Assembly: GCA_964585095.1 (NCBI GenBank)
Contig: CAZPCN010000012.1
Coordinates: 3,430 to 67,429 of the forward strand
DNA: 64,000 nucleotides
DNA from: an uncultured Syntrophaceae bacterium
GTDB lineage: Bacteria > Desulfobacterota > Syntrophia > Syntrophales > UBA2192
Direction of reading: 5' to 3'
Shown: positions 1 through 64,000 of the stretch, piece after piece
Numbering within the stretch: position 1 is the stretch's first letter
Layout of the letters: each line of letters opens with the position of its first letter
Notes under the pieces: model-generated
Databases searched by the model: none
What the model saw: only the letters and a program-made list of their open reading frames with translations
Told to the model about the DNA's origin: nothing
Position numbers and translations under genes: made by a program

Positions 1-851
1 TTCCTCATCTCGTCGACGGCCGTGGCCGCTGTTTCTCCCATGGAACCCATGGTGAGCATGAGCGTGTCGGCGTCCTTGGCCCGGTAGGTCTCGACGACGC
101 TGTACTTGCGGCCGAAACGCTTTGCCCATTCACCAAAGACCCTCGTGACGACCTTTTTGGCGGCCCGCAGGGCCACTTCCTTCGCCTTCACCGTCTCCGT
201 GTACGTGTCGGGCATGGCGAAACAGCCCATGGAGATGGGGTTGTCCGGGTGCAGCTGCGCGAAGGCTTTCCTCGGCGGCAGGAACTTCGCCACCTCGGAC
301 TGGCTGGGCAGCTCGAGAGGCTCGATCATGTGGGTCAACTGGAAGCCGTCGATGTTGACCACGCAGGGAAGCATCACCTCGGGGTCCTCGGCAATCTTGA
401 AGGACATGATCGACAGGTCGATCGCTTCCTGGCCGTTTTCGACGAACAGGGAAATCCAGCCGCTGTCGCGCTGGGGCATGATGTCCGTGTGGTCGTTCCA
501 GATGTTGAGAGGGCCCGAGACGGCGCGGTTGGCGTTGGCCATGCAGATGGGAAGCCGCATGGCCGAGACGATGGGCAGGATCTCGTGCATCAACATGAGC
601 CCCTGGGAGCTCGTCGCCGTGTACGCGCGGGCCCCGGCCGCCGAGGCGCCGGCGCAGGCGCTGATGGCGGAATGCTCGCTCTCGACGGTTATGAACTCGG
701 CGTCGATGCGGCCGTCATGGATGATATCCGCCATGTGCTCGGCGATGTGCGACTGCGGCGTGATCGGGTAGACGGCCGCCACATCGATATTACAGAGCGC
801 AACGGCCTCGGCCGCCGCGATGGCCACTTCCATTCCAACGCGTTTTCCCAT
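1..851 (-). CDS. porA: Pyruvate/2-oxoacid:ferredoxin oxidoreductase alpha subunit (3' end runs off the window)
   Basis: Manual translation from ATG at 851 after an AGGAGGAGGAG RBS: MGKRVGMEVAIAAAEAVALCNIDVAAVYPITPQSHIAE...ESEHSALSA. YPITP motif; follows porC and porD. Confidence 0.93.
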   Translation of the reverse strand, partial: MGKRVGMEVAIAAAEAVALCNIDVAAVYPITPQSHIAEHMADIIHDGRIDAEFITVESEHSAISACAGASAAGARAYTATSSQGLMLMHEILPIVSAMRLPICMANANRAVSGPLNIWNDHTDIMPQRDSGWISLFVENGQEAIDLSIMSFKIAEDPEVMLPCVVNIDGFQLTHMIEPLELPSQSEVAKFLPPRKAFAQLHPDNPISMGCFAMPDTYTETVKAKEVALRAAKKVVTRVFGEWAKRFGRKYSVVETYRAKDADTLMLTMGSMGETAATAVDEMR

Positions 852-852
852 C

Positions 853-1161
853 TTACTCCTCCTCCTCGCGCATCACGATGGCGCCGGGCCAGCACTCGTG
901 GGCGCAGATCCCGCAACCCTTGCAGTAATCCAGATTCGCCTCGTAGAAGCCTTCCTTCGTCTCCTGAATGCACCCTTCGGGGCAGAAGATGTAGCAGATC
1001 CCGCACTTGATGCACTTGGCGTTGTCCCACAGGGGGCGCTGGGACTTCCAGCTTCCGGTCTTGTAGTTTGCGGCGTTGCCCGCGGCGAAAACCATGCAGC
1101 CGGGGTTGAGCTCCTGCCACGTTTCGGGCCACTTCTTCTGCTCTGTCTTTTTCTTTGCCAT
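853..1161 (-). CDS. porD: 2-oxoacid:ferredoxin oxidoreductase delta subunit (2x[4Fe-4S])
   Basis: YKTGSWKSQRP, then CIKCGICYIFCP and CKGCGICAHECW ferredoxin motifs. Confidence 0.93.
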   Translation of the reverse strand: MAKKKTEQKKWPETWQELNPGCMVFAAGNAANYKTGSWKSQRPLWDNAKCIKCGICYIFCPEGCIQETKEGFYEANLDYCKGCGICAHECWPGAIVMREEEE

Positions 1162-1179
1162 ATCAGAACCTCGTGCCGA

Positions 1180-1734
1180 TCAGGCGGCTTTTGCTACTTT
1201 GAGTTCGTTGAAAGCCCGTTTCATGGCGGACATGTTCTTGCCGGCCACACGCCCGAAGCGGTGCTCCAAGGGCGGTTTCATGGCTGTGAGGCTGAGAACG
1301 CCCGTGGCCTTGAGGACGGCCCCCAGCATGGTCGTGTTCGAGATCGGTACGCCAAGCTCTTCCCGGGCGATGTGCGTGGCATCGACGGTGTACAGCTTCC
1401 CCTTGTAATTGAGCTTCTTGCGAATCTCCTCGGCGGATTTGGACGTGTTGACGATCAGGATTCCGCCCGGTTTGAGCCCGTCGGTAACGGGAACGAGGCT
1501 TACGAGGCTGGGGTCGAGGACGACGACCACATCGGGCTGGTAGATCCCCGAACGGATCTTGATGGGCTTGTCGGATATGCGGTTGAAGGCCATGACGGGC
1601 GCGCCCCGGCGCTCCGGCCCGAATGCCGGGAATCCCTGGGCGTACTTCCCGGCCTCGATCGCCGCCAGGGCGATCATTTCAACGGACGTAACGGCACCCT
1701 GGCCGCCTCTTCCATGCCATCGGATCTCTATCAT
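1180..1734 (-). CDS. porC: 2-oxoacid:ferredoxin oxidoreductase gamma subunit
   Basis: MIEIRWHGRGGQGAVT and FGPERRGAP motifs. Confidence 0.95.
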   Translation of the reverse strand: MIEIRWHGRGGQGAVTSVEMIALAAIEAGKYAQGFPAFGPERRGAPVMAFNRISDKPIKIRSGIYQPDVVVVLDPSLVSLVPVTDGLKPGGILIVNTSKSAEEIRKKLNYKGKLYTVDATHIAREELGVPISNTTMLGAVLKATGVLSLTAMKPPLEHRFGRVAGKNMSAMKRAFNELKVAKAA

Positions 1735-1968
1735 CGGTGATTCTCCCCCGGAAAGATTTGCGTCGTACGTGAAAAGGGATTGGCGGAATCAAATATTACA
1801 GAAAATTTCCCATATCCGAATCGAGATTGCCTGTCAATATCAAATTGGTAACTTTTCAGATGTTTTTCGCTTTTTCCCGCAGGCCGGGAAGTGCAGAAAC
1901 TGCACTCTAGAGTGGATATAAGAGCCTGTTTTGTGTTACCTTTTCCCGACAATGGCAGGAGAAACGGG

Positions 1969-2739
1969 ATGAGCTTCCTGATCGGTTTGATTGCCGGGGT
2001 TTTCGGTGGACTCGTGGGACTGGGCGGCGGGGTGGTCATGATCCCCCTGATGACCCGAATGCTGGGACTTCCGCAGGCCCGCGCCCATGGAACGAGCCTG
2101 GCCGTCGTCGTGGTGGCCGGCCTCTCCGGAGCCTTCGCCTATGCCATGGAAGGAACCGTCGATTACGGGGCGGCCCTGATCCTGGCCGTCACGGCTTCCG
2201 CCACGGCCCGCGTCGGTGCCCATTACTGTGCAATCCTGCCCGAATGGAAGCTGAAGCGCCATTTCGGCTGTATCCTCGTGGCGGCTGCATTTCTGCTGGC
2301 TTCAAACCCATACCTGGGTGCGCTTGTCGTCTTTTCGCTTGCCGGCTGGGCGTCTGTCGCGGCCCTTGCGGCCACGGGCCTGGTGACGGGATTCATCGCG
2401 GGGCTGCTGGGCATCGGCGGCGGCGCTTTCATGATCGCCGGGATGGTGATCTTCGTCGGGATGGGCCAGCACATCGCCCAGGGCAGCTCCCTGCTGAGCA
2501 TGGTACCGGCGGCGGCCGTCGGGGCCTGGGCCCACTGGCGCCGCGGCAACGTCGAGGCGGCCGTCCTGCCGGGCCTTGCGGTCGGAATCCTCATCGGGGC
2601 TTTCCTGGGGGGGGCCGTTGCCAATTCCCTGCCGGAGCAGACCCTGAGGATCGTCTTCGCCGTCGTGCTGACCTGGCTGGGGGTGGACCTGGTCCGGAAA
2701 AACCTGGGCCCGAAGAAAAATGAATCCTGCGAAAGGTAA
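1969..2739 (+). CDS. TSUP (TauE/SafE) family membrane transporter
   Basis: GGLVGLGGGVVMIP and GLLGIGGGAFMI duplicated halves with multiple TM helices; start chosen at ATG 1969 after AGGAGA. Confidence 0.9.
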   Translation: MSFLIGLIAGVFGGLVGLGGGVVMIPLMTRMLGLPQARAHGTSLAVVVVAGLSGAFAYAMEGTVDYGAALILAVTASATARVGAHYCAILPEWKLKRHFGCILVAAAFLLASNPYLGALVVFSLAGWASVAALAATGLVTGFIAGLLGIGGGAFMIAGMVIFVGMGQHIAQGSSLLSMVPAAAVGAWAHWRRGNVEAAVLPGLAVGILIGAFLGGAVANSLPEQTLRIVFAVVLTWLGVDLVRKNLGPKKNESCER

Positions 2740-2775
2740 GGCGAGCGGGATGTTCCTGTCCGCAAATAGATAGAA

Positions 2776-2821
2776 AAATCCCCCTCTTTCCCCCTTTTAT
2801 AAGGGGGGGCAAGGGGGATTT
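2776..2821. repeat. C-run/G-run REP-like palindrome between convergent genes
   Basis: AAATCCCCCT-CTTTCCCCCTTTTATAAGGGGGGGCA-AGGGGGATTT: 10-bp outer inverted repeat plus an inner CCCCCTT/AAGGGGG stem. Confidence 0.7.
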
Positions 2822-2832
2822 GATTCAGCCGA

Positions 2833-3432
2833 TCACATGCCGCGGCGGTGTTCCATGGCCTTCGCCAGCGTCATCTTGTCCGTGTAGCGCAAATCGCCGC
2901 CCACGGGTACCCCGAGGGCGATCCGCGTGACCTCGACCCCCTTTTCCCTGAGGAGCCGCATGATCAGCAGGGCCGTCGATTCGCCCTGGACGCTGGGGTT
3001 GGTGGCCACGATGACCTCGCGGATGCCGCCGCGCTCCAGGCGCTCGCCAAGCTCGCGGATCCGGATCTGATCCGGGCCGATCCCGTCCAGGGGCGCCAGA
3101 GCCCCGTGCAGGACGTGGTAGGTGCCCCGGAAGCAGCCGCTCTCCTCGATGGCGGTGAGCGAGTCGGGGTCCTCGACGACACAGATGCGCTCGCTGTCCC
3201 GGACCGGGTCGCTGCAGATCGCGCAGAGCTCGTCCTCGGCCAGGTTGAAGCAGACCGAGCAGAAGCGGATCTTCTCCTTCACCTCGACGATGCTGTCGGC
3301 AAGCCTCCTGGCTTCTTCGTCGGAGCCCCTCAGGATGAACAGGGCGAGCCGCGTGGCCGTCTTCTCCCCGATGCCCGGCAGGCGGCCGAGCTCCTGGATG
3401 AGTCGCTGGATGGGCGCTGCGTATCCCGTCAT
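2833..3432 (-). CDS. recR: Recombination mediator RecR
   Basis: [13 protein letters not shown]hH, C4 zinc finger CSVCFN...CAIC, Toprim VVEDP, YHVLHG. Confidence 0.97.
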
Positions 3433-3445
3433 GGCAGGCGCCCTC

Positions 3446-3754
3446 TCACATCATCCCGGGCAGCTTCATCCCGCCGGTGACCTTTGCCATCTCCGCCGAG
3501 GCCATCTCCTGGGCCTTGCGGACCCCTTCGTTCACCGCCGCCACGATGAGATCCTGCAGCATCTCCACATCGTCGGGATTGACGACGTCCTTTTCGATGC
3601 GGATCGACAGGAGCTCGAACTTGCCGTTGACAACGGCCGTCACCATGCCGCCGCCCGAGGTCGCTTCCACCGTTTTCGAGGCGAGTTCCTCCTGGACCTT
3701 CGCCATTTTCTCCTGGAGCTTCTGGGCCTGTTTCATAATATTCTGGAAATTCAA
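3446..3754 (-). CDS. ybaB: YbaB/EbfC nucleoid-associated protein
   Basis: [11 protein letters not shown]...[12 protein letters not shown]...[13 protein letters not shown]; lies between dnaX and recR. Confidence 0.95.
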
Positions 3755-3772
3755 AACAACTACCTCCCAAAC

Positions 3773-3850
3773 TGGTCTGTCTCGTCTATTTGGTCTGTTT
3801 CGTCACTGCCGTTTTTCTCACCCTCTCACCCTCTTACCTTCTCACCCTCT
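3773..3850. repeat. Adjacent 9-mer and 8-mer short tandem repeat arrays
   Basis: TGGTCTGTC/TCGTCTATT/TGGTCTGTT/TCGTCACTG, then TTCTCACC/CTCTCACC/CTCTTACC/TTCTCACC. Confidence 0.75.
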
Positions 3851-5507
3851 ATTTTTCCTTGACGATCACTTCCTGCACCTCGGCCCCCTCGAAGACATCC
3901 ATGACCTTCTGCAGCAGCGGATGGTTCAGGGCCTCCCGGCGAACCTGGTTGGCGCGGTTCTGGTTCGGGCCGTTTCTCGACGGGCCGTTGGCCTCGCCGG
4001 AACCGTTTTCAACGGTCTCCACGGCCAGTCGTACGGGCTGGCCGAAGAACTCCCGGGCCATCTCCTCGAGTTTTTCCCGCTCTGGTTTCTCGTCGAAGAA
4101 GTCGAGGAAGAGATAGCCCTTCGGGAACCCGAGCCGCAGCGTCCCGTCGACAAACCCGACCAGCCTGCCCGGCTCGATCTTCGCCCAGAGGGGCTGGTTT
4201 CTTCTTTTGACGAACTGCTTGAACTCCGCCCACTGCTCCCCGGATTCCTGCGGGGACGGCTCCCTGACGACGGAATCGTCGGACGCCCGATCGATCCCCG
4301 TTCTTTCAGAGGGCGGGACATAGGGTTTCCCCGGTGCGGGGCCGGCGGCGGGTCCCTGCCCGAGGCGCCTTTCGATCCCTTCCATGCGGGAGAGGATCTC
4401 GTCGACGGGAATCAGGGGCTCCTGCCAGGCCATCTTGACGGCCGTGAATTCCAGGACGAGCCGGGGGTTGACGCTCCTGCGGACCTCCTCCTCGCCGGCC
4501 AGGAGCACATCGAGCAGCCGCTGCAGCGTCTCCTGCGAGACGGGGGCGGCCTGTTGCGTGAGCTCGGCCGCCTCGTGGTCGGACAGGTCGAGCAAATCCC
4601 CCCCGCCCGCCGTGATCTTGACAAGCAGCAGGTTGCGGAAATGGGCAAGCATCCGCTCGTAGAACACCTTCAGGTCGGCCCCGGCGTAGAAGGCTTCGTC
4701 GATGATCTTCAGGCAGGCCGCGGCATCCCGGGCGAGGACGGCTCGGGAGAGAGCGAGGAGGTACTTCCGGTCGCCCATGCCCAGCAGGGCCTCCACGTCG
4801 GCATCGTGGATGTCGGTGCCGGCAAAGGAGATGGCCTGGTCGAGGATGCTCTGGGAATCGCGGAGGCTTCCCTCTCCGCCCTGGGCAATCCAGGCGAGGG
4901 CCTGGTCGCCCACCGTGATGCCCTCCCCCTCGGCGATCTTGCGCAGGGTAGCCGTGATCTCCTTGAGGGAGATGCGCTTGAACTCGTAGCGCTGGCAGCG
5001 CGAGAGGATCGTGGCGGGGATCTTGTGGGTTTCCGTGGTGGCAAAGACGAAGATGACGTGGGGCGGGGGCTCCTCGAGCGTCTTCAGCAGCGCGTTGAAG
5101 GCCTCCTTGGTGAGCATGTGCACTTCGTCGATGATGTAGATCTTGTAGCGCGACGACGAGGGGGAGAACTTCACGTTCTCCCTCAGCTCGCGGATCTCGT
5201 CGATGCCGCGGTTGGACGCGCCGTCGATCTCGTGGACGTCCATGGAGGAGCCGTCGGTGATCTCCCGGCAGTTCGAGCAGGCGTTGCAGGGTTTCTCGGT
5301 GGGCCCGTGCTCGCAGTTGAGGGCCTTGGCCAGGATGCGGGCCACCGACGTCTTGCCGACCCCGCGGGGGCCGCTGAAGATGAAGGCGTGGGCCACGCGG
5401 CCCAGGCGGATCGCGTTGCGCAGCGTCGTGACGACGTGATCCTGCCCGACCACGTCCTCGAAGACCTGGGGTCTCCACTTTCTGGCTAGGACTAAGTATT
5501 CCACCAT
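3849..5507 (-). CDS. dnaX: DNA polymerase III subunit gamma/tau
   Basis: YLVLARKWRPQ, GPRGVGKTS Walker A, IIDEVHML, TLEEPP, TILSRCQ. Confidence 0.97.
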   Translation of the reverse strand: MVEYLVLARKWRPQVFEDVVGQDHVVTTLRNAIRLGRVAHAFIFSGPRGVGKTSVARILAKALNCEHGPTEKPCNACSNCREITDGSSMDVHEIDGASNRGIDEIRELRENVKFSPSSSRYKIYIIDEVHMLTKEAFNALLKTLEEPPPHVIFVFATTETHKIPATILSRCQRYEFKRISLKEITATLRKIAEGEGITVGDQALAWIAQGGEGSLRDSQSILDQAISFAGTDIHDADVEALLGMGDRKYLLALSRAVLARDAAACLKIIDEAFYAGADLKVFYERMLAHFRNLLLVKITAGGGDLLDLSDHEAAELTQQAAPVSQETLQRLLDVLLAGEEEVRRSVNPRLVLEFTAVKMAWQEPLIPVDEILSRMEGIERRLGQGPAAGPAPGKPYVPPSERTGIDRASDDSVVREPSPQESGEQWAEFKQFVKRRNQPLWAKIEPGRLVGFVDGTLRLGFPKGYLFLDFFDEKPEREKLEEMAREFFGQPVRLAVETVENGSGEANGPSRNGPNQNRANQVRREALNHPLLQKVMDVFEGAEVQEVIVKEK

Positions 5508-5525
5508 GGCCCCGGTATTATATAA

Positions 5526-5628
<103 letters not shown>

Positions 5629-5634
5629 TTTTCA

Positions 5635-6855
5635 CTATACTCTTCCCGGACCGGAAGAGGCGAGGATTTTTTCCACATCCCCGCGGACGCTCGGGAGATC
5701 GCTGTCGATGACCTCGGCGCCCCGGCGGGCAAAGACGCTCATGTCCTTCAGGCCCGAGCCCGTGAGCATGAGAACAACCGAATCGTCCCCGCCGATCTTC
5801 CCCGCTGCCCGGAGCTTTCTTGCGGCGGCAAGCGGGGCGGCCGCAGCCGGCTCGACGAAATAGCCTGCGCGGGCGAGCCGGGCCTGGGCGTCGAGGATCT
5901 CCTCTTCCGTCACGTCCTCGGCGAGCCATCCGAACTGCCGGGCCTTGAGGACGATCTCGTCGCCTCCCGGGGGGTCGCCCGAGGTGATGGCCTCGGCCAC
6001 GGTTTCCTTCCCGGTCACGGGGACGATCCGGTCCCGGCCTTCCCGGATGGCCGAAACGACGGGGTTCACGTTCGCCGCCTGGACGACGATCATCCGGGGC
6101 AGGCGGTCGACGATCCCCGCCTCCTTCAGCTCCCGGTAGCCCTTGAAGATCCCCCGGATGTGCCCGCAGGCCGAGGTGGGCACGGCGATGAAGTCGGGGA
6201 CGCCCCCTTCGAGCTGCTCGACCATCTCGAAGGCCGTGAGCTTGTAGCCCTCCGTACGGACCGGGCCGTTCCCCGACACGACGCGGAGGCTGAGTCCCGC
6301 GGCAAGCCCCAGGACCTCCCGTTTCATCAGGGAGTAGTCGGGGGCGGCGACCCTCACCACCGTGGCCCCGTGGATGGCCATGGCGAGGATCTTTTCCGGC
6401 GGTGCGTAGCGGGGGACGAAGACAACGGCCCGAATCCCCGCGTGCGCCGCGTAGGCGGCGATGGAGTTTCCCATGTTTCCCGTCGAGATCGTGGCCGTGA
6501 CGGTTTCCCCCATCTGGCGGGCCATGGCCATCGTGGTGAGCGAGCCCCGGTCCTTGAAGCTCCACGTGGGGTTCATGGTCTCGTTTTTCAAGAGCAGCCG
6601 TCCGATCCCGGTGTGCCCCGCAAGGGCCTTGCCCGCCGGCAGAAGCGGCGTTCCGCCTTCGCCGAGGCTCAACGCCCCGTCGATCTCGACGGGGAGGAAA
6701 TCGGCGAATCGCTCCCAGAGGTGCCGGCCCGTCCTCACGCGGGCGTTGGCCAGCCCGCCGACGGCAACCTCCAGGGATTCGCCGTTATCGGCGAACTCCT
6801 CGATACGCTCGAAGGGGAAGACCTGGCCGGAAATGGTGGACAGGAGCCTATTCAC
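5635..6855 (-). CDS. Threonine synthase-like PLP enzyme (fold type II)
   Basis: LSLGEGGTPL, NPTWSFKDRG (PLP Lys), STGNMGNS, GYKLTAFE, VEPAAA, LTGSGLKD. Confidence 0.85.
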   Translation of the reverse strand: MNRLLSTISGQVFPFERIEEFADNGESLEVAVGGLANARVRTGRHLWERFADFLPVEIDGALSLGEGGTPLLPAGKALAGHTGIGRLLLKNETMNPTWSFKDRGSLTTMAMARQMGETVTATISTGNMGNSIAAYAAHAGIRAVVFVPRYAPPEKILAMAIHGATVVRVAAPDYSLMKREVLGLAAGLSLRVVSGNGPVRTEGYKLTAFEMVEQLEGGVPDFIAVPTSACGHIRGIFKGYRELKEAGIVDRLPRMIVVQAANVNPVVSAIREGRDRIVPVTGKETVAEAITSGDPPGGDEIVLKARQFGWLAEDVTEEEILDAQARLARAGYFVEPAAAAPLAAARKLRAAGKIGGDDSVVLMLTGSGLKDMSVFARRGAEVIDSDLPSVRGDVEKILASSGPGRV

Positions 6856-6881
6856 GTGTTGAACCGCACCCCGGGGCCCGG

Positions 6882-6921
6882 GAAAGAAAAACGGCGGTCA
6901 ACACCCGATCGCCGCCGTTTT
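6882..6921 (-). terminator. Intrinsic terminator after tRNA-Ser(GGA)
   Basis: Minus strand AAACGGCGG-N14-CCGCCGTTTTTCTTTC. Confidence 0.7.
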
Positions 6922-6927
6922 ATGTTC

Positions 6928-7022
6928 TGGCGGAGAGAGGGGGATTCGAACCCCCGGTGCACCTTTAAGGGGCGCACACACGATTTCCAGTCGTGCCCAT
7001 TCGGCCTCTCTGGCATCTCTCC
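6928..7022 (-). tRNA. tRNA-Ser (anticodon GGA)
   Basis: Acceptor GGAGAGA/TCTCTCC-G-CCA, anticodon arm CACGA-CTGGAAA-TCGTG, long variable arm, T-loop GGTTCGAATCC. Confidence 0.97.
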
Positions 7023-7222
7023 GCAATGTCCCGTATCAGCGAAGAGGGGCCCCCGTTGGGAGCCCTCCTTGCATTGGGCGTCTCTTACCAGTTTAGCCGC
7101 CGTTTGTCCATACCCTTCTTGCAGGGCAAAATGCGAAGCAAATCAGGGAAAAGGAAATGCCGAAACGGGCGTCAGCGGGGAGCAGGAAAAACCCGGCGCC
7201 AGCCGGGAAAAGGGCATAAAAA

Positions 7223-7317
7223 TGGCGGAGAGAGGGGGATTCGAACCCCCGTGAGAGCTGTTAGGCCCTCAAACCGATTTCGAGTCGGTCCCGTTATGAC
7301 CACTTCGGTATCTCTCC
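7223..7317 (-). tRNA. tRNA-Ser (anticodon CGA)
   Basis: Same acceptor stem, anticodon arm ACCGA-CTCGAAA-TCGGT, long variable arm, encoded CCA. Confidence 0.97.
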
Positions 7318-7332
7318 GCGTCTATGGACGAT

Positions 7333-7785
7333 TCATAATCGTTTTTCGCGGAAAAATCTACTCAAAATTTCGCCGCATTCCGCCGCCAGGACCCCGCCCG
7401 CGACCTCCACCCGGTGGTTGAGGCGGTCATCCTCCAGCACCCGGTAGAGGGATACGGCGGCGCCTCCCTTCGGGTCTGTCGCCCCGAAGACGAGCCGTGA
7501 AACGCGGGCGTGGACGATGGCCCCCGCGCACATGAGGCAGGGCTCGATCGTCACGTAGAGCGTCGTGCCCGCAAGGCGGTAATTGCCCGCCGCGGCGGCC
7601 GCCCTTCGCAGGGCCAGGACCTCGGCGTGGGCCGAGGGGTCGCTGAGCCCCACGGGCGCGTTGTGGGCCGAGGCGATGACCTCCCCGCCCCGGACGACGA
7701 CGGCGCCCACGGGCACCTCGCCCGCCTCCATGGCCTTTTGCGCCTCGGCGAGGGCAAGCCTCATGAACTGCTCGTCCCGATGCAT
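7333..7785 (-). CDS. tadA: tRNA adenosine(34) deaminase
   Basis: FMRLALAEA, GEVPVGAVVV, AHAE, TIEPCLMCAGA; start trimmed to MHRDEQ. Confidence 0.95.
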   Translation of the reverse strand: MHRDEQFMRLALAEAQKAMEAGEVPVGAVVVRGGEVIASAHNAPVGLSDPSAHAEVLALRRAAAAAGNYRLAGTTLYVTIEPCLMCAGAIVHARVSRLVFGATDPKGGAAVSLYRVLEDDRLNHRVEVAGGVLAAECGEILSRFFREKRL

Positions 7786-7875
7786 CGCAAATCCCCTGCT
7801 GGCTGCCGGGTTGGCAGCAAACTTGCTTTCTTTCAACTTGTTGACTATAAAGGGTTCTCCCGCGGGTGAAGTCTC

Positions 7876-8427
7876 ATGATATCCAAAAAAGCCCTGGTCC
7901 GATTCGTCCTCGCGTCCTGCGCCTTCCACGCGGCCGTCCTGGCGCTCGCGGGCCTGCTGATCTCGTCCGGCTCCCCGCTTCCCTTCGAGACTTTCACCGT
8001 GCGTCTGGCCGACGCGCCGGCAAACGCGCCCGACGACAGCCGAAAGGCGGTGATCAAAAAGGACCTGTCTCTTGACAGGCCCCACCGGGAGCCTGCCCCG
8101 GGCCCCGAGGAGACCGTTGACCTCACGAGCGCCTCGGGGAAGTACCGGGCCTATCTTCGAGCTCTGCGACAGAAAATCGAGGCCCTGTGGGCATACCCCC
8201 CGGATGCCTATTCGCGCAGCGAGACGGGGACGGCGGTGGTCCGCTTCTCCATCCAGAACGACGGGTCCCTGGCGGCAACGGACATCGTTTCGTCATCGGG
8301 GTCCGAATCGCTCGATCGCGGCGCTCTCGCCGTCGTCCAGGCCGCGGCCCCCTATGCGCCCTTACCGGATACCTTCAATCTTTCCACGTTGCACGTCGTG
8401 GCAAAGTTCGAGTATGAAATGGACTGA
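7876..8427 (+). CDS. TonB family energy transducer (N-terminal TM plus TonB-C domain)
   Basis: TM segment ending FHAAVLAL; WAYPPDA...GTAVVRFSI...SSGSESLDRGAL. Confidence 0.85.
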   Translation: MISKKALVRFVLASCAFHAAVLALAGLLISSGSPLPFETFTVRLADAPANAPDDSRKAVIKKDLSLDRPHREPAPGPEETVDLTSASGKYRAYLRALRQKIEALWAYPPDAYSRSETGTAVVRFSIQNDGSLAATDIVSSSGSESLDRGALAVVQAAAPYAPLPDTFNLSTLHVVAKFEYEMD

Positions 8428-8437
8428 GGAACATCAC

Positions 8438-8872
8438 ATGGACGACCCCAACATCGCCATCGCCCGCGAGATCGTCGCCGGGGACCCCATGGCCTCCTTC
8501 CTGGGGATCCGGCTCGAGGAGGTGCGGCGTGCCTACGCCCGCCTCTCCGTCGAGATCAGGCCCGAGTACCTCAATGCCCACGACCGGGCCCACGGGATGA
8601 TCCTGTCGTCGATGATCGACCAGGCGGCCGCCGTAGCCGCCAATTCCATGGAATTCGACGTCCTGCTCGTGGAGCTGAAGATCAACTACCTTGCCGCCGC
8701 CGCCCCCGGGGAGCGCATCACGGCGGAGGCCAGGCCCGTCGACATCAAGAAATCCCTGAGCCTCTGGACGGTGGATGTGCGAGGCGCCTCGGGCACGCTT
8801 GTCGCCACGGGTCAGGCCCTGGGCTATCACCGCCTGCGCGACAGGAAGGAAGTGAAGAAGAGAGGAAGTTAG
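8438..8872 (+). CDS. PaaI-type hotdog-fold thioesterase
   Basis: DPMASFLGI, YLNAHDRAHGMIL, DQAAAVAANS, LKINYL. Confidence 0.88.
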   Translation: MDDPNIAIAREIVAGDPMASFLGIRLEEVRRAYARLSVEIRPEYLNAHDRAHGMILSSMIDQAAAVAANSMEFDVLLVELKINYLAAAAPGERITAEARPVDIKKSLSLWTVDVRGASGTLVATGQALGYHRLRDRKEVKKRGS

Positions 8873-8985
8873 GAAGAGCAGAAAGACAAAACTTTTTCTC
8901 TTATCCGCTCATCCGCGCTTCATATCTTCCTGGCTTCCCTCTTTTCCGCGCCTCCGCTCTTCTGCTCTTCCGCTCTTCCTTCCTT
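8855..8985. repeat. 8-nt-period GA-rich arrays at the convergent 3' ends of the thioesterase and flavin oxidoreductase genes
   Basis: Plus GAAGTGAA/GAAGAGAG/GAAGTTAG/GAAGAGCA; minus GAAGAGCG/GAAGAGCA/GAAGAGCG/GAGGCGCG. Confidence 0.6.
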
Positions 8986-10077
8986 TTCCACCACGCAGTA
9001 GAAGCCCGTCCCGCGCATGGCCGGCCTGAAACACCGGTTGTCGGACAGGCAGGTCGCCCTTCTGCGGTCGCCGCGCTTCCAGCGGCTGACGAGGCCCGGC
9101 TCCCGAATAAAGGGACGGCTCAGGGAGACGAAATCCGCGACCCCGTCCCGGACAAGCCCCTCGGCGACGTCGAAGGACCGGATCCCGCCCACGAGAATCA
9201 GGGGAATGCTCAGGTTCGCCTTAACGGTCCGGGCGGCATCCCGGAAGTAGGCCTCCTGCTCGACGGAATCGATCTTCGCGCGCGAGGGGCTCAGCCTGCC
9301 CGACAGCAGGGTCCCGCCGGAAAGCTCGATGGCGTCGACGCCTGCCCCGGCGATCAGGAGCGCTGCCTGCAGCGAGTCCTCGCGCGTCAAGCCCCCCTCC
9401 ATGAAATCCTCGGAGTTGATCTTCACCAGGACGGGGTAATCCCCGCCGACGGCGCTTCGGATCGAAGCCAGGATCTCCAGGACGATCCGGGTCCTGTTCT
9501 CAATGCTCCCGCCGTATCGATCGGTCCTGCGGTTGAACCAGGGCGAGAGAAACTGGCTGAGGAGGTAGCCGTGGGCGGCATGGACCTGGACCCCGTCGAA
9601 GCCGGCCCTCTTCGCCCGCAGGGCCGCCTCGCCGTAAGCCCTCACCGTGTCTTCGATGTCGGCCTGCGACATCTCGCGGCGTCGCGTCTTCTCGGGGCCG
9701 CCTTCCTGCGACGGGGCGAAGGCCGGCAGCCCCGTCAGCTGCGTGGCCGCCAGGACGCCGCCGTGTGCCAGCTGCAACACGATCCGGCCGCCGTTGTCAT
9801 GGACGGTCTGCGCCATCCGGGCAAGCCCGGGGATGCAATCGTCACGGTCGACAGCCAACTGTCCCCTCAAGGAAAACCCCTCGGGCCTGACATAGGCGTG
9901 GCCCGAGATGATGAGCCCCACGCCGCCTGCGGCAAGCTCCCCCATGAGGCGGACGAGTTCTTCCGTGCATCCGCCGTCGGGCGCCGCAAGGCCTTCCCAG
10001 GTGGCGGAGCGGACAAACCGGTTGGGGAGTTCCAGGGAGCCGATCTTTGCCGGGTGAAACAGAATGGATTCACTCAT
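8920..10077 (-). CDS. NADH:flavin oxidoreductase (old yellow enzyme family)
   Basis: LPNRFVRSATWE, QLAHGG, GFDGVQVHAAHGYLLSQFLSP, NRRTDRYGGSIENR. Confidence 0.93.
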   Translation of the reverse strand: MSESILFHPAKIGSLELPNRFVRSATWEGLAAPDGGCTEELVRLMGELAAGGVGLIISGHAYVRPEGFSLRGQLAVDRDDCIPGLARMAQTVHDNGGRIVLQLAHGGVLAATQLTGLPAFAPSQEGGPEKTRRREMSQADIEDTVRAYGEAALRAKRAGFDGVQVHAAHGYLLSQFLSPWFNRRTDRYGGSIENRTRIVLEILASIRSAVGGDYPVLVKINSEDFMEGGLTREDSLQAALLIAGAGVDAIELSGGTLLSGRLSPSRAKIDSVEQEAYFRDAARTVKANLSIPLILVGGIRSFDVAEGLVRDGVADFVSLSRPFIREPGLVSRWKRGDRRRATCLSDNRCFRPAMRGTGFYCVVEKEGRAEEQKSGGAEKREARKI

Positions 10078-10247
10078 GCATCCGCCTCCTGTCCTTGTTG
10101 CGGGATCTGCTGTTGACAAGGCCGCCCTCAACCGATATGGGGGAAAAGGCGCCTGTTCGCGCTTTTCACCGCCATCATTCCTATCCCATCGGGGGACAAC
10201 CGTCAAGGAGGCCAGGAAACGGCCATCGCGTGCAAGGAGGGAGCGGC

Positions 10248-11024
10248 ATGCAATTTCAGAACATCGCGTACGAAAAAGCGGACACCGTGGGGATCGTCAC
10301 GCTCAACCGCCCGGCCAGACAGAACGCCCTGTCCATCGCCCTGCTCGAGGAGATGAACCGGTGCCTGGCGGGCATCGCGGAGAGCCGCGACGTCAAGGTG
10401 ATCGTCGTCAGGTCCGCGGGGAAGAACTTCTGTGCCGGCCACGATCTGGGCGACCTGGCGGGCAAGGAGATCGCCGTTCACAACAGGATGTTTTCTATCT
10501 GCGCGGAGATGATGCTGCGGCTCCAGCGGATGCCCCAGCCCGTGATCGCCCAGGTCCACGGAATCGCCACGGCGGCAGGCTGCCAGCTCGTGGCCGCCTG
10601 CGATCTCGCCGTTGCCGAGGAGGGCGCCCGGTTCGGCACCCCCGGCGTCAACCTCGGCGTGTTCTGCTCCTCGCCGGCCGTTTCCATCGTCCGGGCCGTG
10701 GGACGCAAACGGGCCCTGGAGATGCTCTTCACGGCCCGGCTCATCGGCGCCCGAGAGGCCTGCGAGTGGGGGCTTGTCAACCGGGTCGTCCCGACGGAGA
10801 GGCTCGAGGCGGAGACGATGGAGCTGGCGCGGCACATCGCGAAGGCGAGCCTTTCGTGCCTCGCCATCGGCAAGCAGGCCTTCTACGGCCAGGTCAACCT
10901 GCCCGACCCCGCGGCCTATGATCTGGCCTCGGGCGCGATCGTGAACAACTTCTTCACCGAGGACGGGAAGGAAGGGGTGGCGGCGTTTCTGGAGAAGCGA
11001 AAGCCCGTCTGGAAAGATCGATGA
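10248..11024 (+). CDS. Enoyl-CoA hydratase/isomerase family protein
   Basis: VTLNRP, FCAGHDL, VIAQVHGIATAAGCQL, FGTPGVNLG; ends FLEKRKPVW. Confidence 0.93.
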   Translation: MQFQNIAYEKADTVGIVTLNRPARQNALSIALLEEMNRCLAGIAESRDVKVIVVRSAGKNFCAGHDLGDLAGKEIAVHNRMFSICAEMMLRLQRMPQPVIAQVHGIATAAGCQLVAACDLAVAEEGARFGTPGVNLGVFCSSPAVSIVRAVGRKRALEMLFTARLIGAREACEWGLVNRVVPTERLEAETMELARHIAKASLSCLAIGKQAFYGQVNLPDPAAYDLASGAIVNNFFTEDGKEGVAAFLEKRKPVWKDR

Positions 11025-11119
11025 AGAACGGGTCTCGGGGATAGGGTATCGGGTATAGGGGTGGATGGTGAGAAAGGTCGGATTGGGCTTCCGGGAAGTG
11101 CAGCCAAGGTGATTGGGGA

Positions 11120-11479
11120 ATGTCGGGGACGGCGAGAATCAAGAATCGAAACGTCAAGGTCGACAGGGCCCGGAAGGCGCTGGGCATCTCCGGGCAGGCA
11201 ACGGCCGAGGAGGCAAGGAAGCAATACCGGGAACGGGCCAAGCAGTGGCACCCCGACATCAACCCCGGAGAAGAAGCCCATGCCCGGATGCAGGAGCTCA
11301 ACGAGTCGTATGCCTTCCTGATGAAGGAGGAGTTCGGCGTTCTCGACCCGTGGGACGAATACGACCGGTGGTGGTGGCGGCAATTCGGCAACGACCATAT
11401 CTGGGGAACCTCTTTCCCCGAAGGCGAGGAAGGAAGGGCACCCCAAAGGAGATCGAAAAACAGGCTGGAAGAAAAATAG
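11120..11479 (+). CDS. Small J-domain (DnaJ-like) protein
   Basis: ARKALGI...ARKQYRERAKQWHPD...MQELNESY with the HPD motif. Confidence 0.85.
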   Translation: MSGTARIKNRNVKVDRARKALGISGQATAEEARKQYRERAKQWHPDINPGEEAHARMQELNESYAFLMKEEFGVLDPWDEYDRWWWRQFGNDHIWGTSFPEGEEGRAPQRRSKNRLEEK

Positions 11480-11587
11480 TGAAACGCCGGCCCCTGTGAA
11501 GCCGGCGTTCCTTCGTTCAATCCTTTGCAATCCCCCGGATCGGACGACCCCGGGGGTTTTTGTTTCACAGTCCTTTGACCTGCGGTC

Positions 11588-12901
11588 TTACGCCGTTCGC
11601 TTCGTCGAGTCGATGTATTCGACGATCTTCTCGCCGAGCCTCTTCACGGTGTACTCGAAGCGGTCCTCGTCGGTCTCCAGCAACGTGAGGCGGAAGCCCA
11701 GAAGCGGCGTGAAGAAGGACGTGAGCGGAACGACGCAGATGCCCGTCGAGCCCAGCAGGTAGTAGACGAAGCGCTTGTCGAGCTCGATGTTGTCGGAGGT
11801 GAGCTTCTCGATGAACTGCCGGATCTCCGCGTTCTCGATGGGCAGGGTCTGCCTGTTGTTGAGCACGGCTTCGTTGAAGACGACGGTCATGTAGAAGGCG
11901 CCGTCGGTGCGGTTCACCACGATGTAGGGAACGTTCTTCAGGATATTGAAGGCCATGTTCGAAAGCTTCTCGTAGCGGCGGATACGGCTGTTCAGGTATT
12001 TTTCGTACTCCGGGTGCGTCATGACCTTCGGGATCGACATCTGGGGCAGCGTCGTCGAACAGACCTCGGACATCTTCTGCTGCAGGATGGCGTTCGTGTA
12101 GCGCTGGAACGTCTCGTCCTTGTCGGCGTTGTAAAACTCGAGCCACCCGCAACGCGCCCCGGGCCAGGGGAATTCCTTCGAGATGCCCTTCATGCTCATG
12201 GCGGGGACGTCCTCGACGATGTCGGAGAGCGGGCAGGCGACCTTCCCGTTGTAGACCATGTTGATGTAAGTCTCGTCGAAGACGAGGAACAGGTCGTTCT
12301 CCTTGGCGATGCGGACAATCCGCTTGAGCGTCTCCTCGTGGTAGACGAAGCCCGTGGGGTTGTCGGGGTTGATGACGAGGATCCCCACGATGGCCTTGTG
12401 GTTCTTCACCTTCATCTCCAGCTCGTTCATGTCCGGGTGCCACTTGTGGTAAGGGTTCATCCGGTACGTGTTGGGCGGGAACGAGGCGTGGAGCACCTCG
12501 GCCAGGAAATGGGTCGAGTAGGTCGGCTCCGGGAGGATGACCCGGGCGTCCACACGAATCGCGCTGTAGCACCGTGCAATGGCATCGCCAAGCCCGTTGA
12601 AGAACAGGATGTCGTCGGGGGTGATCTGCGTCTTGCCGCGCTTGTTCACCAGGTCGGCCAGGAATTCGCGCGTCGCATCCATCCCCTGCGTGGGGGAGTA
12701 ACCGAACGACTTGTTGTCCCGGATGATCTCGACGAGGACTTCCTTCATCCACTCCGGGATCTGCTCGCCCTTCTGGACGGGGTCCCCGATATTCTCCCAG
12801 GTCACCTCCATGCCGCAGGCCTTGAGACGGTTCGCCACGCCGACGATGTTGCGGATTTCGTAGGTCAGCCCGTTGCCTCTCTTGGCGATGTCGAATCTCA
12901 T
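11588..12901 (-). CDS. PLP-dependent class I/II aminotransferase (AlaA-like)
   Basis: LTYEIRNIV, ENIGDP, GYSPTQG, INPDNPTG, DETY, KGISKEFPWPGARCGW. Confidence 0.9.
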   Translation of the reverse strand: MRFDIAKRGNGLTYEIRNIVGVANRLKACGMEVTWENIGDPVQKGEQIPEWMKEVLVEIIRDNKSFGYSPTQGMDATREFLADLVNKRGKTQITPDDILFFNGLGDAIARCYSAIRVDARVILPEPTYSTHFLAEVLHASFPPNTYRMNPYHKWHPDMNELEMKVKNHKAIVGILVINPDNPTGFVYHEETLKRIVRIAKENDLFLVFDETYINMVYNGKVACPLSDIVEDVPAMSMKGISKEFPWPGARCGWLEFYNADKDETFQRYTNAILQQKMSEVCSTTLPQMSIPKVMTHPEYEKYLNSRIRRYEKLSNMAFNILKNVPYIVVNRTDGAFYMTVVFNEAVLNNRQTLPIENAEIRQFIEKLTSDNIELDKRFVYYLLGSTGICVVPLTSFFTPLLGFRLTLLETDEDRFEYTVKRLGEKIVEYIDSTKRTA

Positions 12902-13224
12902 GATGATCCTCTCCCGGCGCGATCAGGCGCCCCTCGAAGAAACGGCCCGTGACAAATCCGTTCCGCCGGGTCGTCCGCGAAGCGGGTCATAAAAACGGCC
13001 GCATCTTCGAGGAAAATGTAGAATATTCAGCTCGTTTATTACAATTGAGGGAAAATTTCTACTGAATTTTTTGCCCCCTCCCCGGGCGGGCGGAAAAGGG
13101 GCCCCGCCCGGACGCGCTGCGCTGACGGGTTTGAGGGGTGCGGGACACATCCGTGTTGAAATCTCGCGGTGATTGGTGTAGTCTCAGCGTGCGGTTTCGC
13201 AAACAGGCACGGACCATTCTCACC

Positions 13225-13460
13225 GGATGACTGACCGGGATGCCCGGCAGCCGGCCGAATCAGTGCAAAACCTCTGGCAAGCGGCAGCGATGGCTACGGA
13301 GCGCGTTCTGGCAAGCCCGAAGTTCTACCTGTCCCTTCATGCGGCACCCGCCGGCTTGAGCGCAGGCGTTGGTACCGGGGGGCGGCCCCTCGCAGGCCCG
13401 CCCCGAACCCAGTCCCCTCCCTTCTCCCCTCCCGCGCCGCGCAGGCAAACTCACAGGAGC
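13225..13460 (+). promoter_or_regulatory. Degenerate glycine-riboswitch-like leader of gcvT
   Basis: Glycine-aptamer-like words in order: GGATGA, GGCCGAA, GCAA, AACCTCT-GG-CAAG, then GGAGCG...CCGAAG and AAACTCACAGG. Several core positions deviate. Confidence 0.35.
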
Positions 13461-13465
13461 TTCCC

Positions 13466-14560
13466 ATGAAAAAGACCCCGCTGTACGAGCGGCACCTCGC
13501 CCTGGCTGCGACCATGACGGAGTTCGGCGGATGGGCCATGCCCGTCCAGTACACGAGCGTCATCGACGAACACCGGAACACGAGGACCCTAGCGGGCCTG
13601 TTCGACGTCTGCCACATGGGCGAGATCGAGGTCCGGGGGCCCCAGGCGCTCGAGCTGCTCCAGTGGGTGATGAGCCGCAACCTCGCCAAACAGCAGATCG
13701 GGGAGATGAAGCTCTCCGCCATCACCAACGAAAAGGGCGGCATCATCGACGATGTGACCGTCTACAAGCGGGGCGACGAACGGTACATGGTCGTAACCAA
13801 CGCGGCGACTCGGGAGGGCGACCTGGCTTGGATCCTGAAGGCGAAGGCGGACCTCGGGCTCGACAGGGCTTCTGTGACCGATCTCTCCGACACGATCGGC
13901 AAGGTGGACATCCAGGGGCCGCTGGCCCAGAAGATTCTCGAGGAGATCGTCGAGGGCGACCTGGCGGCATTGCGCTTCTATCACGCCATGGACACCCGCG
14001 TGGCCGGGATGCCCGCCTTGGTCTCGCGCAGCGGCTACACCGGGGAGGACGGCTTCGAGGTGTACACCGAGGCAGGGCGGATCGGCGAGATCTGGGATTT
14101 GCTGATGAGCCTCGGGGATGCGCACGGCCTGAAACCGGCGGGGCTGGGAGCCCGCGACACGCTGCGCCTCGAGGCGGGGATGATGCTCTTCGGGCACGAG
14201 ATGTGCCAGACCGTGACCCCCTACGAGGTGATTTACGGATGGATCACCGATCTGGACAAAGCATTCATCGGCCGGGACGCGCTCAAGAAGCAGAAGGAGG
14301 ACGGGGTTCGCAAGAAGCTCGTCGGCTTCGAGATCGTCGATCGGGGCATCGCCAGACACGGCTACCCGGTCCTGGCAGACGGGGAAAAAGTCGGGGAAGT
14401 CACCTCGGGGACCTTCTCGCCCACGCTGGGCAAGGCGATCGGGCTGGCCTTCGTGCCCGTGCAGCACAAGGAACCGGGAACGGTGCTGGAGATCGAGATC
14501 CGAACCCAGCGCGCGAAAGCGAAGGTGGTGCCCCTGCCCTTTTACAGGAGGAAGAAGTAG
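13466..14560 (+). CDS. gcvT: Glycine cleavage system aminomethyltransferase T
   Basis: MKKTPLYERH, FGGWAMPVQY, GLFDVCHMGE, SRSGYTGEDGFE, GLGARDTLRLEAG. Confidence 0.97.
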   Translation: MKKTPLYERHLALAATMTEFGGWAMPVQYTSVIDEHRNTRTLAGLFDVCHMGEIEVRGPQALELLQWVMSRNLAKQQIGEMKLSAITNEKGGIIDDVTVYKRGDERYMVVTNAATREGDLAWILKAKADLGLDRASVTDLSDTIGKVDIQGPLAQKILEEIVEGDLAALRFYHAMDTRVAGMPALVSRSGYTGEDGFEVYTEAGRIGEIWDLLMSLGDAHGLKPAGLGARDTLRLEAGMMLFGHEMCQTVTPYEVIYGWITDLDKAFIGRDALKKQKEDGVRKKLVGFEIVDRGIARHGYPVLADGEKVGEVTSGTFSPTLGKAIGLAFVPVQHKEPGTVLEIEIRTQRAKAKVVPLPFYRRKK

Positions 14561-14629
14561 GAACCGGAAACGAACGACGCGGCCCCCGCTGCCTGAGTGC
14601 GGGAGTTTTGATATCGAAAGGAGCGACAC

Positions 14630-15025
14630 ATGGCCAAACCCAGTCCCGATGACCGAAAGTACACGAAAGAGCATGAGTGGGCAAAGGCAGACGGCGGCAC
14701 CGTCACCATGGGCATCACCGACCACGCCCAGGAGCTCCTCACCGACGTGGTCTACGTGGAGCTTCCCGCGGTGGGCCGGAAGGTCAAGCAGGCGCAGCCG
14801 ATCGCCGTCGTGGAGTCGGTGAAGTCCGTGTCGGACATCTTCGCCCCCGTCAGCGGGGAAGTCGTCGAGGTCAACCAGGCCCTCGAGGCGACGCCCGAGC
14901 TTGTCAACAAGGACGCTTTCGGGGAGGGCTGGGTCGCCAGGATCAGGATGGAAGCCCCCGCCGAGCTCGACGGGCTCATGACGGCGGAACAGTACGAGGA
15001 GCACATCAAGGCCAATCCGCACTGA
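14630..15025 (+). CDS. gcvH: Glycine cleavage system H protein
   Basis: YTKEHEW, GITDHAQELLTDVVYVELP, VESVKSVSD (lipoyl Lys). Confidence 0.97.
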   Translation: MAKPSPDDRKYTKEHEWAKADGGTVTMGITDHAQELLTDVVYVELPAVGRKVKQAQPIAVVESVKSVSDIFAPVSGEVVEVNQALEATPELVNKDAFGEGWVARIRMEAPAELDGLMTAEQYEEHIKANPH

Positions 15026-15087
15026 AAAGACCCGTGAAAGAAGAGCTTGAGTGAAGAAAAATAATAAATCCAGGACAGGGCAGCCAT

Positions 15088-16413
<1,326 letters not shown>

Positions 16414-16468
16414 TCGACGGAAGCGGAACGTCGCACCCCGTAACGTTACAAGCACATTCGAGGTGGCC

Positions 16469-17911
16469 ATGGAACTGATTTTCGAGAAAAGCCGGCCCGG
16501 CCGCACGGCGGGCAGCATCCCGGGAAGCGACGTCCCCGAGACGGCCCTGGAGACCTTGATCCCCGCCGGCCTCCTGCGCGACGGGCTGAATCTGCCGGAG
16601 CTGGCCGAGGTGGACATCGTCCGGCACTACACGCGGCTGGCCCGCCGCAATTTCGGCGTCGACGTGGGATTCTACCCCCTGGGCTCCTGCACGATGAAGT
16701 ACAACCCCAAGGTCAACGAGAACGTGGCCCGCCTGGAAGGTTTCACGGCGCTGCACCCTTACGCGCCGGAGGCCTTCGCCCAGGGCAACCTCCAGCTCCT
16801 GTACGAGCTGGCCGGGTCCCTCTCCGAGATCTGCGGGATGGACGATTTCACCCTCCAGCCCGCAGCGGGCGCGCACGGGGAGCTCACGGGCGTCATGATC
16901 ATCAAAAAGCACTTCGAAAGAAAGGGCCGGAAGCGATCCACGATCCTGATCCCCGACACGGCCCACGGAACAAATCCTGCATCCGTTGCCCTCTGCGGGT
17001 TCCAGGTCGCCACGGTCCGCTCCAATGCCGAGGGGGGCGTCGACATCGCGCATCTACGGGAGCTGATGACGAAGGATGTGGCGGGACTCATGCTCACGAA
17101 CCCCAATACCCTGGGGTTCTTCGAGCGGAACATCGAGGAGGTGGCGGACATCGTTCACCGCAAGGGCGGGCTACTCTACTGCGACGGGGCCAACGCCAAT
17201 GCGCTCGTGGGCGTCACGAGGCCGGGAGACCTGGGTTTCGATATCATCCAGCTCAACCTCCACAAGACCTTCTCGACCCCGCACGGCTGCGGCGGGCCGG
17301 GCAGCGGACCCGTGGGCGTGAAGAGGCACCTCGTGCCCTTCCTGCCCGTGCCGCGGGTCGTGAAAAAAGGGAAGCGGTACCGCTGGTCCGAGGAGTTCCC
17401 TCACTCGATCGGGCGGGTCCGGGCGTTCTACGGCAACTTCAACGTCATGGTGAAGGCCTACACGTACATCCGCGCACTTGGAGCCGCAGGGATCCGGAGG
17501 GTCAGCGAGAACGCCGTGCTCAACGCGAACTACGTCATGGCGCGGCTGAAGCCCTACTACAGGCTGGCCTATGACCGGGTCTGCATGCACGAATGCGTCT
17601 TCACGGGGGAGAAGCAGGTCCAGGAGAGCGGCGTGCACACGACGGACATCGCCAAGCGGCTGCTCGACTACGGGTTTCACCCCCCGACGATCTATTTCCC
17701 CCTGATCGTCCGCGAGGCCATCATGATCGAGCCCACGGAAACGGAAAGCAAGGAAACGCTGGACGAGTTTTGCGAGGCCATGATATCCATTGCCCGGGAG
17801 GCGAGGGAAAACCCCGAACTCGTGAAGTCGGCGCCCCTGACGACACCGGTCAAGCGCCTCGACGACGTGCTGGCGGCAAGGAAGCCCGACGTCTGCTGGA
17901 CCCTCTGCTAG
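16469..17911 (+). CDS. gcvPB: Glycine dehydrogenase P protein subunit 2
   Basis: [47 protein letters not shown]. Confidence 0.97.
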
Positions 17912-17938
17912 AGGCCGCAGCGCGGATCCATAAACAAA

Positions 17939-17947
17939 TTATCCACA
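17939..17947 (+). promoter_or_regulatory. Perfect DnaA box in the gcvPB-kamA-like intergenic gap
   Basis: TTATCCACA, 17 nt before the ATG at 17965. Confidence 0.45.
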
Positions 17948-17964
17948 ACCTTGTGAGACAGGAC

Positions 17965-19779
17965 ATGAAGAGCTGGCTGAACTGGACAAAAGAACAACTC
18001 GCGGAAGAACTCTGGGCGACAGAGCCTCGAATTCGTCAAATAATGAGAAATTCCAGGCATATGGAAGAGGCGCGGCATCTTCTTTTCGATTATCTCAATC
18101 GCCTCGAGCGCGACCTGTTCAACATGCGCTCCGACACCTACTTCGTCAATCTCAATATTGTGGAGAAACGAAACGCCAAGGAGTGCATCCGGGTGCTCTC
18201 CAACACGATGCGCACCGAGAACGAGCAAGTGACCCATTTCTCCCCCCTCCAGGTTCTCTACGACCTGGCCCAGGGGAAGAAGGAGGCGCTCGACCAGGTC
18301 TCGGAGGCCTTCCTCTGCGAGTACCTCGCCCTGTTCCTGGGCATCACGGGCAAGGGCGGCAAGCACCTCAAGCGCAAGGAAGTCTTCCAGATGAAGGACG
18401 GCCGTGAGGCCGCCATCGCCCGCTCGACACAGCTCGACGACTATGCCTGCAACATCCGCAGGCATTTCCGCCGGTACAAGACAGGCTACGACAAGGCCCT
18501 GCTGCGCGAGCGGAAGGCCCTCAAGGGCGACATCCTCCGGTTCTTCGGGGCCACGGAAAAGGACTGGCAGGACCACCGCTGGCACCTGCGCCACATCATC
18601 AAGGACCTGGACACGATCCGGGCCCTCGTGAAGCTCGAGAAGGACGAGGTCAGCGGCCTCACGAGCGCCGGGAAGAACAACATCCCCGTCGAGATCACCC
18701 CGTATTACCTGTCGCTCTTCCGCAAGGAGGGACGCTCCGACTACGACCGGGCCATCCGCGCCCAGGTCGTCCCGAGCACCCTTTACTGCGAGCAGGTCGC
18801 CGAAAGCCGCCGTAAGGGGATCGACCTGGACTTCATGGGGGAGAAATCCACGAGCCCCATCGACGGCGTCACCCGCCGCTACCCGGAGATCCTGATCCTC
18901 AAGCCCTACAACTCCTGCCCCCAGATCTGCGTCTACTGCCAGCGCAACTGGGAGATCAAGGGCATGGACGACACGGTCATGATGGCCAAAAAGAAGGTGA
19001 AAGAAGCCCTGGGCTGGATCGAGGAAAACGAGAGCATCACCGAGGTGCTCATCACGGGAGGCGACCCGCTGACCCTCGGCAACGACTATCTCGACTGGAT
19101 CATCGGCGAAGTGGCAGCCATCAAGCACGTCGAGCGAATCCGCATCGGGACGAGAATCCCCGTCACCCTTCCCTTCCGTGTCGAAGAGGGCCTTCTGGAA
19201 GTCTTCCGGAAGTACCACGCGTGGGGAAAGCGGGAGCTGGCCATCGTCACCCACTTCGAGCACCCCACGGAGATGACCCCCGATTCCCTGGAGTGCATCC
19301 GCAAGATCAAGAACTTGGGGATGAACGTGTACAACCAGCAGGTCTTCACCTACTACAACAGCCGGCGGTTCGAAACGGCCCTGCTGCGAAAGACGCTCAA
19401 GCTCTCCGGTGTGGACCCCTACTACTCCTTCAGCACGAAGGGCAAGGAGGAAACGATCGATTTCCGGGTCCCCATCTGCCGCATGGAGCAGGAGCAGCTG
19501 GAGGAAGCGCGCTTGCTGCCGGGCCTGGTGCGGACGGACGAGCCCGTTTTCAACGTCCCGAGGCTGGGGAAGGTCAACCTGCGCGCCTGGCAGGACCACG
19601 AGATCGTCAACATCCTGCCCGACGGGCGCCGGATATACCGGTTCTACTCGTGGGAGGTCCGGCTCGTCACGGCGCTGGATTACCTGCACACGGATGTCTC
19701 CATCTACGACTACCTCAAACGGCTGGCCGAGGACGGGGAGAACATCAGCGACTACTCCTCAATCTGGTACTATTTCTAA
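17965..19779 (+). CDS. KamA-family radical SAM/PLP aminomutase homolog with long N-terminal extension
   Basis: DWQDHRWHLRH, ITPYYLSL, VTRRYP, CPQICVYCQR (CxxxCxxC), EVLITGGDPL, RIRIGTRIPV, THFEHP, VFNVPRLGK. Confidence 0.88.
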   Translation: MKSWLNWTKEQLAEELWATEPRIRQIMRNSRHMEEARHLLFDYLNRLERDLFNMRSDTYFVNLNIVEKRNAKECIRVLSNTMRTENEQVTHFSPLQVLYDLAQGKKEALDQVSEAFLCEYLALFLGITGKGGKHLKRKEVFQMKDGREAAIARSTQLDDYACNIRRHFRRYKTGYDKALLRERKALKGDILRFFGATEKDWQDHRWHLRHIIKDLDTIRALVKLEKDEVSGLTSAGKNNIPVEITPYYLSLFRKEGRSDYDRAIRAQVVPSTLYCEQVAESRRKGIDLDFMGEKSTSPIDGVTRRYPEILILKPYNSCPQICVYCQRNWEIKGMDDTVMMAKKKVKEALGWIEENESITEVLITGGDPLTLGNDYLDWIIGEVAAIKHVERIRIGTRIPVTLPFRVEEGLLEVFRKYHAWGKRELAIVTHFEHPTEMTPDSLECIRKIKNLGMNVYNQQVFTYYNSRRFETALLRKTLKLSGVDPYYSFSTKGKEETIDFRVPICRMEQEQLEEARLLPGLVRTDEPVFNVPRLGKVNLRAWQDHEIVNILPDGRRIYRFYSWEVRLVTALDYLHTDVSIYDYLKRLAEDGENISDYSSIWYYF

Positions 19780-19820
19780 GACGCGACTGACCGGGGGCGC
19801 TGGCGCAATCATGCGGATGT

Positions 19821-19905
19821 TGAGGAGGTGATCGGGTAAGAACGCCGGACAAGGGTTCGACCTGTTGTCTGCCCGCTGCTTCTCCAACCTTCTTACCTTC
19901 TTACC
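19821..19905. repeat. Octamer inverted-repeat element
   Basis: GGGTAAGAAC...TTCTCCAACC-TTCTTACC-TTCTTACC; same family as 30412 and 47421. Confidence 0.6.
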
Positions 19906-19955
19906 GTCTGCCAGCAATCCGTTCAGGCCCGCGAGCAACAAGAGACGTAATCCCC

Positions 19956-20801
19956 ATGCTTCAGAGAAAGCCCGACTGGCTCAAGGTCCCTCTGCCAAAT
20001 TCGCGCGAGTTCATCGAGGTGCAGGGGCTTCTGGCCCGCCTGGATCTCCACTCCGTCTGCCAGGAAGCCCGGTGTCCCAACATGGGGGAGTGCTTCCGCT
20101 CCGGCACGGCCACCTTCCTGATCCTCGGCAGCCTCTGCACCCGAAACTGCCGTTACTGCAATGTCCGGCACGGGCAGCCCGCGGCGGTAGATGAGTCCGA
20201 GCCCGAGCGCCTGGCCGAGGCCGTGAAGGCTCTCGGGCTGCACTACGTCGTCATCACTTCCGTCACGAGGGACGATCTTCCCGACGGCGGGGCGCGGATA
20301 TTTGCCCGGTGCATCGATGTGCTTCGCCGGGAGGTTCCGGGCTGCCGGGTGGAGGTTCTGATCCCTGACCTGCAGGGGAACCGCTCCGCCCTCGAAACGA
20401 TCCTCGAGTCGCAGCCCCATGTTTTGAATCACAACATGGAGGTGACCCGCAAGCTTTTCGCAGATCTGCGACCCCAGGGCGACTACTCCCGCTCACTCGA
20501 GCTTCTGCGCCGCACCGCGGAGAGCAGGCGCCCCGTGATCACAAAGTCGGGCTTCATGATCGGCCTCGGGGAAACCCGGGCCGGCATTCTATCCCTGCTC
20601 GACGATCTGGCAACCGCGTCCTGCGCAAGCCTCACGATCGGCCAGTACCTGCAGCCCTCGGTTGCCCACTGGCCCGTCATGAAATTCTACACCCCCGAGG
20701 AGTTCGAAGAATTCAGGCGGGAGGCCCTGCAGCGCGGGTTCCGGACCGTCGTGGCCGGACCGCTCGTCCGCAGCTCCTATCGCGCGGCGGAACATGCCTA
20801 G
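19956..20801 (+). CDS. lipA: Lipoyl synthase
   Basis: RKPDWLKV, CQEARCPNMGEC (CX4CX5C), CTRNCRYC, C-terminal RSSY. Confidence 0.96.
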   Translation: MLQRKPDWLKVPLPNSREFIEVQGLLARLDLHSVCQEARCPNMGECFRSGTATFLILGSLCTRNCRYCNVRHGQPAAVDESEPERLAEAVKALGLHYVVITSVTRDDLPDGGARIFARCIDVLRREVPGCRVEVLIPDLQGNRSALETILESQPHVLNHNMEVTRKLFADLRPQGDYSRSLELLRRTAESRRPVITKSGFMIGLGETRAGILSLLDDLATASCASLTIGQYLQPSVAHWPVMKFYTPEEFEEFRREALQRGFRTVVAGPLVRSSYRAAEHA

Positions 20802-20817
20802 AAGACGGCCTATTCGG

Positions 20818-20913
20818 TCTCTCCCGTCTGTCCGGTCTCTCCGGTCCGGATAAGAGTTTTCTTTGTACATTCTGACTGGATGGACGGGACAGACTGAATA
20901 GACTGGATAGACG
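20818..20913. repeat. 9-mer tandem inverted arrays between convergent genes
   Basis: TCTCCCGTC/TGTCCGGTC/TCTCCGGTC facing GACTGGATG/GACGGGACA/GACTGAATA/GACTGGATA. Confidence 0.7.
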
Positions 20914-20916
20914 TCT

Positions 20917-22059
20917 TCAGCGGACGTAGATGGGGTTCGAGAAGATCCAGGGCCGGTATTTGAAGGCTTTCCACAGGTAGACTTCGACGCGGTAGAGCCC
21001 GGGCTCGTCGATCCCGCAGGTCAATTCCCTCCCCACGGTTTCCCGGAAAAGCTCTCCGTTTTTCATCAGGCGGATCTTCCCCTTCTGGGGGAGTTCGATC
21101 TGCACGATGGCCATGTCGTCGAGAAGGAATTCATCCCCCATGGTGGCCGCTTCCGACTCGTCCATGATGACGAATGAAAAGCCCCGGGCCTTCTCGAAAT
21201 ACTCGAAGGCCACATAGGCCCTTCCGCGCCCCAGGGCGGTGAGGATGATCCCCCGGTCCAGCTCGTCGTCACCGAGAAACGCCGCCTCCGTAAGGATGTG
21301 GGTCCGGATGAACCGGAAGGCCTTGCTGAACGGGAAAATGTAGAATTCGAAGCCGAACATCTCCCTGACGGTTTCGTGATTGTCGAGCTCGCCGATCCCG
21401 ACGATTTTTCGGGTCCGGTTCAATTCGTCCCAGCGCATGAGCGTTTCTTTTTTCGGCCCTTTGAGCATGTAAGCCGGAAAATAGTAGCTCAGAAGGGCGC
21501 TTGCATAGCCCCTCAGCTGGCTCTGCCAATCGGTCATGAAGTCCCAGATGCCGATCCCCGTGTAGCCCGAGACGGTCCAGTCGTTCCAGTTGAATGGTTT
21601 CACGTGAAACCTTGGCGCCCCCTCATGGTCGGGATGGGCGATAAAGCCGAGGCCTCCCTTGCTTCGCACCCAGTCGATGTAGAACTGCGGGGAGATGTCC
21701 AGTTCGTCCTCGTAGGGGAATACCCAGGCCAGATCGCAGGTGATGAGGGGCTCGTCGATCCCGAAAGCGAGGTAATGATTGTAGCGGGGCGTCACTTCGA
21801 TGCCGATGAAGAGGTGGACGCCGTCGTAGGAACGCTCGTGGCCGTCGTGCTTGGCCTGGAGCCAGTTGTGGTCCGTGAGCATCACGAAGTCGATGTCGTT
21901 GGCACGGGCCGATTCCACGATCTCCTGGATCGATGCGCGCCCGTCATGGGAGTAGTCGGAATGCAGGTGGATGACGCCGGCGTAGTCGTTGAGCTTCAGG
22001 ACGAAGGTGCGGCGGTCTTCCTTGAGCCTCTCTTTGAGGATTTCTTCCCGGACGAACAC
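20917..22059 (-). CDS. PHP-domain metallo-phosphoesterase-like protein
   Basis: GVIHLHSDYSHDG, FVMLTDH, GIEV, FIAHPDH, GELDNH; GTG start after GGGGAG. Confidence 0.85.
   Translation of the reverse strand: MFVREEILKERLKEDRRTFVLKLNDYAGVIHLHSDYSHDGRASIQEIVESARANDIDFVMLTDHNWLQAKHDGHERSYDGVHLFIGIEVTPRYNHYLAFGIDEPLITCDLAWVFPYEDELDISPQFYIDWVRSKGGLGFIAHPDHEGAPRFHVKPFNWNDWTVSGYTGIGIWDFMTDWQSQLRGYASALLSYYFPAYMLKGPKKETLMRWDELNRTRKIVGIGELDNHETVREMFGFEFYIFPFSKAFRFIRTHILTEAAFLGDDELDRGIILTALGRGRAYVAFEYFEKARGFSFVIMDESEAATMGDEFLLDDMAIVQIELPQKGKIRLMKNGELFRETVGRELTCGIDEPGLYRVEVYLWKAFKYRPWIFSNPIYVR
21596..21611. promoter_or_regulatory. parS centromere-like site inside the PHP gene
   Basis: Perfect 16-bp palindrome GGTTTCACGTGAAACC; the 14-bp core is identical to the parS consensus TGTTTCACGTGAAACA; parAB is in the window. 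Confidence 0.8.
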
Positions 22060-22754
22060 GGCTGTCTCCCCGTCGCCTCACGCACGCTCCGTCTGCCCGG
22101 AGAGTTCCTGCCGGGCATCTCCCGCAGCGGGCACTGGCCGCAGTGAGGCTTCTTGCGGCAAAACCTCTTCCCCGTCTCGACGATGAGGGCGTGGTACTGG
22201 TTGTAAAGGCCCGCATCGGCCGGCAACACGTCCATGAAGAGCCGCTGGACATCCCCGTAGGACGGCCTTCCCCCGAGAATCCCGTGCCTTTCGAGGATTC
22301 GCCGGGTGTAGGCGTCGACCACGAAGAGGGGCCTTCCGCCGGCATAGAGCAGGATGCTGTCTGCCGTCTCCTCTCCGATCCCCGAAATGGCCAAAAGCCT
22401 CCGCCGCGATTCGAGGAGATCCCCGGAAAGCATCGCGGCCAGATCGCCCCCGAAGTCCTCGCACAGCGTCGAGAGAAAGGCTTTCAGCCGCTTTGCCTTG
22501 ACCCGGTAGAATCCCGACGGACGAACCAGTTCCTCCAGGTCTCCGTTATCGAGGCCGAACAGGGCGAACGGTTCCATGGCTCCCCGCGCCTTGATCCGCC
22601 CGATGGCTTTCTCCACGTTCGCCCAGTTCGTGTTCTGCGTCAGGATCGCCCCTACGGCGACCTCGAAGGGCGTGTCCCCCGGCCACCAGTGAAGCGGACC
22701 GAAGGTCCGGTTCAGTGTCCGGTACATGCAGATCAGAGGATCCTTCGTATTCAA
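21996..22754 (-). CDS. HhH-GPD endonuclease III-like DNA glycosylase (3' end uncertain)
   Basis: HWWPGDTPFEVAVGAILTQNTNW, LAISGIGEETADSILLY, FVVDAYTRR, CRKKPHCGQCPL. Confidence 0.85.
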   Translation of the reverse strand: MNTKDPLICMYRTLNRTFGPLHWWPGDTPFEVAVGAILTQNTNWANVEKAIGRIKARGAMEPFALFGLDNGDLEELVRPSGFYRVKAKRLKAFLSTLCEDFGGDLAAMLSGDLLESRRRLLAISGIGEETADSILLYAGGRPLFVVDAYTRRILERHGILGGRPSYGDVQRLFMDVLPADAGLYNQYHALIVETGKRFCRKKPHCGQCPLREMPGRNSPGRRSVREATGRQPCSSGKKSSKRGSRKTAAPSS

Positions 22755-22777
22755 CGGCTTGCCAGCGGGTTCGTTCC

Positions 22778-24313
22778 CTATTCCTTTCGGATGGCCACGT
22801 AGTAGGTCCCCTTGCCCCGGCGGATCAGAAGGAGGACCCGGTCATCGCCCGTTTTCTTGGAGATTTCCCTCTGGAAGTCCTTCACGGCGCCCACCTTGAC
22901 CCGGTTGACCTGCAGGATCACGTCGTAGGGCTGCAACCCGCCCTCGTCGGCCGCGCTTCCCTCGCGCACCCGCGTTACGATGACGCCCCCCGCAGAGGGC
23001 AACCCGAGCTGCTTGGCGATCTCGGGCGTGATGTCCTGGACGGACATCCCGTAGGTGTCTTTGCTCTCCCCGCGGCCGGAGGCCATCTCCTTCTTGTCCT
23101 CCCGCTCGGCCACCGTGAGTTGCAGCTCCTTCACCTGGCCCTCCCGCAGAACCTTCACCGTCGCTTTCTTGCCGACGGACAGGACGGCCACGAACCGCAG
23201 CAGCTCGTGGGTGTCCTTGACTTTCTTGCCGTCCACCTCGATGATGATATCCCCTTGCTTGATCCCGGCCTTGTCCGCCGGATCGCCTTCGAAGACCTCC
23301 GTCACCAGGGCCCCGTTCCGGTCCTTGAGCTTCAGGCTCTTCGCCAGGTCCTCCGTGATGTCCTGCACGGAAACGCCGAGCCAACCCCGGGTGACCTTTC
23401 CCTTCGCCTTGAGATCCTCGAGGATCTCCTTGGCCATGTTGACGGGGATGGCAAACCCGATCCCCTGCCCCTGGGCCACGATGGCCGTGTTGATCCCCAC
23501 GACCTCGCCGGCCATGTTGAACAGAGGGCCGCCGCTGTTGCCCGGGTTAATGGAGGCATCGGTCTGGATGAAGTTGTCGTAAGGGCCCGCCCCGATGACG
23601 CGGCCCTTCGCACTCACGATCCCCGCGGTCACCGTGTGGTCGAGCCCGAAGGGGTTGCCGATGGCCATGACCCAGTCACCCACCCGCAGCCTCTCCGAAT
23701 CGCCCAGATTGACCGTCGGGAGGCTGTTGTCGGGGTTGATCTTGATGAGGGCGAGGTCCGTTCGCGGGTCCCTCCCCTTCACGGTGGCGTCGTATTCCTT
23801 GCCCGTCGAAAGACGCACCTTGATCTTGTCCGCCCGTTCGACGACGTGATTGTTCGTGAAGATGTAACCGTCCTTGCTGATGATGAACCCCGAGCCGAGG
23901 CTGCGCTGGCGGAACTCCTTCTCCGGGTTGTCCCCGAAGAACCGCTTGTAGAACTCGTCCTCACCGCCGAAGAATCGGTCGAAGGGGAACATTTCGTTGA
24001 ACGGCGTACGTTTTCCATCCATCTTCACGACTTTGGTGGTGCTGATGTTCACAACGGCAGGGCTGAGCTTCTCCACGAGATCGGCAAGGGATCCCGGCGC
24101 GCCGGATCCTCCGATCATGGAGGGAAACACCGTCCTCTGCGCGGCCGCAGGCGTTGCCGGCGCCCCCGCGCCGTCAGCCCCCGCATAGGATGAGCGCAGT
24201 CCCGGGGCCAGGGAAAACCGCAACACCCCGATCACCGATAGGATGAAAAGCCCCACCAGGCAGACGACGAGGATCACGAAAAAATGCTTCCTCTCGTTCG
24301 CTCCGTCACTCAT
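22778..24313 (-). CDS. degQ: Do/DegQ (HtrA) serine protease with two PDZ domains
   Basis: PAVVNI, SLGSGFII, TNNHVV, TDLALIK, IQTDASINPGNSGGPL, RGWLGV. Confidence 0.93.
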   Translation of the reverse strand: MSDGANERKHFFVILVVCLVGLFILSVIGVLRFSLAPGLRSSYAGADGAGAPATPAAAQRTVFPSMIGGSGAPGSLADLVEKLSPAVVNISTTKVVKMDGKRTPFNEMFPFDRFFGGEDEFYKRFFGDNPEKEFRQRSLGSGFIISKDGYIFTNNHVVERADKIKVRLSTGKEYDATVKGRDPRTDLALIKINPDNSLPTVNLGDSERLRVGDWVMAIGNPFGLDHTVTAGIVSAKGRVIGAGPYDNFIQTDASINPGNSGGPLFNMAGEVVGINTAIVAQGQGIGFAIPVNMAKEILEDLKAKGKVTRGWLGVSVQDITEDLAKSLKLKDRNGALVTEVFEGDPADKAGIKQGDIIIEVDGKKVKDTHELLRFVAVLSVGKKATVKVLREGQVKELQLTVAEREDKKEMASGRGESKDTYGMSVQDITPEIAKQLGLPSAGGVIVTRVREGSAADEGGLQPYDVILQVNRVKVGAVKDFQREISKKTGDDRVLLLIRRGKGTYYVAIRKE

Positions 24314-24499
24314 CTCGACCTCCTGTTGATGCCGACTGTCTCGCCCCCCTGGGGCTCGCCTGTCGTTCTCCTCGAATTCACAATGAAAAAATGGGGGTTA
24401 TCGTTCGAACACCCCCGGTTGTTCATAACACAGGGCGCACCGATTTTCCAGATGTTCATGCATCGCGGGGCACCCTGTTGCCCGGTGAAACCGGCCTGC

Positions 24500-25306
24500 C
24501 TACGGCTCCCGTTCGACGGGGTTGGTCAGCTCTCCCAGCCTCTCGATGTCGATCGTGATGACATCGCCGTGCCTGAGAAACACGGGGGGCTTGCGGACAA
24601 AGCCCACACCTTCCGGGGTTCCTGTCATGATCACCGTCCCCGGCAGGAGGGTCATGGAGCGGCTCAGATCGCTCACGATCTCCGCTACGCTGAAGAGCAT
24701 GTCCGACGTGTTCGAATCCTGCATCACCTTGCCGTTGAGAATGGAGCGGATCCGCAGGCTGTTCGGGTCCGGAATCTCGTCCTTTGTCACGAGCCAGGGC
24801 CCCAGCGGACAGAACGTGTCGAAGCTCTTGCCCCGGGCCCACTGCTGCTTCTGTTTCCGCATCTGCCAGTCCCTGGCGCTGACATCGTTGCCGCAGGTGT
24901 AGCCCAGAACAAACTCCATGGCCCTTTCCGGGGAAACGTTTCTCGCCCGCTTCCCGATGACAACGGCAAGCTCGGCCTCGTAATCCACCTCGTCGGGGCC
25001 CGCCTTGGGAAGCAGGATCGTCTCCCCCGGACCCAGAAGGCTGTTCGTCCCTTTGATGAACAGCACAGGGCTTTCCGGCGCCCGGCTCTCCGTTTCCCCG
25101 GCGTGCCTGCCATAGCTGAACCCCAGGGCAAGAATGTTCGGCGGATTCACCGGTGGCAGGATCTTCTTCACGGCGGCATTCCGCCCCGTCAGGCTGAAAC
25201 TCCCCAGGATATCTCCCTCGATGACGCGGGCCCTCCCCGGTTCCGCCCCGTTGTACGCCCCGTAGAGCTGCTCGTTCTTGTCCGTCATAAAGTGGATGAT
25301 CTTCAT
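24500..25306 (-). CDS. Fumarylacetoacetate hydrolase family protein
   Basis: PVLFIK, VDYEAELAVVIGK, GYTCGNDVSARDWQ, GKSFDTFCPLGP, TGTPEGVG. Confidence 0.93.
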   Translation of the reverse strand: MKIIHFMTDKNEQLYGAYNGAEPGRARVIEGDILGSFSLTGRNAAVKKILPPVNPPNILALGFSYGRHAGETESRAPESPVLFIKGTNSLLGPGETILLPKAGPDEVDYEAELAVVIGKRARNVSPERAMEFVLGYTCGNDVSARDWQMRKQKQQWARGKSFDTFCPLGPWLVTKDEIPDPNSLRIRSILNGKVMQDSNTSDMLFSVAEIVSDLSRSMTLLPGTVIMTGTPEGVGFVRKPPVFLRHGDVITIDIERLGELTNPVEREP

Positions 25307-25892
25307 CGGTTCCTCCTTTTTTAGCGTCCGCACGCGCAACCGGCCTTCCCGGCCTGAAAGATGCTCCAGCCTTCCGGACGGGGACCTGCCTGTTGTTTTA
25401 TATCACAGTTCGCCACGCCGAAAAACGGAAGAAAACAGGTCTGCCTCATGGCACCCTTTCGCAGAGATCGCCAGAGGGATCGTCAAATAGTGGATATTAA
25501 TTATACGCCCCGTTCAGCTATTTGGATAAATAGTATCCTTACTGACGGGGGCCGATGCGACCCGCCGGCCCGCGAATTAATACATTAACCATTGATATCG
25601 ATCAGTTACGCGGCGGTTCCCCTGCGGCACGCATTATGCTTTTACTCTTGCCGTTTTGGGCCGAGCGGCAGGCAATGAAAATCTGCTTGCGAAGAGGGCA
25701 CGAAACTACATACAGTAGCAACGTTATCGCCATTCCGAGGGGTCGCAACTCCCCTGAGCGCCCCCCGGTTGAGCCGCCCCGCCCCAGGGCCGGCATTTTC
25801 GGCAAGGAACGAACCAAACCGGCATTCGCGTCCTGACCGTCACCCTGCCGGCAGGGCCCGCATGACGCGACCACGGCTTTCGAGGTAACATT

Positions 25893-27230
25893 ATGTTCTG
25901 CCGCAGGCTGGTTGAAAAGATTTTTTTCTCCCTGTCGCTCGGTCTGATCCAGCTGATCGTGACGGCTCCGGTACCCTCCCCGGCACTCACGCTGGAGGAA
26001 GCTCTCGCCCTGGCCAAATCGAACCTTCCCGCCTACCAGGCACAGGCTGCACGGGTTCAGTCCTCGGAGGCTCTCTACAAGGCCTCCCTCGGGGCATACG
26101 TTCCCAGCGTGGACGCTTCCGGAATCGCGTCCCGGCGCGATATCGCGGGCTACGACTCGTCGACCAACAGCGCCGACGTGACCGCCTCGCTGAGGCTTTT
26201 CGACTACAAGCGCGGCCACACCCGCGACATCTCCCGCTACAATTTCAACGCCGAGCAGGAAGGCCTCCGCAGGAGCCTGCTGGACCTCGAGTTCAGCGTG
26301 AAGTCGTCGTTCTACACGACCGTGGCGACCCGGGGCATCCTCGCGCAGCGGAAAATCCAGCTCGAGAACGCCCAGAAAAACTACGAGGTCGCCGAAGGGC
26401 GCAGAACGTTCGGCGTGGCGAAACTCTCCGACGTCCTGCAGGTGTCCGTGCGCCTCGAGCAGGCCCGCTTCAACCTCGTCCAGGCCGAAGGCAGCCTCCA
26501 GAAGAGTCTCTCCGAGCTGAGCTCCCTGATCGGCGCGCCGGTATCCGACGCCGCCGAGCTCCAGGGGGCCCTGACCTTCGACCTCGCCCTGCCCGACGAA
26601 AAGCGCCTGGAAGAGGCCCTGCTGAGACGGCCCGAAATCCTCCAGGCCGAACTCGCCGTCAAGCGCGCGGAAAGCGCAGAGGGAATCTCGACGGGCGACT
26701 TCCTGCCGGTTGTGTCGGGCAACCTGACCTACTCCCGGACAGACACCAGCAACCCCGCATCGACATCCGCGTCTATCTACGGCAACCCCTACGAAGACCG
26801 CTCGGCATCGTTGCTGGCCACCTGGAACCTCTTCGAGCTCGGGAAGTTCTACCGGAGGAAGGCCGCCTCGATCGACACCCTGACGGCGGCCAAATCGCTC
26901 AAGGAAACGGAGCGCTCGCTGCGTCTCGAACTCCGAAAGAGCTACGAGGATTTCATCACCGCGTCGCGCAACGTGAAAGTCGCCGACGAGCAGCTCAAGC
27001 AGGCCCTGCAGAATTACGACCAGGCCTTCGGCGAATACAAGGTCGGCAAGGGGGACATCCTCTCCGTCGTGTTTGCCGAAACCCTGCTGGCCCAGGCACG
27101 CGAACAGGACGTCCAGGCGAAGCTCAACCTGTACCTGGCAAAGGCTCTCCTCGAGAGGGTCTCCGGCATCGAACGGCTTGAAGCCCTGCAGGAGACCCCG
27201 GCACAACCCCTGGACACCAGGACCCGCTAG
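25893..27230 (+). CDS. TolC-family outer membrane efflux protein
   Basis: Signal peptide, LTLEEALALA, two OEP-like repeats, RPEILQAE, YKVGKGDILSV. Confidence 0.88.
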   Translation: MFCRRLVEKIFFSLSLGLIQLIVTAPVPSPALTLEEALALAKSNLPAYQAQAARVQSSEALYKASLGAYVPSVDASGIASRRDIAGYDSSTNSADVTASLRLFDYKRGHTRDISRYNFNAEQEGLRRSLLDLEFSVKSSFYTTVATRGILAQRKIQLENAQKNYEVAEGRRTFGVAKLSDVLQVSVRLEQARFNLVQAEGSLQKSLSELSSLIGAPVSDAAELQGALTFDLALPDEKRLEEALLRRPEILQAELAVKRAESAEGISTGDFLPVVSGNLTYSRTDTSNPASTSASIYGNPYEDRSASLLATWNLFELGKFYRRKAASIDTLTAAKSLKETERSLRLELRKSYEDFITASRNVKVADEQLKQALQNYDQAFGEYKVGKGDILSVVFAETLLAQAREQDVQAKLNLYLAKALLERVSGIERLEALQETPAQPLDTRTR

Positions 27231-27264
27231 GTCCTGAAAAACATCAGAACGGACGCATCCGACC

Positions 27265-28512
27265 ATGAACCTCTCCTCGCTCAAAGCGCTTCCGATGAAG
27301 AAAAAAATCGCTTTCGCCGCGGCAGCCGTCCTCATCGTCCTGCTGGCGGTATTCCTTCTCTACCGGGTCTTTTTCGCCAAGCCGGCCCTGCAGGTTCTCG
27401 AGACGGGAAAGATCGAGAAAGGAAGCATCCGCGGGGTCCTCGTGGAGACGGGCATCATCAAGTCCCAGGTCGGGGCCGTCGTCAAGATCGGCGCCCAGAC
27501 GACGGGCCGGATCCAGAAGATGAAGGTCAAGGTGGGAGACCGTGTCAAGGCGGGCGAGCTGATCGCCCTGGTGGACGACCGCGAGATCCGGCAGCAGATC
27601 GGCCAGCAGCAGGCGGCGTTCGTGTCGGCGCAAAACACGCTCGCCCAGGTCGAGAAGACCTACCCCGAGAGGATTCGCGAGGCGCGCGCCAACTACGATT
27701 ACGCCAAGGTGAACGTGGAGCGCGAGCGCGAGCTGCTGAAACACGAGTACACGACGAAGGACTCCGTCGACAAGGCAGAGAGCCAGTTCACGGCGGCCGA
27801 AGCCGTCCTGAAACGTCTCCAGGACGAGTACAAGACGCAGCTCACCATTTCCAAATCCAACCTCGAGGAGATCCAGGCACGCCTGCGCCAGCAGGAAGTG
27901 CGGATGACCTACACGAAGATCTTCGCCCCCATCGACGGGGTCGTCTCCGACGTAACGGCCCAGGAGGGAGAAACCATCGTCGCGGGTCTCCAGGTGGCCA
28001 ACCTCGTGACCGTCCTCGACCCCTCGCGGCTCGAGATGTGGATCTACGTCGACGAGACCGACATCGGCAAGGCCGTCGTCGGGCAGGATGTGGAGTTCTA
28101 CGTCGACACCTTCCCGGCCAAGACCTTCAAGGGCAAGATCGAAAAGATCTACCCCCAGCCCGTCGTCAAGGAGAACATCGTGTATTACCTCTCCACGATG
28201 AAGATCTCCCCGGAAGACGCCGCCTTCCTCAAGCCCGAGATGACGACCCACGTGAGGATCATCACGGAGGAAAAGAAGGACATCCTCACGGCGCCCAACG
28301 CCGCGGTCAAGTTCGAGCGAGGCAGGCAGGTGGTCTACAAAGTCACGGGAAAGAACAAGGTCGAAAAGCTCAACGTCAAGATCGGGATCCGCGGCGAGGA
28401 CAAGACGGAGATCCTCTCCGGGGCAAACGATGGCGACGTCGTTGCCACGAAGATCATCCTGCCCGTCTCCACCGACGCCCAGCAGGCGCCGCAGAAGGGG
28501 GCGATGAAGTAA
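27265..28512 (+). CDS. MacA-like periplasmic adaptor subunit
   Basis: N-terminal TM, VKIGAQTTGRI, VKVGDRVKAG, IFAPIDGVV, VDETDIG. Confidence 0.92.
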   Translation: MNLSSLKALPMKKKIAFAAAAVLIVLLAVFLLYRVFFAKPALQVLETGKIEKGSIRGVLVETGIIKSQVGAVVKIGAQTTGRIQKMKVKVGDRVKAGELIALVDDREIRQQIGQQQAAFVSAQNTLAQVEKTYPERIREARANYDYAKVNVERERELLKHEYTTKDSVDKAESQFTAAEAVLKRLQDEYKTQLTISKSNLEEIQARLRQQEVRMTYTKIFAPIDGVVSDVTAQEGETIVAGLQVANLVTVLDPSRLEMWIYVDETDIGKAVVGQDVEFYVDTFPAKTFKGKIEKIYPQPVVKENIVYYLSTMKISPEDAAFLKPEMTTHVRIITEEKKDILTAPNAAVKFERGRQVVYKVTGKNKVEKLNVKIGIRGEDKTEILSGANDGDVVATKIILPVSTDAQQAPQKGAMK

Positions 28513-29186
28513 TGTCCACCCCCGTCTGCCTCATGGAAAACATCACCAAGAGCTTCCACGTGGGGGACCAGGATCTGCACGTCCTCAAGGGCGTCAACCT
28601 CCGGATCGAGCCGGGCGAATTCACGGCGATCATGGGCACCTCCGGTTCCGGCAAGTCCACCCTGATGAACCTCATGGGCTGCCTCGACGTGCCCACCTCG
28701 GGCCGATTTCTCCTCGCCGGCCGCGACGTGATGCAGCTCAACGACGACGAGCTCTCCGAGCTTCGCAACGAGCACATCGGGTTCGTCTTTCAGAGCTTCT
28801 ACCTTCTCCCCTACGCCACGGTCCTGGAGAACGTCCTGGTGCCGACGCTCTACCGCGAAAAAAAGAAGGACCACGTCCGCGAACGGGCCATGGAGCTGCT
28901 CAAGCTCGTCGGGCTCGAGGAGCGGATAAAATTCCGCCCCACTCAGCTCTCGGGCGGCGAGCAGCAGAGAGTGGCCATCTGCAGGGCCCTCATCAACGAC
29001 CCGGAGCTTCTGCTGGCCGACGAGCCCACGGGTCAGCTCGACAGCCGAACCGCCGAGGAGATCATGAGCGTTTTGACCCGCACCAACGAGCGCGGCAAGA
29101 CCGTCGTCGTCATCACCCACGACGCGGACATCGCCGCTTACGCCCGGCGGACCATCCACATCCGCGATGGGATCATCAAGGAATAG
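28512..29186 (+). CDS. MacB/LolD-type ABC transporter ATP-binding protein
   Basis: GTSGSGKSTL, LSGGEQQRVAI, LLADEPTGQLD, VITHD. Confidence 0.95.
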   Translation: MSTPVCLMENITKSFHVGDQDLHVLKGVNLRIEPGEFTAIMGTSGSGKSTLMNLMGCLDVPTSGRFLLAGRDVMQLNDDELSELRNEHIGFVFQSFYLLPYATVLENVLVPTLYREKKKDHVRERAMELLKLVGLEERIKFRPTQLSGGEQQRVAICRALINDPELLLADEPTGQLDSRTAEEIMSVLTRTNERGKTVVVITHDADIAAYARRTIHIRDGIIKE

Positions 29187-30401
29187 ATGGAACGGTTTTC
29201 CCTTCTGCTCATCCAGTCCTACGAAGCCGTCAAGGCCTTCAAGCTCAGGACCTTCTTCTGCCTCGTGAGCGTCGCCCTGGGGATCTCGGCCATCACGATC
29301 ATCGTCGCCGCCACGGAGGGCGCCTACAAGAAGGCCTTCGACATCGTCGCGAGCTTCGGCCCCGACTCCGTCATGCTCATGGGCGGAAGCGAGGAGTCCC
29401 GCGCCATCGGGCAGAGGGAAAAGACGATCACCCTGGAAGACGTGGAGGCCATTCGCCAGGCCTTCCCCACGGCCTATGTCGTCGCCCCCTCGTCGTGGGT
29501 GGGAAGCGCCACCGTCTCCTACAAGGGCAACCGCTACCAGAGCCAGATCGTGGGCTCCACGAGCGATTACAGCGTTGCCTGGACGTGGCCCGTCGTCGAG
29601 GGCTCAGACTTCACCGAGGACGACATCCGGCGCTCCGCCAACGTGGGGATCATCGGTCAGGAAACGGCCCGGGAACTCTTCGGCGATCAGAGCCCGGTGG
29701 GCAAGTTCGTCCAGATCCGCAACCTTCCCGTCCAGATCGTGGGCGTGCTCTCCGAACGAGGAACGTCGCCCGGGGGCGGCAGCCTCGACAACCGGATCAT
29801 CATGCCCTACACGACGGTAATGAAGAAGCTCATCAACGAGCAGCGCTACGTCCATGCCATGCGCCTGCGCTTCACCGACCTGGAAAACATCGACGGGCGT
29901 GTCGAGGAACTCAAGCGGCTTCTTCGCTACCGTCACCGGATCCCCGACGGCCAGCCCGACGACTTCAGGATCTTCACGTCCAAGGACATCGTCAAGTTCC
30001 TGGTGGCGCTGACGGGCTCCCTCGTGGTCTTTATCGGGGTCGTGGGCGTCATCTCCCTCGTCGTCGCAGGGTTCGTCCTGGCAAACCTGTTCCTGCTTTC
30101 CGTGAAGGAGCGGGTCAAGGAAATCGGGATCCGCCGCTCCGTGGGCGCCCGCAAGAAGGACATCCTGACGCAGTTTCTCACGGAGGCCGTGATGATCACG
30201 TCCGCCGGGGGCATCGTGGGGTTCGTCCTCGGCGTGATCTCGGCCCAGCTACTCACGTACGTGGCCGAATTTCCCGTGTACTTTTCCTGGAAGGCCTTCG
30301 TCATCGGTCTCGTTCTGTCCTGGGCCGTCGGGGTGGGATTCGGCCTTCACCCGGCACGGCAGGCGGCAAACCTGAAGCCGATCGAGGCGATACGGACCTA
30401 A
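29187..30401 (+). CDS. MacB/FtsX-type ABC permease
   Basis: N-terminal TM, large periplasmic domain, SVKERVKEIGIRRSVGA, QFLTEA. Confidence 0.93.
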   Translation: MERFSLLLIQSYEAVKAFKLRTFFCLVSVALGISAITIIVAATEGAYKKAFDIVASFGPDSVMLMGGSEESRAIGQREKTITLEDVEAIRQAFPTAYVVAPSSWVGSATVSYKGNRYQSQIVGSTSDYSVAWTWPVVEGSDFTEDDIRRSANVGIIGQETARELFGDQSPVGKFVQIRNLPVQIVGVLSERGTSPGGGSLDNRIIMPYTTVMKKLINEQRYVHAMRLRFTDLENIDGRVEELKRLLRYRHRIPDGQPDDFRIFTSKDIVKFLVALTGSLVVFIGVVGVISLVVAGFVLANLFLLSVKERVKEIGIRRSVGARKKDILTQFLTEAVMITSAGGIVGFVLGVISAQLLTYVAEFPVYFSWKAFVIGLVLSWAVGVGFGLHPARQAANLKPIEAIRT

Positions 30402-30411
30402 ACGCTAGAAC

Positions 30412-30509
30412 GTGAGAAGGTGAAAGGGTGAGAACGTTGGATAGGATCACTGCCGGTTTCCTGCTCCATGCTGCCCCACCCTTCTTACCCTCTCACCCTC
30501 TTACCCTCT
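30412..30509. repeat. Octamer inverted-repeat element
   Basis: GTGAGAA-GGTGAAAG-GGTGAGAA-CGTTGGAT ... CTTCTTACC-CTCTCACC-CTCTTACC. Confidence 0.75.
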
Positions 30510-30570
30510 GCGTGATGCGGCAATTCGTGTTCAGCTCCGGCTGCCCTGACAAGAATAAAGAGATGGCTCG

Positions 30571-31800
30571 ATGGACCTGAGACGCGTCCTGCTCAACCTG
30601 AAGATCGCGCGGCGATCCCTGGTGCAGTTCAAATGGCGCACCGCTCTTGCGGTGCTGGGCGTGTTTTTCGGCACCTTTTCCCTCATCATCGTCTCCAATC
30701 TCTCCGGATCGCTTGCCGTCAAGACCGAGCAGGAGATCGACAGCCTCGGCAAGAATCTCCTCATCGTCCGAAGCGGCATCGTGCGCCGCGTGGGGGCGGG
30801 CACGCCCCTGATGAGCCAGGCGACAACCCTCACGCCGGAGGACGCCCGGGCGATCCGGGAATCCATCCCCGCCGTTGCCGATCTGTCCGCCGCGGGGTAC
30901 AAGACCTTCCCCGTCCGATACGGAAACGTCTCCCTGAAGGGGATTCTCGTCGGCGGCGTGGAGCCGAATTTCCAGGACATCCGGAACTTCCACGCCCGGG
31001 AAGGAAGCTTCATCTCCGAGCAGGACAACCTCGACCGCAACAGGGTGGCCGTCCTGGGCCGAACCGTCGTGGAGAAGCTCTTCGGCGACGAAGACCCCCT
31101 CGGGAAGAACATCCTGATCTGGCGCGTGCCCTTCCAGGTGATCGGCATCATGGAGGAGAAGGGATCGGACGTCTCCGGGGCCGATCAGGACAACCAGATC
31201 TTCGTCCCCCTGCAGACCTACCTGAAGGTCCTGGTCAACAAGACGAATGTGAGCAACATCTTCGTCCACGTCACCCGAGACGATCTCATTCCCTCGGCCA
31301 AAACCGACATGGAAGCCCTGCTGCGCAAGCGCCACAAGATCGGGCCGGGGCAGAACGACGACTTCGCCGTCATCGACATGAAGGACGTCATGGCCCTCAA
31401 GGCGCAGGCCATGGATCTCATCACGGTGCTCGGGAGGATCGCCGCGGCGGTCTCCTTCATCATCGGCGGCCTCGGCATCCTCTCGATCATGATCCTCATC
31501 GTCAACGAGCGGAAGCTCGAGATCGGGATCCGCCGCGCCGTCGGGTCGCGCAAGCGGGACATCGTGCTGCAGTTCCTGATCGAGTCCTCCATCATCTCGC
31601 TTGCGGGCGGCATGATCGGCGTCTTCTCGGGGGCCCTCATCAGCGTCATCCTGCTGGGCGTCTTGAAATACCCCTTCACGATTTCCCTCGCGGGCCTCGC
31701 CATCGCCTTCACGGCCTCCGTCCTCGTCGGGGTTTTGGCGGGCATCTACCCGTCCAAGAAGGCCACCCAGTTCGAGCCCGTGGACATCCTGCGCACGTAG
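30571..31800 (+). CDS. Second MacB/FtsX-type ABC permease
   Basis: RTALAVLGVFFG, VNERKLEIGIRRAVG, QFLIES, GIYPSKKA. Confidence 0.93.
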   Translation: MDLRRVLLNLKIARRSLVQFKWRTALAVLGVFFGTFSLIIVSNLSGSLAVKTEQEIDSLGKNLLIVRSGIVRRVGAGTPLMSQATTLTPEDARAIRESIPAVADLSAAGYKTFPVRYGNVSLKGILVGGVEPNFQDIRNFHAREGSFISEQDNLDRNRVAVLGRTVVEKLFGDEDPLGKNILIWRVPFQVIGIMEEKGSDVSGADQDNQIFVPLQTYLKVLVNKTNVSNIFVHVTRDDLIPSAKTDMEALLRKRHKIGPGQNDDFAVIDMKDVMALKAQAMDLITVLGRIAAAVSFIIGGLGILSIMILIVNERKLEIGIRRAVGSRKRDIVLQFLIESSIISLAGGMIGVFSGALISVILLGVLKYPFTISLAGLAIAFTASVLVGVLAGIYPSKKATQFEPVDILRT

Positions 31801-31911
31801 CCTCCGGCCCTCGATTTTCATGGACAATTCTTCGCGAAGGAATTATCCTTCGGGCCCTCTGAAAAAATGGAACCTGGGAAGTTTTGAAGCCAAGAAGCTT
31901 GGAGAAAGACC

Positions 31912-32433
31912 ATGGCGGAAATCAAAAGTACCATCGACTTGATCATGGAGCGCACGAAAAACCTCTCCGCAAGCGCGGAAGAGCGCGAGGCCTGGCACCG
32001 GCAGGAGCTTGAAAAGCACATCCGGAGCCTCATCCAGCGGCTCCTGGACTACAGCCTCACTCTCGATGACGTCAAGGACGAGTTGGAAAAGGAAAAGAAG
32101 AACGGCCGCGCCGCGGAAGCCATGGAATACCTGAAGAGCGCCCTGGCCGCGCATGTCGACCCCGATGCGGACAACGAGCGGCTCTTCCGGATCGCCAACG
32201 AGCTTGCCGGAACGCCCGAGAAGCGGCTTCAGGACACCCTTCGGTCCTGCCAGGCGGAGTTTTTCGCCAGGAAGACCGTCCTGGCGGAGCGGCAACGAGG
32301 GGAGCTGGAATCGGCGGGGATCATGGGTTCGGCTGTCCTGCCCAACCCCGAGGCAGACCCGCAGTGGAAAGCGCAGAGGGAGCAGATGCAGGCTGCCTGC
32401 TCGAAGCGCTTCCACGGGGTCATAAATAGTTGA
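31912..32433 (+). CDS. Conserved hypothetical helical protein
   Basis: MAEIKSTIDLIMERTKNL start after GGAGAAAG; coding-like codon usage. Confidence 0.75.
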   Translation: MAEIKSTIDLIMERTKNLSASAEEREAWHRQELEKHIRSLIQRLLDYSLTLDDVKDELEKEKKNGRAAEAMEYLKSALAAHVDPDADNERLFRIANELAGTPEKRLQDTLRSCQAEFFARKTVLAERQRGELESAGIMGSAVLPNPEADPQWKAQREQMQAACSKRFHGVINS

Positions 32434-33061
32434 ACCAGAAATCCTTGATCATCTTGAAGTTCTTCCTGACGTTTTCGCGCCCGGTCACCACGTCCCCGTG
32501 ACCCGGGCAGAGGACCTCCACGTCGAGCTCCGCCAGCCTCGTGATGCTCTCCTTGAGCTGCCTGCCCGACCCGCCGGGCAGGTCCGTCCTTCCGATGCTC
32601 TGGCTGAAGACCACGTCCCCCGTGAAGAGCGCCTTCTTCTCCGGCCAGTACAGGCAGACCGAGCCCGGGGAATGGCCCGGCGTCAGGAGCACCTGAAAGG
32701 CCCTGTCCCCGATCGCCAGTTCGCCCTCCTGGAGAAAGAACGCCGGCAGGGGAAAATCCGTGCGGGAGCCCAGGTACTTCATGACGAACTCGTAGTCGAT
32801 GCGGCTCATGGCCCACCGGGTGGAGGGACCGAAGGACCCCACCGTCTCGAGATGATCGGGATGCCCGTGGGTGACCAGGACGGCGTCGATCTGCTCCGGG
32901 CTGATGCCGATCCGCTCCAGGCCCCTGCGGACGTGCTGGAAGAGGTGACGGTGTCCCGGGTCGATGAGGATTTTCTTCGTTCCGTCGACGAAGAAGCTGT
33001 TGCAGTTGTTCTCGGTCGTGCTCTGCCAGAGGAACCCGTAGAGGCCGTCAATAATTTTCAT
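32420..33061 (-). CDS. MBL-fold metallo-hydrolase (glyoxalase II-like)
   Basis: LIDPG, THGHPDH, TPGHSPGS, FTGD, PGHG. Confidence 0.92.
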   Translation of the reverse strand: MKIIDGLYGFLWQSTTENNCNSFFVDGTKKILIDPGHRHLFQHVRRGLERIGISPEQIDAVLVTHGHPDHLETVGSFGPSTRWAMSRIDYEFVMKYLGSRTDFPLPAFFLQEGELAIGDRAFQVLLTPGHSPGSVCLYWPEKKALFTGDVVFSQSIGRTDLPGGSGRQLKESITRLAELDVEVLCPGHGDVVTGRENVRKNFKMIKDFWFNYL

Positions 33062-33202
33062 GGCTGCTTCCTTTCTTCTCCCTGGCTTGCCGGGAAGCAA
33101 GGCCCCAACGCATAGCAGTACGAAGTTAGGAGTGGACGAAAGATTATTCTGATCCGCTCTTCCTGGTTCACTGGCGTGACGTCCCCGGGATCGGACAGCC
33201 CC

Positions 33203-33946
33203 CTACACCTGACGTATGAGCTGCAAGATATTCCGGTTGACGACGTTCTCGAAATCCTCCTCCTTCAGCCCCAGGCTTCTGACCTTTGAAAGCTCGCTCG
33301 AGGGAATGCCGAAGGGGAAGTCGCTGCCGAAGAGCAGCTTGCGGCTGCCGTAACGCTTCAGGAACTGCCCCATCTCCCGGGTCGACGCAAGGGCCGTGTC
33401 GGCGTAGACCGTGTCGGCGTCCCACACGCCCGCCTCGAAGAGCGCGTCGAATCCGCCGTTGAGGCCCCCGAGATGAGGAATGATGACCGGGGTGCGCCCG
33501 GCCACCCGCTCGATGAAATAGAGGGTGTTCCGGAAGGACTCCTCCAGGACGACGGGAAGCCGCAGCCGGTAGATCTCTTCCAGGAACGCCTCGCACGCCG
33601 GGTCGTCATAGTGGTAGACCGGCTCGTACTCGTGGCGGTGCCACTTGATCCCCCGGTAGCCCTTCTTCAGCTCGCCCTTTCGGAAATCGTTCCAGACGAA
33701 GTAGTACGCGTGGATGTCGGGGTCCCGCTGCTGGATCTCGAGGAGGTACTCGTTGGCCAGCTGCCGGCAGGCAACCCAGCGGGCGTTGTCCTCGAAGTCG
33801 GCGTCGTACCGGTCGTAAATGTCCTCCACGGGGGGATAGAGGCAGGCCCCCTGGATGCCCGCCCGGTCCAGGTAGGCCCGGATCAATTCGATGGGCTGAT
33901 CCGAATTCTGGATTCCGCAGTGCATGTGGGAGTCGATGATCTTCAT
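33203..33946 (-). CDS. Amidohydrolase family 2 protein
   Basis: IIDSHMH, IKWH, IIPHLGG, YADTA, LLFGSDFP. Confidence 0.85.
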   Translation of the reverse strand: MKIIDSHMHCGIQNSDQPIELIRAYLDRAGIQGACLYPPVEDIYDRYDADFEDNARWVACRQLANEYLLEIQQRDPDIHAYYFVWNDFRKGELKKGYRGIKWHRHEYEPVYHYDDPACEAFLEEIYRLRLPVVLEESFRNTLYFIERVAGRTPVIIPHLGGLNGGFDALFEAGVWDADTVYADTALASTREMGQFLKRYGSRKLLFGSDFPFGIPSSELSKVRSLGLKEEDFENVVNRNILQLIRQV

Positions 33947-33953
33947 GGTCCCG

Positions 33954-34697
33954 TCATGCTTTCTGTGCTGCCATGAGCGCCCTGACGCGCTCCAGGTCCG
34001 CCGGGGTGTCCACCTCGATGGAGTCGAACTCCGTCTCCACCACCTTGATCCGGTGCCCGTGCTCCAGGGCCCGGAGCTGCTCCAGGGCCTCCAGCTTCTC
34101 CAGCGCCCCCTGGGGGAGTTTCGTGAAGGCAATCAGGAAGGACTTCCGGTAGGCGTAGATGCCGTGATGCTTCCAGTAGTCGGCCTTGCGGCCCCGGTCC
34201 CGCACGAAGGGGATCGTGGAACGCGAGAAGTACAGGGCAAAGTGGTCCTTGTCGAAGACGACCTTGACGGCATTGGGGTCGGTCAGCTCCTCGTCCCTGC
34301 GGATCCGGTAGATCAGCGTCGAGAATTCCACCGTCGTATCCTCGAGGAGCGGCTGCACGACTTCGTCGATCTGGGCGGGCTCGAAGGTAGGCTGGTCGCC
34401 CTGGATGTTGACGACGATGTCCGTGTCTGCCAGGCCCAGCGTGTCCACCGCCTCGGCGATGCGGTCCGTGCCCGAGGGGTGATCCACCGAGGTGAGGATG
34501 GCCCGCCCGCCGAATTTCTCCACGGCCTCGAAGATCCGCCTGTCGTCCGTGGCCACTGCGGCCATCGAGGCGGTCTTCGATTTCAATACCCGTTCGTAGA
34601 CGTGCTGGATCATGGGCTTGCCGAGGACATCGGCCAGCGGCTTCCCCATGAACCGCGACGACTGATACCGCGACGGGATGATGACAACGACCTTCAT
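33954..34697 (-). CDS. kdsB: CMP-Kdo synthetase (3-deoxy-manno-octulosonate cytidylyltransferase)
   Basis: IIPSRYQSSRFMGKPL, VATDD, HPSGTDRI, VNIQGDQP, LYFSRSTIP, HHGIYAY, LEQLRAL. Confidence 0.95.
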   Translation of the reverse strand: MKVVVIIPSRYQSSRFMGKPLADVLGKPMIQHVYERVLKSKTASMAAVATDDRRIFEAVEKFGGRAILTSVDHPSGTDRIAEAVDTLGLADTDIVVNIQGDQPTFEPAQIDEVVQPLLEDTTVEFSTLIYRIRRDEELTDPNAVKVVFDKDHFALYFSRSTIPFVRDRGRKADYWKHHGIYAYRKSFLIAFTKLPQGALEKLEALEQLRALEHGHRIKVVETEFDSIEVDTPADLERVRALMAAQKA

Positions 34698-34791
34698 GTC
34701 TTCCGCTCTCTTGGAAGTTTGTAAGCCTGGCGCGCGTGAGCGGGATTCTTCCGGCGAATAGACGGTTTTCGACCGCTCTGATTTTCTGTCC

Positions 34792-34911
34792 GGCTGTTCA
34801 AAAACGGCCAGATGCAAGGCGCCTGACGTCCTGAGGAGTGAGGCGTACTGAGCCGTACGTTGAACGACGAAGGACAAAGGCAACGAAGGAGATGGTCGTT
34901 TTTCAACAGTC
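34792..34911. mobile_element. 120-bp MITE-like element with terminal inverted repeats
   Basis: Left GGCTGTTCAAAAACGGCCA; right end reverse-complements to GACTGTTGAAAAACGACCA (16/19 match); no ORF; internal CGTAC/GTACG hairpin. Confidence 0.7.
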
Positions 34912-34915
34912 GGCT

Positions 34916-35070
34916 ACGGTTGCTTCACTGCAGGCGCAGTAACTCGCCCTGCGGGCTCAAACAGTTTGCGCTGCGGACGTTTCGCTTCGCGAAGAGCGGT
35001 TAACGACCGGGGGTGCATCCCGCGAGGGGGCACGATCATGACATGCTCTTCCTTGCCGGGGAGCAACCGT
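34916..35070. repeat. 155-bp REP/MITE-like palindromic element
   Basis: Ends ACGGTTGCT / AGCAACCGT (9-bp perfect inverted repeat); internal AACTCGCCCTGCGGGCTCAAACAG and CGCTTCGCGAAG hairpins. Confidence 0.5.
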
Positions 35071-35177
35071 CGGTTGCGTTGCGACAAAACGCGTCTAACT
35101 TCACGCTCCAGAATCCCGCTCAATCGCTCATTGGAAAATACTGGGCAGCCGCCCCTCTTCGCATGCCAGGCTGCCTC

Positions 35178-36149
35178 TCAGAGGTACGGATCAGCCTGCT
35201 GCAGATGCCCCTTCACATAATCCTCGATGGCGTCCTCGAGCGAGCGGCACCTGATCGGGCATCCTGCCTTGCGCAGCTTGTCCATCTTCGCCTCCGTGAC
35301 GTACTGGTACTGGTCGCGGATCTCGAGGGGCATGTCGATGTATTCGATGCTGGGCTTCACGCCCGAGGCCTTGAACACGGCCGTCACCAGATCGTTCCAC
35401 GTGCGGGCCTTTCCCGTGCCGAGGTTGAAGATCCCCCTGGCCTTCGGGTTATTCAGCAGCCACCACATCACCTCGACGCAGTCCTTCACGTAGACGAAGT
35501 CGCGGACCTGCTCGCCGTGGCCGAAGCCCTTCCGGTGGGACTTGAAGAGCCGCACCTTTCCCGTCTGCCGGATCTGTCCGAAGGACTTGTGCACGACGCT
35601 GCGCATCTCGCCCTTGTGGTACTCGTTGGGCCCGAAGACGTTGAAGAACTTGATCCCCGTGACCTTGCCCAGGAGCTTGTTGCGCATGACCCAGAGGTCG
35701 AAGAGCTGCTTCGAGTAGCCGTACATGTTGATGGGCTGCAGCTTCGGCGTCGTCCGGTCGTCGTCGGTAAACCCGAGGGACCCGTCGCCGTAGGTCGCTG
35801 CGCTCGATGCGTAGAGGAATGGGATCTTCTTCGAGACGGCCCACTTCGCCAGCGCGCAGCTGTAATGGAAGTTGTTCTCCATGAGGTAGTCGGCGTCGCG
35901 CTCCGTCGTCGACGAGCAGGCCCCCATGTGGATGACGGCCTTGGCTTTGAAAGGAAGCGTGCCCTCGCAGAGCATCTCGTAGAAGGCGTCCTTGTGGACG
36001 AAGTCGGCGTAGCGCTTCTTGACGAGGTTCTTCCACTTGTCCGTGGTGCCCAGCGCATCGACGATCAGGATGTCGTCGATGCCCTCCTGGTTGAGTTTCC
36101 AGACGACCGCGCTGCCGATGAAACCGGCCCCGCCGGTGACGATGTACAT
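35178..36149 (-). CDS. hldD: ADP-L-glycero-D-manno-heptose 6-epimerase
   Basis: IVTGGAGFIGS, HMGACSSTTE, YASSAATYG, PINMYGYSK, FFNVFGPNEYHKG, RDFVYVKD. Confidence 0.96.
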   Translation of the reverse strand: MYIVTGGAGFIGSAVVWKLNQEGIDDILIVDALGTTDKWKNLVKKRYADFVHKDAFYEMLCEGTLPFKAKAVIHMGACSSTTERDADYLMENNFHYSCALAKWAVSKKIPFLYASSAATYGDGSLGFTDDDRTTPKLQPINMYGYSKQLFDLWVMRNKLLGKVTGIKFFNVFGPNEYHKGEMRSVVHKSFGQIRQTGKVRLFKSHRKGFGHGEQVRDFVYVKDCVEVMWWLLNNPKARGIFNLGTGKARTWNDLVTAVFKASGVKPSIEYIDMPLEIRDQYQYVTEAKMDKLRKAGCPIRCRSLEDAIEDYVKGHLQQADPYL

Positions 36150-36229
36150 GCTTTTCTCCTGGTTCGCATGCCGCTTCGCAGCGGGCGAAGGGCATACGGC
36201 TTAGGGCTGAAGGCAATCCATAATTTTCT

Positions 36230-37432
36230 TCAGATCACTTTTGCGGCCTTCTGCGCCGCCTCGGCAATCTGCTCGACGCGGCCGGCGGGCATCCGGATCG
36301 GGATGATCATGAACAACGTCCGCGACATGAGGTCCTCCGCCTTCGGGTAGAGCTCGCGGCCGTACTCCGCCTTCCCCATGTAGGACGGATCCATGAACGG
36401 GTACTTCTTCGAGTTCACGGTGCTCTTCGAGAGGAAGTGCTCCCAGTTGGGCAGGTAGTGCCAGAAGTTTTCGTAGAAGTAGATGAAGTCGACGCCCTGC
36501 GCGGACATGGCCTTCTGGAAGGCCTTTGTGGCCGCCGCCGACGGGAGGTTGAATCCGATGAAGGTGCCCGTGTCGCCCTGCGGGTCGGGGATGTTCCGGA
36601 AACCGATGCCGGGGACCACGCTCAGGGCCTTGCGCACGGCAGCCTTGTTCTTCAGCTGCTCGGCGACGATCATGTCGAGCTTGCGGAGCTGGGCAAGTCC
36701 CAGGGCGCCCTGGAGCTCGTTCATGCGATAATTGACGCCGAGAATGAACCGGCCCTCGAGGGCGCGGGGCACCTTCGGGTTGTGGTCGTGGCCGTGGTCG
36801 TGGTACCAGTCGGCGCGGAGGTAAAGGTTTTTGTCATTCGTGATGACCATCCCGCCCTCGCCCGTCGTCATGGTCTTGTAGAAATCGAAGCTGAGGATCC
36901 CCATGTCGCCGAAGGTTCCCAGCTTTTTCCCGTGGAAGCTTCCGCCCGCGCTCTGGGCGTTGTCCTCGAGCACCTTCAGGTTGTGCTTCCTGGCGACCTC
37001 CATGATCCGGTCGATGTTTGCCGGCGCCCCGCACATGTGGACGGGGATGACGGCCTTCGTGTAGGGCGTCAGCCGCTTCTCGACGCTCTCGGGGTCCAGG
37101 TTCAGGCTCTCGTCGATGTCCCCCGTGATCGGGATCGCGCCGACGGCGAGAACGGCCTCGTAGGTGGCATTGAACGTGAACGGCGGCACGATCACCTCGT
37201 CGCCGGGCCCGACATCCATCGCAGCCAATGCGACGATGAGGGCGGCCGTCCCCGATGTCACACCGAGCGTGTGGGCGGCCCCGAGATACCTGGCGAACTC
37301 CTGCTCGAACTGCTGGACCTTGAATACGCCCTTCCGCTCCTTGTCAAACCCGTATCGCATCAGGATGCCCGTCTCCATGACTTCCAGGACTTCCTTCAAT
37401 TCCTCTTTTCCGAATAGTTCTGAACCGGCCAT
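36230..37432 (-). CDS. kdnA: DegT/DnrJ-family sugar aminotransferase, KdnA-like (8-amino-Kdo transaminase)
   Basis: SFDFYKTMTTGEGG (PLP Lys). KdnA-like stretches (recalled): M.G.ELFG.EE..EV..VME.G, DHGHDH, ALGLAQLRKLD, IPDP.GD, WHYL.NW. Near kdsB and hldD. Confidence 0.72.
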   Translation of the reverse strand: MAGSELFGKEELKEVLEVMETGILMRYGFDKERKGVFKVQQFEQEFARYLGAAHTLGVTSGTAALIVALAAMDVGPGDEVIVPPFTFNATYEAVLAVGAIPITGDIDESLNLDPESVEKRLTPYTKAVIPVHMCGAPANIDRIMEVARKHNLKVLEDNAQSAGGSFHGKKLGTFGDMGILSFDFYKTMTTGEGGMVITNDKNLYLRADWYHDHGHDHNPKVPRALEGRFILGVNYRMNELQGALGLAQLRKLDMIVAEQLKNKAAVRKALSVVPGIGFRNIPDPQGDTGTFIGFNLPSAAATKAFQKAMSAQGVDFIYFYENFWHYLPNWEHFLSKSTVNSKKYPFMDPSYMGKAEYGRELYPKAEDLMSRTLFMIIPIRMPAGRVEQIAEAAQKAAKVI

Positions 37433-37490
37433 TTCTTGCTGCCTCCAGTTTCAAATGGTTGTGTTTGGCTATAACGAAGGAAGGGGATGA

Positions 37491-37532
37491 CTCCCCCTCA
37501 CCCCGACCCTCTCCCGCGTAGGGGAGAGGGAG
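37491..37532. repeat. CCCTCACCCC-type REP-like palindrome
   Basis: CTCCCCCTCACCCCGACCCTCTCCC-GCGTA-GGGGAGAGGGAG. Confidence 0.7.
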
Positions 37533-37548
37533 ATTGCGGTAACGTTCC

Positions 37549-38706
37549 TTATAAGGCCGTGCGGTAGATCGCGATGGCGTCCTCGAGGGTCACCTTGCGG
37601 GGGTTGTTCTCCAGCGGCCGCGCGACCGTCATAGCCACCCGCGCCATCTCGGGGAAGTCCTCCTCGGGGATCCCGAGCTCCCCGAGCCCCGTGGCGATGC
37701 CGCAGTCCTCGATGAGGACGTCGACGGCCTCCACGGCCAGCATGGCCGCGTCACGCACGGAGAGTCCTTCCGTGTTTTCCCCCATGACCTCGGCCACGAC
37801 GGCGAACTTCTCCAGGGCCCCCGGCAGGTTGTACTCCATGATGCGGGGGAGCATCAGCGTGTTGGCAACACCGTGGGAGATCCCGTACTTGCCGCCCAGG
37901 GGATAGGACAGGGAGTGGGCCGCGCCGACACCGGCGTTTGCCAGACCGATTCCCGCATAGAGGCTTCCCAGCATCTGGCCCTCGCGGGCCTCGAGATCCT
38001 TGCCGTTGTGGACGCAGGTCCTCAGGTTTTCCGCGATCAGCCCGATGGCCTCCAGGGAGAACATCTCGCTTGCGGGACTGGCGATCACCGACGTGTAGGA
38101 CTCAATGGCGTGGCACAGCGCGTCCATGCCGGAGGCGGCCGTCGGCTGGGGCGGCAGGCTCACGGTCAGCTCCGGGTCGAGCAGCGCCAGATCGGGATAC
38201 ATGAAAACGCTGTTCATCCCCTCTTTCTTCCGCAGATCATGGCGTACGAAGACGGCCGTGAAGGTCACCTCGCTTCCCGTGCCTGCCGTCGTGGGAACCA
38301 TGATCGTCGGCATCCCCGGGCCGGGAACCTTGTTGAGACCCAAAAAGTCTTTTGCCTGGGCCCCGTGGGCGGCCACGACGGCCACGGCCTTGGCCACGTC
38401 CATGGCGCTCCCGCCCCCGATCCCGATGACGATGTCGCACTTGCCCTTCAGGGCGAGCTTGGCCCCCTCGTCGGCCTGTTCGAGGGGCGGCTCCGGCAGC
38501 ACCTTGTCGTACAGGACTGCCTTCATCCCTTCCCGTTCGAACATCTCGAGGATCTTGTCGCGCATCCCCAGCTTTGCCAGGTTGCCGTCTATGGCGATAA
38601 AGGGCTTCTTGGCCCTCAGGTCCCGCACCTGGCCGACAAGCCCGGAAAAGGAGCCGCAGCCGAAGACGATTTTTTTCGCTCCCGTGAAGGAAAAGGTTTT
38701 CTGCAT
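37549..38706 (-). CDS. Iron-containing (group III) alcohol dehydrogenase; positional KdnB analogue
   Basis: IVFGCGS, IGIGGGSAMDVAK, PTTAGTGSEVT, GMDALCHAIE, AHSLSY, HGVAN; start trimmed to MQKTFSF. Confidence 0.9.
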   Translation of the reverse strand: MQKTFSFTGAKKIVFGCGSFSGLVGQVRDLRAKKPFIAIDGNLAKLGMRDKILEMFEREGMKAVLYDKVLPEPPLEQADEGAKLALKGKCDIVIGIGGGSAMDVAKAVAVVAAHGAQAKDFLGLNKVPGPGMPTIMVPTTAGTGSEVTFTAVFVRHDLRKKEGMNSVFMYPDLALLDPELTVSLPPQPTAASGMDALCHAIESYTSVIASPASEMFSLEAIGLIAENLRTCVHNGKDLEAREGQMLGSLYAGIGLANAGVGAAHSLSYPLGGKYGISHGVANTLMLPRIMEYNLPGALEKFAVVAEVMGENTEGLSVRDAAMLAVEAVDVLIEDCGIATGLGELGIPEEDFPEMARVAMTVARPLENNPRKVTLEDAIAIYRTAL

Positions 38707-38792
38707 GGTACGATCCTCCTGCAACCCCCTTTTATGCTTATGGAATTCCCGAGGGCGCTTCGGTGAAGAATGGCGCAGACCACCCCTGAAAG

Positions 38793-39527
38793 TCAAGGAT
38801 TTTGTTTCCCGCAGAACCAGTCGAGCTGACGGCAGAACCCCCGGATGATCTTCACCTCCCGCGATCGCAGCTGCACCCGCGAGAGGAAGCGGCGGATGCT
38901 CGTCATCCAGTACTCGGGGTTCTGCGGGTTGATGAACCCGATGCGGAGGCTCACCTCCTTGATGTGCTCGTACATCCCCTCGAGTTCCCCCGACGAGGCG
39001 AGCCTCGGCGCGAAGGTCTTTTTCTCGGAGGCGGCCGTGAAAATCTCGTAGCACAGGATCATGACGGCATGGGACAGGTTGATGGACCGGAAACGCTCCG
39101 AGACCGGGATGTGAACGAGCAGGTGCCCGTAACGGAGTTCGTCGTTGGTCAGCCCCGCGTCCTCGGCCCCGAACAGGAGGGCGACGCGGTTCTTCTGCGA
39201 GATCTCCACCAGCTTCGCCGCGGCTTCTCGCGGCGTCTGGAAGGCGGGCCTGGCGCGGCCCACCCGGGCCGTCGTCGCCACGATGTACTGAAACCCCGAC
39301 AGGGCCTTTGCCAGGTCGCGATCGTATCGGATCCGGTCCACCACGTCGGCGGCCAGATGGGTCGACATCTGGCGGATTTTCTCTTCCTCGTACTCGGCCT
39401 CGCCGACAACCAGGATGTTCTCGACACCCATATTCTTGGCGCAGCGGGCCACGGAACCGATGTTGCCCGGATATTTGGGCCTGTTCAGGACGACGGTGAC
39501 GTTGTCCAGGAGGACGTGAGCGGCCAT
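38793..39527 (-). CDS. trmJ: TrmJ/LasT SPOUT RNA methyltransferase
   Basis: VVLNRPKYPGNIGSVARCAKNMG, ALLFGAEDAGLTN, SINLSHAV. Confidence 0.85.
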   Translation of the reverse strand: MAAHVLLDNVTVVLNRPKYPGNIGSVARCAKNMGVENILVVGEAEYEEEKIRQMSTHLAADVVDRIRYDRDLAKALSGFQYIVATTARVGRARPAFQTPREAAAKLVEISQKNRVALLFGAEDAGLTNDELRYGHLLVHIPVSERFRSINLSHAVMILCYEIFTAASEKKTFAPRLASSGELEGMYEHIKEVSLRIGFINPQNPEYWMTSIRRFLSRVQLRSREVKIIRGFCRQLDWFCGKQNP

Positions 39528-39655
39528 GCATCGAACCTCGCAGAAAGGTGGCGCGAGTGTACCATAGTTCCGGGGGCCGATTCCTTTTTTTTCGTTGCCT
39601 CGCCCGGCCCTGTCTGGTAATCGGAAATTGGCTTATGGCTAAGGGCTCAAGGCAA

Positions 39656-40321
39656 ATGGCAAAAGAAGGGGATTTTCGCAAGATCCTGGTCTTGGCGGCG
39701 GCAGAGATGGGCATCGATCTGCCGGGGGACCGGCTCGCCCTTCTGGAGGCCTACCGCGAGACCCTGCTGCTGTGGAACAGCAAGATGAATCTCGCCTCCC
39801 TGCAGTCCGACCTCGATTTGCCCGTGCGTCATTTCATCGACTCGCTCACCCTGCTCCCCCACCTGCCCCCCGGGCCCGGGAGTCTGCTCGACATCGGCTC
39901 CGGTGCCGGATTTCCGGCGATCCCGATCAGGATTTTTCGCAACGACCTCCATGTCACCCTGCTGGAAGCCTCCCGCAAGAAATGCTCGTTCCTCAAGGAA
40001 CTCTCCCGCAGGCTTGGCCTGCAGGACGTGACCGTTCTCAACTCCCGCCTGGAAGAGCTGTTGAAACAGCCCCAGAGACCCGCCTATGATGTCATTACGT
40101 CCAGGGCGACCCTCAAGCTGCCCGAGCTTGTCCAGAAGGGTCTCCCCCTGTTGAAAAAAGGGGGACTCCTTGCGGCCATGAAGGGTCCCGGTCTCGATGA
40201 GGAGATTGCCGCCCTGGAATCGGTAAAAACGGTAGATTTCCGGGTGGTTGCAAATATTGCACTCTCTCTTCCCCTGACCGGCGACCGCCGTCAGCTCGTG
40301 CTTGTGGATAAACCCTCCTGA
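39656..40321 (+). CDS. rsmG: 16S rRNA m7G527 methyltransferase
   Basis: WNSKMNL, RHFIDSL, LDIGSGAGFPAI, LLEASRKK, TSRA, AMKG. Confidence 0.95.
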   Translation: MAKEGDFRKILVLAAAEMGIDLPGDRLALLEAYRETLLLWNSKMNLASLQSDLDLPVRHFIDSLTLLPHLPPGPGSLLDIGSGAGFPAIPIRIFRNDLHVTLLEASRKKCSFLKELSRRLGLQDVTVLNSRLEELLKQPQRPAYDVITSRATLKLPELVQKGLPLLKKGGLLAAMKGPGLDEEIAALESVKTVDFRVVANIALSLPLTGDRRQLVLVDKPS

Positions 40322-40471
40322 ACCGGCAAATCACAGAAGCATAAATGATTGATTTCTCAAGTTAATTTTGTTTTCCGTCCCCGCCAAAAATTCCTTTGAA
40401 AAACCCCTTTTTTGTGCTAGCATCGACCAATTTCATCCAACCGGCAAAACATCCTGTTTCTGCGATACAGC

Positions 40472-41242
40472 ATGCGAAAAATTATATGTATTGCCAATCA
40501 GAAGGGAGGGGTCGGAAAGACCACGACAGCCATCAATCTGTCCTCGTCCCTCGCCACGGCGGAGAAAAGAGTCCTGCTCATCGACGGAGACCCCCAGGGC
40601 AATACAACGAGCGGGATGGGAATAGACAAGGCATCGATTGAAAACAGGAATCTTTACCATGCCCTCATCGGGCGATGCAGCCTCGAGGAAGTCATCGTCA
40701 AGACCCAGATCCCGACGCTCGACGTGGCCCCCTCGAACCAGGACCTCGTCGGCGTGGAAATCGAGTTCGTGTCCCTCGAGGAGCGGGAAAAGAAGCTCAG
40801 GGCCCTGCTGGCCGGACTGCAGACACCCTATGACTACTGTATCATCGACTGCCCGCCGTCACTGGGCTTTCTGACGCTCAACGCGCTCGTGGCGTCGGAC
40901 TACGTGATCATCCCGCTGCAGTGCGAGTATTTTGCCCTCGAGGGGCTCGCGCACCTGTTGAACACGGTCAAGCTCGTACGCTCCAGGATGAACCCGTCGC
41001 TTTCCCTCGGCGGGATCCTGCTCACCATGTTCGACGTTCGAAACCGTCTTTCTCACAGGGTCGTCGAGGAAGTGCGAAACCACTTCGGCGGCAAGGTGTT
41101 CAAAACGGTCATTCCGCGCAATGTCCGGATCTCGGAGAGCCCCAGCCACGGGCTCCCGATCATTCTCTACGACGTGAAGTCCCGCGGGGCCGTGGCCTAC
41201 ATGGATCTGGCCCACGAAATCCTCTACGACGGGAGAGCTTAG
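40472..41242 (+). CDS. parA: Chromosome partitioning ATPase ParA/Soj
   Basis: IANQKGGVGKTTT, DGDPQGN, IDCPPSLG, PLQCEYFALEG, IPRNVRISESPSHG. Confidence 0.97.
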   Translation: MRKIICIANQKGGVGKTTTAINLSSSLATAEKRVLLIDGDPQGNTTSGMGIDKASIENRNLYHALIGRCSLEEVIVKTQIPTLDVAPSNQDLVGVEIEFVSLEEREKKLRALLAGLQTPYDYCIIDCPPSLGFLTLNALVASDYVIIPLQCEYFALEGLAHLLNTVKLVRSRMNPSLSLGGILLTMFDVRNRLSHRVVEEVRNHFGGKVFKTVIPRNVRISESPSHGLPIILYDVKSRGAVAYMDLAHEILYDGRA

Positions 41243-41243
41243 G

Positions 41244-42092
41244 ATGATCAAGAAGAACTCGCTTGGAAAAGGCCTCGGCGCCATGTTTCCGGACCTTCTC
41301 GAGAAGATCGGGGACAAGCCGGTCCTGATGACCTGCGCCATCGAGGAGCTGGTTCCGAACCGCTACCAGGCGAGGAAGGACTTCGATCCCCAGGAGCACA
41401 AGAGCCTCGTCACCTCCATCCGTGAGAGCGGGATCATCCAGCCGATCGTGGCAAGAAAGTTCGACGGCGGCTACGAGATCATCGCCGGGGAGCGGCGCTG
41501 GCGGGCCGCCCAGGAGGCCGGCCTCAAGAGCGTGCCGGTCATCGTGCGGGACGCAGCCGACCAGGATGCCGCCATTTTCTCGCTCATCGAAAACCTCCTG
41601 AGAGCCAATCTCAACCCTCTCGAGGAGGCCGAGGCGTTTCACCGGCTCATCCACGAGTTCGGCCTGTCCCACGAGGCCCTGTCCACAACCGTCGGCAAGG
41701 ACCGATCCACGGTGACCAACGCCCTTCGGCTGCTGAAGCTGCCGAAGGAAATCCGCGATGCCATTTCGAGAAAAACCCTCTCGGCGGGCCACGCAAGGGC
41801 CATTCTCGCGCTTGAAACGGTAGAAGAACAGAACCGTCTCTTCAAGACGATCCTCTCCAAGGGCCTCAACGTGAGGGAAGCCGAGGCGTTTGCGCGGGGA
41901 AAAAAGAAGGCAAAGCCCGCCGCGAAGACACCCGGCCACGACGAGCATCTGGCAGAGCTGGAGAAGCGTCTTGCCAGGCGGCTCATGACAAGGGTTCACA
42001 TCCACACCAGGAAGCGGGGAGGAGCCATCGAAATCCGTTTCGGCTCCGCCGATGAGCTCGACCGGTTGCTCGACGTCCTGCTGAGGTCATGA
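41244..42092 (+). CDS. parB: Chromosome partitioning protein ParB/Spo0J
   Basis: LGKGLGA, PNRYQAR, GIIQPI, IIAGERRWRAA, IENLLRANLNPLEEA, GKDRSTVTNALRLL. Confidence 0.97.
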   Translation: MIKKNSLGKGLGAMFPDLLEKIGDKPVLMTCAIEELVPNRYQARKDFDPQEHKSLVTSIRESGIIQPIVARKFDGGYEIIAGERRWRAAQEAGLKSVPVIVRDAADQDAAIFSLIENLLRANLNPLEEAEAFHRLIHEFGLSHEALSTTVGKDRSTVTNALRLLKLPKEIRDAISRKTLSAGHARAILALETVEEQNRLFKTILSKGLNVREAEAFARGKKKAKPAAKTPGHDEHLAELEKRLARRLMTRVHIHTRKRGGAIEIRFGSADELDRLLDVLLRS

Positions 42093-42217
42093 AAAAAGCT
42101 GAGGAAACACTGTACGTCAGTTTTTCCCTGAATCATTGCAAATTGATGGAACCGGGAGAGTTCTTTAGTTCCAGATATCAACAAATGTTTACACACTGTT
42201 TATAGGGAAGGGAAAAA

Positions 42218-43570
42218 TTGCAATACTTCTGGAATAAAAGCGTTGATATCATAAAAGAAAAGGTGACGAAGCAAAATTTCGACACCTGGATCAGCCCCGT
42301 GAGAATCCTTTCTCTGGAGGCCTCCGGAGTCGAGCTCTCGGTCCCGAACCGCTTTTTCAGGGACTGGCTGACGGACCATTTCATGGATATCATCAAGGAG
42401 TCGGTGTCTTCTGTGGCCGGGGTTCCCATGACCGTCCGTTTCAACATCGACAAGGTCCCCATCCAGGGCAAGCCCGCCGTTTCAGAGCCCGTTCCCGCAG
42501 AGCGACTGAAAAGCCTCGAACAGACGGAAATCACGAACAAGATTCACCCGTCACTCAACCCGAATTACAACTTCGAGCGTTTCGTCGTCGGTCCCAGCAA
42601 CCAGTTCGCTCATGCTGCGGCGGTCGCTGTCGCGGAGGCGCCAGCGAAGAACTACAACCCGCTGTTCATCTATGGCGGGGTTGGACTCGGCAAGACGCAT
42701 CTCCTGAACGCCATCGGCCTCCACACGTTCAGGCTCATACCCTCGGCCAACATCCTCTACGTCTCGGCCGAGGAGTTCATGAATGAGATGATCAACTCGA
42801 TCCGTTACGACAAGATGCAGAAATTCAGGGAGAAATACAGGAACATAGACTCCCTGCTCATCGACGACATCCAGTTCATTGCCGGAAAGGAAAGGACCCA
42901 GGAGGAGTTTTTCCACACCTTCAACACGCTGCACGATTCGGGCAAGCAGATCGTCGTGACGAGCGACAAGTTCCCGAAGGACATTCCGAATCTGGAAGGG
43001 CGTCTCCGTTCACGGTTCGAGTGGGGTCTCATCGCGGACATACAGCCTCCCGAAATCGAAACGAAGGTTGCCATCGTAGACAAGAAGGCGCAGGAAAACA
43101 ACATTTCCCTTCCCAAGAATGTGGCGTACTATATCGCCTCGAAGGCGGAGTCGAACATTCGCGAACTTGAGGGATTCATCATCCGCATCGGCGCCTACGC
43201 GTCGCTGACGGGGCGGGAAATTGACATGGATCTCGTCAAGGAAGTGCTGAAAAAATTCTTCAAACAGGGCGAAAAGCCCGAGGTGACCGTCGACGAGATC
43301 ATGAAAACGGTGGCTGCAAAATTCAACATCAGAATCGCGGATTTGAAATCGCAGAAAAAGAACAAGAACCTCGTGATCCCCCGGCAGATTGCCATGTATC
43401 TTGCAAGAAGGCTCACCTCCCATTCGTTCCCGGATATCGGTGCGAAGATAGGCGGGAAGGATCACTCGACGGTCATTTACGCAAACAACAAGATCAAGGA
43501 CCTTTTGGAAAAGGATCCGAAGATCGAGGTCGTTGTTCGGGAAATTGAAGAGAGTCTCAACAGGCACTGA
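42218..43570 (+). CDS. dnaA: Chromosomal replication initiator DnaA (TTG start)
   Basis: NFERFVVGPSN, NPLFIYGGVGLGKTHL, LLIDDIQF, RLRSRFEWGL, NIRELEG, RQIAMYL, GGKDHSTV. Confidence 0.98.
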   Translation: MQYFWNKSVDIIKEKVTKQNFDTWISPVRILSLEASGVELSVPNRFFRDWLTDHFMDIIKESVSSVAGVPMTVRFNIDKVPIQGKPAVSEPVPAERLKSLEQTEITNKIHPSLNPNYNFERFVVGPSNQFAHAAAVAVAEAPAKNYNPLFIYGGVGLGKTHLLNAIGLHTFRLIPSANILYVSAEEFMNEMINSIRYDKMQKFREKYRNIDSLLIDDIQFIAGKERTQEEFFHTFNTLHDSGKQIVVTSDKFPKDIPNLEGRLRSRFEWGLIADIQPPEIETKVAIVDKKAQENNISLPKNVAYYIASKAESNIRELEGFIIRIGAYASLTGREIDMDLVKEVLKKFFKQGEKPEVTVDEIMKTVAAKFNIRIADLKSQKKNKNLVIPRQIAMYLARRLTSHSFPDIGAKIGGKDHSTVIYANNKIKDLLEKDPKIEVVVREIEESLNRH

Positions 43571-43799
43571 CAGGGATGTCAACGGTCGATCTACAGGGAA
43601 CATCGAGGCAATCCGGTGTTTGGAAACGGGAATCGAAGTTGTTCACATATGAACAGACCCTATTACGAGTAATCCTGTCTTTCCTCTTTTTGTTATTAAG
43701 TTAGAGTAAATAGGACCTGTGGGATGTGTGGAAAGAGCGGGAATGGGACAGGCCTTGAGGTGAGCCACCGAAAACAAGTGATGGAAAGGAAACGGGCTT
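43571..43799. other. oriC: Replication origin oriC (dnaA-dnaN intergenic)
   Basis: DnaA-box-like TTGTTCACA (43639), TATGAACAG, TGTGGGATG (43718), TGTGGAAAG (43727); trio-like CTA-TTA-CGA-GTA; AT-rich core 43676-43712. Confidence 0.8.
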
Positions 43800-44921
43800 A
43801 TGGAATTCAGTGTGAAGCGTGACGTTTTCCTGGGCGGTGTTCAGAGGACTCTGGGTATTGTGGACAGGCGCACGTCGATGCCGGTGCTGAACAATGTTCT
43901 CATCCGGGCCGAGTCCGAACGGATCCGCATCGTGGCGACGGACCGGGAAATCGGTCTCATTGCGGACTACGAGGCGAAGGTCATCAAGGACGGCGAGATC
44001 ACGCTTCCGGCCCGCAAGCTCTACGAGATGATCCGGGAAATCCAGGGCGAGGAGGTTCTCTTCAAGAAAGAGGATTCGAACTGGGTGGCGATCACTTGCG
44101 GGAAGGTCAACTTCCGGGTTCCCGGCATCCCGGCGGAGGAATTTCCGAAGATCATGGACGACGAGGAAGTTGGGTTCATCCGAATCGACGGGGCCATGAT
44201 CAGCGACATGATCAAGAAGACCTACTTCGCCATGTCCACCGACGAATCGCGGGTCAACCTCAACGGGGTCTACCTGAAGGCGGAACAGGAGCCGTCGGGA
44301 GGGGTTATCATGCGCATGGTGGCGACCGACGGACACCGCCTCTCCATCGTGGGCGCCGACCCGAAGGTGGAGCAGGTCATGGAACTCGACAAGGGAATGA
44401 TCATCCCCCGGAAAGGAATCACCGAAATCCGGCGTCTTGTCGAGGACAAGGAAGGCTCCGTCGAGATCGGGGTGAAGAAGGGGATGTGCGTGCTGAAGAA
44501 GGACGGCATCATCCTGAAAGTGAGCCTCATCGACGCCGAGTTCCCCGATTACAAGCGCGTCGTCCCGAAGGACAAGGGCACCGTGGTCGAACTGGAACGC
44601 GCGGCGGTTCTCCACGCGCTTCGCAGGATGAGCGTCATGGCCAGCGAGCGCTACAACGGCGTCCGGATCAAATTGCTGACGGACAAGATGGTCTTCAACT
44701 CCATCAACCCCGATGTGGGCGAGGCCAGCGAGGAAGTGGAGATCCAGTACCAGGAAGGCGACGTCGAGGTGGGTTTCAACGTCCGTTACCTCCTGGAGGC
44801 CATCGAGGCCGTCGACGAGGAAAAGTTCACCCTGGAGATCCGCAGCGGCCTCAGGCCCGCCATGGTCAGGCCGGCGCAGGATCCGAGCTACATGTGCATC
44901 GTCATGCCATTAAAGATTTAG
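43800..44921 (+). CDS. dnaN: DNA polymerase III beta sliding clamp
   Basis: MPVLNNVL, VATDREI, TLPARKL, AMSTDESRVNLNG, VATDGHRL, EFPDYKRV, GFNVRYL, IVMPLK. Confidence 0.97.
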   Translation: MEFSVKRDVFLGGVQRTLGIVDRRTSMPVLNNVLIRAESERIRIVATDREIGLIADYEAKVIKDGEITLPARKLYEMIREIQGEEVLFKKEDSNWVAITCGKVNFRVPGIPAEEFPKIMDDEEVGFIRIDGAMISDMIKKTYFAMSTDESRVNLNGVYLKAEQEPSGGVIMRMVATDGHRLSIVGADPKVEQVMELDKGMIIPRKGITEIRRLVEDKEGSVEIGVKKGMCVLKKDGIILKVSLIDAEFPDYKRVVPKDKGTVVELERAAVLHALRRMSVMASERYNGVRIKLLTDKMVFNSINPDVGEASEEVEIQYQEGDVEVGFNVRYLLEAIEAVDEEKFTLEIRSGLRPAMVRPAQDPSYMCIVMPLKI

Positions 44922-44960
44922 CAGCAAGCCGCAAGCAACAAGGCAAAGAAGGAGTCGTGA

Positions 44961-47387
<2,427 letters not shown>

Positions 47388-47420
47388 GCGACCCGGTGAC
47401 CGGCGGCGCGTCCGGCCAAC

Positions 47421-47525
47421 GGAGAAGGTAAGAAGGTGAGAGGGTAAGAACGTTGGATGAGTCGGTGGCCGAAGTCATGCCCCCCGCTTCTCCAACCTTC
47501 TCACCTTCGTACCCTCTTACCCTCT
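47421..47525. repeat. Octamer inverted-repeat element
   Basis: GGTAAGAA-GGTGAGAG-GGTAAGAA-CGTTGGAT ... TTCTCCAACC-TTCTCACC-TTCGTACC-CTCTTACC. Confidence 0.78.
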
Positions 47526-47667
47526 ATCCGTCAGGGGGCCTTGCACCCGGGCATTTTTGACCAGCCCGAAAAAGAGGAGTGACACGAATCTGCCGGACGG
47601 CAGATCATCCTTTCAGCTCCCCCCACGGAAGGGGGGAATTTTGTTTCCCGAAGGAGAGTCTTTTTTC

Positions 47668-50166
47668 ATGGAGCTCTATCAGAAGAACATCCCGGTGAAC
47701 ATCGAAGACGAGATGAAGAAGTCCTACATGGACTACGCCATGAGCGTCATCATCGGGCGGGCCATACCGGACGTGCGCGACGGGCTCAAGCCCGTCCACC
47801 GGCGCGCGCTGTTCGCCATGCACGAGATGGGCAACCGCTGGAACCGGCCCTACAAGAAGTCGGCCCGCATCGTCGGCGACATCATCGGTAAGTATCACCC
47901 CCACGGCGATTCCGCCGCCTACGACACGATCGTGCGCATGGCGCAGGACTTCTCGCTTCGCTACCCGCTCGTCGACGGCCAGGGCAATTTCGGCTCCATC
48001 GACGGCGACCCGCCGGCGGCCATGCGATACACGGAGATCCGGATGTCCCGGATCGCCGAGGAGCTGCTGGAGGACCTCGAGAAGAACACCGTCGACTTCG
48101 CTCCCAACTACGACGGCTCCATGGAGGAGCCCGTGGTGCTGCCCTCGAGGCTGCCCATGCTGTTGCTGAACGGCACCTCGGGCATCGCCGTCGGTGTCGC
48201 CACCAACATCCCGCCCCACAACCTGGGCGAGATCGTCGACGGCACGGTGGCCCTCATCCGCAACCCGGAGATCCCCGTCGAGGGGCTCATGAAGCACATC
48301 CAGGGGCCCGACTTCCCCACGGCCGGCTTCATCAACGGCCGCGACGGGATCCTGTCGGCCTACCGCACGGGCCGGGGCACCGTGCGCATCCGCGCGCGGG
48401 CCATGGTGGAGCGCGCCAACCGCACCGACCGGGAGAGCATCGTCATCACCCAGCTGCCCTACCTCGTGAACAAGGCGAGCCTCATCGAGAAGATCTCGGA
48501 CCTCGTCAAGGAGCGCAAGATCGAGGGCATCGCCGACCTGCGCGACGAGTCGGACCGCGACGGGATTCGCATCGTCATCGACCTCAAGCGCGACGAGGTA
48601 TCGGGGGTCATCCTCAACCAGCTCTTCAAGCACACCCAGATGGAGAGCTCCTTCGGGATCAGCATGCTCGCCATCGACGCCGGCCAGCCGCGCGTCATGA
48701 ACCTCAAGGATGTGCTCCAGCGCTTTGTCGATTTCCGCAAGATCGTCGTCACCCGCAGGACGATCTTCGAGCTCAACAAGGCCAGCGAGCGGGCCCACAT
48801 CCTGGCAGGGCTCATCACGGCCCTGGACAACATCGACGCCGTCGTGGCCCTGATCAAGGCCTCCGAGACCCCTCAGGCGGCGGCCGAAGGGCTCATGACG
48901 AAGTTCGGTCTCTCCGAGGCGCAGGCCAAGGCGATTCTGGAGATGCGCCTGCAGCGGCTCACGGGGCTCGAACGCGGGAAGATCCTCGCGGAGCACGCCG
49001 AGCTCACGGAACTCATCGCGAAGCTCAAGGGCGTTCTCGAGGACCCCCAGAAGGTCCTGGACATCATCGTGGAGGAGCTCCTGGACTCGAAGAAACGCTT
49101 CGGCGACGAGCGCCGCACGGAGATCGTCGAGTCGACGGAGGACATCAACATCGAGGACATGATCGTCGAGGAGGACATGGTCGTCACCGTGTCCCACCAG
49201 GGCTACATCAAGCGCAACGCCGCAAGCCTCTACCGGATCCAGCGCCGCGGCGGCAAGGGCAAGATGGGCATGACCACGAAGGAAGAGGATTTCGTGGAGC
49301 ACATCTTCATCGCCTCGACGCACCACTACATCCTCATCTTCACGAACCAGGGGCGCGTCTACTGGCTCAAGGTCTACCAGATCCCGCAGGCGGGACGCGC
49401 CGCCAAGGGCAAGGCCATCGTGAACCTCGTCAACATGAACCCCGGCGAGAAGGTGGCCGCCATCCTGCCCGTGCGGGCCTTCGAGGAGAACAAGTTCGTC
49501 GTCATGGCCACGAAGAAGGGCATCATCAAGAAGACGGAGCTTTCCGCCTACTCCAACCCCCGCACCGGCGGCATCATCGCCATCAACGTCGAGGCGGGCG
49601 ACGAGCTGATGGACGTCAAGCAGACCAACGGGACCCAGGAGCTCTTCATGGGCACCCGCAAGGGCATGGCCATCCGCTTCAAGGAGGAGGATGTGCGGGC
49701 CATGGGCCGGACGGCCACGGGGGTCATCGGGATCCGGATGGACGAGGACGATCACGTGGTGGGCATGGAGATCCTCACCGAGGGCAACTCCATCATGACC
49801 GTCTCCGAGCGGGGCTATGGCAAGCGCACCGAGATCGAGGAGTACCGGCTCCAGAGCCGCGGCGGCAAAGGGATCCTGAATCTCAAGACCACCCCGCGGA
49901 TCGGTCTCGTCTCGGGCATCCGCCAGGTGACGGGAAACGAGGACCTGATGCTCATCAGCGACTCGGGCAACATCATCCGCATCCGCGTCGGCGAAGTCCC
50001 CGTGCTGCATCGCGTCACCCAGGGCGTCAAGCTCATCGATCTCGCGGAAGGCGAGAACTTCTCCGGCATCGCCCGGGTGGAGCGCGAAACCGAGGCGAAG
50101 AACGGGGACGATGCCGCCGAGGACGAGACGCTCTTCGACGCGGAGGACAACGGCGGCGAGGCCTGA
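47668..50166 (+). CDS. gyrA: DNA gyrase subunit A
   Basis: [35 protein letters not shown], GyrA box QRRGGKG, beta-pinwheel repeats. Confidence 0.98.
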
Positions 50167-50212
50167 TCCCGCAGTCCGGGGCGCCTCCGATTTCGGACAG
50201 GAGTGATCGAAG

Positions 50213-50698
50213 ATGGATTTCAAGTACCTGCAGGATTTTTTCTGGCCCGCCATCAAGGACCTGGAATCGGCGAAGAAGGCAGCCGAGCAGGGGTTCATGG
50301 CGGCCGTTCTTTACTTGATCCTTTCCTTCGGGGTCATTCTCTCCGCCCAGCCCCAGAAACTGCTGGACGTCCTCGTTGTGGCGCTCTGCGGCTACCTTGC
50401 GAAGAGGAAGCAATCCCGCATCGCGGCGGTCCTCGGGGCCCTCATGATGGCGCCGGAAGTCCTCTTCTCTTTGCAGGGAGGAGACATGCTGCGCATTCTG
50501 ACGGCCGGCATCCTGATGCTGCTGTTCGTCAACTCCGTCCGGGGGACGTTTATGTACCCGCGGTACGCGAAGGCGGCTCAGCCCCGCCCGACGGTGGAAG
50601 TTCTGCCGCCGGAGCCGCCTGCGGCGGCCCCCGAGACCCAGGGGCAGGCAGGCGAAGAGCAAAAGGCCGGAAGCGGGGACGATCGGGCGAAGCCGTAA
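50213..50698 (+). CDS. Hypothetical membrane protein (about 4 TM, low-complexity tail)
   Basis: Hydrophobic segments, SRIAAVLG, LFVNSVRGTF; AGGAG RBS. Confidence 0.75.
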   Translation: MDFKYLQDFFWPAIKDLESAKKAAEQGFMAAVLYLILSFGVILSAQPQKLLDVLVVALCGYLAKRKQSRIAAVLGALMMAPEVLFSLQGGDMLRILTAGILMLLFVNSVRGTFMYPRYAKAAQPRPTVEVLPPEPPAAAPETQGQAGEEQKAGSGDDRAKP

Positions 50699-50751
50699 GC
50701 CGGCTCGAGCACCCCCCTTGCGCACGCAGGGCAAGGGGAAACGTCGGAAAG

Positions 50752-50785
50752 AAAAAAACCGCCGTATCACTCCGGCGGTTTTTTC
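50752..50785. terminator. Bidirectional intrinsic terminator
   Basis: AAAAAAACCGCCG-TATCACTC-CGGCGGTTTTTTC between convergent genes. Confidence 0.85.
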
Positions 50786-50793
50786 GTCCCGGC

Positions 50794-52776
50794 TCAATGC
50801 GGCTGGATCTTGCCGCGAACCTTCGCCCCCGGCAGGACCGTGGAGGGTACGGTCGGCCGGCTTACCCAGTTCGTCGTGTCAAGGGTGAAGGCCCGGCTCG
50901 TGTAGATCATGTAGCTGCGGCCGAACTCGATTGTCTTGAGGTTGCCGGCGGTCTTCGGCTTTGCCAGGATGAGGAACTGCATCGGCCGGTCGAAGCTGAA
51001 GATGAGTCCCACGTAGGGGTTGCCCGCGTACGGCCCGAACACGGCGTTGACGGAGCGGTCCCCGGCGGGGAGCTTGTCGAACCGGACCGTGTTGTAGCCC
51101 TTGCGGAAGGCGATCGAGGTCGGGACGACGATCTTCTCCATGTAGGAGACCGGGACGGCGGCGGGGGCGGCCTCCGAGACCTCCACGACATCGGGGTCCA
51201 CCTGTGCGCGGTAGCCGATCTTGAGTTTGTGGATGAAATACTTGCCCGCCTTCGAGACCTGCGAGGCGAACCTTCCCGCCGAGTCGGTGGTGTAGTCGCC
51301 CAGGACCTGCCCGAGTTCGTCCTTCACGGTGATGCTGACGCCCTCCAGCCCAGCGCCCTGCGGGAGTTCCTGCACGGTGCCGTTGATGAAGAACTCCGTC
51401 ACGGGACGCGGGACGGCCCCGTCCGGACCGTACTTGATAAGGACGGCATCCCAGAGGCCGAGGGACGGCCCGCTCATGGCACCGGCGGTCAGAGCGGCTA
51501 CATAAACGGCCCCTGTCGGGTCCAGGGCGATCCCGTAACCCCAATCCAGATCCGCCGTGCCGGTCAGGCGGGTATAGACCCTGCGGCCGTCCTCCGGTGC
51601 GAGACGGGACAGGAAAATATCGGCTCTGCCGAGAGGCGTCTGCCCGTCCAGTCCCCTGCCCGAGGCGGAGGGTTCCGTGACCCCGGTGACGTAGATGCTC
51701 CCTTCGGCGTCGACGGCGACCCCGTGGGCGGTGTCATGACCGTCCGTGCCGTATTGGTGTGTCCAGAGCAAAGCCAGGTTTCGATCGAATTTCGCGAGAA
51801 TGATGTCGTCGGCACCCGACGAGGTGTTTCCTTCGAAGTTTCCCTGCGTGGAGCCGGCGACGATGACGTTCCGGCTTCTGTCCACGGCGATGGCCAGCCC
51901 CTGGTCTTTATCGCTTCCCTTGTTCGGACCGCCCAGGGTCACCGTCGCCAGGGGCTCAAAATCGTAACTGAACTTGGCGACAAACAGCGACCCCTGCAGG
52001 TTGCCGGAAACGAGACCGGTGACGAACACGTTGGAGAAGCTGTTCGGGGATTCGACAGCCACCGCGTAAGCCGCAGTGCCTGTCGGGTTGGAAGCGACAT
52101 TGAACTGGGTCACCCAGTTCATCCAGTCCCCCTCGGAACTGAGCCGCATAAGAAAAGCTTCCGGAGTGGAGCGGGTGACCGCGGAGCTGCCGAATGTCCC
52201 GGTCGTCGATCCGGCCAGATAGATCATGCTGCTGGCGTCGGTTGCGATCCCGTTTGCGTAATCGTTTCCAGGTGTCCCGTGCTGCTTGATCCAGTTGACC
52301 GTCCCGCTGGCGGGATGGATCTTCGCCACAAAGATGTCCGTCGTGCCCTCGGCACCGGCGTTTGCATTCCGCCAGCCCTGCATCCCTCCGGGCATGGCCC
52401 CCTTCGTCCAGCCCGTCACATAAAGGGTGAGAAAGCCGGACGGCGATCCCAGGGCAACCCCCCCGATATTGTCTTCCGCCGATGAGCCGAATTGGCTGAC
52501 CCAGAGCAGCGCGCCGGAGGGATCGAACTTTGCGACGAAGATGTCCGTGCTCCCGCTGTTCGTGTTCGGCGTGGCCGGTGCCGGTGCGCTGAAAGCACCC
52601 ATGGTCATGCCTGCCACATAGACATTCCCCTCGGAGTCGGTCACGGTTTTCATCGCATAGTCGTAGTTGTCCGAGCCGAACTGCTTGATGTACAGCGGCG
52701 CGGTCTGGGCAAGAGCGGACGATGCGGCCAACAGCGCGAGCAGAACAACGGCCAGGACGATGGTGCGGGTTTTCAT
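50794..52776 (-). CDS. Secreted SBBP-repeat beta-propeller protein with C-terminal beta-sandwich domains
   Basis: Signal peptide MKTRTIVLAVVLLALLAASSALA; repeats DSEGNVYVAG, DASSMIYLAG, DRSRNVIVAG, DAEGSIYVTG, DPTGAVYVAA with DIFVAKF; then GTV...LEGVSITV...TTDSAGRF. Confidence 0.85.
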   Translation of the reverse strand: MKTRTIVLAVVLLALLAASSALAQTAPLYIKQFGSDNYDYAMKTVTDSEGNVYVAGMTMGAFSAPAPATPNTNSGSTDIFVAKFDPSGALLWVSQFGSSAEDNIGGVALGSPSGFLTLYVTGWTKGAMPGGMQGWRNANAGAEGTTDIFVAKIHPASGTVNWIKQHGTPGNDYANGIATDASSMIYLAGSTTGTFGSSAVTRSTPEAFLMRLSSEGDWMNWVTQFNVASNPTGTAAYAVAVESPNSFSNVFVTGLVSGNLQGSLFVAKFSYDFEPLATVTLGGPNKGSDKDQGLAIAVDRSRNVIVAGSTQGNFEGNTSSGADDIILAKFDRNLALLWTHQYGTDGHDTAHGVAVDAEGSIYVTGVTEPSASGRGLDGQTPLGRADIFLSRLAPEDGRRVYTRLTGTADLDWGYGIALDPTGAVYVAALTAGAMSGPSLGLWDAVLIKYGPDGAVPRPVTEFFINGTVQELPQGAGLEGVSITVKDELGQVLGDYTTDSAGRFASQVSKAGKYFIHKLKIGYRAQVDPDVVEVSEAAPAAVPVSYMEKIVVPTSIAFRKGYNTVRFDKLPAGDRSVNAVFGPYAGNPYVGLIFSFDRPMQFLILAKPKTAGNLKTIEFGRSYMIYTSRAFTLDTTNWVSRPTVPSTVLPGAKVRGKIQPH

Positions 52777-52936
52777 GGCTTCCCTCCTGAGGCGCCCAGC
52801 GGCTCCATGACGAGCGGGTGTGCGGGTGGTCACGACGGGAACGGGGCATTCATGCGGGAAAGGATCGGGGATGCGAGGCGGGGCGCCGGAGGCAGCCCCC
52901 GGGCCCGGGCGTCCGGGATCGGTCGGCTGCTCGGCT

Positions 52937-53033
52937 CGCCTGGCAGCCCTGCAGCCCTATCCCGCGTGTTCCCGGGACGTAGGCCATGAGGCTTTGCGCC
53001 CCATCCTTTCGGACGGTTTGCCCTTTTCAGGCG
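52937..53033 (-). ncRNA. Cyclic di-GMP-I (GEMM-I) riboswitch
   Basis: Minus strand CGCCTG-AAAA-GGGCAAACC-GTCC-GAAA-GGAT-GGGGCGCAAAGCC...GGGCTGC-CAGGCG: GNRA loop, conserved GGCAAACC and GCAAAGCC, P1 CGCCTG/CAGGCG. Confidence 0.9.
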
Positions 53034-53044
53034 CGTCAATTCTG

Positions 53045-53071
53045 ATATCGGCCGAACTGTGGAAAACTTTA
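53045..53071 (-). promoter_or_regulatory. Sigma-28 (FliA) promoter for the riboswitch-SBBP transcript
   Basis: Minus strand TAAAGTTT-N11-GCCGATAT versus consensus TAAAGTTT-N11-GCCGATAA; P1 of the riboswitch starts 12 nt downstream. Confidence 0.85.
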
Positions 53072-53101
53072 GCCGGCCGGGTAAGAAAAGGGTCTGCTGT
53101 G

Positions 53102-53117
53102 TGGTACGGAATTTGCT
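53102..53117 (+). promoter_or_regulatory. Sigma-54 promoter upstream of the response regulator
   Basis: TGGTACG-GAAT-TTGCT with exact GG-N10-GC spacing. Confidence 0.8.
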
Positions 53118-53274
53118 AATTTGCACGGTGAAACCGATCGGTTGTGCATCACGGCCGCACCCGGTGCTTTCTCCGCGGGCTGCGGCGCGGGGCATCTCCA
53201 ATCCCGGAAGGCAGGTGGAAGATGAACCTGAGAGAATCGACGGCTGCACGATCTCCGATTGCAAGGGGAGGAGT

Positions 53275-53659
53275 CATGGTCCAGCGACCGAAAGTGCTCA
53301 TGATCGACGACAACAAGGAAATCTGTCGTCTGATGAAGGAATACCTCGAAAAAACGGGGAAATACGAAGTGACGACCTTCACCGACGCGAGAATGGGGGT
53401 CCGTTACGCCCAGATCGAGAGGCCCGACGTGATCCTGATGGATCTCATGATGCCGGACATGGACGGCACGGAAGCCGCCGAATACCTCCTCGATGACGAG
53501 GGGACCCGGACCATCCCCCTCATCTTCATCACGGCGGCGATCAAGAAGGACGAAGCGGAAGAGCGCCTCGGCCAGATACACGGCCACCCCATCCTGGCCA
53601 AGCCCGTCACCCCTGTCGAGGTGATGAACGAGATCGAAAAGATCCTCACCCTGACCTGA
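53275..53659 (+). CDS. Single-domain response regulator (REC)
   Basis: KVLMIDD, DVILMDLMMPDMDG (phospho-Asp), FITA, LAKP; GGAGGAG RBS. Confidence 0.93.
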
Positions 53660-53679
53660 GACCAATCCCCCGGATACAG

Positions 53680-53714
53680 CAAAAAGGCAGCGCCCCGATC
53701 GCGCTGCCTTTTTG
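53680..53714. terminator. Bidirectional intrinsic terminator
   Basis: CAAAAAGGCAGCGC-CCCGATC-GCGCTGCCTTTTTG. Confidence 0.88.
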
Positions 53715-53737
53715 CGTCGTTCCATCCTGGCTTTCGC

Positions 53738-56569
53738 TTACATTTTCATGACCGTGACGGCGTCCTCGAGGCTGATGACCCCCTGGAGCACCTTGTTGAT
53801 AGCGTCCTGCTTCAGCGGGCGGAAATTGCCGTCCCGCTCCGCGACGGTCTTGATCTCGGCCGCGTCGGCGCCCTTGAGGATCGCCTCCCGCAGCCCGTTG
53901 TCGTTTACGAGGATTTCGAAGAGGGCCGTGCGGCCCTTGAACCCCGTGTTCTTGCAGGCCGGGCAGCCCGCCCCGCGGAAGAACCGGCCGCCCGCCATCG
54001 ATTCCATGCCCAGGGAAGCCAGAACCTGCTCGGAGGGCTCGTAGGGTTCCCTGCAGGCGGGACAGATCGTCCGCACGAGCCTCTGCGCAATCGATGCCGA
54101 AAGGGCCGAGGCCAGCGGGAAGCGGTCCACCCCCATCTCGACGAGGCGGGCGATGGCGCCTGCCGCATCCGATGCCGGGAGGGTGCTGAGGAACCGGTGG
54201 CTCGAGAGGGCTGTCTGCACGGCAAGCGACGCCGACTCCCCGTCGCGGATTTCCTCGAGGTAGACCACGTCGGGGTCCTGCTTCAGGATCAGGCGCAGGT
54301 TCGCTGCCAGGGTCGCCCCGGCCGCCCGGTTGAATTCGATCTGGGTCACCCCCGCGATCGGGTATTTGACGGGGTCCTCCAGGGTGAAGATCTCCGCGTC
54401 GGGCGTCACCATCCGGCGGAGCATGGCGTACAGGGTGGTGCTCTTGCCGCTTCCCTCGGGGCCGGACACGACGACGAGCCCCTGCGGCTTCTCCAGGATG
54501 TCGCCGAGACTGTCGAGGTCCTTCGGGGAGAGGCCCAGCTGTTCCAGGCCGATGGAATTCGTGCTGAGATCCGTCAGGTGCAGGATGAGGCTTTCGCCGT
54601 GGATGCTCGGGATGGAGGAGACCTGGACGCTGATGTCCCGGTCCCCGACCTTCTCCACGAAGCGGCCCTCCTGGGGGACTCCGCGGACGCTCGAGTCGAT
54701 GTTGGCGATGTCCTTGACCCAGGTGATCACGGGGATCGACATGGACTTCGGCAGGTCCGGCAGGTCATGAGTCGATCCGTCGACGCGGAACCGGACGCGG
54801 ACGTTCTTCGTCTGCGGGGTGATGTGGATGTCCGTCGCTCCCTCGCGGACGGCCTGCGCGATCAGCGTTTCGATGAAGCGGTCCGCCGGGTCGCCGTTTT
54901 CGGGGCCTGAGGGCGCCGGGTTGGCGCGTTGTGACGCCGCGGCCGGCTGCTGGCGTGCCTCGGAGGAGTAGCTGCCGGCGGGCATGTCGTAGATGAGGCC
55001 CATGAGCCGGTCGAACTCGCGCTCGGTGCAGATCACCGGCGCAACCCCCTCTTCCGACTGCATCCTGAGCAGGTCGAGGGCGTAGCGATTGGTGGGGTCC
55101 GGCATGGCCACGACGAGGTGGCGGGCGGTCTTCCTCAACGGCGCTGCCTGGTACTTCCGGGCGAAATCCATGGGGATGAGCCTCGAGAGGCTCAGGTCGA
55201 CGGGGTACTTGTCGGGCAGATAGCGCTCGATCCGGAGCTGGTGGCTCAGGATGTCCACGATCTGGGAGTCCCGGAGGAACCCCTGCTGGACGAGAAGCTT
55301 GCCGAGCCGCAGCCCCGTATACCGCTGGGCCGCGAGGGCTTCCTCAAGCTGGCTTTCGTCGAGCAGCCGCGCTTCCATGAGCAGCTCGCCCAGCTTCTTC
55401 CACTGTCCGTCGACGACCTCCAGCTCCGTCGGCGCCGACTTTCCGGCCTCGAGCTCGGTGATGAACTCGGGGAAGTCGCCCTCGATCAGGGTCTGTTCCT
55501 TCGCCACCGATGCGGCCCTCAGGAGGATTTTCTCCAGCTCCGCCACGTTGCCCGGCCAGGTGTATTCGAGGAACCGGTCCATCACTTCCCGCGTGACGCC
55601 GTGGAGACCCTTGCGAAATTCCTGGTTGATGAGCTGGATGAAGTAGTCCACGAGCAGGGGGATGTCCTCCTTGCGCTCGCGAAGGGGCGGCACGTACAGG
55701 GTGACCACATTGAGACGGTAGTAGAGATCGTCCCGGAAGGTGCCTTCCTTGATCATTCCCCGGATGTCCCTGTCGGTCGAGGCGATGACCCGCGCGCCGA
55801 GCGGGAGCTTGTCACGGCCCCCGATGCGTTTGAATTCGCCCGTTTCGAGGACCCGCAGCAGGCGGGCCTGGAGGTTCAGGGGCAGAGCGGAGACCTGGTG
55901 CAGGTAGAGGGTGCCGTTGCCGGCCTCCTCGAATTTCCCGATCTTGCGGCTCGTGGCGCCCGTGTAGGACCCCTTTTCGTAGCCGAACAGCTCGGCTTCC
56001 AGGACCTGCTCCGCGAGGCCCTCGCAGTTGACGATTACGAAAGGCTCGTTCTTCGCCGTGAAATTGTGGAATGTCTTGGCCAGGAGCGACTTGCCCGTCC
56101 CCGTCTCGCCCAGGATGAGCACGGTGCGATCCTCGGGCCGGATCATCATGATCTGGTTGAAAAGAATGCGGACACGCTTGCCCTGGCCGATGAATTCCGG
56201 GAAGAGGACCTTCCCCTCCACCTTGCTCAGCAAGTCGCTGACCTGTTCGAAGACGACGTTGAACTCCTTCAGGTCGTCCCCCTTGCTCTTCGGCTTCCCG
56301 TTGCCCTGCCTCGACACGGCGGGGATGGATTTCATCTTCGCGATGAAGCTCTTCATCGGCTTCAGCAGGAGCCACGTGATGAGCAGCGCGCACAGGAAGG
56401 AAAACGCCCCGATCCCGATTCCCCACCATTTCAGGTACAGTTCCGGATTGGGGATCAGGTTCGTGTATTTCAGGATCTGGTGGGTCGTGATGACGGAAAG
56501 CAGGGCGATCCCGCCGAAGATGATCGGGACGAGGACGTAGAGACTGATGTTGAAGCGGGGGTGTTTCAT
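53738..56569 (-). CDS. Fusion: 2 TM, HAMP-like, sigma-54 activator AAA+ domain, MshEN, GspE/PilB-type ATPase (both ATPase domains degenerate)
   Basis: One uninterrupted 943-aa ORF: GETGTGKS, ELFGYEKGSYTGA, DLYYRLNV, WPGNVAEL; KLGELL...LAAQ...RLGKLLVQQG...LSHQ; ATDIHI, RFRVDG, PQEGR, GPEGSGKST, EDPV, QDPDVVYLEEIRD, CPAC x2. Confidence 0.88.
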   Translation of the reverse strand: MKHPRFNISLYVLVPIIFGGIALLSVITTHQILKYTNLIPNPELYLKWWGIGIGAFSFLCALLITWLLLKPMKSFIAKMKSIPAVSRQGNGKPKSKGDDLKEFNVVFEQVSDLLSKVEGKVLFPEFIGQGKRVRILFNQIMMIRPEDRTVLILGETGTGKSLLAKTFHNFTAKNEPFVIVNCEGLAEQVLEAELFGYEKGSYTGATSRKIGKFEEAGNGTLYLHQVSALPLNLQARLLRVLETGEFKRIGGRDKLPLGARVIASTDRDIRGMIKEGTFRDDLYYRLNVVTLYVPPLRERKEDIPLLVDYFIQLINQEFRKGLHGVTREVMDRFLEYTWPGNVAELEKILLRAASVAKEQTLIEGDFPEFITELEAGKSAPTELEVVDGQWKKLGELLMEARLLDESQLEEALAAQRYTGLRLGKLLVQQGFLRDSQIVDILSHQLRIERYLPDKYPVDLSLSRLIPMDFARKYQAAPLRKTARHLVVAMPDPTNRYALDLLRMQSEEGVAPVICTEREFDRLMGLIYDMPAGSYSSEARQQPAAASQRANPAPSGPENGDPADRFIETLIAQAVREGATDIHITPQTKNVRVRFRVDGSTHDLPDLPKSMSIPVITWVKDIANIDSSVRGVPQEGRFVEKVGDRDISVQVSSIPSIHGESLILHLTDLSTNSIGLEQLGLSPKDLDSLGDILEKPQGLVVVSGPEGSGKSTTLYAMLRRMVTPDAEIFTLEDPVKYPIAGVTQIEFNRAAGATLAANLRLILKQDPDVVYLEEIRDGESASLAVQTALSSHRFLSTLPASDAAGAIARLVEMGVDRFPLASALSASIAQRLVRTICPACREPYEPSEQVLASLGMESMAGGRFFRGAGCPACKNTGFKGRTALFEILVNDNGLREAILKGADAAEIKTVAERDGNFRPLKQDAINKVLQGVISLEDAVTVMKM

Positions 56570-56952
56570 GGATTCTCACCTTGTGTTACAGGGCAACAGG
56601 ATTACCACAGGCATCAGCCGGACCGTTCCCCGGACGGACACGCAACGGCCCCGGCCCCTTCCCGCGATCCATGACCGGGGGAAATAAGGAGGCGGCGAAA
56701 CGCTCTGTCCAGGCGCCTTGCACGATAACAAACCCGGCTGGTTTTGCAATACGGCACCAGTATGATTTCGTTCTACGAGAATAGTATGACTGCTTCCGTT
56801 TATCGGACTCGTTCTCCCTCAAATGGATCGCAGGGGTCACTAACAGGAGTCGCGAGAAGAAGTGAAGAGAGTATCCAGCGTCGCGCTCGAGGAACGAGCC
56901 TGTCACACATGGCGAGAATTACTGCACGAAATGTACCAAAAAACGTCTGTTT

Positions 56953-57384
56953 TCACAAGGATGGATTGCGGTTCCCCCGTTCGGACAGCCTGACGGCCCT
57001 GCCGGCCAGCCGGACGACCCCCGCCCGCACGGCCCCTCGTTCATGGCGGACCTCCACGACGGCATCCGCCCCGAGGGCAAGGGCCCTCCTCATCAGGAGG
57101 ATCATGGCCCTCTTCTCGGCGACCCCGAGGAATCCGGCACCAGCCGAACCCTCGGCGACGACCGGGCCGAGATCCTTGCCCTTCCCCCTGCCGGGGACGT
57201 CAGGTGTCGTGACGATCTCGACCTTCTGTCGGAGGGCTTCCATCTCCTCCGCAATCGCGGCCAGAGCCGCCTGCCGCTCCCGTTTGCGCCGCACTTCGCG
57301 GATGACGAGGGCGTAGACCAGCAGAAAGGGGATCGCGACGAGAATCGCCGATCCGATGTATCCGAGGACCGCATCGAGACTCAT
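56953..57384 (-). CDS. Small membrane protein with YbjQ/UPF0145-like C-terminal domain
   Basis: N-terminal TM and coiled segment, IVTTPDVPG, RALALGADAVVEVR...LAGRAVRL. Confidence 0.6.
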   Translation of the reverse strand: MSLDAVLGYIGSAILVAIPFLLVYALVIREVRRKRERQAALAAIAEEMEALRQKVEIVTTPDVPGRGKGKDLGPVVAEGSAGAGFLGVAEKRAMILLMRRALALGADAVVEVRHERGAVRAGVVRLAGRAVRLSERGNRNPSL

Positions 57385-57411
57385 GGTTCATGACCCCCCT
57401 TTGGCCGAGGA

Positions 57412-58587
57412 TCAGCCTTCGGGCCCGTCCTTTTTCCCTTTCGGGCTTTTCCGGCTCATCATGTCCCCGAGGGAGCCGAAGCCCTTGGTCCCCTTCTGCT
57501 GGAGGAAGGGACGAAAGGAGTCCTCCTGTTCCTCCTCGGGCACCACGGGCGAGAGCGAGAGACGCCGCTTTGCCCGGTCCGATGTTTCCACCACGACCTC
57601 GATCGTGTCCCCCTGGGCGAGTACCTCCCTCGGGTGTCGGATCTTCTTGCCCCGGGACAGCCTGGAGATCGGGATCAGCCCGTCGACCCCGGGCTCGAGG
57701 GTTATGAAGGCCCCGAAGTCGGCAAGTCTCGCGACGGTGCCCTGGTGGCGGGAACCGTCCGGGTATCGGGTCTCCACGTTTTCCCAGGGATCCGGCAGGG
57801 TTCCCTTCACGCTCAGGGTGATGCGGTCTTTTGCCCAGTCGATGCCGAGGATGAGCGCCTCGATCGTCTGCCCCACGGTGAAGCGGTCGCGGATGTCCTC
57901 GACGCGGCCCCAGCCGACCTCGGAGATGGGCAGCAGGGCCTCGATGCCCCCGATGTCGACGAATGCGCCGAAATCCCTCAGGGAACGAACCGTGCCCGTC
58001 ACCAACATCCCTTCCCGGAGTGTTCCCTTGATGGCATCTCTTCTCTTTCGCTCTTCCTCTTCGAGGATCCTCCGTCGAGACAGGATGATCCGCCGGCCCC
58101 GCTCTCCGTACTCGATGATGATGAACGGGAGGCGCTGACCGATGAAGGCCGCCGTCGTCTCCCCGCGGGGAATACCGGACTGGGAGAAGGGGCAGAACGC
58201 CCGGTAGGTGCCGGCGATGCGGACCTCGAGCCCCCCCTTGACTTCCTTTTCCACGATTCCCTCTACGGGGATTGCATTCTGCCAGGCTTCCTCGAGGTAC
58301 TGACGCGCGGCATCCCCGGAGACCCTCGTTGTGAAAACCCTCTCACCGTGTCGCGACGAGAGGAAATAGACTTTTACGGTGTCGCCTTCCTTTACGGTCA
58401 GCTCCCCTTCCTTGTCGAGGAACTCGTTACGCTCGACGATGCCTTCCGTCTTGCCGCCGAGATCGATGAACACCCAATCCGACGTGATCTTGGCGATCAC
58501 CGCCTCAACGCTCTGCCCCTGCTTGAGCCTCACCGGCTTGCGCTCGGAGGCTTCCAGGAGTTCAGCGAAACTTTTCTCTTCTTCCAT
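57412..58587 (-). CDS. Short (4-domain) ribosomal protein S1 paralog
   Basis: SFAELLE, VFIDLGGKTEG, VKGGLEV, RAFCPFSQ, DFGAFVDIGGIEALLPISE, DFGAFITL..GVDGLIPIS. Confidence 0.88.
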   Translation of the reverse strand: MEEEKSFAELLEASERKPVRLKQGQSVEAVIAKITSDWVFIDLGGKTEGIVERNEFLDKEGELTVKEGDTVKVYFLSSRHGERVFTTRVSGDAARQYLEEAWQNAIPVEGIVEKEVKGGLEVRIAGTYRAFCPFSQSGIPRGETTAAFIGQRLPFIIIEYGERGRRIILSRRRILEEEERKRRDAIKGTLREGMLVTGTVRSLRDFGAFVDIGGIEALLPISEVGWGRVEDIRDRFTVGQTIEALILGIDWAKDRITLSVKGTLPDPWENVETRYPDGSRHQGTVARLADFGAFITLEPGVDGLIPISRLSRGKKIRHPREVLAQGDTIEVVVETSDRAKRRLSLSPVVPEEEQEDSFRPFLQQKGTKGFGSLGDMMSRKSPKGKKDGPEG

Positions 58588-58838
58588 GATCTTCTTCCGT
58601 CCAATCGTTATTTACCGCCCGTCCGCCCGTCCGCAGGGGCAGGCATCCGTGCAGGGGTCTACGTATAGTCCGACTCGGCCCATTTGTCAAACCCTCACTG
58701 CATCCCCGGGGAACCCCGGCAATTAGGGCTTGAACGGCGGGGCGATTAAGGTTATCAAGGAACCGGACCGATTAGAAAGGAAAACCCTTCCGGTGCGCGA
58801 GCCCGGAGCGGTCCCGAAATCAGACAAGGAGACTCTGC

Positions 58839-59312
58839 ATGAGAAACGCAACCTGCCCCAAGATGCTCGCCTGTACCGCCGTTTTGATCATGGTCCTCAC
58901 GGTGAGCCTGTGCGATGCGGCAACCCTTTACCGCTGGGTCGATGACCGGGGCGTGGTCCACGTATCCGAGAACCCGCCCGAGGGAAGGGTGAACGTCGCC
59001 CAGGCCGTTGTCGGGGAAGACGCCGAGAAGGGGACGAAGGCGGAGCCGTCGACGGACAAGAAGGAATTCCGGGTGCGTCCCGCGGAGGTGACCATCTACA
59101 CCACCCCCACCTGCCCGTGGTGCCACAAGGCGAAGGCCTGGCTCCGGGACAAGAAAATCCGATACCGGGAAGTCGACGTGACGAGCGACCGCAGCGGGCT
59201 CGACGAGATGGTGAAACGCTCCGGTCAGACGGGCGTGCCTGTCATCGTCGTCGGCGACGAGGTGATCGTCGGGTTCAACCAGAATCGCCTCAACGAAATC
59301 TTCAAAGAGTAG
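58839..59312 (+). CDS. Exported glutaredoxin/NrdH-like protein with N-terminal DUF4124-type domain
   Basis: Signal peptide, LYRWVDDRGVVHVSENPP, IYTTPTCPWC, GQTGVPVI. Confidence 0.85.
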   Translation: MRNATCPKMLACTAVLIMVLTVSLCDAATLYRWVDDRGVVHVSENPPEGRVNVAQAVVGEDAEKGTKAEPSTDKKEFRVRPAEVTIYTTPTCPWCHKAKAWLRDKKIRYREVDVTSDRSGLDEMVKRSGQTGVPVIVVGDEVIVGFNQNRLNEIFKE

Positions 59313-59620
59313 CAGGCACCCCCCTGCCCCCGCAGCCATGACAGCCGGCCGTGTCCGCGACGCGCCCGGCTGTTTTTCGTTGACTTGCCGGCTCTGCCGC
59401 GGGTAGAATTAATCATACCTTTTTCAGCAGACCCAGTCGCCGATTCCCGTTCGCGTTCTCAACCCAATCGTCCGGTCCCGGCATCATCCACTCATTCGTA
59501 CGAGTTATAACAGGTCAACTCACCAGCAAACCGTTCCCCGCCATCGGGCCACAGGACAAGATTCAGCCGTCACCGCCGCGTGCCCGCAACGGGGAAAAGT
59601 CCAGAACGGGAGGTGGTCGT

Positions 59621-59887
59621 ATGCTGTTCATGATGATTTGCACCTGGGATCCGCAAGACGAGCGCGAAGTCAGAACCAAACGGGCGAACTGGGAGTGGCC
59701 GAAGGAGGTGCGGGTGATCTCCGAGTACTATGACCTCCAGGGATGCAGGACCATCTACGTGGTCGACTGCGACGCCGTGGGCCTCATTGCCTGCCGTGCT
59801 GCCTGGATCAACCTGCTGATGTTCGAGATCTTCCCCGTCTGGCCCCTCGGGGCAACCAAGGATCTGGTGAAGAAACAGGGGACCTGA
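59621..59887 (+). CDS. DUF3303-like small protein
   Basis: MLFMMICTWDP...EYYDLQGCR...W...FEIFPV pattern; GGGAGGT RBS. Family assignment from memory. Confidence 0.65.
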   Translation: MLFMMICTWDPQDEREVRTKRANWEWPKEVRVISEYYDLQGCRTIYVVDCDAVGLIACRAAWINLLMFEIFPVWPLGATKDLVKKQGT

Positions 59888-59927
59888 GATGGAGGCGCCC
59901 GCCCTGAACTGAAAGGAGGTATGGGAT

Positions 59928-60110
59928 ATGGCAACGCTGGAACTGACGTCTGAGGAGGAGAAGGAGCTTCTTTCCTTCATCGAGAGGTACTATCACGACC
60001 TGCGCGTCGAGATCGCCAATACGGATGACAAGGAATTCCGACGGAGCCTGAAACACAAGGAGGTCATCATCCGGACCATTCTGGATCGAATGAAGGTCAT
60101 GAACATATGA
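59928..60110 (+). CDS. Small conserved hypothetical helical protein
   Basis: LELTSEE...DLRVEIANTDDKEFR..LK.KE; AAGGAGGT RBS. Confidence 0.75.
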   Translation: MATLELTSEEEKELLSFIERYYHDLRVEIANTDDKEFRRSLKHKEVIIRTILDRMKVMNI

Positions 60111-60261
60111 GGGTTGCGGACCGGCTCCCCGGCCTGCAGCGCAGGAGGAGGCATCGCGGGGGGAATGTCATCTTCCCTCAGAGGAGAGCAACGCGCCGCG
60201 GCCCCGGGTCATTCAGCGCGAAGCATGAAGTCTTCGCCGAGCCCGGGGCGTGAGCCCGGAC

Positions 60262-60295
60262 AAAAAAAGACCCCGTTTTGCAACGGGGCTTTTTC
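60262..60295. terminator. Bidirectional intrinsic terminator (7 T on minus strand)
   Basis: AAAAAAAGACCCCG-TTTTGCAA-CGGGGCTTTTT. Confidence 0.75.
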
Positions 60296-60415
60296 TTACA
60301 GGGGGGGAGGGAGACGACCCTGTGCGGGTCGCCTCCCTGGAGGAGATCGTTAGTTTCTGGTTTTCCGTTTTGCGCTTTTCTCGGTTTCCTGTCACTCGAG
60401 CTGTCAATCGAGTTG
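60262..60415 (-). ncRNA. Candidate sigma-54-dependent small RNA (about 150 nt)
   Basis: Bounded by a sigma-54 promoter and a U7 terminator; no RBS-led ORF fits; hairpins CTCGA/TCGAG and GGGAGGCGACCC/GGGTCGTCTCCC. Confidence 0.55.
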
Positions 60416-60426
60416 ATTCTCAGTAT

Positions 60427-60442
60427 TGCACCTCCCGTGCCA
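60427..60442 (-). promoter_or_regulatory. Sigma-54 promoter pointing away from archease-rtcB
   Basis: Minus strand TGGCACG-GGAG-GTGCA with exact GG-N10-GC spacing; palindrome CATCGA-AAAA-TCGATG at 60573-60588 as a possible activator site. Confidence 0.75.
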
Positions 60443-60663
60443 CGGGCCAATTAATTTTCAACCAGTCGAATTCATTGTGAATATCGCTTTTCCCGCGACG
60501 CCCCGGCCAGGAAGAAGACGGCAACAAATGTCGAATTTCAAGGGGCCTGAAAATCCGGAATCTGTCGGCGGGCATCGAAAAATCGATGAAAAAGAGGTGG
60601 ATCGACAAAAATGACGAAAACAGACAGGCTTTCCGGTAACGACGAAAACCGGCGATCCTGCCA

Positions 60664-60693
60664 TTGACAGGCCTGTGCCCTTGTCACTAGAAT
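60664..60693 (+). promoter_or_regulatory. Sigma-70 promoter of archease-rtcB (probably leaderless)
   Basis: TTGACA-N18-TAGAAT, then 5 nt, then ATG at 60699; no SD sequence. Confidence 0.7.
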
Positions 60694-60698
60694 CGATC

Positions 60699-61115
60699 AT
60701 GAAGCCCTATAAAACTTTCGACCATACGGCCGACCTCGGTCTTACCGTCACGGGGCAGAGCGCGGGAGAACTTTACGCAAACGCGGCGGTTGCCGTTTTC
60801 GACATGATCACCGACCTCGGGCGCGTGGAACCCCGGGAGACCCGCCGGATCACCGTGGAGGGCGACAGCCCGGAGGATCTGATCATCAACTTCCTTCGCG
60901 AAATCCTTTACCTCTATAATGGGGAACGCTGGCTGCTCAGGGAAATCCGTGTCACGATGATCGGGGACACAGGGATCGAGGCCGAGGTCTTCGGGGAGCC
61001 CCTCGATCTGCAGAAGCACGAGATATGCAAAGAAATCAAGGCAGTAACCTATCACCAGGCCAGTGTGCGCAAGGTGCCGGGGGGCTGGGAGGCAAGGGTG
61101 ATCTTCGATGTCTGA
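60699..61115 (+). CDS. Archease (RtcB activator)
   Basis: YKTFDHTADLG, IKAVTYHQ, ARVIFDV; overlaps the rtcB start. Confidence 0.95.
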   Translation: MKPYKTFDHTADLGLTVTGQSAGELYANAAVAVFDMITDLGRVEPRETRRITVEGDSPEDLIINFLREILYLYNGERWLLREIRVTMIGDTGIEAEVFGEPLDLQKHEICKEIKAVTYHQASVRKVPGGWEARVIFDV

Positions 61116-62550
61116 CGTAAAGCTGCGCCGTCTCGACGAGTTCCGCTGGGAAGTGCCGAAGCAGGGCGCCATGCGCGTCCCGGGGATCATCTACGCCAGC
61201 GGGAAGCTCATGAAGGCCATGGGACAGGACGAAAGCCCGAAACAGGTGGCCAACGTGGCCCAGCTGCCGGGGATCGTGAAGAACTCGCTGGCCATGCCGG
61301 ACATGCACTGGGGTTACGGATTCCCCATCGGCGGCGTGGCCGCCTTTGACATGGAGGGCGGCGTCGTGTCGCCGGGAGGTGTGGGCTACGACATCAACTG
61401 CGGCTGCCGCCTCATGATGACGAACCTCCTCCGCGAGGACGTGCGGCCCAAGCTGGAGAAGATCGTCAACGCCCTCTTCCACCACGTGCCCTCGGGCGTG
61501 GGCTCGAGAGGGTCCCTCAAGCTGCCCCGGGCCGAAGAGAAAAAGGTCCTCGTCGAGGGGGCCCGGTGGGCCGTGAGCAACGGTTACGGATCGCAGGGCG
61601 ACCTGGACTCCATGGAGGACGGGGGCTGCCTTACCGGGGCCGACCCCGAGGCGGTCAGCGAGCGCGCCCTCGAGAGGGGGAAGGACCAGGTGGGCACCCT
61701 CGGGTCTGGCAACCACTTCCTCGAAGTCGAGGTGGTCGAGGAGATCTTCGACCGGGACGCGGCCGCCGCCCTCGGGATCGAGGAGGGCCGGGTGGCCGTC
61801 ATGGTCCACAGCGGCTCGCGGGGCCTCGGGCACCAGGTCTGCGACGACTACCTGGCCAAGCTGGTCAAGCACGTCGACCGGCTGGGGATCACCCTTCCCG
61901 ACAGGCAGCTTGCCTGCGCCTACATCCAGTCCCCGGAAGGACGCCAGTACCTCTCGGCCATGGCCTGCGCGGCCAACTACGCCTGGGCCAACCGGCAGAT
62001 GCTCATGCACTGGACGGGCGAGGCCCTCGAGCGCGCCCTCGGAATGAGCCCCCGCGACTTGGGCATGCGCCTCGTCTACGACGTCTGCCACAACATCGCC
62101 AAGATCGAGGAGCACGTCGTGGACGGCAAGCGGATGACCCTCTGCGTTCACCGCAAGGGGGCCACGCGCGCCTTCCCCCCGGGGCACCCGGCGCTGCCGG
62201 CGAAGTACCGCAAGACGGGCCAGCCCGTTCTGATCCCCGGTGACATGGGCACGGGCTCCTACGTGCTCGTGGGGACCGAGAAGGCCATGGAGCAGACCTT
62301 CGGGAGCACCTGCCACGGCGCGGGGCGCGTGCTGAGCCGGGCCGCGGCGATCAAGGCAAGCAGGGGCCGCGCGATCGGCCGCGAGATGGAGGACCGCGGG
62401 GTCCTCGTCATGGCCGCCGCCAAGGGCACCCTGGCCGAGGAGATCCCCGAGGCCTACAAGAACATCGACGAGGTCGTCAACGTCGTCCACGGCGCGGGGC
62501 TCTCCCGCAAGGTAGCACGGCTCAAGGCCATCGGCTGCATCAAGGGGTAG
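61108..62550 (+). CDS. rtcB: RNA-splicing/repair ligase RtcB
   Basis: MPDMHWGYGFPIGG, GYDINCG, GTLGSGNHF, HSGSRG, HNIA, HRKGA, STCHGAGR, EAYK. Confidence 0.97.
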   Translation: MSDVKLRRLDEFRWEVPKQGAMRVPGIIYASGKLMKAMGQDESPKQVANVAQLPGIVKNSLAMPDMHWGYGFPIGGVAAFDMEGGVVSPGGVGYDINCGCRLMMTNLLREDVRPKLEKIVNALFHHVPSGVGSRGSLKLPRAEEKKVLVEGARWAVSNGYGSQGDLDSMEDGGCLTGADPEAVSERALERGKDQVGTLGSGNHFLEVEVVEEIFDRDAAAALGIEEGRVAVMVHSGSRGLGHQVCDDYLAKLVKHVDRLGITLPDRQLACAYIQSPEGRQYLSAMACAANYAWANRQMLMHWTGEALERALGMSPRDLGMRLVYDVCHNIAKIEEHVVDGKRMTLCVHRKGATRAFPPGHPALPAKYRKTGQPVLIPGDMGTGSYVLVGTEKAMEQTFGSTCHGAGRVLSRAAAIKASRGRAIGREMEDRGVLVMAAAKGTLAEEIPEAYKNIDEVVNVVHGAGLSRKVARLKAIGCIKG

Positions 62551-62690
62551 GAAAAAGACAACAGGAGGGTTCAGATCACCCCCTCCGGCGACCTTTCACG
62601 AAGTCGGCGGCAAGGGTTTTTCGTCGTTCCGGACAGGGGGTCTCCGGATCAGCTTCTGCGGGGCATTCCAGGGCGGCCCGTTTTAAATTC

Positions 62691-62842
62691 CGTTCAACAC
62701 GGTTGAACGTTCCATTCAACGAAACGCCTGTTTTCAGGGCCGCCGATGCAAAGCGCGTTTCCGCGCCCCCGATTATTACTCAAAGATATCGAACAGTTAA
62801 AAAATTTGCATCCTGCCTTTGCGACTTGGCACGATCGTTTCA
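62691..62842 (+). promoter_or_regulatory. Sigma-54-like promoter with upstream palindromes and IHF-like site
   Basis: TGGCACG-ATCG-TTTCA at 62827 (-12 GC is TC); GTTGAA-N7-TTCAAC at 62702-62720 overlapping CGTTCAAC..GTTGAACG; TATCGAACAGTTA at 62787. Confidence 0.5.
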
Positions 62843-62893
62843 ATATCAAAAGGCAAAGATCAGAAATAAACCCGTCGCAAGGAGGACATAGAA

Positions 62894-63169
62894 ATGAAGA
62901 AGTCGCTTTCCATGATGGCCCTGACCGCCCTGATCGTTCTCATCACCGGCACCTTCAGCTACGCAGAGTACGCCGCCGCCGGCCCCGACAACTTCCCCTA
63001 CTTCCACCTCGGCGCCATGGTGATCGGCGGGCTCACGATCCTCTCGCTCAAGCAGAAGTACGAGAAGCTCTACGTGAGCGAGGCCGCCGGCTCCTTCGCC
63101 CTCTACGCGGTGCTGATCGCCCTCTTCACCTCGCCCGTTGCCGACGCGATCAAGAACATGATCGGCTGA
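62894..63169 (+). CDS. Small hypothetical membrane protein (signal-like N-terminus, 2 TM)
   Basis: AAGGAGG RBS; EYAAAGPDNFPYFHLG...SLKQKY...SFALY; C-rich third codon positions. Confidence 0.8.
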   Translation: MKKSLSMMALTALIVLITGTFSYAEYAAAGPDNFPYFHLGAMVIGGLTILSLKQKYEKLYVSEAAGSFALYAVLIALFTSPVADAIKNMIG

Positions 63170-63234
63170 AAGATCCATAAAGGGACAAACGGGCTCCCCG
63201 ACCTCCACGGCGGGGAGCCCGCAGTTTACCGGCC

Positions 63235-63384
63235 ATGAAGAAGCTCGAACAACTCGCGGAAAAAGCGATCCGCACGCTCGGCTCGCAGCCCCTGCTGCTC
63301 CTGCTCGTCGCCGTGTTTGTCATGAGCGGCATGGTCAAGCGGGTCAAGAGAACCCTACCCTCCTGGGCCGTCCAGGCGCTGTAA
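63235..63384 (+). CDS. 49-aa single-TM small ORF (not in the ORF track)
   Basis: Manual translation MKKLEQLAEKAIRTLGSQPLLLLLVAVFVMSGMVKRVKRTLPSWAVQAL*; GC3-rich codons; weak RBS. Confidence 0.55.
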   Translation: MKKLEQLAEKAIRTLGSQPLLLLLVAVFVMSGMVKRVKRTLPSWAVQAL

Positions 63385-63458
63385 CCTTTCCTTTAAGGTC
63401 CCGACAATCCACTGCGCGTCCGTTCATGCGACCGGAAGGCGAGGGGACACATCTTCGG

Positions 63459-64000
63459 TCAGCGTTTCTTTTCGGATCTCCTGATATACTTCCTCGTCCA
63501 AGGGCAGGCCTCGATGCAGATGCCGCAGATCGTCGAGTCGATCCCTGCGGCCTCACAGAACTCCGTCGCCTTGCGGCAGCAGGCGCGGGCGTCGAAGAAC
63601 TCGTCCCTGTAGATCCCCAACGACCAGTTCTTTCCCGAAGGGGCCTTTGCCGGGCAGGCGTCGACACAGGCCGTGCAGGTCCCGCATTGCGACTCGTCGA
63701 GAGGCGTGCCGGTCTCGAGGGGCACATCGGTGAGCACCGTTGTGAGCCGAAAGGCAGAGCCGAAGGGCTTCGTGATCACCAGCGCGTTCTTCCCGATCCA
63801 GCCCAGCCCCGACCGCGTGGCGGCGATTTTGTGGGAGAGACCCGCTCGCAGCCTCACCGCGTCGAACTCCTCCGTCGTGGGCTCGAGGGCAACAGCCGCG
63901 AAACCCCTCTCCTTCAAAAGCCCTGCCGCCCGGTGCGCAAGTGCCGACAGGAGCGCGTTTGCCCTCCCGTATTCCCGGAAGTATTCCGGCGTCGGCCCGT
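63459..64000 (-). CDS. QueG-like 2x[4Fe-4S] reductase family protein (5' end outside the window)
   Basis: Frame open to the edge (GPTPEYFREY...), SHKIAATRSGLGWIGKNALVI, CGTCTACVDACP, CGICIEACP. Confidence 0.85.
   Translation of the reverse strand, partial: GPTPEYFREYGRANALLSALAHRAAGLLKERGFAAVALEPTTEEFDAVRLRAGLSHKIAATRSGLGWIGKNALVITKPFGSAFRLTTVLTDVPLETGTPLDESQCGTCTACVDACPAKAPSGKNWSLGIYRDEFFDARACCRKATEFCEAAGIDSTICGICIEACPWTRKYIRRSEKKR

What the first reader, a model, noticed from the sequence alone, without database searches (positions are those of the whole stretch)
53738..56569. Membrane-anchored double pseudo-ATPase: dead sigma-54 activator domain fused to MshEN and a degenerate PilB/GspE motor
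Seen: one continuous ORF with two TM helices (aa ~8-30, 48-69), a HAMP-like linker and a bEBP AAA+ domain (aa ~123-355). No HTH follows; instead come tandem MshEN-like motifs (aa 392-444) and a complete PilB/GspE ATPase with both CxxC zinc knuckles. The bEBP part keeps Walker A (GETGTGKS) and a GAFTGA-like loop (GSYTGA), but Walker B is LYLHQ instead of hhhDE and sensor II is WPGNVAEL instead of WPGNVREL. The PilB part keeps the Walker A Lys and Walker B Glu, but both N2D arginine positions are changed (FRV to VQV, MRIL to LHLT), the Asp box is EDPVK and the His box is STLP instead of STLH. Established: these residues are needed for hydrolysis in bEBPs and PilB/GspE, and MshEN is a c-di-GMP receptor. 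Inference: a c-di-GMP-responsive scaffold, not an enzyme. It could tether sigma-54, poison active bEBP or PilB hexamers, or couple pilus/secretion status to sigma-54 transcription. I know of no described protein with this architecture.
Basis: partly seen in the sequence, partly recalled or inferred. Interest (0 to 1): 0.92.

Follow-up and report, generated by a model that had tools for sequence, protein, structure and literature searches.

The report
Membrane-anchored double dead-ATPase signalling fusion
One conserved gene in Syntrophales bacteria joins a membrane-anchored sigma-54 activator to a c-di-GMP-binding pilus motor, both with their ATP-splitting residues lost, so it most likely acts as a signalling scaffold and not as an enzyme.

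Summary
Window 53738-56569 (-) is one 943-aa ORF with two TM helices, a linker, a sigma-54 AAA+ domain with lid and no HTH, an MshEN c-di-GMP motif and a full PilB/GspE-type ATPase.

New findings:
- The fusion is a conserved family, present in at least 19 species-level Syntrophales genomes in two clades only 44% identical. dN/dS is 0.03-0.2 in every domain except one pair over N2D, so it is neither an assembly artefact nor a decaying gene.
- Its two halves occur as separate genes in Desulfosarcina/Desulfobacteraceae. There they sit in a type IV filament cluster ordered secretin, ATPase, MshE-like, GspF-like, TM-bEBP-HTH, sigma-54-type promoter, prepilin.
- The separate versions keep all catalytic motifs. 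The fused versions lost them, partly through different substitutions in each clade, but keep both Walker A motifs, the sigma-54-contacting loop, the c-di-GMP motif and the zinc cysteines.
- An exhaustive search of 1.84 billion cluster representatives found only these two clusters with this architecture.

Best reading (inferred): a nucleotide- and c-di-GMP-binding, hydrolysis-dead, membrane-tethered scaffold that engages sigma-54 unproductively. Function is untested. "HAMP-like" was not supported.

The parts
53738..56569 (-). Whole CDS of the fusion protein (943 aa + stop)
56480..56548 (-). TM helix 1 (aa ~8-30)
   Evidence: Hydropathy peak with window centres at aa 14-24; AF2 helix 10-36; conserved in fused and split relatives
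56363..56428 (-). TM helix 2 (aa ~48-69), after a ~17-aa outside loop
   Evidence: Hydropathy peak with window centres at aa 55-68; AF2 helix 42-80
56204..56362 (-). Cytoplasmic linker (aa 70-122) with the family signature GDD[IL]K..VF.QV[ST][DE]LLSKVE. Not a detectable HAMP.
   Evidence: Invariant columns; signature used to find 40 loci; no Pfam hit
55436..56203 (-). Sigma-54 activator AAA+ domain plus lid (aa 123-378). Walker A GETGTGKS, L1 loop GSYTGA (aa 200-205) and R279/R285 are kept. Walker B is LYLHQ (aa 221-225) and sensor II is A343. No HTH follows.
55238..55396 (-). MshEN_N c-di-GMP-binding unit: two 24-aa motifs with a 5-aa spacer (aa 392-444)
   Evidence: NF053729 at 60.4 bits, cut-off 38, 53/53 positions. 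Motif definition from PMC5013675. In the regex test, motif 2 passes the relaxed pattern and motif 1 fails only at position 10.
54980..55231 (-). MshEN C-terminal subdomain (aa 447-530)
   Evidence: Pfam PF05157, 2.9e-17
54890..54979 (-). Low-complexity Ala/Pro/Gln-rich linker (aa 531-560); variable in length between relatives
   Evidence: Alignment; higher dN/dS of 0.12-0.58; AF2 pLDDT<50
54545..54889 (-). PilB/GspE N2D domain (aa 561-675). The DGR arginine (R636) is kept; both arginine fingers are replaced (Q649, H664).
53741..54544 (-). PilB/GspE C-terminal ATPase domain (aa 676-943). Walker A GPEGSGKS; Asp box EDPVK (K735); Walker B VYLEEIRD (E773 kept); His box SSH...STLP (H791 kept, P798); four zinc cysteines 836/839/869/872.
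56722..56749 (-). Candidate sigma-70-type promoter of the fusion gene: TTGCAA, 16 nt, TGT-TATCGT. Its position is conserved in clade A and clade B relatives. The overlapping TGG..TTGC has GG-N9-GC spacing, so it is not a canonical sigma-54 promoter.
   Evidence: Inference from conservation only; the consensus scan did not call it.
53273..53659 (+). Context: stand-alone receiver (CheY-like) gene, convergent with the fusion gene
   Evidence: Pfam Response_reg 6.8e-22; same neighbour in clade A loci
53102..53117 (+). Context: candidate sigma-54 promoter TGGTACGGAATTTGCT (GG-N10-GC) about 155 nt upstream of the receiver gene
   Evidence: The same motif class sits at the same place in 15 clade A loci, as a conserved island in otherwise variable intergenic DNA.
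52939..53032 (-). Context: c-di-GMP-I riboswitch in the leader of the SBBP-repeat secreted protein gene (50794-52833, -)
   Evidence: Rfam RF01051, 67.5 bits, full model; present in 7 of 8 clade A loci tested

Best explanation
What it is (shown). This is a member of a small, conserved Syntrophales protein family. The family arose once by joining two genes of a type IV filament (MSHA/T2SS-like) locus. One was a membrane-anchored one-component sigma-54 activator, which in unfused form sits just upstream of a sigma-54-type promoter and a prepilin gene. The other was the locus's MshE/PilB-type c-di-GMP-binding motor ATPase. In the fusion, the whole MshE-like protein replaces the activator's linker and Fis-type HTH.

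After the fusion both ATPase sites lost residues that are invariant in their families, partly through different substitutions in the two clades. Kept under purifying selection are the two TM helices and linker, both Walker A motifs, the sigma-54-contacting L1 loop, the MshEN c-di-GMP motif and the zinc-binding cysteines.

How it most likely works (inferred). It still binds ATP and, at least in the window's clade, c-di-GMP, but cannot hydrolyse ATP at either site. The PilB-like module supplies a DNA-independent hexamerisation platform in place of enhancer DNA. Its assembly or conformation is set by c-di-GMP at MshEN and by whatever the TM/linker module senses. The assembled bEBP ring, locked in an ATP-like state as in PspF E108Q, engages sigma-54 region I through its L1 loops without completing promoter melting. 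The net effect would be a membrane-tethered, c-di-GMP-gated holder or antagonist of sigma-54-RNA polymerase, tuning sigma-54-dependent genes such as the neighbouring receiver gene.
For: Architecture.

Conservation:
- More than 35 full-length 90%-identity clusters at 79-93% identity, plus a 44%-identity clade with the same architecture, from NCBI, JGI, ENA and Logan.
- 19 species-level genomes.
- Only two 50%-identity clusters in 1.84e9 representatives carry it.
- dN/dS is 0.03-0.2 in the TM, bEBP, MshEN, N2D and CTD parts in both clades, apart from one pair over N2D with dS near zero.

Origin:
- N-terminal module homologs of 444-474 aa in Desulfosarcina/Desulfobacteraceae and one Syntrophaceae MAG lie about 1.25 kb downstream of a separate MshEN+T2SSE gene. 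That gene is 44-49% identical to the fusion's PilB part.
- The L031 locus is secretin, AAA_22 ATPase, MshE-like, T2SSF, TM-bEBP-HTH_8, prepilin. A TGGCA[TC]-N6-TGC motif precedes the pilin in 15 of 19 split loci.
- Clade A and clade B fusions form one group in an NJ tree.

Inactivation:
- Split forms carry canonical motifs throughout.
- Clade A has Walker B HQ/NQ, sensor II A, N2D Arg1->Q/V/L and Arg2->H/N, and Asp box E->K/R.
- Clade B has the second R-finger as L/F, sensor II M/T (R in P0048), a His box with the first His deleted and the second as Q, and Arg2 as N (R in P0048).
- Roles of these residues: PMC5424180.

Retained binding features:
- L1 loop G[AST][FY]TGA, with ELFGYEKG invariant in all 13 fusion sequences. 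Similar natural variants occur in EBPs with assigned regulons (PMC4641369).
- c-di-GMP motif above the curated cut-off.

Precedent: PspF E108Q is hydrolysis-defective, forms a constitutive hexamer, and engages RNAP-sigma54 with ATP (PMC4132715).

Context in clade A: a sigma-54 promoter plus receiver gene and a c-di-GMP riboswitch gene lie next door.
Against: - No biochemical or genetic data exist for any member.
- Binding of ATP, c-di-GMP or sigma-54 is inferred from motifs only.
- MshEN motif 1 has Arg where the published relaxed motif wants G/A/S. Clade B fails the regex for both motifs, so c-di-GMP control may not be family-wide.
- The neighbourhood gives no shared functional partner between the two clades.
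- The riboswitch and sigma-54 promoter neighbours are limited to clade A and could be plain synteny.
- rpoN and the rest of the genome could not be examined.
- The AlphaFold model was too poor (pLDDT 60) to test domain packing.
- A membrane-tethered ring reaching promoter-bound holoenzyme, or sequestering enough sigma-54 to matter, is not established for any bEBP.
Confidence: 0.4

Rival explanations
1. Pilus/secretion-machine regulator. The dead MshE-like module is the business end. It docks on a GspF/PilC-type platform protein, or mixes into active PilB/MshE hexamers, and blocks or gates filament assembly in response to c-di-GMP. The bEBP part serves only as a membrane-proximal oligomerisation or regulatory add-on.
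For: - The PilB part descends from the motor of a type IV filament cluster.
- It keeps the zinc cysteines, Walker A and the c-di-GMP motif under purifying selection.
- PilB acting as a signalling protein independent of pilus assembly has a precedent in M. xanthus (PMC5544727, listed).
Against: - No platform, pilin or secretin gene lies near the fusion in the window or in either clade.
- This reading does not explain the invariance of the sigma-54-contacting L1 loop across 44%-identity clades.
Confidence: 0.2
2. It is still a positive, DNA-binding-domain-less sigma-54 activator. Like FlgR/CtcC-type activators it acts from solution (here from the membrane). It uses ATP binding, or residual hydrolysis in some clades, to activate a small regulon, for example the adjacent sigma-54-promoter receiver gene. 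The PilB-like module would be its c-di-GMP-sensing regulatory domain.
For: - L1 loop, Walker A and (in clade A) the R-fingers are kept.
- Clade B member P0045 and L023 keep Walker B DE.
- PspF E108Q can convert holoenzyme to an active form on pre-melted DNA with ATP binding alone.
- A conserved sigma-54 promoter lies next door in clade A.
Against: - Per the same paper, hydrolysis is needed for DNA melting on native templates.
- Clade A lacks both Walker B acidic residues and the sensor II Arg. Clade B lacks an R-finger, and its sensor II Arg is lost in all members but P0048.
- The neighbouring promoter is absent from clade B loci.
Confidence: 0.15
3. Both modules are working ATPases with unconventional catalytic residues, so this is a true double motor.
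For: Both Walker A lysines and the PilB catalytic Glu are present. Strong purifying selection acts on both domains.
Against: Replaced residues include ones described as completely conserved across PilT-like ATPases: two Arg fingers and the Mg-coordinating Asp-box Glu. Also replaced are the bEBP Walker B DE and sensor II Arg. The positions vary among close relatives (Q/V/L; H/N; P/Q/H; K/R), as expected once catalysis is no longer selected. Some members even have Walker A K->R.
Confidence: 0.05
4. Artefact or dying gene: a misassembled chimera, a read-through of two genes, or a decaying pseudogene.
For: A few relatives appear truncated or frame-shifted in the linker (P0041-P0044; the L014 second copy).
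Against: The same uninterrupted ORF with the same junction is seen in dozens of independent assemblies from four sources and in 19 species-level genomes. Two clades at 44% identity keep the full length. dN/dS is 0.08-0.16 over the whole gene.
Confidence: 0.01

Closest known systems
PilS/PilR-sigma-54 control of type IV pilin genes (Pseudomonas, Geobacter, Myxococcus; pili regulon of a D. vulgaris EBP, PMC4641369)
   Same: The unfused ancestor type is a sigma-54 activator with a Fis-type HTH. It is encoded inside a type IV filament cluster, directly upstream of a sigma-54-type promoter and a prepilin gene.
   Different: The ancestor is a one-component, membrane-anchored activator (two TM helices plus linker) with no receiver domain and no separate kinase. 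The window protein has additionally lost the HTH and the hydrolysis residues, and has left the pilus cluster.
MshE / PilB / PilF c-di-GMP-binding assembly ATPases (V. cholerae MshE, PMC5013675; G. metallireducens PilB, PMC5424180; T. thermophilus PilF, best PDB match 6f8l)
   Same: Full MshEN_N + MshEN_C + N2D + CTD layout, tandem 24-aa c-di-GMP motifs and a tetracysteine zinc site. The PDB match covers aa 383-938 at 7e-119.
   Different: Arg fingers, the Asp-box Glu and a His-box His are replaced. Scores fall below the NCBIfam equivalog cut-offs. No platform or pilin neighbours. It is N-terminally fused to a membrane-anchored bEBP domain.
PspF Walker B variant E108Q (PMC4132715), and negative control of PspF by PspA (from my own knowledge)
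   Same: A bEBP AAA+ domain with Gln at the catalytic Glu position. The laboratory variant is hydrolysis-defective, constitutively hexameric, and engages RNAP-sigma54 with ATP.
   Different: That is an engineered point mutant of a soluble, DNA-binding activator. Here the change is natural, is combined with D->H and sensor II R->A, and sits in a membrane protein without an HTH.
c-di-GMP-responsive bEBP-type regulators FleQ, FlrA and VpsR (from my own knowledge; FleQ and VpsR structures appear among PDB matches)
   Same: They link c-di-GMP to a bEBP-type AAA+ domain and to surface or biofilm genes.
   Different: They bind c-di-GMP on the AAA+ domain itself, carry DNA-binding domains and are soluble. 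Here the receptor is a separate MshEN module brought in by gene fusion.
M. xanthus PilB as a signalling protein for exopolysaccharide (PMC5544727, PMC6957770; listed)
   Same: A PilB-type protein whose nucleotide and c-di-GMP-bound state is read out as a signal, independent of pilus assembly.
   Different: That PilB is still an active motor in a pilus locus. The window protein appears to be signal-only.
bEBPs without a DNA-binding domain (FlgR, CtcC; from my own knowledge; PMC7482065 listed)
   Same: A sigma-54 AAA+ domain acting without an HTH.
   Different: Those are active ATPases with receiver domains. They have no membrane anchor and no C-terminal second ATPase-like module.

Membership tests
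Bacterial enhancer-binding protein (sigma-54 activator AAA+) | Sigma54_activat AAA+ domain and lid by profile | tested here: met
   PF00158 5e-56, PF25601 3.6e-20; ZraR and NtrC1 PDB matches around 1e-61 to 1e-63
Bacterial enhancer-binding protein (sigma-54 activator AAA+) | GAFTGA L1 loop that contacts sigma-54 | tested here: met
   GSYTGA at aa 200-205. G[AST][FY]TGA in all fused and split relatives, within an ELFGYEKG context that is invariant across the fusions. GSFTGA and GAYTDA occur in EBPs with regulons. Actual sigma-54 binding was not tested.
Bacterial enhancer-binding protein (sigma-54 activator AAA+) | Walker B hhhhDE | tested here: not met
   LYLHQ (H224, Q225) against LFLDE in references and in split relatives
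Bacterial enhancer-binding protein (sigma-54 activator AAA+) | Sensor II arginine (GNVREL) | tested here: not met
   GNVAEL (A343)
Bacterial enhancer-binding protein (sigma-54 activator AAA+) | Arginine fingers (FRxDLyyRL) | tested here: met
   FRDDLYYRL (R279, R285) in clade A. The second Arg is lost in clade B.
Bacterial enhancer-binding protein (sigma-54 activator AAA+) | C-terminal HTH DNA-binding domain (typical, not universal) | tested here: not met
   No HTH_8 in the fusion. HTH_8 is present in the split homolog L031.
PilB/GspE/MshE (PilT-like secretion ATPase) | T2SSE N2D + CTD by profile | tested here: met
   PF00437 8e-94. PilB and GspE equivalog models match nearly full length but below cut-off: 413/675 and 417/630 bits.
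PilB/GspE/MshE (PilT-like secretion ATPase) | Two N2D arginine fingers (PilB_Gm R271, R286) | tested here: not met
   Q649 and H664
PilB/GspE/MshE (PilT-like secretion ATPase) | Asp-box glutamate that coordinates Mg (PilB_Gm E357) | tested here: not met
   EDPVK (K735). EDPVE in split forms and in clade B.
PilB/GspE/MshE (PilT-like secretion ATPase) | Walker A and the catalytic Glu after the atypical Walker B | tested here: met
   GPEGSGKS; VYLEEIRD with E773
PilB/GspE/MshE (PilT-like secretion ATPase) | His-box histidines (PilB_Gm H413, H420) | tested here: not met
   H791 is kept, but the H420 equivalent is P798. It is Q/H/P in relatives, and the first His is deleted in clade B.
PilB/GspE/MshE (PilT-like secretion ATPase) | Tetracysteine zinc site | tested here: met
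   C836, C839, C869, C872; invariant in the family alignment
PilB/GspE/MshE (PilT-like secretion ATPase) | Encoded with a platform protein, pilins and a secretin | tested here: not met
   None in the 64-kb window or within +/-10 kb in clade A or B loci. Present around the split homologs.
MshEN c-di-GMP receptor domain | Two 24-residue motifs joined by a 5-residue spacer | tested here: met
   NF053729 at 60.4 bits (cut-off 38), 53/53 positions, aa 392-444. Motif 2 fits the published relaxed pattern; motif 1 deviates only at position 10, R for G/A/S.
MshEN c-di-GMP receptor domain | Actual c-di-GMP binding | not testable with these tools
   Needs ITC, DRaCALA or similar
HAMP linker | HAMP profile match or a confident parallel four-helix signature | tested here: not met
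   No Pfam HAMP hit at E<=1 for aa 1-129. AF2 gives helix-loop-helix but pLDDT<50.

The most novel reading that the evidence does not exclude
A natural 'Walker-B trap' bEBP ring, scaffolded by a dead PilB-type hexamer and anchored in the membrane, acts as a c-di-GMP-gated anti-sigma-54 factor. It holds sigma-54 or its holoenzyme in a non-productive ATP-state complex. This would be a mode of sigma-54 control not described so far. It would have been built by recycling a pilin-gene activator and its pilus motor into a double pseudo-enzyme.
Probability: 0.2. Interest if true: 0.85.

Novelty: new variant of a known kind. Interest (0 to 1): 0.66.

Why it matters
All the domains are well known. The combination is not described in the papers I could search: a membrane anchor, a sigma-54 AAA+ ring without a DNA-binding domain, an MshEN c-di-GMP receptor and a PilB-type ring, with both ATPase sites inactivated yet under purifying selection.

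It gives a clean natural case of two motor ATPases turned into a pseudo-enzyme, with its catalytically intact, unfused relatives available for side-by-side comparison. If the sigma-54-holding model is right, it would be a new way to connect c-di-GMP to sigma-54 transcription in syntrophic anaerobes.

The unfused relatives also define a previously unremarked type of membrane-anchored one-component sigma-54 activator inside type IV filament clusters of sulfate reducers.

Tried and rejected
1. Sigma-54 promoter in front of the fusion gene. The conserved TGG[TC]GCCGTATTGCA has GG-N9-GC spacing and clade B lacks the GG. I rejected it and read the site as a possible sigma-70-type promoter.
2. HAMP domain in the linker. 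No Pfam hit.
3. AlphaFold2 of the whole protein with the 13-sequence family alignment. Mean pLDDT 60 and pTM 0.33, too poor for a fold search, so none was run.
4. Other bEBP-PilB fusions. The ~1000-aa proteins just below the family in the exhaustive search are tandem T2SSE-T2SSE, T2SSF-T2SSE, multi-MshEN PilF-like or tandem bEBP proteins.
5. Pilus or secretion genes elsewhere in the window. None found by tblastn with the L031 cluster proteins.
6. Shared neighbours between clade A and clade B. Only a DUF4124-glutaredoxin gene within a few kb of both, which is not informative.
7. Literature searches for MshEN with sigma-54, pseudo-ATPase PilB, or transmembrane or HTH-less bEBPs. No description of this family.
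8. NJ tree of PilB parts. The fusions are monophyletic and next to the split MshE-like group, but the tree has no support values and has long branches. I use it as consistent evidence, not proof.

Full report
**1. The observation.** The window has a single uninterrupted ORF at 53738-56569 on the minus strand. It is 943 aa, starts at ATG, and has AAGGTGAG a few bases upstream.

- Pfam finds Sigma54_activat (aa 127-291, 5e-56), AAA_lid_14 (297-378), MshEN (447-530) and T2SSE (560-937, 8e-94). There is no HTH_8.
- NCBIfam's PilB model is matched almost end to end (profile 1-561/564 on aa 392-940), but at 413 bits against a 675-bit cut-off.
- Hydropathy gives exactly two membrane-helix peaks, both in the first 70 residues.
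  - bEBP part: Walker A GETGTGKS, L1 loop GSYTGA, Walker B LYLHQ instead of LFLDE, and sensor II GNVAEL instead of GNVREL.
  - PilB part: yRVS->VQVS, VLRLLD->LILHLTD, EDPVE->EDPVK and STLH->STLP. Walker A, the catalytic Glu, the first His-box His and four cysteines are kept.
- McCallum et al. (PMC5424180) define the roles of these residues in G. metallireducens PilB. Mapped to that numbering, the changes are R271->Q649 and R286->H664 (arginine fingers that sense the gamma-phosphate), E357->K735 (the Asp-box Glu that coordinates Mg) and H420->P798 (contacts the gamma-phosphate). That paper describes the two arginine fingers and the Asp-box Glu as completely conserved across PilT-like ATPases.
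- The MshEN c-di-GMP unit is at aa 392-444. It passes NCBIfam's curated c-di-GMP_motif model (60.4 bits, cut-off 38, 53/53 positions). Against the published pattern (PMC5013675), motif 2 fits the relaxed form and motif 1 deviates only at position 10.
- The 'HAMP-like' label is the one part I could not support. There is no Pfam hit at E<=1, and the structure model is low-confidence there.

**2. It is a conserved family, not an accident.**

- A search of 5.8 billion proteins returned more than 35 full-length clusters at 79-93% identity. It also returned a second group (P0045-P0048) at only 44% identity with the same length and Pfam architecture. The hits come from NCBI, JGI, ENA and Logan assemblies, and where named are from Syntrophales MAGs.
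- An exhaustive HMMER scan of 1.84 billion 50%-identity representatives found exactly two clusters with the full fusion.
- The next-best ~1000-aa proteins turned out to be tandem T2SSE-T2SSE, T2SSF-T2SSE, multi-MshEN or tandem bEBP proteins.
- A scan of one genome per GTDB species, using the family-specific N-terminal module, found the fusion in 19 species-level genomes: 15 in clade A and 4 in clade B.
- Pairwise dN/dS is 0.03-0.2 in the TM/linker, bEBP, MshEN, N2D and CTD segments in both clades. The single exception is window versus L009 over N2D, where dS is only 0.01 and the ratio (1.33) is not meaningful. Only the low-complexity linker (aa 536-560) is looser, at 0.12-0.58.
- Misassembly and pseudogene decay are therefore excluded as general explanations.

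**3. Where it came from.**

- The same N-terminal module also occurs in proteins of 444-474 aa in Desulfosarcina, Desulfosarcinaceae and Desulfobacteraceae MAGs and in one Syntrophaceae MAG (L027-L047). The module is two TM helices plus the linker signature VF.QV[ST][DE]LLSKVE.
- These proteins are complete sigma-54 activators with a C-terminal Fis-type HTH.
- In nearly every such locus a separate MshEN+T2SSE gene lies about 1.25 kb upstream on the same strand. It is 44-49% identical to the fusion's PilB part, compared with 36-38% for most ordinary PilBs.
- In L031 the gene order is PilQ-like secretin, AAA_22 (ExeA/MshM-like) ATPase, MshE-like ATPase, GspF/PilC-like platform, TM-bEBP-HTH (its start overlaps the platform gene's stop), then a prepilin gene.
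- A TGGCA[TC]-N6-TGC motif with correct sigma-54 spacing lies 170-350 nt after the activator gene in 15 of 19 split loci.
- The unfused form therefore looks like a membrane-anchored, one-component counterpart of PilS/PilR that drives a sigma-54-dependent pilin gene, sitting beside its cluster's motor.
- The two halves of the window protein are homologous to these two cluster genes. Clade A and B fusions group together in an NJ tree of the PilB parts, which points to a single fusion event.
- The junction lies at about aa 380-390. The MshE-like sequence begins a few residues before its first KLGE motif and replaces the activator's linker and HTH.
- A tandem duplication of the E-F-activator segment followed by a deletion would produce this order. 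This is inference.
- No genome in the scan carried both fused and split forms.

**4. What was lost and what was kept.**

- The split proteins carry canonical motifs throughout.
  - bEBP motifs: GETGTGKEL, GAFTGA, LFLDEIGDMP, AATN, FRxDLxYRLN and GNVREL.
  - MshE motifs: IRAST, VLRLLD, GPTGSGK[ST], EDPVEY, GE[IT]RD and TGH...STVHTNDA.
- The fusions lost catalytic residues in both modules, and the two clades did so partly in different ways.
  - Clade A has Walker B HQ/NQ and sensor II Ala but keeps both R-fingers. Clade B keeps Walker B D[ED] but has L/F at the second R-finger and M/T at sensor II (R retained in P0048).
  - In the PilB part, the second His-box His is gone in clade B and in most clade A members (P0017 keeps it), and clade B also lacks the first. 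The second arginine finger is replaced in all members but P0048. Clade A additionally lost the first arginine finger and the Asp-box Glu.
  - The replaced positions vary among close relatives (Q/V/L; H/N; K/R; P/Q/H). Two members even have Walker A K->R.
- This is the pattern expected if hydrolysis stopped being selected at or soon after the fusion.
- Several features are invariant or nearly so across the 44%-identity divide: the TM helices and linker, both P-loops, the ELFGYEKG[ST][FY]TGA L1 loop, the DGR arginine, the catalytic Glu position and the zinc cysteines.
- EBPs with assigned sigma-54 regulons in D. vulgaris carry L1 variants such as GSFTGA and GAYTDA (PMC4641369), so the loop here is within the natural range.

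**5. Surroundings.**

- The fusion gene appears monocistronic. A conserved TTGCAA-16 nt-TGT-TAnnnT element lies in its upstream region in both clades. The nearby TGG...TTGC has the wrong spacing for sigma-54.
- In clade A the order of the genes around the fusion gene is conserved. On one side are an S1-domain gene and a YbjQ-like gene. On the other are a convergent stand-alone receiver gene, an SBBP-repeat secreted-protein gene, then gyrA, gyrB and dnaN.
- The receiver gene is preceded by TGGTACGGAATTTGCT at 53102-53117, with correct GG-N10-GC spacing. This motif is a conserved island in variable intergenic DNA and recurs at the same place in 15 clade A loci.
- The SBBP gene has a c-di-GMP-I riboswitch in its leader (52939-53032, 67.5 bits). 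The riboswitch is found in 7 of 8 clade A loci tested and in none of the clade B or split loci tested.
- Clade B has different neighbours: an MFS transporter and a radical SAM gene.
- No pilus or secretion genes are near the fusion in the window or in either clade.
- The clade A neighbourhood thus has a c-di-GMP and sigma-54 flavour, but it is clade-specific and could be simple synteny.

**6. How it most likely works.**

- Shown: a conserved membrane protein with two ring-ATPase modules. Their nucleotide-binding loops are intact and their hydrolysis residues are gone. It also has an intact-looking c-di-GMP motif and sigma-54 contact loop.
- Established elsewhere: PspF with Gln at the Walker B Glu is hydrolysis-defective, forms constitutive hexamers and engages RNAP-sigma54 in an ATP-dependent way, while hydrolysis is needed for DNA melting (PMC4132715). 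[quoted passage not shown] PilB can act as a signalling protein (PMC5544727).
- Inferred: the PilB-like module replaces enhancer DNA as the platform on which the bEBP ring assembles. c-di-GMP at MshEN and the TM/linker input set that assembly. The ATP-locked ring then holds sigma-54 unproductively at the membrane.
- My confidence by claim:
  - about 0.85 for the origin story;
  - about 0.8 for 'both sites are hydrolysis-dead';
  - about 0.3 for the specific sigma-54-holding mechanism.
- Rivals:
  - a regulator of a pilus/secretion machine acting through the dead MshE module (0.2);
  - a still-positive HTH-less activator using ATP binding or residual hydrolysis (0.15);
  - a genuine double motor (0.05);
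  - an artefact or pseudogene (0.01).

**7. Comparison and novelty.**

- The protein works like, and descends from, bEBPs and MshE/PilB ATPases. It fails defining catalytic features of both families, and it scores below NCBIfam equivalog cut-offs for PilB and GspE. It should therefore not be annotated as PilB, TadA or an active sigma-54 activator, as some source annotations do.
- Full-text searches for MshEN with sigma-54, pseudo-ATPase PilB, or transmembrane or HTH-less bEBPs returned no description of this family.
- I rate it a new variant of known kinds: a new architecture and a double pseudo-enzyme, not a categorically new system.
- It is limited to one bacterial order and has no functional data, which tempers the score.

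**8. Limits.**

- There is no experimental evidence.
- Whole genomes could not be inspected for rpoN or pilus clusters.
- The structure model was poor.
- The tree has no support values.
- Promoter calls are motif-based.
- c-di-GMP binding in clade B is doubtful, even though the curated model still passes.

Noticed in passing
window 52939-53032 (-), upstream of ORF 50794-52833 (-): c-di-GMP-I riboswitch (RF01051, 67.5 bits, full-length) in the leader of a 679-aa SBBP beta-propeller-repeat protein with a CarboxypepD_reg-like domain (likely secreted). The same riboswitch is present in 7 of 8 clade A relatives' loci and absent from the clade B and split loci tested.
   Followed up: partly
window 53102-53117 (+), upstream of receiver gene 53273-53659 (+): Sigma-54-type promoter TGGTACGGAATTTGCT with correct spacing, in front of a stand-alone CheY-like receiver gene that is convergent with the fusion gene. 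It is a conserved sequence island and recurs at the same place in 15 clade A loci.
   Followed up: partly
L027-L047, e.g. L031 194-7988 (+): A family of membrane-anchored one-component sigma-54 activators (two TM helices, linker, AAA+, HTH_8; 444-474 aa). They are embedded in type IV filament clusters of Desulfosarcina/Desulfobacteraceae MAGs, ordered secretin, AAA_22 ATPase, MshE-like, GspF-like, activator, sigma-54-type promoter, prepilin. I found no description of this activator type.
   Followed up: partly
proteins P0121, P0122, P0124, P0125, P0132, P0049: Other unusual large ATPase fusions turned up just below the family in the exhaustive search: tandem T2SSE-T2SSE proteins of ~1000 aa, a T2SSF plus double-T2SSE protein (P0125), and proteins with two or three Sigma54_activat domains (P0049; P0132, which also has FHA).
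   Followed up: no
L013/L014 (contig CAWEPT010000022.1): One MAG contig carries two copies of the fusion gene about 6.6 kb apart, each followed by the sigma-54 promoter motif. The second copy has a +1 frame change in the low-complexity linker and stops at aa 611. This could be a real tandem duplication with decay, or a long-read indel or assembly artefact. The truncated clusters P0041-P0044 may be similar cases.
   Followed up: no
window 42218-50166 (+) and 60.7-62.5 kb (+): By translation and by synteny with L005, the fusion lies a few kb from gyrA (47557-50166), gyrB (44970-47387) and dnaN (43800-44921), so it is probably near the replication origin. An RtcB RNA ligase gene (61108-62550; Pfam RtcB 1.6e-180) lies on the other side, with an archease gene expected just upstream by synteny with L005. 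rtcB is a sigma-54/RtcR-controlled gene in E. coli (my own knowledge).
   Followed up: no
window 5527-5624 (-), 6931-7022 (-), 7226-7317 (-): Bacterial small SRP RNA and two long (about 92-nt) tRNA genes, found by the Rfam scan.
   Followed up: no
window 56740-56766 (-) and equivalents in L005 and L001: The upstream element TCATACT-N8-TATTGCAA is conserved between the 44%-identity clades in otherwise unalignable leader DNA. It could be an operator for an unknown regulator in addition to a -35 box.
   Followed up: partly

What the first reader, a model, noticed from the sequence alone, without database searches (positions are those of the whole stretch)
60262..60442. Candidate sigma-54-dependent small RNA divergent from archease-rtcB
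Seen: an exact-spacing sigma-54 promoter on the minus strand, a palindrome about 130-145 nt upstream and a U7 terminator about 150 nt downstream, with no RBS-led ORF between. The RNA would contain a 5' hairpin (CUCGA/UCGAG), an unstructured A-rich tract of about five imperfect repeats (CAGGAAAC, CGAGAAAAG, CGCAAAAC, GGAAAAC, CAGAAAC), a 12-bp hairpin and two anti-SD-like C-rich stretches (GAUCUCCUCC, CUCCCUCCCCCCC). Established: enterobacterial rtcB operons are sigma-54/RtcR-driven and can include Y RNAs; A-rich tracts bind Hfq; GGA motifs bind CsrA. Inference: an undescribed sRNA acting by RBS pairing or protein sponging, possibly tied to RNA-damage stress. It has no tRNA-like T-loop, so it is not YrlA-like.
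Basis: partly seen in the sequence, partly recalled or inferred. Interest (0 to 1): 0.75.

Follow-up and report, generated by a model that had tools for sequence, protein, structure and literature searches.

The report
Conserved sigma-54-driven small RNA in Syntrophaceae
This stretch holds a previously undescribed gene for a small RNA of about 155 bases, conserved in uncultured syntrophic sludge and sediment bacteria, switched on by a sigma-54 promoter and probably acting by pairing with ribosome-binding sites; its position next to the RNA-repair genes looks incidental.

Summary
On the minus strand there is an exact sigma-54 promoter (60442-60427), a predicted start near 60416, and a terminator with a U7 tail (60289-60262). 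The RNA would be about 155 nt with no credible ORF.

It is far more than chance. Full-length copies with promoter and terminator occur in all 12 related Syntrophaceae genomes and in 45 of 46 metagenome contigs found by a motif search. That gives 44 distinct sequences.

Three hairpins are supported: 97.7% of cells pair and five pairs show changes on both sides. The linker varies in sequence and length, while AACGAUCUCCUCC-[hairpin]-CCCCCCC is nearly invariant.

Two upstream elements are present in 44 of 44 sequences, at about -119 and -201 in the window. Across lineages their distance to the promoter shifts in steps of about 11 bp.

No Rfam family matches. Eight contigs from a lower-GC lineage carry the promoter-RNA unit without archease-rtcB, so the suggested RNA-repair link is not supported.

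RNA-derived contigs contain the sequence, but they carry no strand or end information.

Best reading: a new family of sigma-54-dependent trans-acting sRNA with anti-Shine-Dalgarno-like seeds. The activator protein and the targets are unknown.

The parts
60262..60416 (-). Predicted sRNA of about 155 nt (start about 60416-60414, 3' end in the U-tract 60268-60262)
   Evidence: The start is inferred from the -12 GC at 60429/60428. The covariance model R1 matches 60258-60416 at 166 bits, the only copy in the window. nhmmer finds full-length homologues in 12 genome loci and 45 metagenome loci. Fold z = -6.2.
60427..60442 (-). Sigma-54 promoter TGGCAC-N5-GTGCA (-24 GG, -12 GC)
   Evidence: Only exact match in the window, 0.07 expected. 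GGCA[CT]-N5-(G/C/A)TGCA is present in every homologue, 11-12 nt before the RNA model start.
60519..60535 (-). Proximal conserved upstream element TTCGACATTTGTTGCCG (candidate enhancer/activator site, about -119 to -103)
   Evidence: Unique in the window. Present with at most 1 mismatch in 44 of 44 distinct upstream regions, in both genomic contexts. Its position falls into classes of about -108, -119 and -130.
60602..60617 (-). Distal conserved upstream element TCGTCATTTTTGTCGA (candidate enhancer site, about -201 to -186)
   Evidence: Unique in the window. Its CGNCANTTTTGTC core is present in 44 of 44, about 79-83 bp upstream of the proximal element.
60664..60670 (-). Conserved CTGTCAA, the reverse complement of the archease -35 TTGACAG
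   Evidence: TGTCAA is present in 41 of 44 upstream regions, including the contigs that lack archease. It is the -35 of the sigma-70-like promoter found.
60573..60588 (-).
   Evidence: Present in the window but not conserved in the upstream alignment. Probably not the enhancer.
60394..60413 (-). P1: 5' hairpin ACUCGA/UCGAGU with conserved loop (U/C)GACAGC
   Evidence: 99.2% of cells pair. The closing pair is seen as UG, CG, UA and AU.
60352..60393 (-). Unstructured A-rich linker (57% A); sequence and length vary (40-49 nt); the only near-invariant part is GGAAACCGA
   Evidence: Mean pairwise identity 71% and 6 invariant columns. A-R-N periodicity is not above composition in the window.
60339..60351 (-). 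Seed 1: single-stranded AACGAUCUCCUCC (anti-SD-like; GAUCUCCUCC resembles the 16S rRNA 3' end GAUCACCUCC)
   Evidence: Invariant in the 13 sequences found independently of the motif. Unpaired in the minimum-free-energy and consensus folds. The 16S comparison rests on general knowledge.
60308..60338 (-). P2: 13-bp hairpin AGGGAGGCGACCC / GGGUCGUCUCCCU, loop 60325-60321
   Evidence: 99.5% of cells pair. Changes seen are A-U to G-C, G.U to G-C, and C-G to U.G to U-A. Close relatives in RNA runs differ only in the loop, at 60322 and 60325.
60301..60307 (-). Seed 2: single-stranded C7 run, continuing the CUCCCU of the P2 3' arm (CUCCCUCCCCCCC)
   Evidence: Invariant. Unpaired in the consensus fold.
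60262..60289 (-). Intrinsic terminator (stem 60289-60270, U7 60268-60262); bidirectional, so it also ends the convergent DUF3303-p60 operon
   Evidence: One search finds it on both strands. It is conserved, with 3 pairs changed on both sides.

Best explanation
The region is an autonomous gene for a trans-acting regulatory RNA of about 155 nt, found in uncultured Syntrophaceae (Syntrophales, Desulfobacterota).

Proposed mechanism:
1. A still unidentified enhancer-binding protein binds two conserved upstream elements (about -119 and -201 in the window). It activates sigma-54 RNA polymerase at the -24/-12 promoter.
2. Transcription starts near 60416 and stops at the U7 terminator.
3. The RNA folds into a protective 5' hairpin, a flexible A-rich linker, a 13-bp central hairpin and the terminator.
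4. This leaves two invariant C/U-rich stretches single-stranded: AACGAUCUCCUCC and CCCCCCC, the latter continuing the CUCCCU of the central hairpin's 3' arm. They are complementary to purine-rich Shine-Dalgarno regions.
5. The RNA most likely pairs with the ribosome-binding sites of particular mRNAs elsewhere in the genome and lowers their translation when the activator's signal is present.

Shown by comparison: the gene, promoter, structure, upstream elements and independence from its neighbours. Inferred: the exact 5' end, dependence on sigma-54 and an activator, pairing with ribosome-binding sites, and the targets.
For: - Promoter: exact and unique in 64 kb, 0.07 expected. It is kept at fixed spacing in all homologues.
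- Terminator: present. There is no same-strand gene downstream in the window; the next genes converge.
- Homologues: found in 12 of 12 Syntrophaceae genomes whose archease is at least 71% identical, and in 45 of 46 motif-selected metagenome contigs.
- Structure: 97.7% of cells pair, 5 pairs change on both sides, 0 of 500 shuffles reach the observed values, and slid controls pair only 40-51%.
- Mosaic conservation typical of an RNA gene: seed-P2-seed 92% pairwise identity, linker 71%, spacer 55%, while the neighbouring archease protein is only 71-78% identical.
- Upstream elements: present in 44 of 44, at distances that change in steps of about 11 bp (-108, -119, -130), which keeps helical phase with the promoter. 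An IHF-like site at about -57 is in 26 of 44.
- Autonomy: the same promoter-RNA unit occurs in a second genomic context.
- Expression: RNA-derived contigs hold it in many metatranscriptomes. In one 46-Mb run it is the only part of 3.3 kb recovered. In four sediment runs the contigs end within -37 to +31 of the predicted start, with essentially no coverage of the region upstream.
- Precedent: sigma-54-dependent non-coding RNAs are known in Desulfovibrio vulgaris (PMC4641369, PMC3333781).
Against: - No strand-specific reads and no mapped 5' or 3' ends. Several RNA-run contigs also cover the promoter and the flanking genes, so contaminating DNA or read-through cannot be excluded.
- No DNA-binding activator gene is nearby. 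The only sigma-54 activator domain in the window sits in a 943-aa fusion protein without an HTH.
- No convincing target was found in the DNA at hand. Complementary 9-10-mers are mostly ordinary Glu-Glu-Ile codons or generic SD sequences.
- CCUCC would pair with almost any SD, so specificity is unexplained.
- Invariance of the outer P2 arms in the metagenome set is partly forced by the search pattern. Only the 13 genome-derived sequences are unbiased there.
Confidence: 0.6

Rival explanations
1. Protein-sequestering RNA. The A-rich linker and GGA motifs would bind and titrate Hfq or CsrA, in the manner of CrcZ or CsrB, rather than pair with mRNAs.
For: The linker is 57% A and unstructured. AGGAAACCGA is nearly invariant. 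There is a U-rich 3' tail. CrcZ is also sigma-54-dependent (PMC6292655 title/abstract; general knowledge). Some relatives show weakly enriched in-frame A-R-N triplets.
Against: In the window, A-R-N triplets equal the composition expectation (7 against 7.16), and family-wide enrichment is small (9.2 against 7.9). There are only 2-3 GGA motifs and none in a hairpin loop. The linker is the least conserved transcribed part, whereas the C-rich stretches are invariant. Whether these genomes have hfq or csrA is unknown.
Confidence: 0.12
2. Cis-acting element. Sigma-54-driven transcription either reads through the terminator as antisense RNA against the convergent DUF3303-p60 operon, or serves as a regulated 5' leader for a downstream gene.
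For: The terminator is shared with the convergent operon, and the p60 stop lies only 14-28 nt from the RNA's 3' end in many lineages. In the low-GC lineage a 76-aa gene follows on the same strand behind a weaker terminator. In one sediment run the deepest contig spans the sRNA, p60 and DUF3303 together.
Against: The strong terminator with U7-8 is conserved in the main lineage. The window has no same-strand gene downstream. Invariant internal sequence motifs are not needed for mere antisense transcription. The unit keeps its sequence in two unrelated contexts.
Confidence: 0.1
3. RNA-repair accessory RNA. It would be functionally tied to archease-RtcB, as a substrate, guide or regulator, analogous to the Y RNAs in enterobacterial rsr-yrlBA-rtcBA operons.
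For: It lies divergently next to archease-rtcB in every main-lineage locus. rtcB carries two conserved GAGGAGAUC sites complementary to seed 1.
Against: Eight contigs have the unit without archease-rtcB. The whole neighbourhood is syntenic, so linkage is not specific. There is no Y-RNA or tRNA-like match. Archease-rtcB has its own sigma-70-type promoter. No homologue lies next to archease in 30 other Desulfobacterota loci. The rtcB sites are Glu-Glu-Ile codons, which are common elsewhere.
Confidence: 0.05
4. Not an RNA gene. Conservation would reflect DNA-level signals: operator sites for the divergent and convergent genes plus a shared terminator.
For: The hexamer T(C/T)GACA recurs in the upstream elements and in the P1 loop. 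No strand-resolved transcript is available.
Against: Compensatory changes keep three hairpins. The sigma-54 promoter sits at fixed spacing from the conserved block. The block is kept in a different gene context. RNA-run contigs contain it.
Confidence: 0.05
5. A small protein-coding transcript.
For: TTG-initiated ORFs of 64 and 90 aa overlap the region.
Against: They have no SD and run through the terminator. Linker indels of 40-49 nt break the frame, and the UUG is UCG in many relatives. No start codon follows the internal AGGGAGG.
Confidence: 0.02

Closest known systems
Sigma-54-dependent non-coding RNAs of Desulfovibrio vulgaris Hildenborough (e.g. Dv_sRNA2 under response regulator DVU0679; 4 ncRNAs in the sigma-54 regulome; PMC3333781, PMC4641369)
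   Same: Same phylum-level group. They are stand-alone small transcription units with a -24/-12 promoter and conserved activator sites, and their function is unknown.
   Different: Those lie next to their NtrC-type activator gene; here no DNA-binding activator gene is nearby. No sequence comparison was possible, because those sequences were not in hand. No Rfam model matched.
Other sigma-54-dependent sRNAs: Qrr1-5 (LuxO), GlmY (GlrR/QseF), CrcZ/CrcY (CbrB), NrsZ (NtrC), Pxr of Myxococcus (general knowledge; PMC10162802, PMC7073468, PMC6292655)
   Same: Activator-dependent sigma-54 promoter, short RNA and intrinsic terminator. Qrr RNAs pair with mRNA 5' regions; CrcZ has A-rich tracts.
   Different: No Rfam hit to any of them. 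The seed here is C/U-rich and anti-SD-like, unlike the Qrr seed. A-rich periodicity of the CrcZ type is not significant.
Anti-SD-motif sRNAs: Betaproteobacteria toxic sRNA (RF02278), alpha-r14/NfeR1 and CcsR 'cuckoo' RNAs (CCUCCUCCC motifs), RsaE/RoxS (C-rich motifs)
   Same: Repeated C/U-rich motifs complementary to SD sequences, placed ahead of an intrinsic terminator. The expected mode is blocking of ribosome-binding sites.
   Different: RF02278 scores 19.2 bits against a gathering score of 50 (E = 2.4), mostly on the terminator. In those families the motifs sit in hairpin loops. Here one lies in a single-stranded linker and the other spans the 3' arm and tail of a hairpin. The promoter type also differs.
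Y RNA / YrlA-YrlB of enterobacterial rsr-rtcBA operons
   Same: A small RNA next to rtcB.
   Different: It is divergent rather than in the operon. It has no tRNA-like module and no Ro-binding stem. It is also found without rtcB.

Membership tests
Sigma-54-dependent transcription unit | -24 GG and -12 GC elements with exact spacing (TGGCAC-N5-TTGCW) | tested here: met
   TGGCACGGGAGGTGCA at 60442-60427, exact, 0.07 expected. Conserved in all homologues.
Sigma-54-dependent transcription unit | Upstream activator (enhancer) sites about 80-200 bp upstream | tested here: met
   Two elements are conserved in 44 of 44, in both contexts, with spacing classes of about 11 bp. Binding by a protein was not tested.
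Sigma-54-dependent transcription unit | A cognate enhancer-binding protein and dependence on RpoN | not testable with these tools
   The only Sigma54_activat domain in the window is in a 943-aa protein without an HTH. No genetics is possible.
Sigma-54-dependent transcription unit | IHF site between enhancer and promoter (frequent, not obligatory) | tested here: inconclusive
   WATCAANNNNTTR with at most 1 mismatch at about -57 in 26 of 44 relatives, but not in the window's own sequence.
Trans-acting base-pairing sRNA | Discrete short transcript with defined 5' and 3' ends | tested here: inconclusive
   Promoter and terminator predict 155 nt. RNA-run contigs contain it and often end near the predicted start, but they have no strand or end resolution and some cover the flanks.
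Trans-acting base-pairing sRNA | Conserved single-stranded seed and conserved structure | tested here: met
   Invariant unpaired AACGAUCUCCUCC and C7. Three hairpins with covariation.
Trans-acting base-pairing sRNA | Identified mRNA targets with conserved complementarity | tested here: inconclusive
   Only 64 kb plus short loci were available. Hits are generic SD sequences or common codons.
Hfq-binding class II sRNA / CrcZ-like Hfq sponge | Repeated in-frame A-R-N triplets plus a 3' U-tail | tested here: not met
   The U7 tail is present. A-R-N count in the window is 7 against 7.16 expected. Only some relatives are weakly enriched.
CsrB/RsmZ-type CsrA sponge | Many GGA motifs, mostly in hairpin loops | tested here: not met
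   2-3 GGA motifs, none in a loop of the supported structure.
Betaproteobacteria toxic sRNA (RF02278) and every other Rfam 15 family | Score at or above the family's gathering threshold | tested here: not met
   The best hits score 15-21 bits against thresholds of 40-114 and are driven by the terminator. The gathering-level scan of the window gives none at this locus.
Y RNA / YrlA | tRNA-like domain and Ro-binding helix; encoded within an rsr/rtcB operon | tested here: not met
   No tRNA-like hit and no Rfam hit. It is divergent from rtcB and also occurs without it.

The most novel reading that the evidence does not exclude
The RNA would be a mimic of the 16S rRNA 3' end. GAUCUCCUCC resembles GAUCACCUCC, and P2 looks like an internal SD:anti-SD-like helix. 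When induced through sigma-54 it would compete broadly for Shine-Dalgarno sequences and shift translation towards SD-less or leaderless mRNAs. One such mRNA may be the divergently encoded archease-rtcB, whose conserved TTGACA-N17/18-TAGAAT is followed after 5-6 nt by ATG with no SD. This would be a global translation-reprogramming sRNA rather than a gene-specific one.
Probability: 0.06. Interest if true: 0.85.

Novelty: new member of a known kind. Interest (0 to 1): 0.5.

Why it matters
Syntrophaceae are key syntrophic degraders of fatty acids and alkanes in digesters and sediments, and they cannot be studied genetically. Almost nothing is known about their post-transcriptional regulation.

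This is a well-delimited, strongly conserved RNA regulator with a complete sigma-54 control region. It gives a concrete handle in three ways. It could seed a new Rfam family. Its expression can be read directly from existing metatranscriptomes as a reporter of an unknown signalling pathway. Its invariant seeds allow target prediction across MAGs.

It also adds a case to the little-studied sigma-54-dependent RNAs of Desulfobacterota. It is not a new principle of regulation.

Tried and rejected
- Rfam at permissive E-values over 58-64 kb, and at gathering scores over the whole window: nothing at the locus.
- A-R-N (Hfq distal-face) periodicity in the linker: not above composition in the window.
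- Target search 1: duplex energies against 470 SD-preceded starts in the window gave only G-rich chance sites.
- Target search 2: start regions of the eight syntenic neighbour genes showed only generic SD sequences.
- Target search 3: 9-10-mer complements across about 1 Mb of loci were mostly GAG-GAG-ATC codons. The first run was swamped by the locus's own antisense and was redone.
- Pairing with the conserved leader of the 943-aa activator-domain gene: no better than shuffled sequence.
- Remote homologues next to archease in about 30 other Desulfobacterota loci, searched with the covariance model: none. The L049 and L115 hits are chance.
- RNA runs: eight groups of Logan contigs were laid on three variants. 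They show presence but no strand, no local depth and no ends. Several contig breaks probably reflect strain branching in the assembly graph, not transcript ends. No raw-read run was offered.
- Literature: no paper on Syntrophus or Syntrophaceae sRNAs.
- The 943-aa protein as the activator: not supported, since it has no DNA-binding domain and is merely syntenic.

Full report
**What is in the sequence.** Read on the minus strand, 60442-60427 is TGGCAC-GGGAG-GTGCA. This is an exact sigma-54 -24/-12 promoter and the only exact match to TGGCACN6TGCW in the 64-kb window, where 0.07 are expected from shuffles. With the -12 C at 60428, the start falls at about 60416-60414. An intrinsic terminator follows, with stem 60289-60270 and U7 at 60268-60262. 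It scores on both strands. The RNA of about 155 nt folds at -60.5 kcal/mol, z = -6.2 against dinucleotide shuffles. The fold has a 5' hairpin (60413-60394), an unpaired A-rich tract, a 13-bp hairpin (60338-60326 with 60320-60308) and the terminator.

**Context.** The organism is an uncultured member of Syntrophaceae (Syntrophales) from wastewater, sludge and sediment. Downstream of the RNA, the plus-strand genes DUF3303 (59621-59887) and a 60-aa ORF (59928-60110) converge on the same terminator. Upstream, archease (60699-61115) and RtcB (61108-62550) diverge. No same-strand gene follows the RNA. Archease has its own sigma-70-type promoter, TTGACA-18-TAGAAT at 60664-60693. There is no sigma-54 promoter on the plus strand.

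**Conservation.** A search of one genome per species with the archease protein returned 59 loci. nhmmer found the RNA at the same place and orientation in all 12 Syntrophaceae loci whose archease is 71-95% identical. It found none in the more distant loci. In the resulting alignment the promoter, P1, AACGATCTCCTCCAGGGAGGCGAC, GTCGTCTCCCTCCCCCC and the terminator are invariant or nearly so. The A-rich tract varies.

A metagenome scan for TCTCCTCCAGGGAGG-N14-34-CTCCCTCCCC gave 46 contigs. Forty-five of them carry a full-length homologue, with a GGCA[CT]-N5-[GCA]TGCA promoter 11-12 nt before the RNA. The 46th is a chance match. Together this makes 44 distinct sequences.

One caveat applies. The 25 bases of the search pattern are invariant by construction in the metagenome set. 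Their invariance is meaningful only in the 13 sequences found through archease.

**Structure.** On the 44 sequences the three-hairpin model pairs in 97.7% of cells. Five pairs show changes on both sides, and 0 of 500 shuffles reach the observed values. Slid controls pair in only 40-51% of cells.
- The closing pair of P1 occurs as U-G, C-G, U-A and A-U.
- In the part of P2 that the search pattern did not constrain, A-U becomes G-C, G.U becomes G-C, and C-G goes through U.G to U-A.
- RNAalifold recovers the same helices.

Conservation is mosaic, as expected for an RNA gene. The seed-P2-seed block has 92% mean pairwise identity, the linker 71% and the spacer before the terminator 55%. The neighbouring archease protein is only 71-78% identical in most of these genomes.

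A covariance model finds one copy in the window (166 bits). It finds nothing credible beside archease in about 30 other Desulfobacterota loci.

**Coding.** Coding is unlikely. Linker lengths run from 40 to 49 nt, the UUG of the overlapping ORF is UCG in many relatives, and no start codon follows the internal AGGGAGG.

**Control region.** Aligning 330 nt upstream shows two elements present in 44 of 44 distinct sequences. One is TTCGACAwTTrTTGCCG (window 60535-60519). The other is TCGTCAwTTTTGTCrA (60617-60602), about 79-83 bp further upstream. Each is unique in the window.

The start of the proximal element lies at -108/-109, -119/-120 or -129 to -132 in different lineages. These are steps of about one helical turn, which is what a looping enhancer that must stay in phase with the promoter would show.

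An IHF-like WATCAAN4TTR site with at most one mismatch lies at about -57 in 26 of 44 sequences, though not in the window itself. The hexamer T(C/T)GACA recurs in both elements, in a third conserved CTGTCAA (60670-60664, also the archease -35) and in the P1 loop. I cannot say what that means.

No DNA-binding activator gene is nearby. The only sigma-54 interaction domain in the window is in a 943-aa protein that lacks an HTH.

**Link to rtcB.** In the main lineage the whole neighbourhood is syntenic: the 943-aa gene, a 143-aa gene, an S1-domain gene, glutaredoxin, DUF3303, p60, the sRNA, archease and rtcB. Adjacency therefore carries no specific information.

Eight metagenome contigs with much lower G+C (43-51% against 55-63%) carry the same enhancer-promoter-RNA unit with none of these genes. 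There it is followed on the same strand by a 76-aa gene of unknown family, and one contig has a phage-type integrase nearby. The unit is thus autonomous, and the RNA-repair connection is not supported. It has no tRNA-like or Y-RNA features.

**Expression.** Only assembled contigs of public runs were available, without strand, ends or local depth.
- Sludge metatranscriptomes contain a close variant that differs within the RNA only at two loop positions (60322, 60325). Several of these contigs also cover the promoter and the flanks.
- In one 46-Mb run the only contig on 3.3 kb is 60251-60395.
- The L016 variant is held completely in at least 14 metatranscriptomes. In one of them the RNA side and the archease side are covered, but the enhancer region between them is not.
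- In four sediment runs the contigs over the L103 variant end at -37, -4, +15 and +31 relative to the predicted start. The region upstream is essentially uncovered.

This fits a transcript that begins at the predicted promoter but does not prove it. Some contig breaks probably reflect strain branching in the assembly graph.

**Mechanism.** The two invariant single-stranded stretches are complementary to purine-rich Shine-Dalgarno sequences. Seed 1 (GAUCUCCUCC) differs at one base from the canonical 16S rRNA 3' end GAUCACCUCC (general knowledge). The simplest reading is a trans-acting sRNA that blocks ribosome-binding sites. I give about 0.85 to "genuine sigma-54-type sRNA gene" and about 0.5-0.6 to this mode of action, hence 0.6 overall.

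Tests of the alternatives:
- In-frame A-R-N triplets in the linker are not above composition in the window (7 against 7.16) and only weakly so family-wide.
- GGA motifs are few and not in loops.
- Target searches in the available DNA gave only generic SD sequences and common codons.

Targets, activator and signal remain unknown.

**Comparison with known systems.** No Rfam 15 family matches. The best hits, including the Betaproteobacteria toxic sRNA with its CCUCC motifs, score 15-21 bits against thresholds of 40 or more and align mainly to the terminator.

In kind it belongs with the sigma-54-dependent sRNAs: Qrr, GlmY, CrcZ, NrsZ and Pxr. Within Desulfobacterota, four non-coding RNAs belong to the Desulfovibrio vulgaris sigma-54 regulome, and their functions are also unknown (PMC4641369, PMC3333781). 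In seed design it resembles the anti-SD-motif sRNAs. No paper on Syntrophaceae sRNAs was found.

I therefore class it as a new member (a new family) of a known kind. It is of moderate interest, mainly as a tractable entry into regulation in uncultured syntrophs.

Noticed in passing
window 56938-56700 (minus strand): A second sigma-54-type promoter, TGGTACATTTCGTGCA (56938-56923). It is conserved in 18 of 18 distinct relatives, 307-385 nt upstream of the 943-aa gene. A strongly conserved leader of about 200 nt follows, with blocks such as GGAGAACGAGTCCGATAAACGGAA and AAATCATACTGGCGTCGTATTGCAAAAC. No Rfam match. This is a candidate structured leader or a second sigma-54 RNA.
   Followed up: partly
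window 53738-56569 (minus strand): A 943-aa protein fuses two N-terminal hydrophobic segments (judged by eye from the sequence, not run through a predictor), a sigma-54 interaction AAA+ domain (GSYTGA loop), an AAA lid, an MshEN domain and a T2SSE/PilB-type ATPase. It has no DNA-binding domain. MshEN is known as a c-di-GMP-binding domain (general knowledge). The architecture is unusual, and the protein is 79-96% identical across the full-length or long matches in relatives.
   Followed up: partly
window 52939-53032 (minus strand): A c-di-GMP-I riboswitch (67.5 bits against a gathering score of 35), about 700 nt downstream of the MshEN-domain gene on the same strand.
   Followed up: no
window 60664-60701 (plus strand): Archease is preceded by a conserved TTGACA-N17/18-TAGAAT. 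The ATG follows only 5-6 nt after the -10, and there is no Shine-Dalgarno in most of the 14 lineages compared (two diverge in the -10). This suggests a leaderless archease-rtcB mRNA. However, RNA-run contigs on the L016 variant begin at least 116 nt upstream of the ATG. Unresolved.
   Followed up: partly
L075, L081, L082, L086, L095, L099, L109, L110: A low-GC lineage or island (43-51% G+C) carries the same enhancer-promoter-sRNA unit in a different context. A conserved 76-aa ORF (MTKCEFQ...) follows on the same strand, with SD AGGAGGAGA. A stand-alone receiver-domain gene lies upstream in L075 and L095, and a phage-type integrase lies in L095.
   Followed up: partly
window 60664-60670, 60602-60607, 60529-60534, 60401-60407 (minus-strand reading): The hexamer T(C/T)GACA, or its complement, recurs at four conserved positions: the far-upstream CTGTCAA, both candidate enhancer elements, and the loop of the RNA's 5' hairpin. 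This hints at a shared DNA-binding factor, or at a site downstream of the start.
   Followed up: no
window 61738 and 62437 (plus strand, inside rtcB): Two GAGGAGATC sites complementary to seed 1 are conserved in rtcB of many relatives. They encode Glu-Glu-Ile, and the same 9-mer is common in other genes, so this is probably chance.
   Followed up: yes
window 5527-5624, 6928-7022, 7223-7317 (minus strand): Ordinary RNA genes: small SRP RNA, tRNA-Ser(GGA) and tRNA-Ser(CGA).
   Followed up: no
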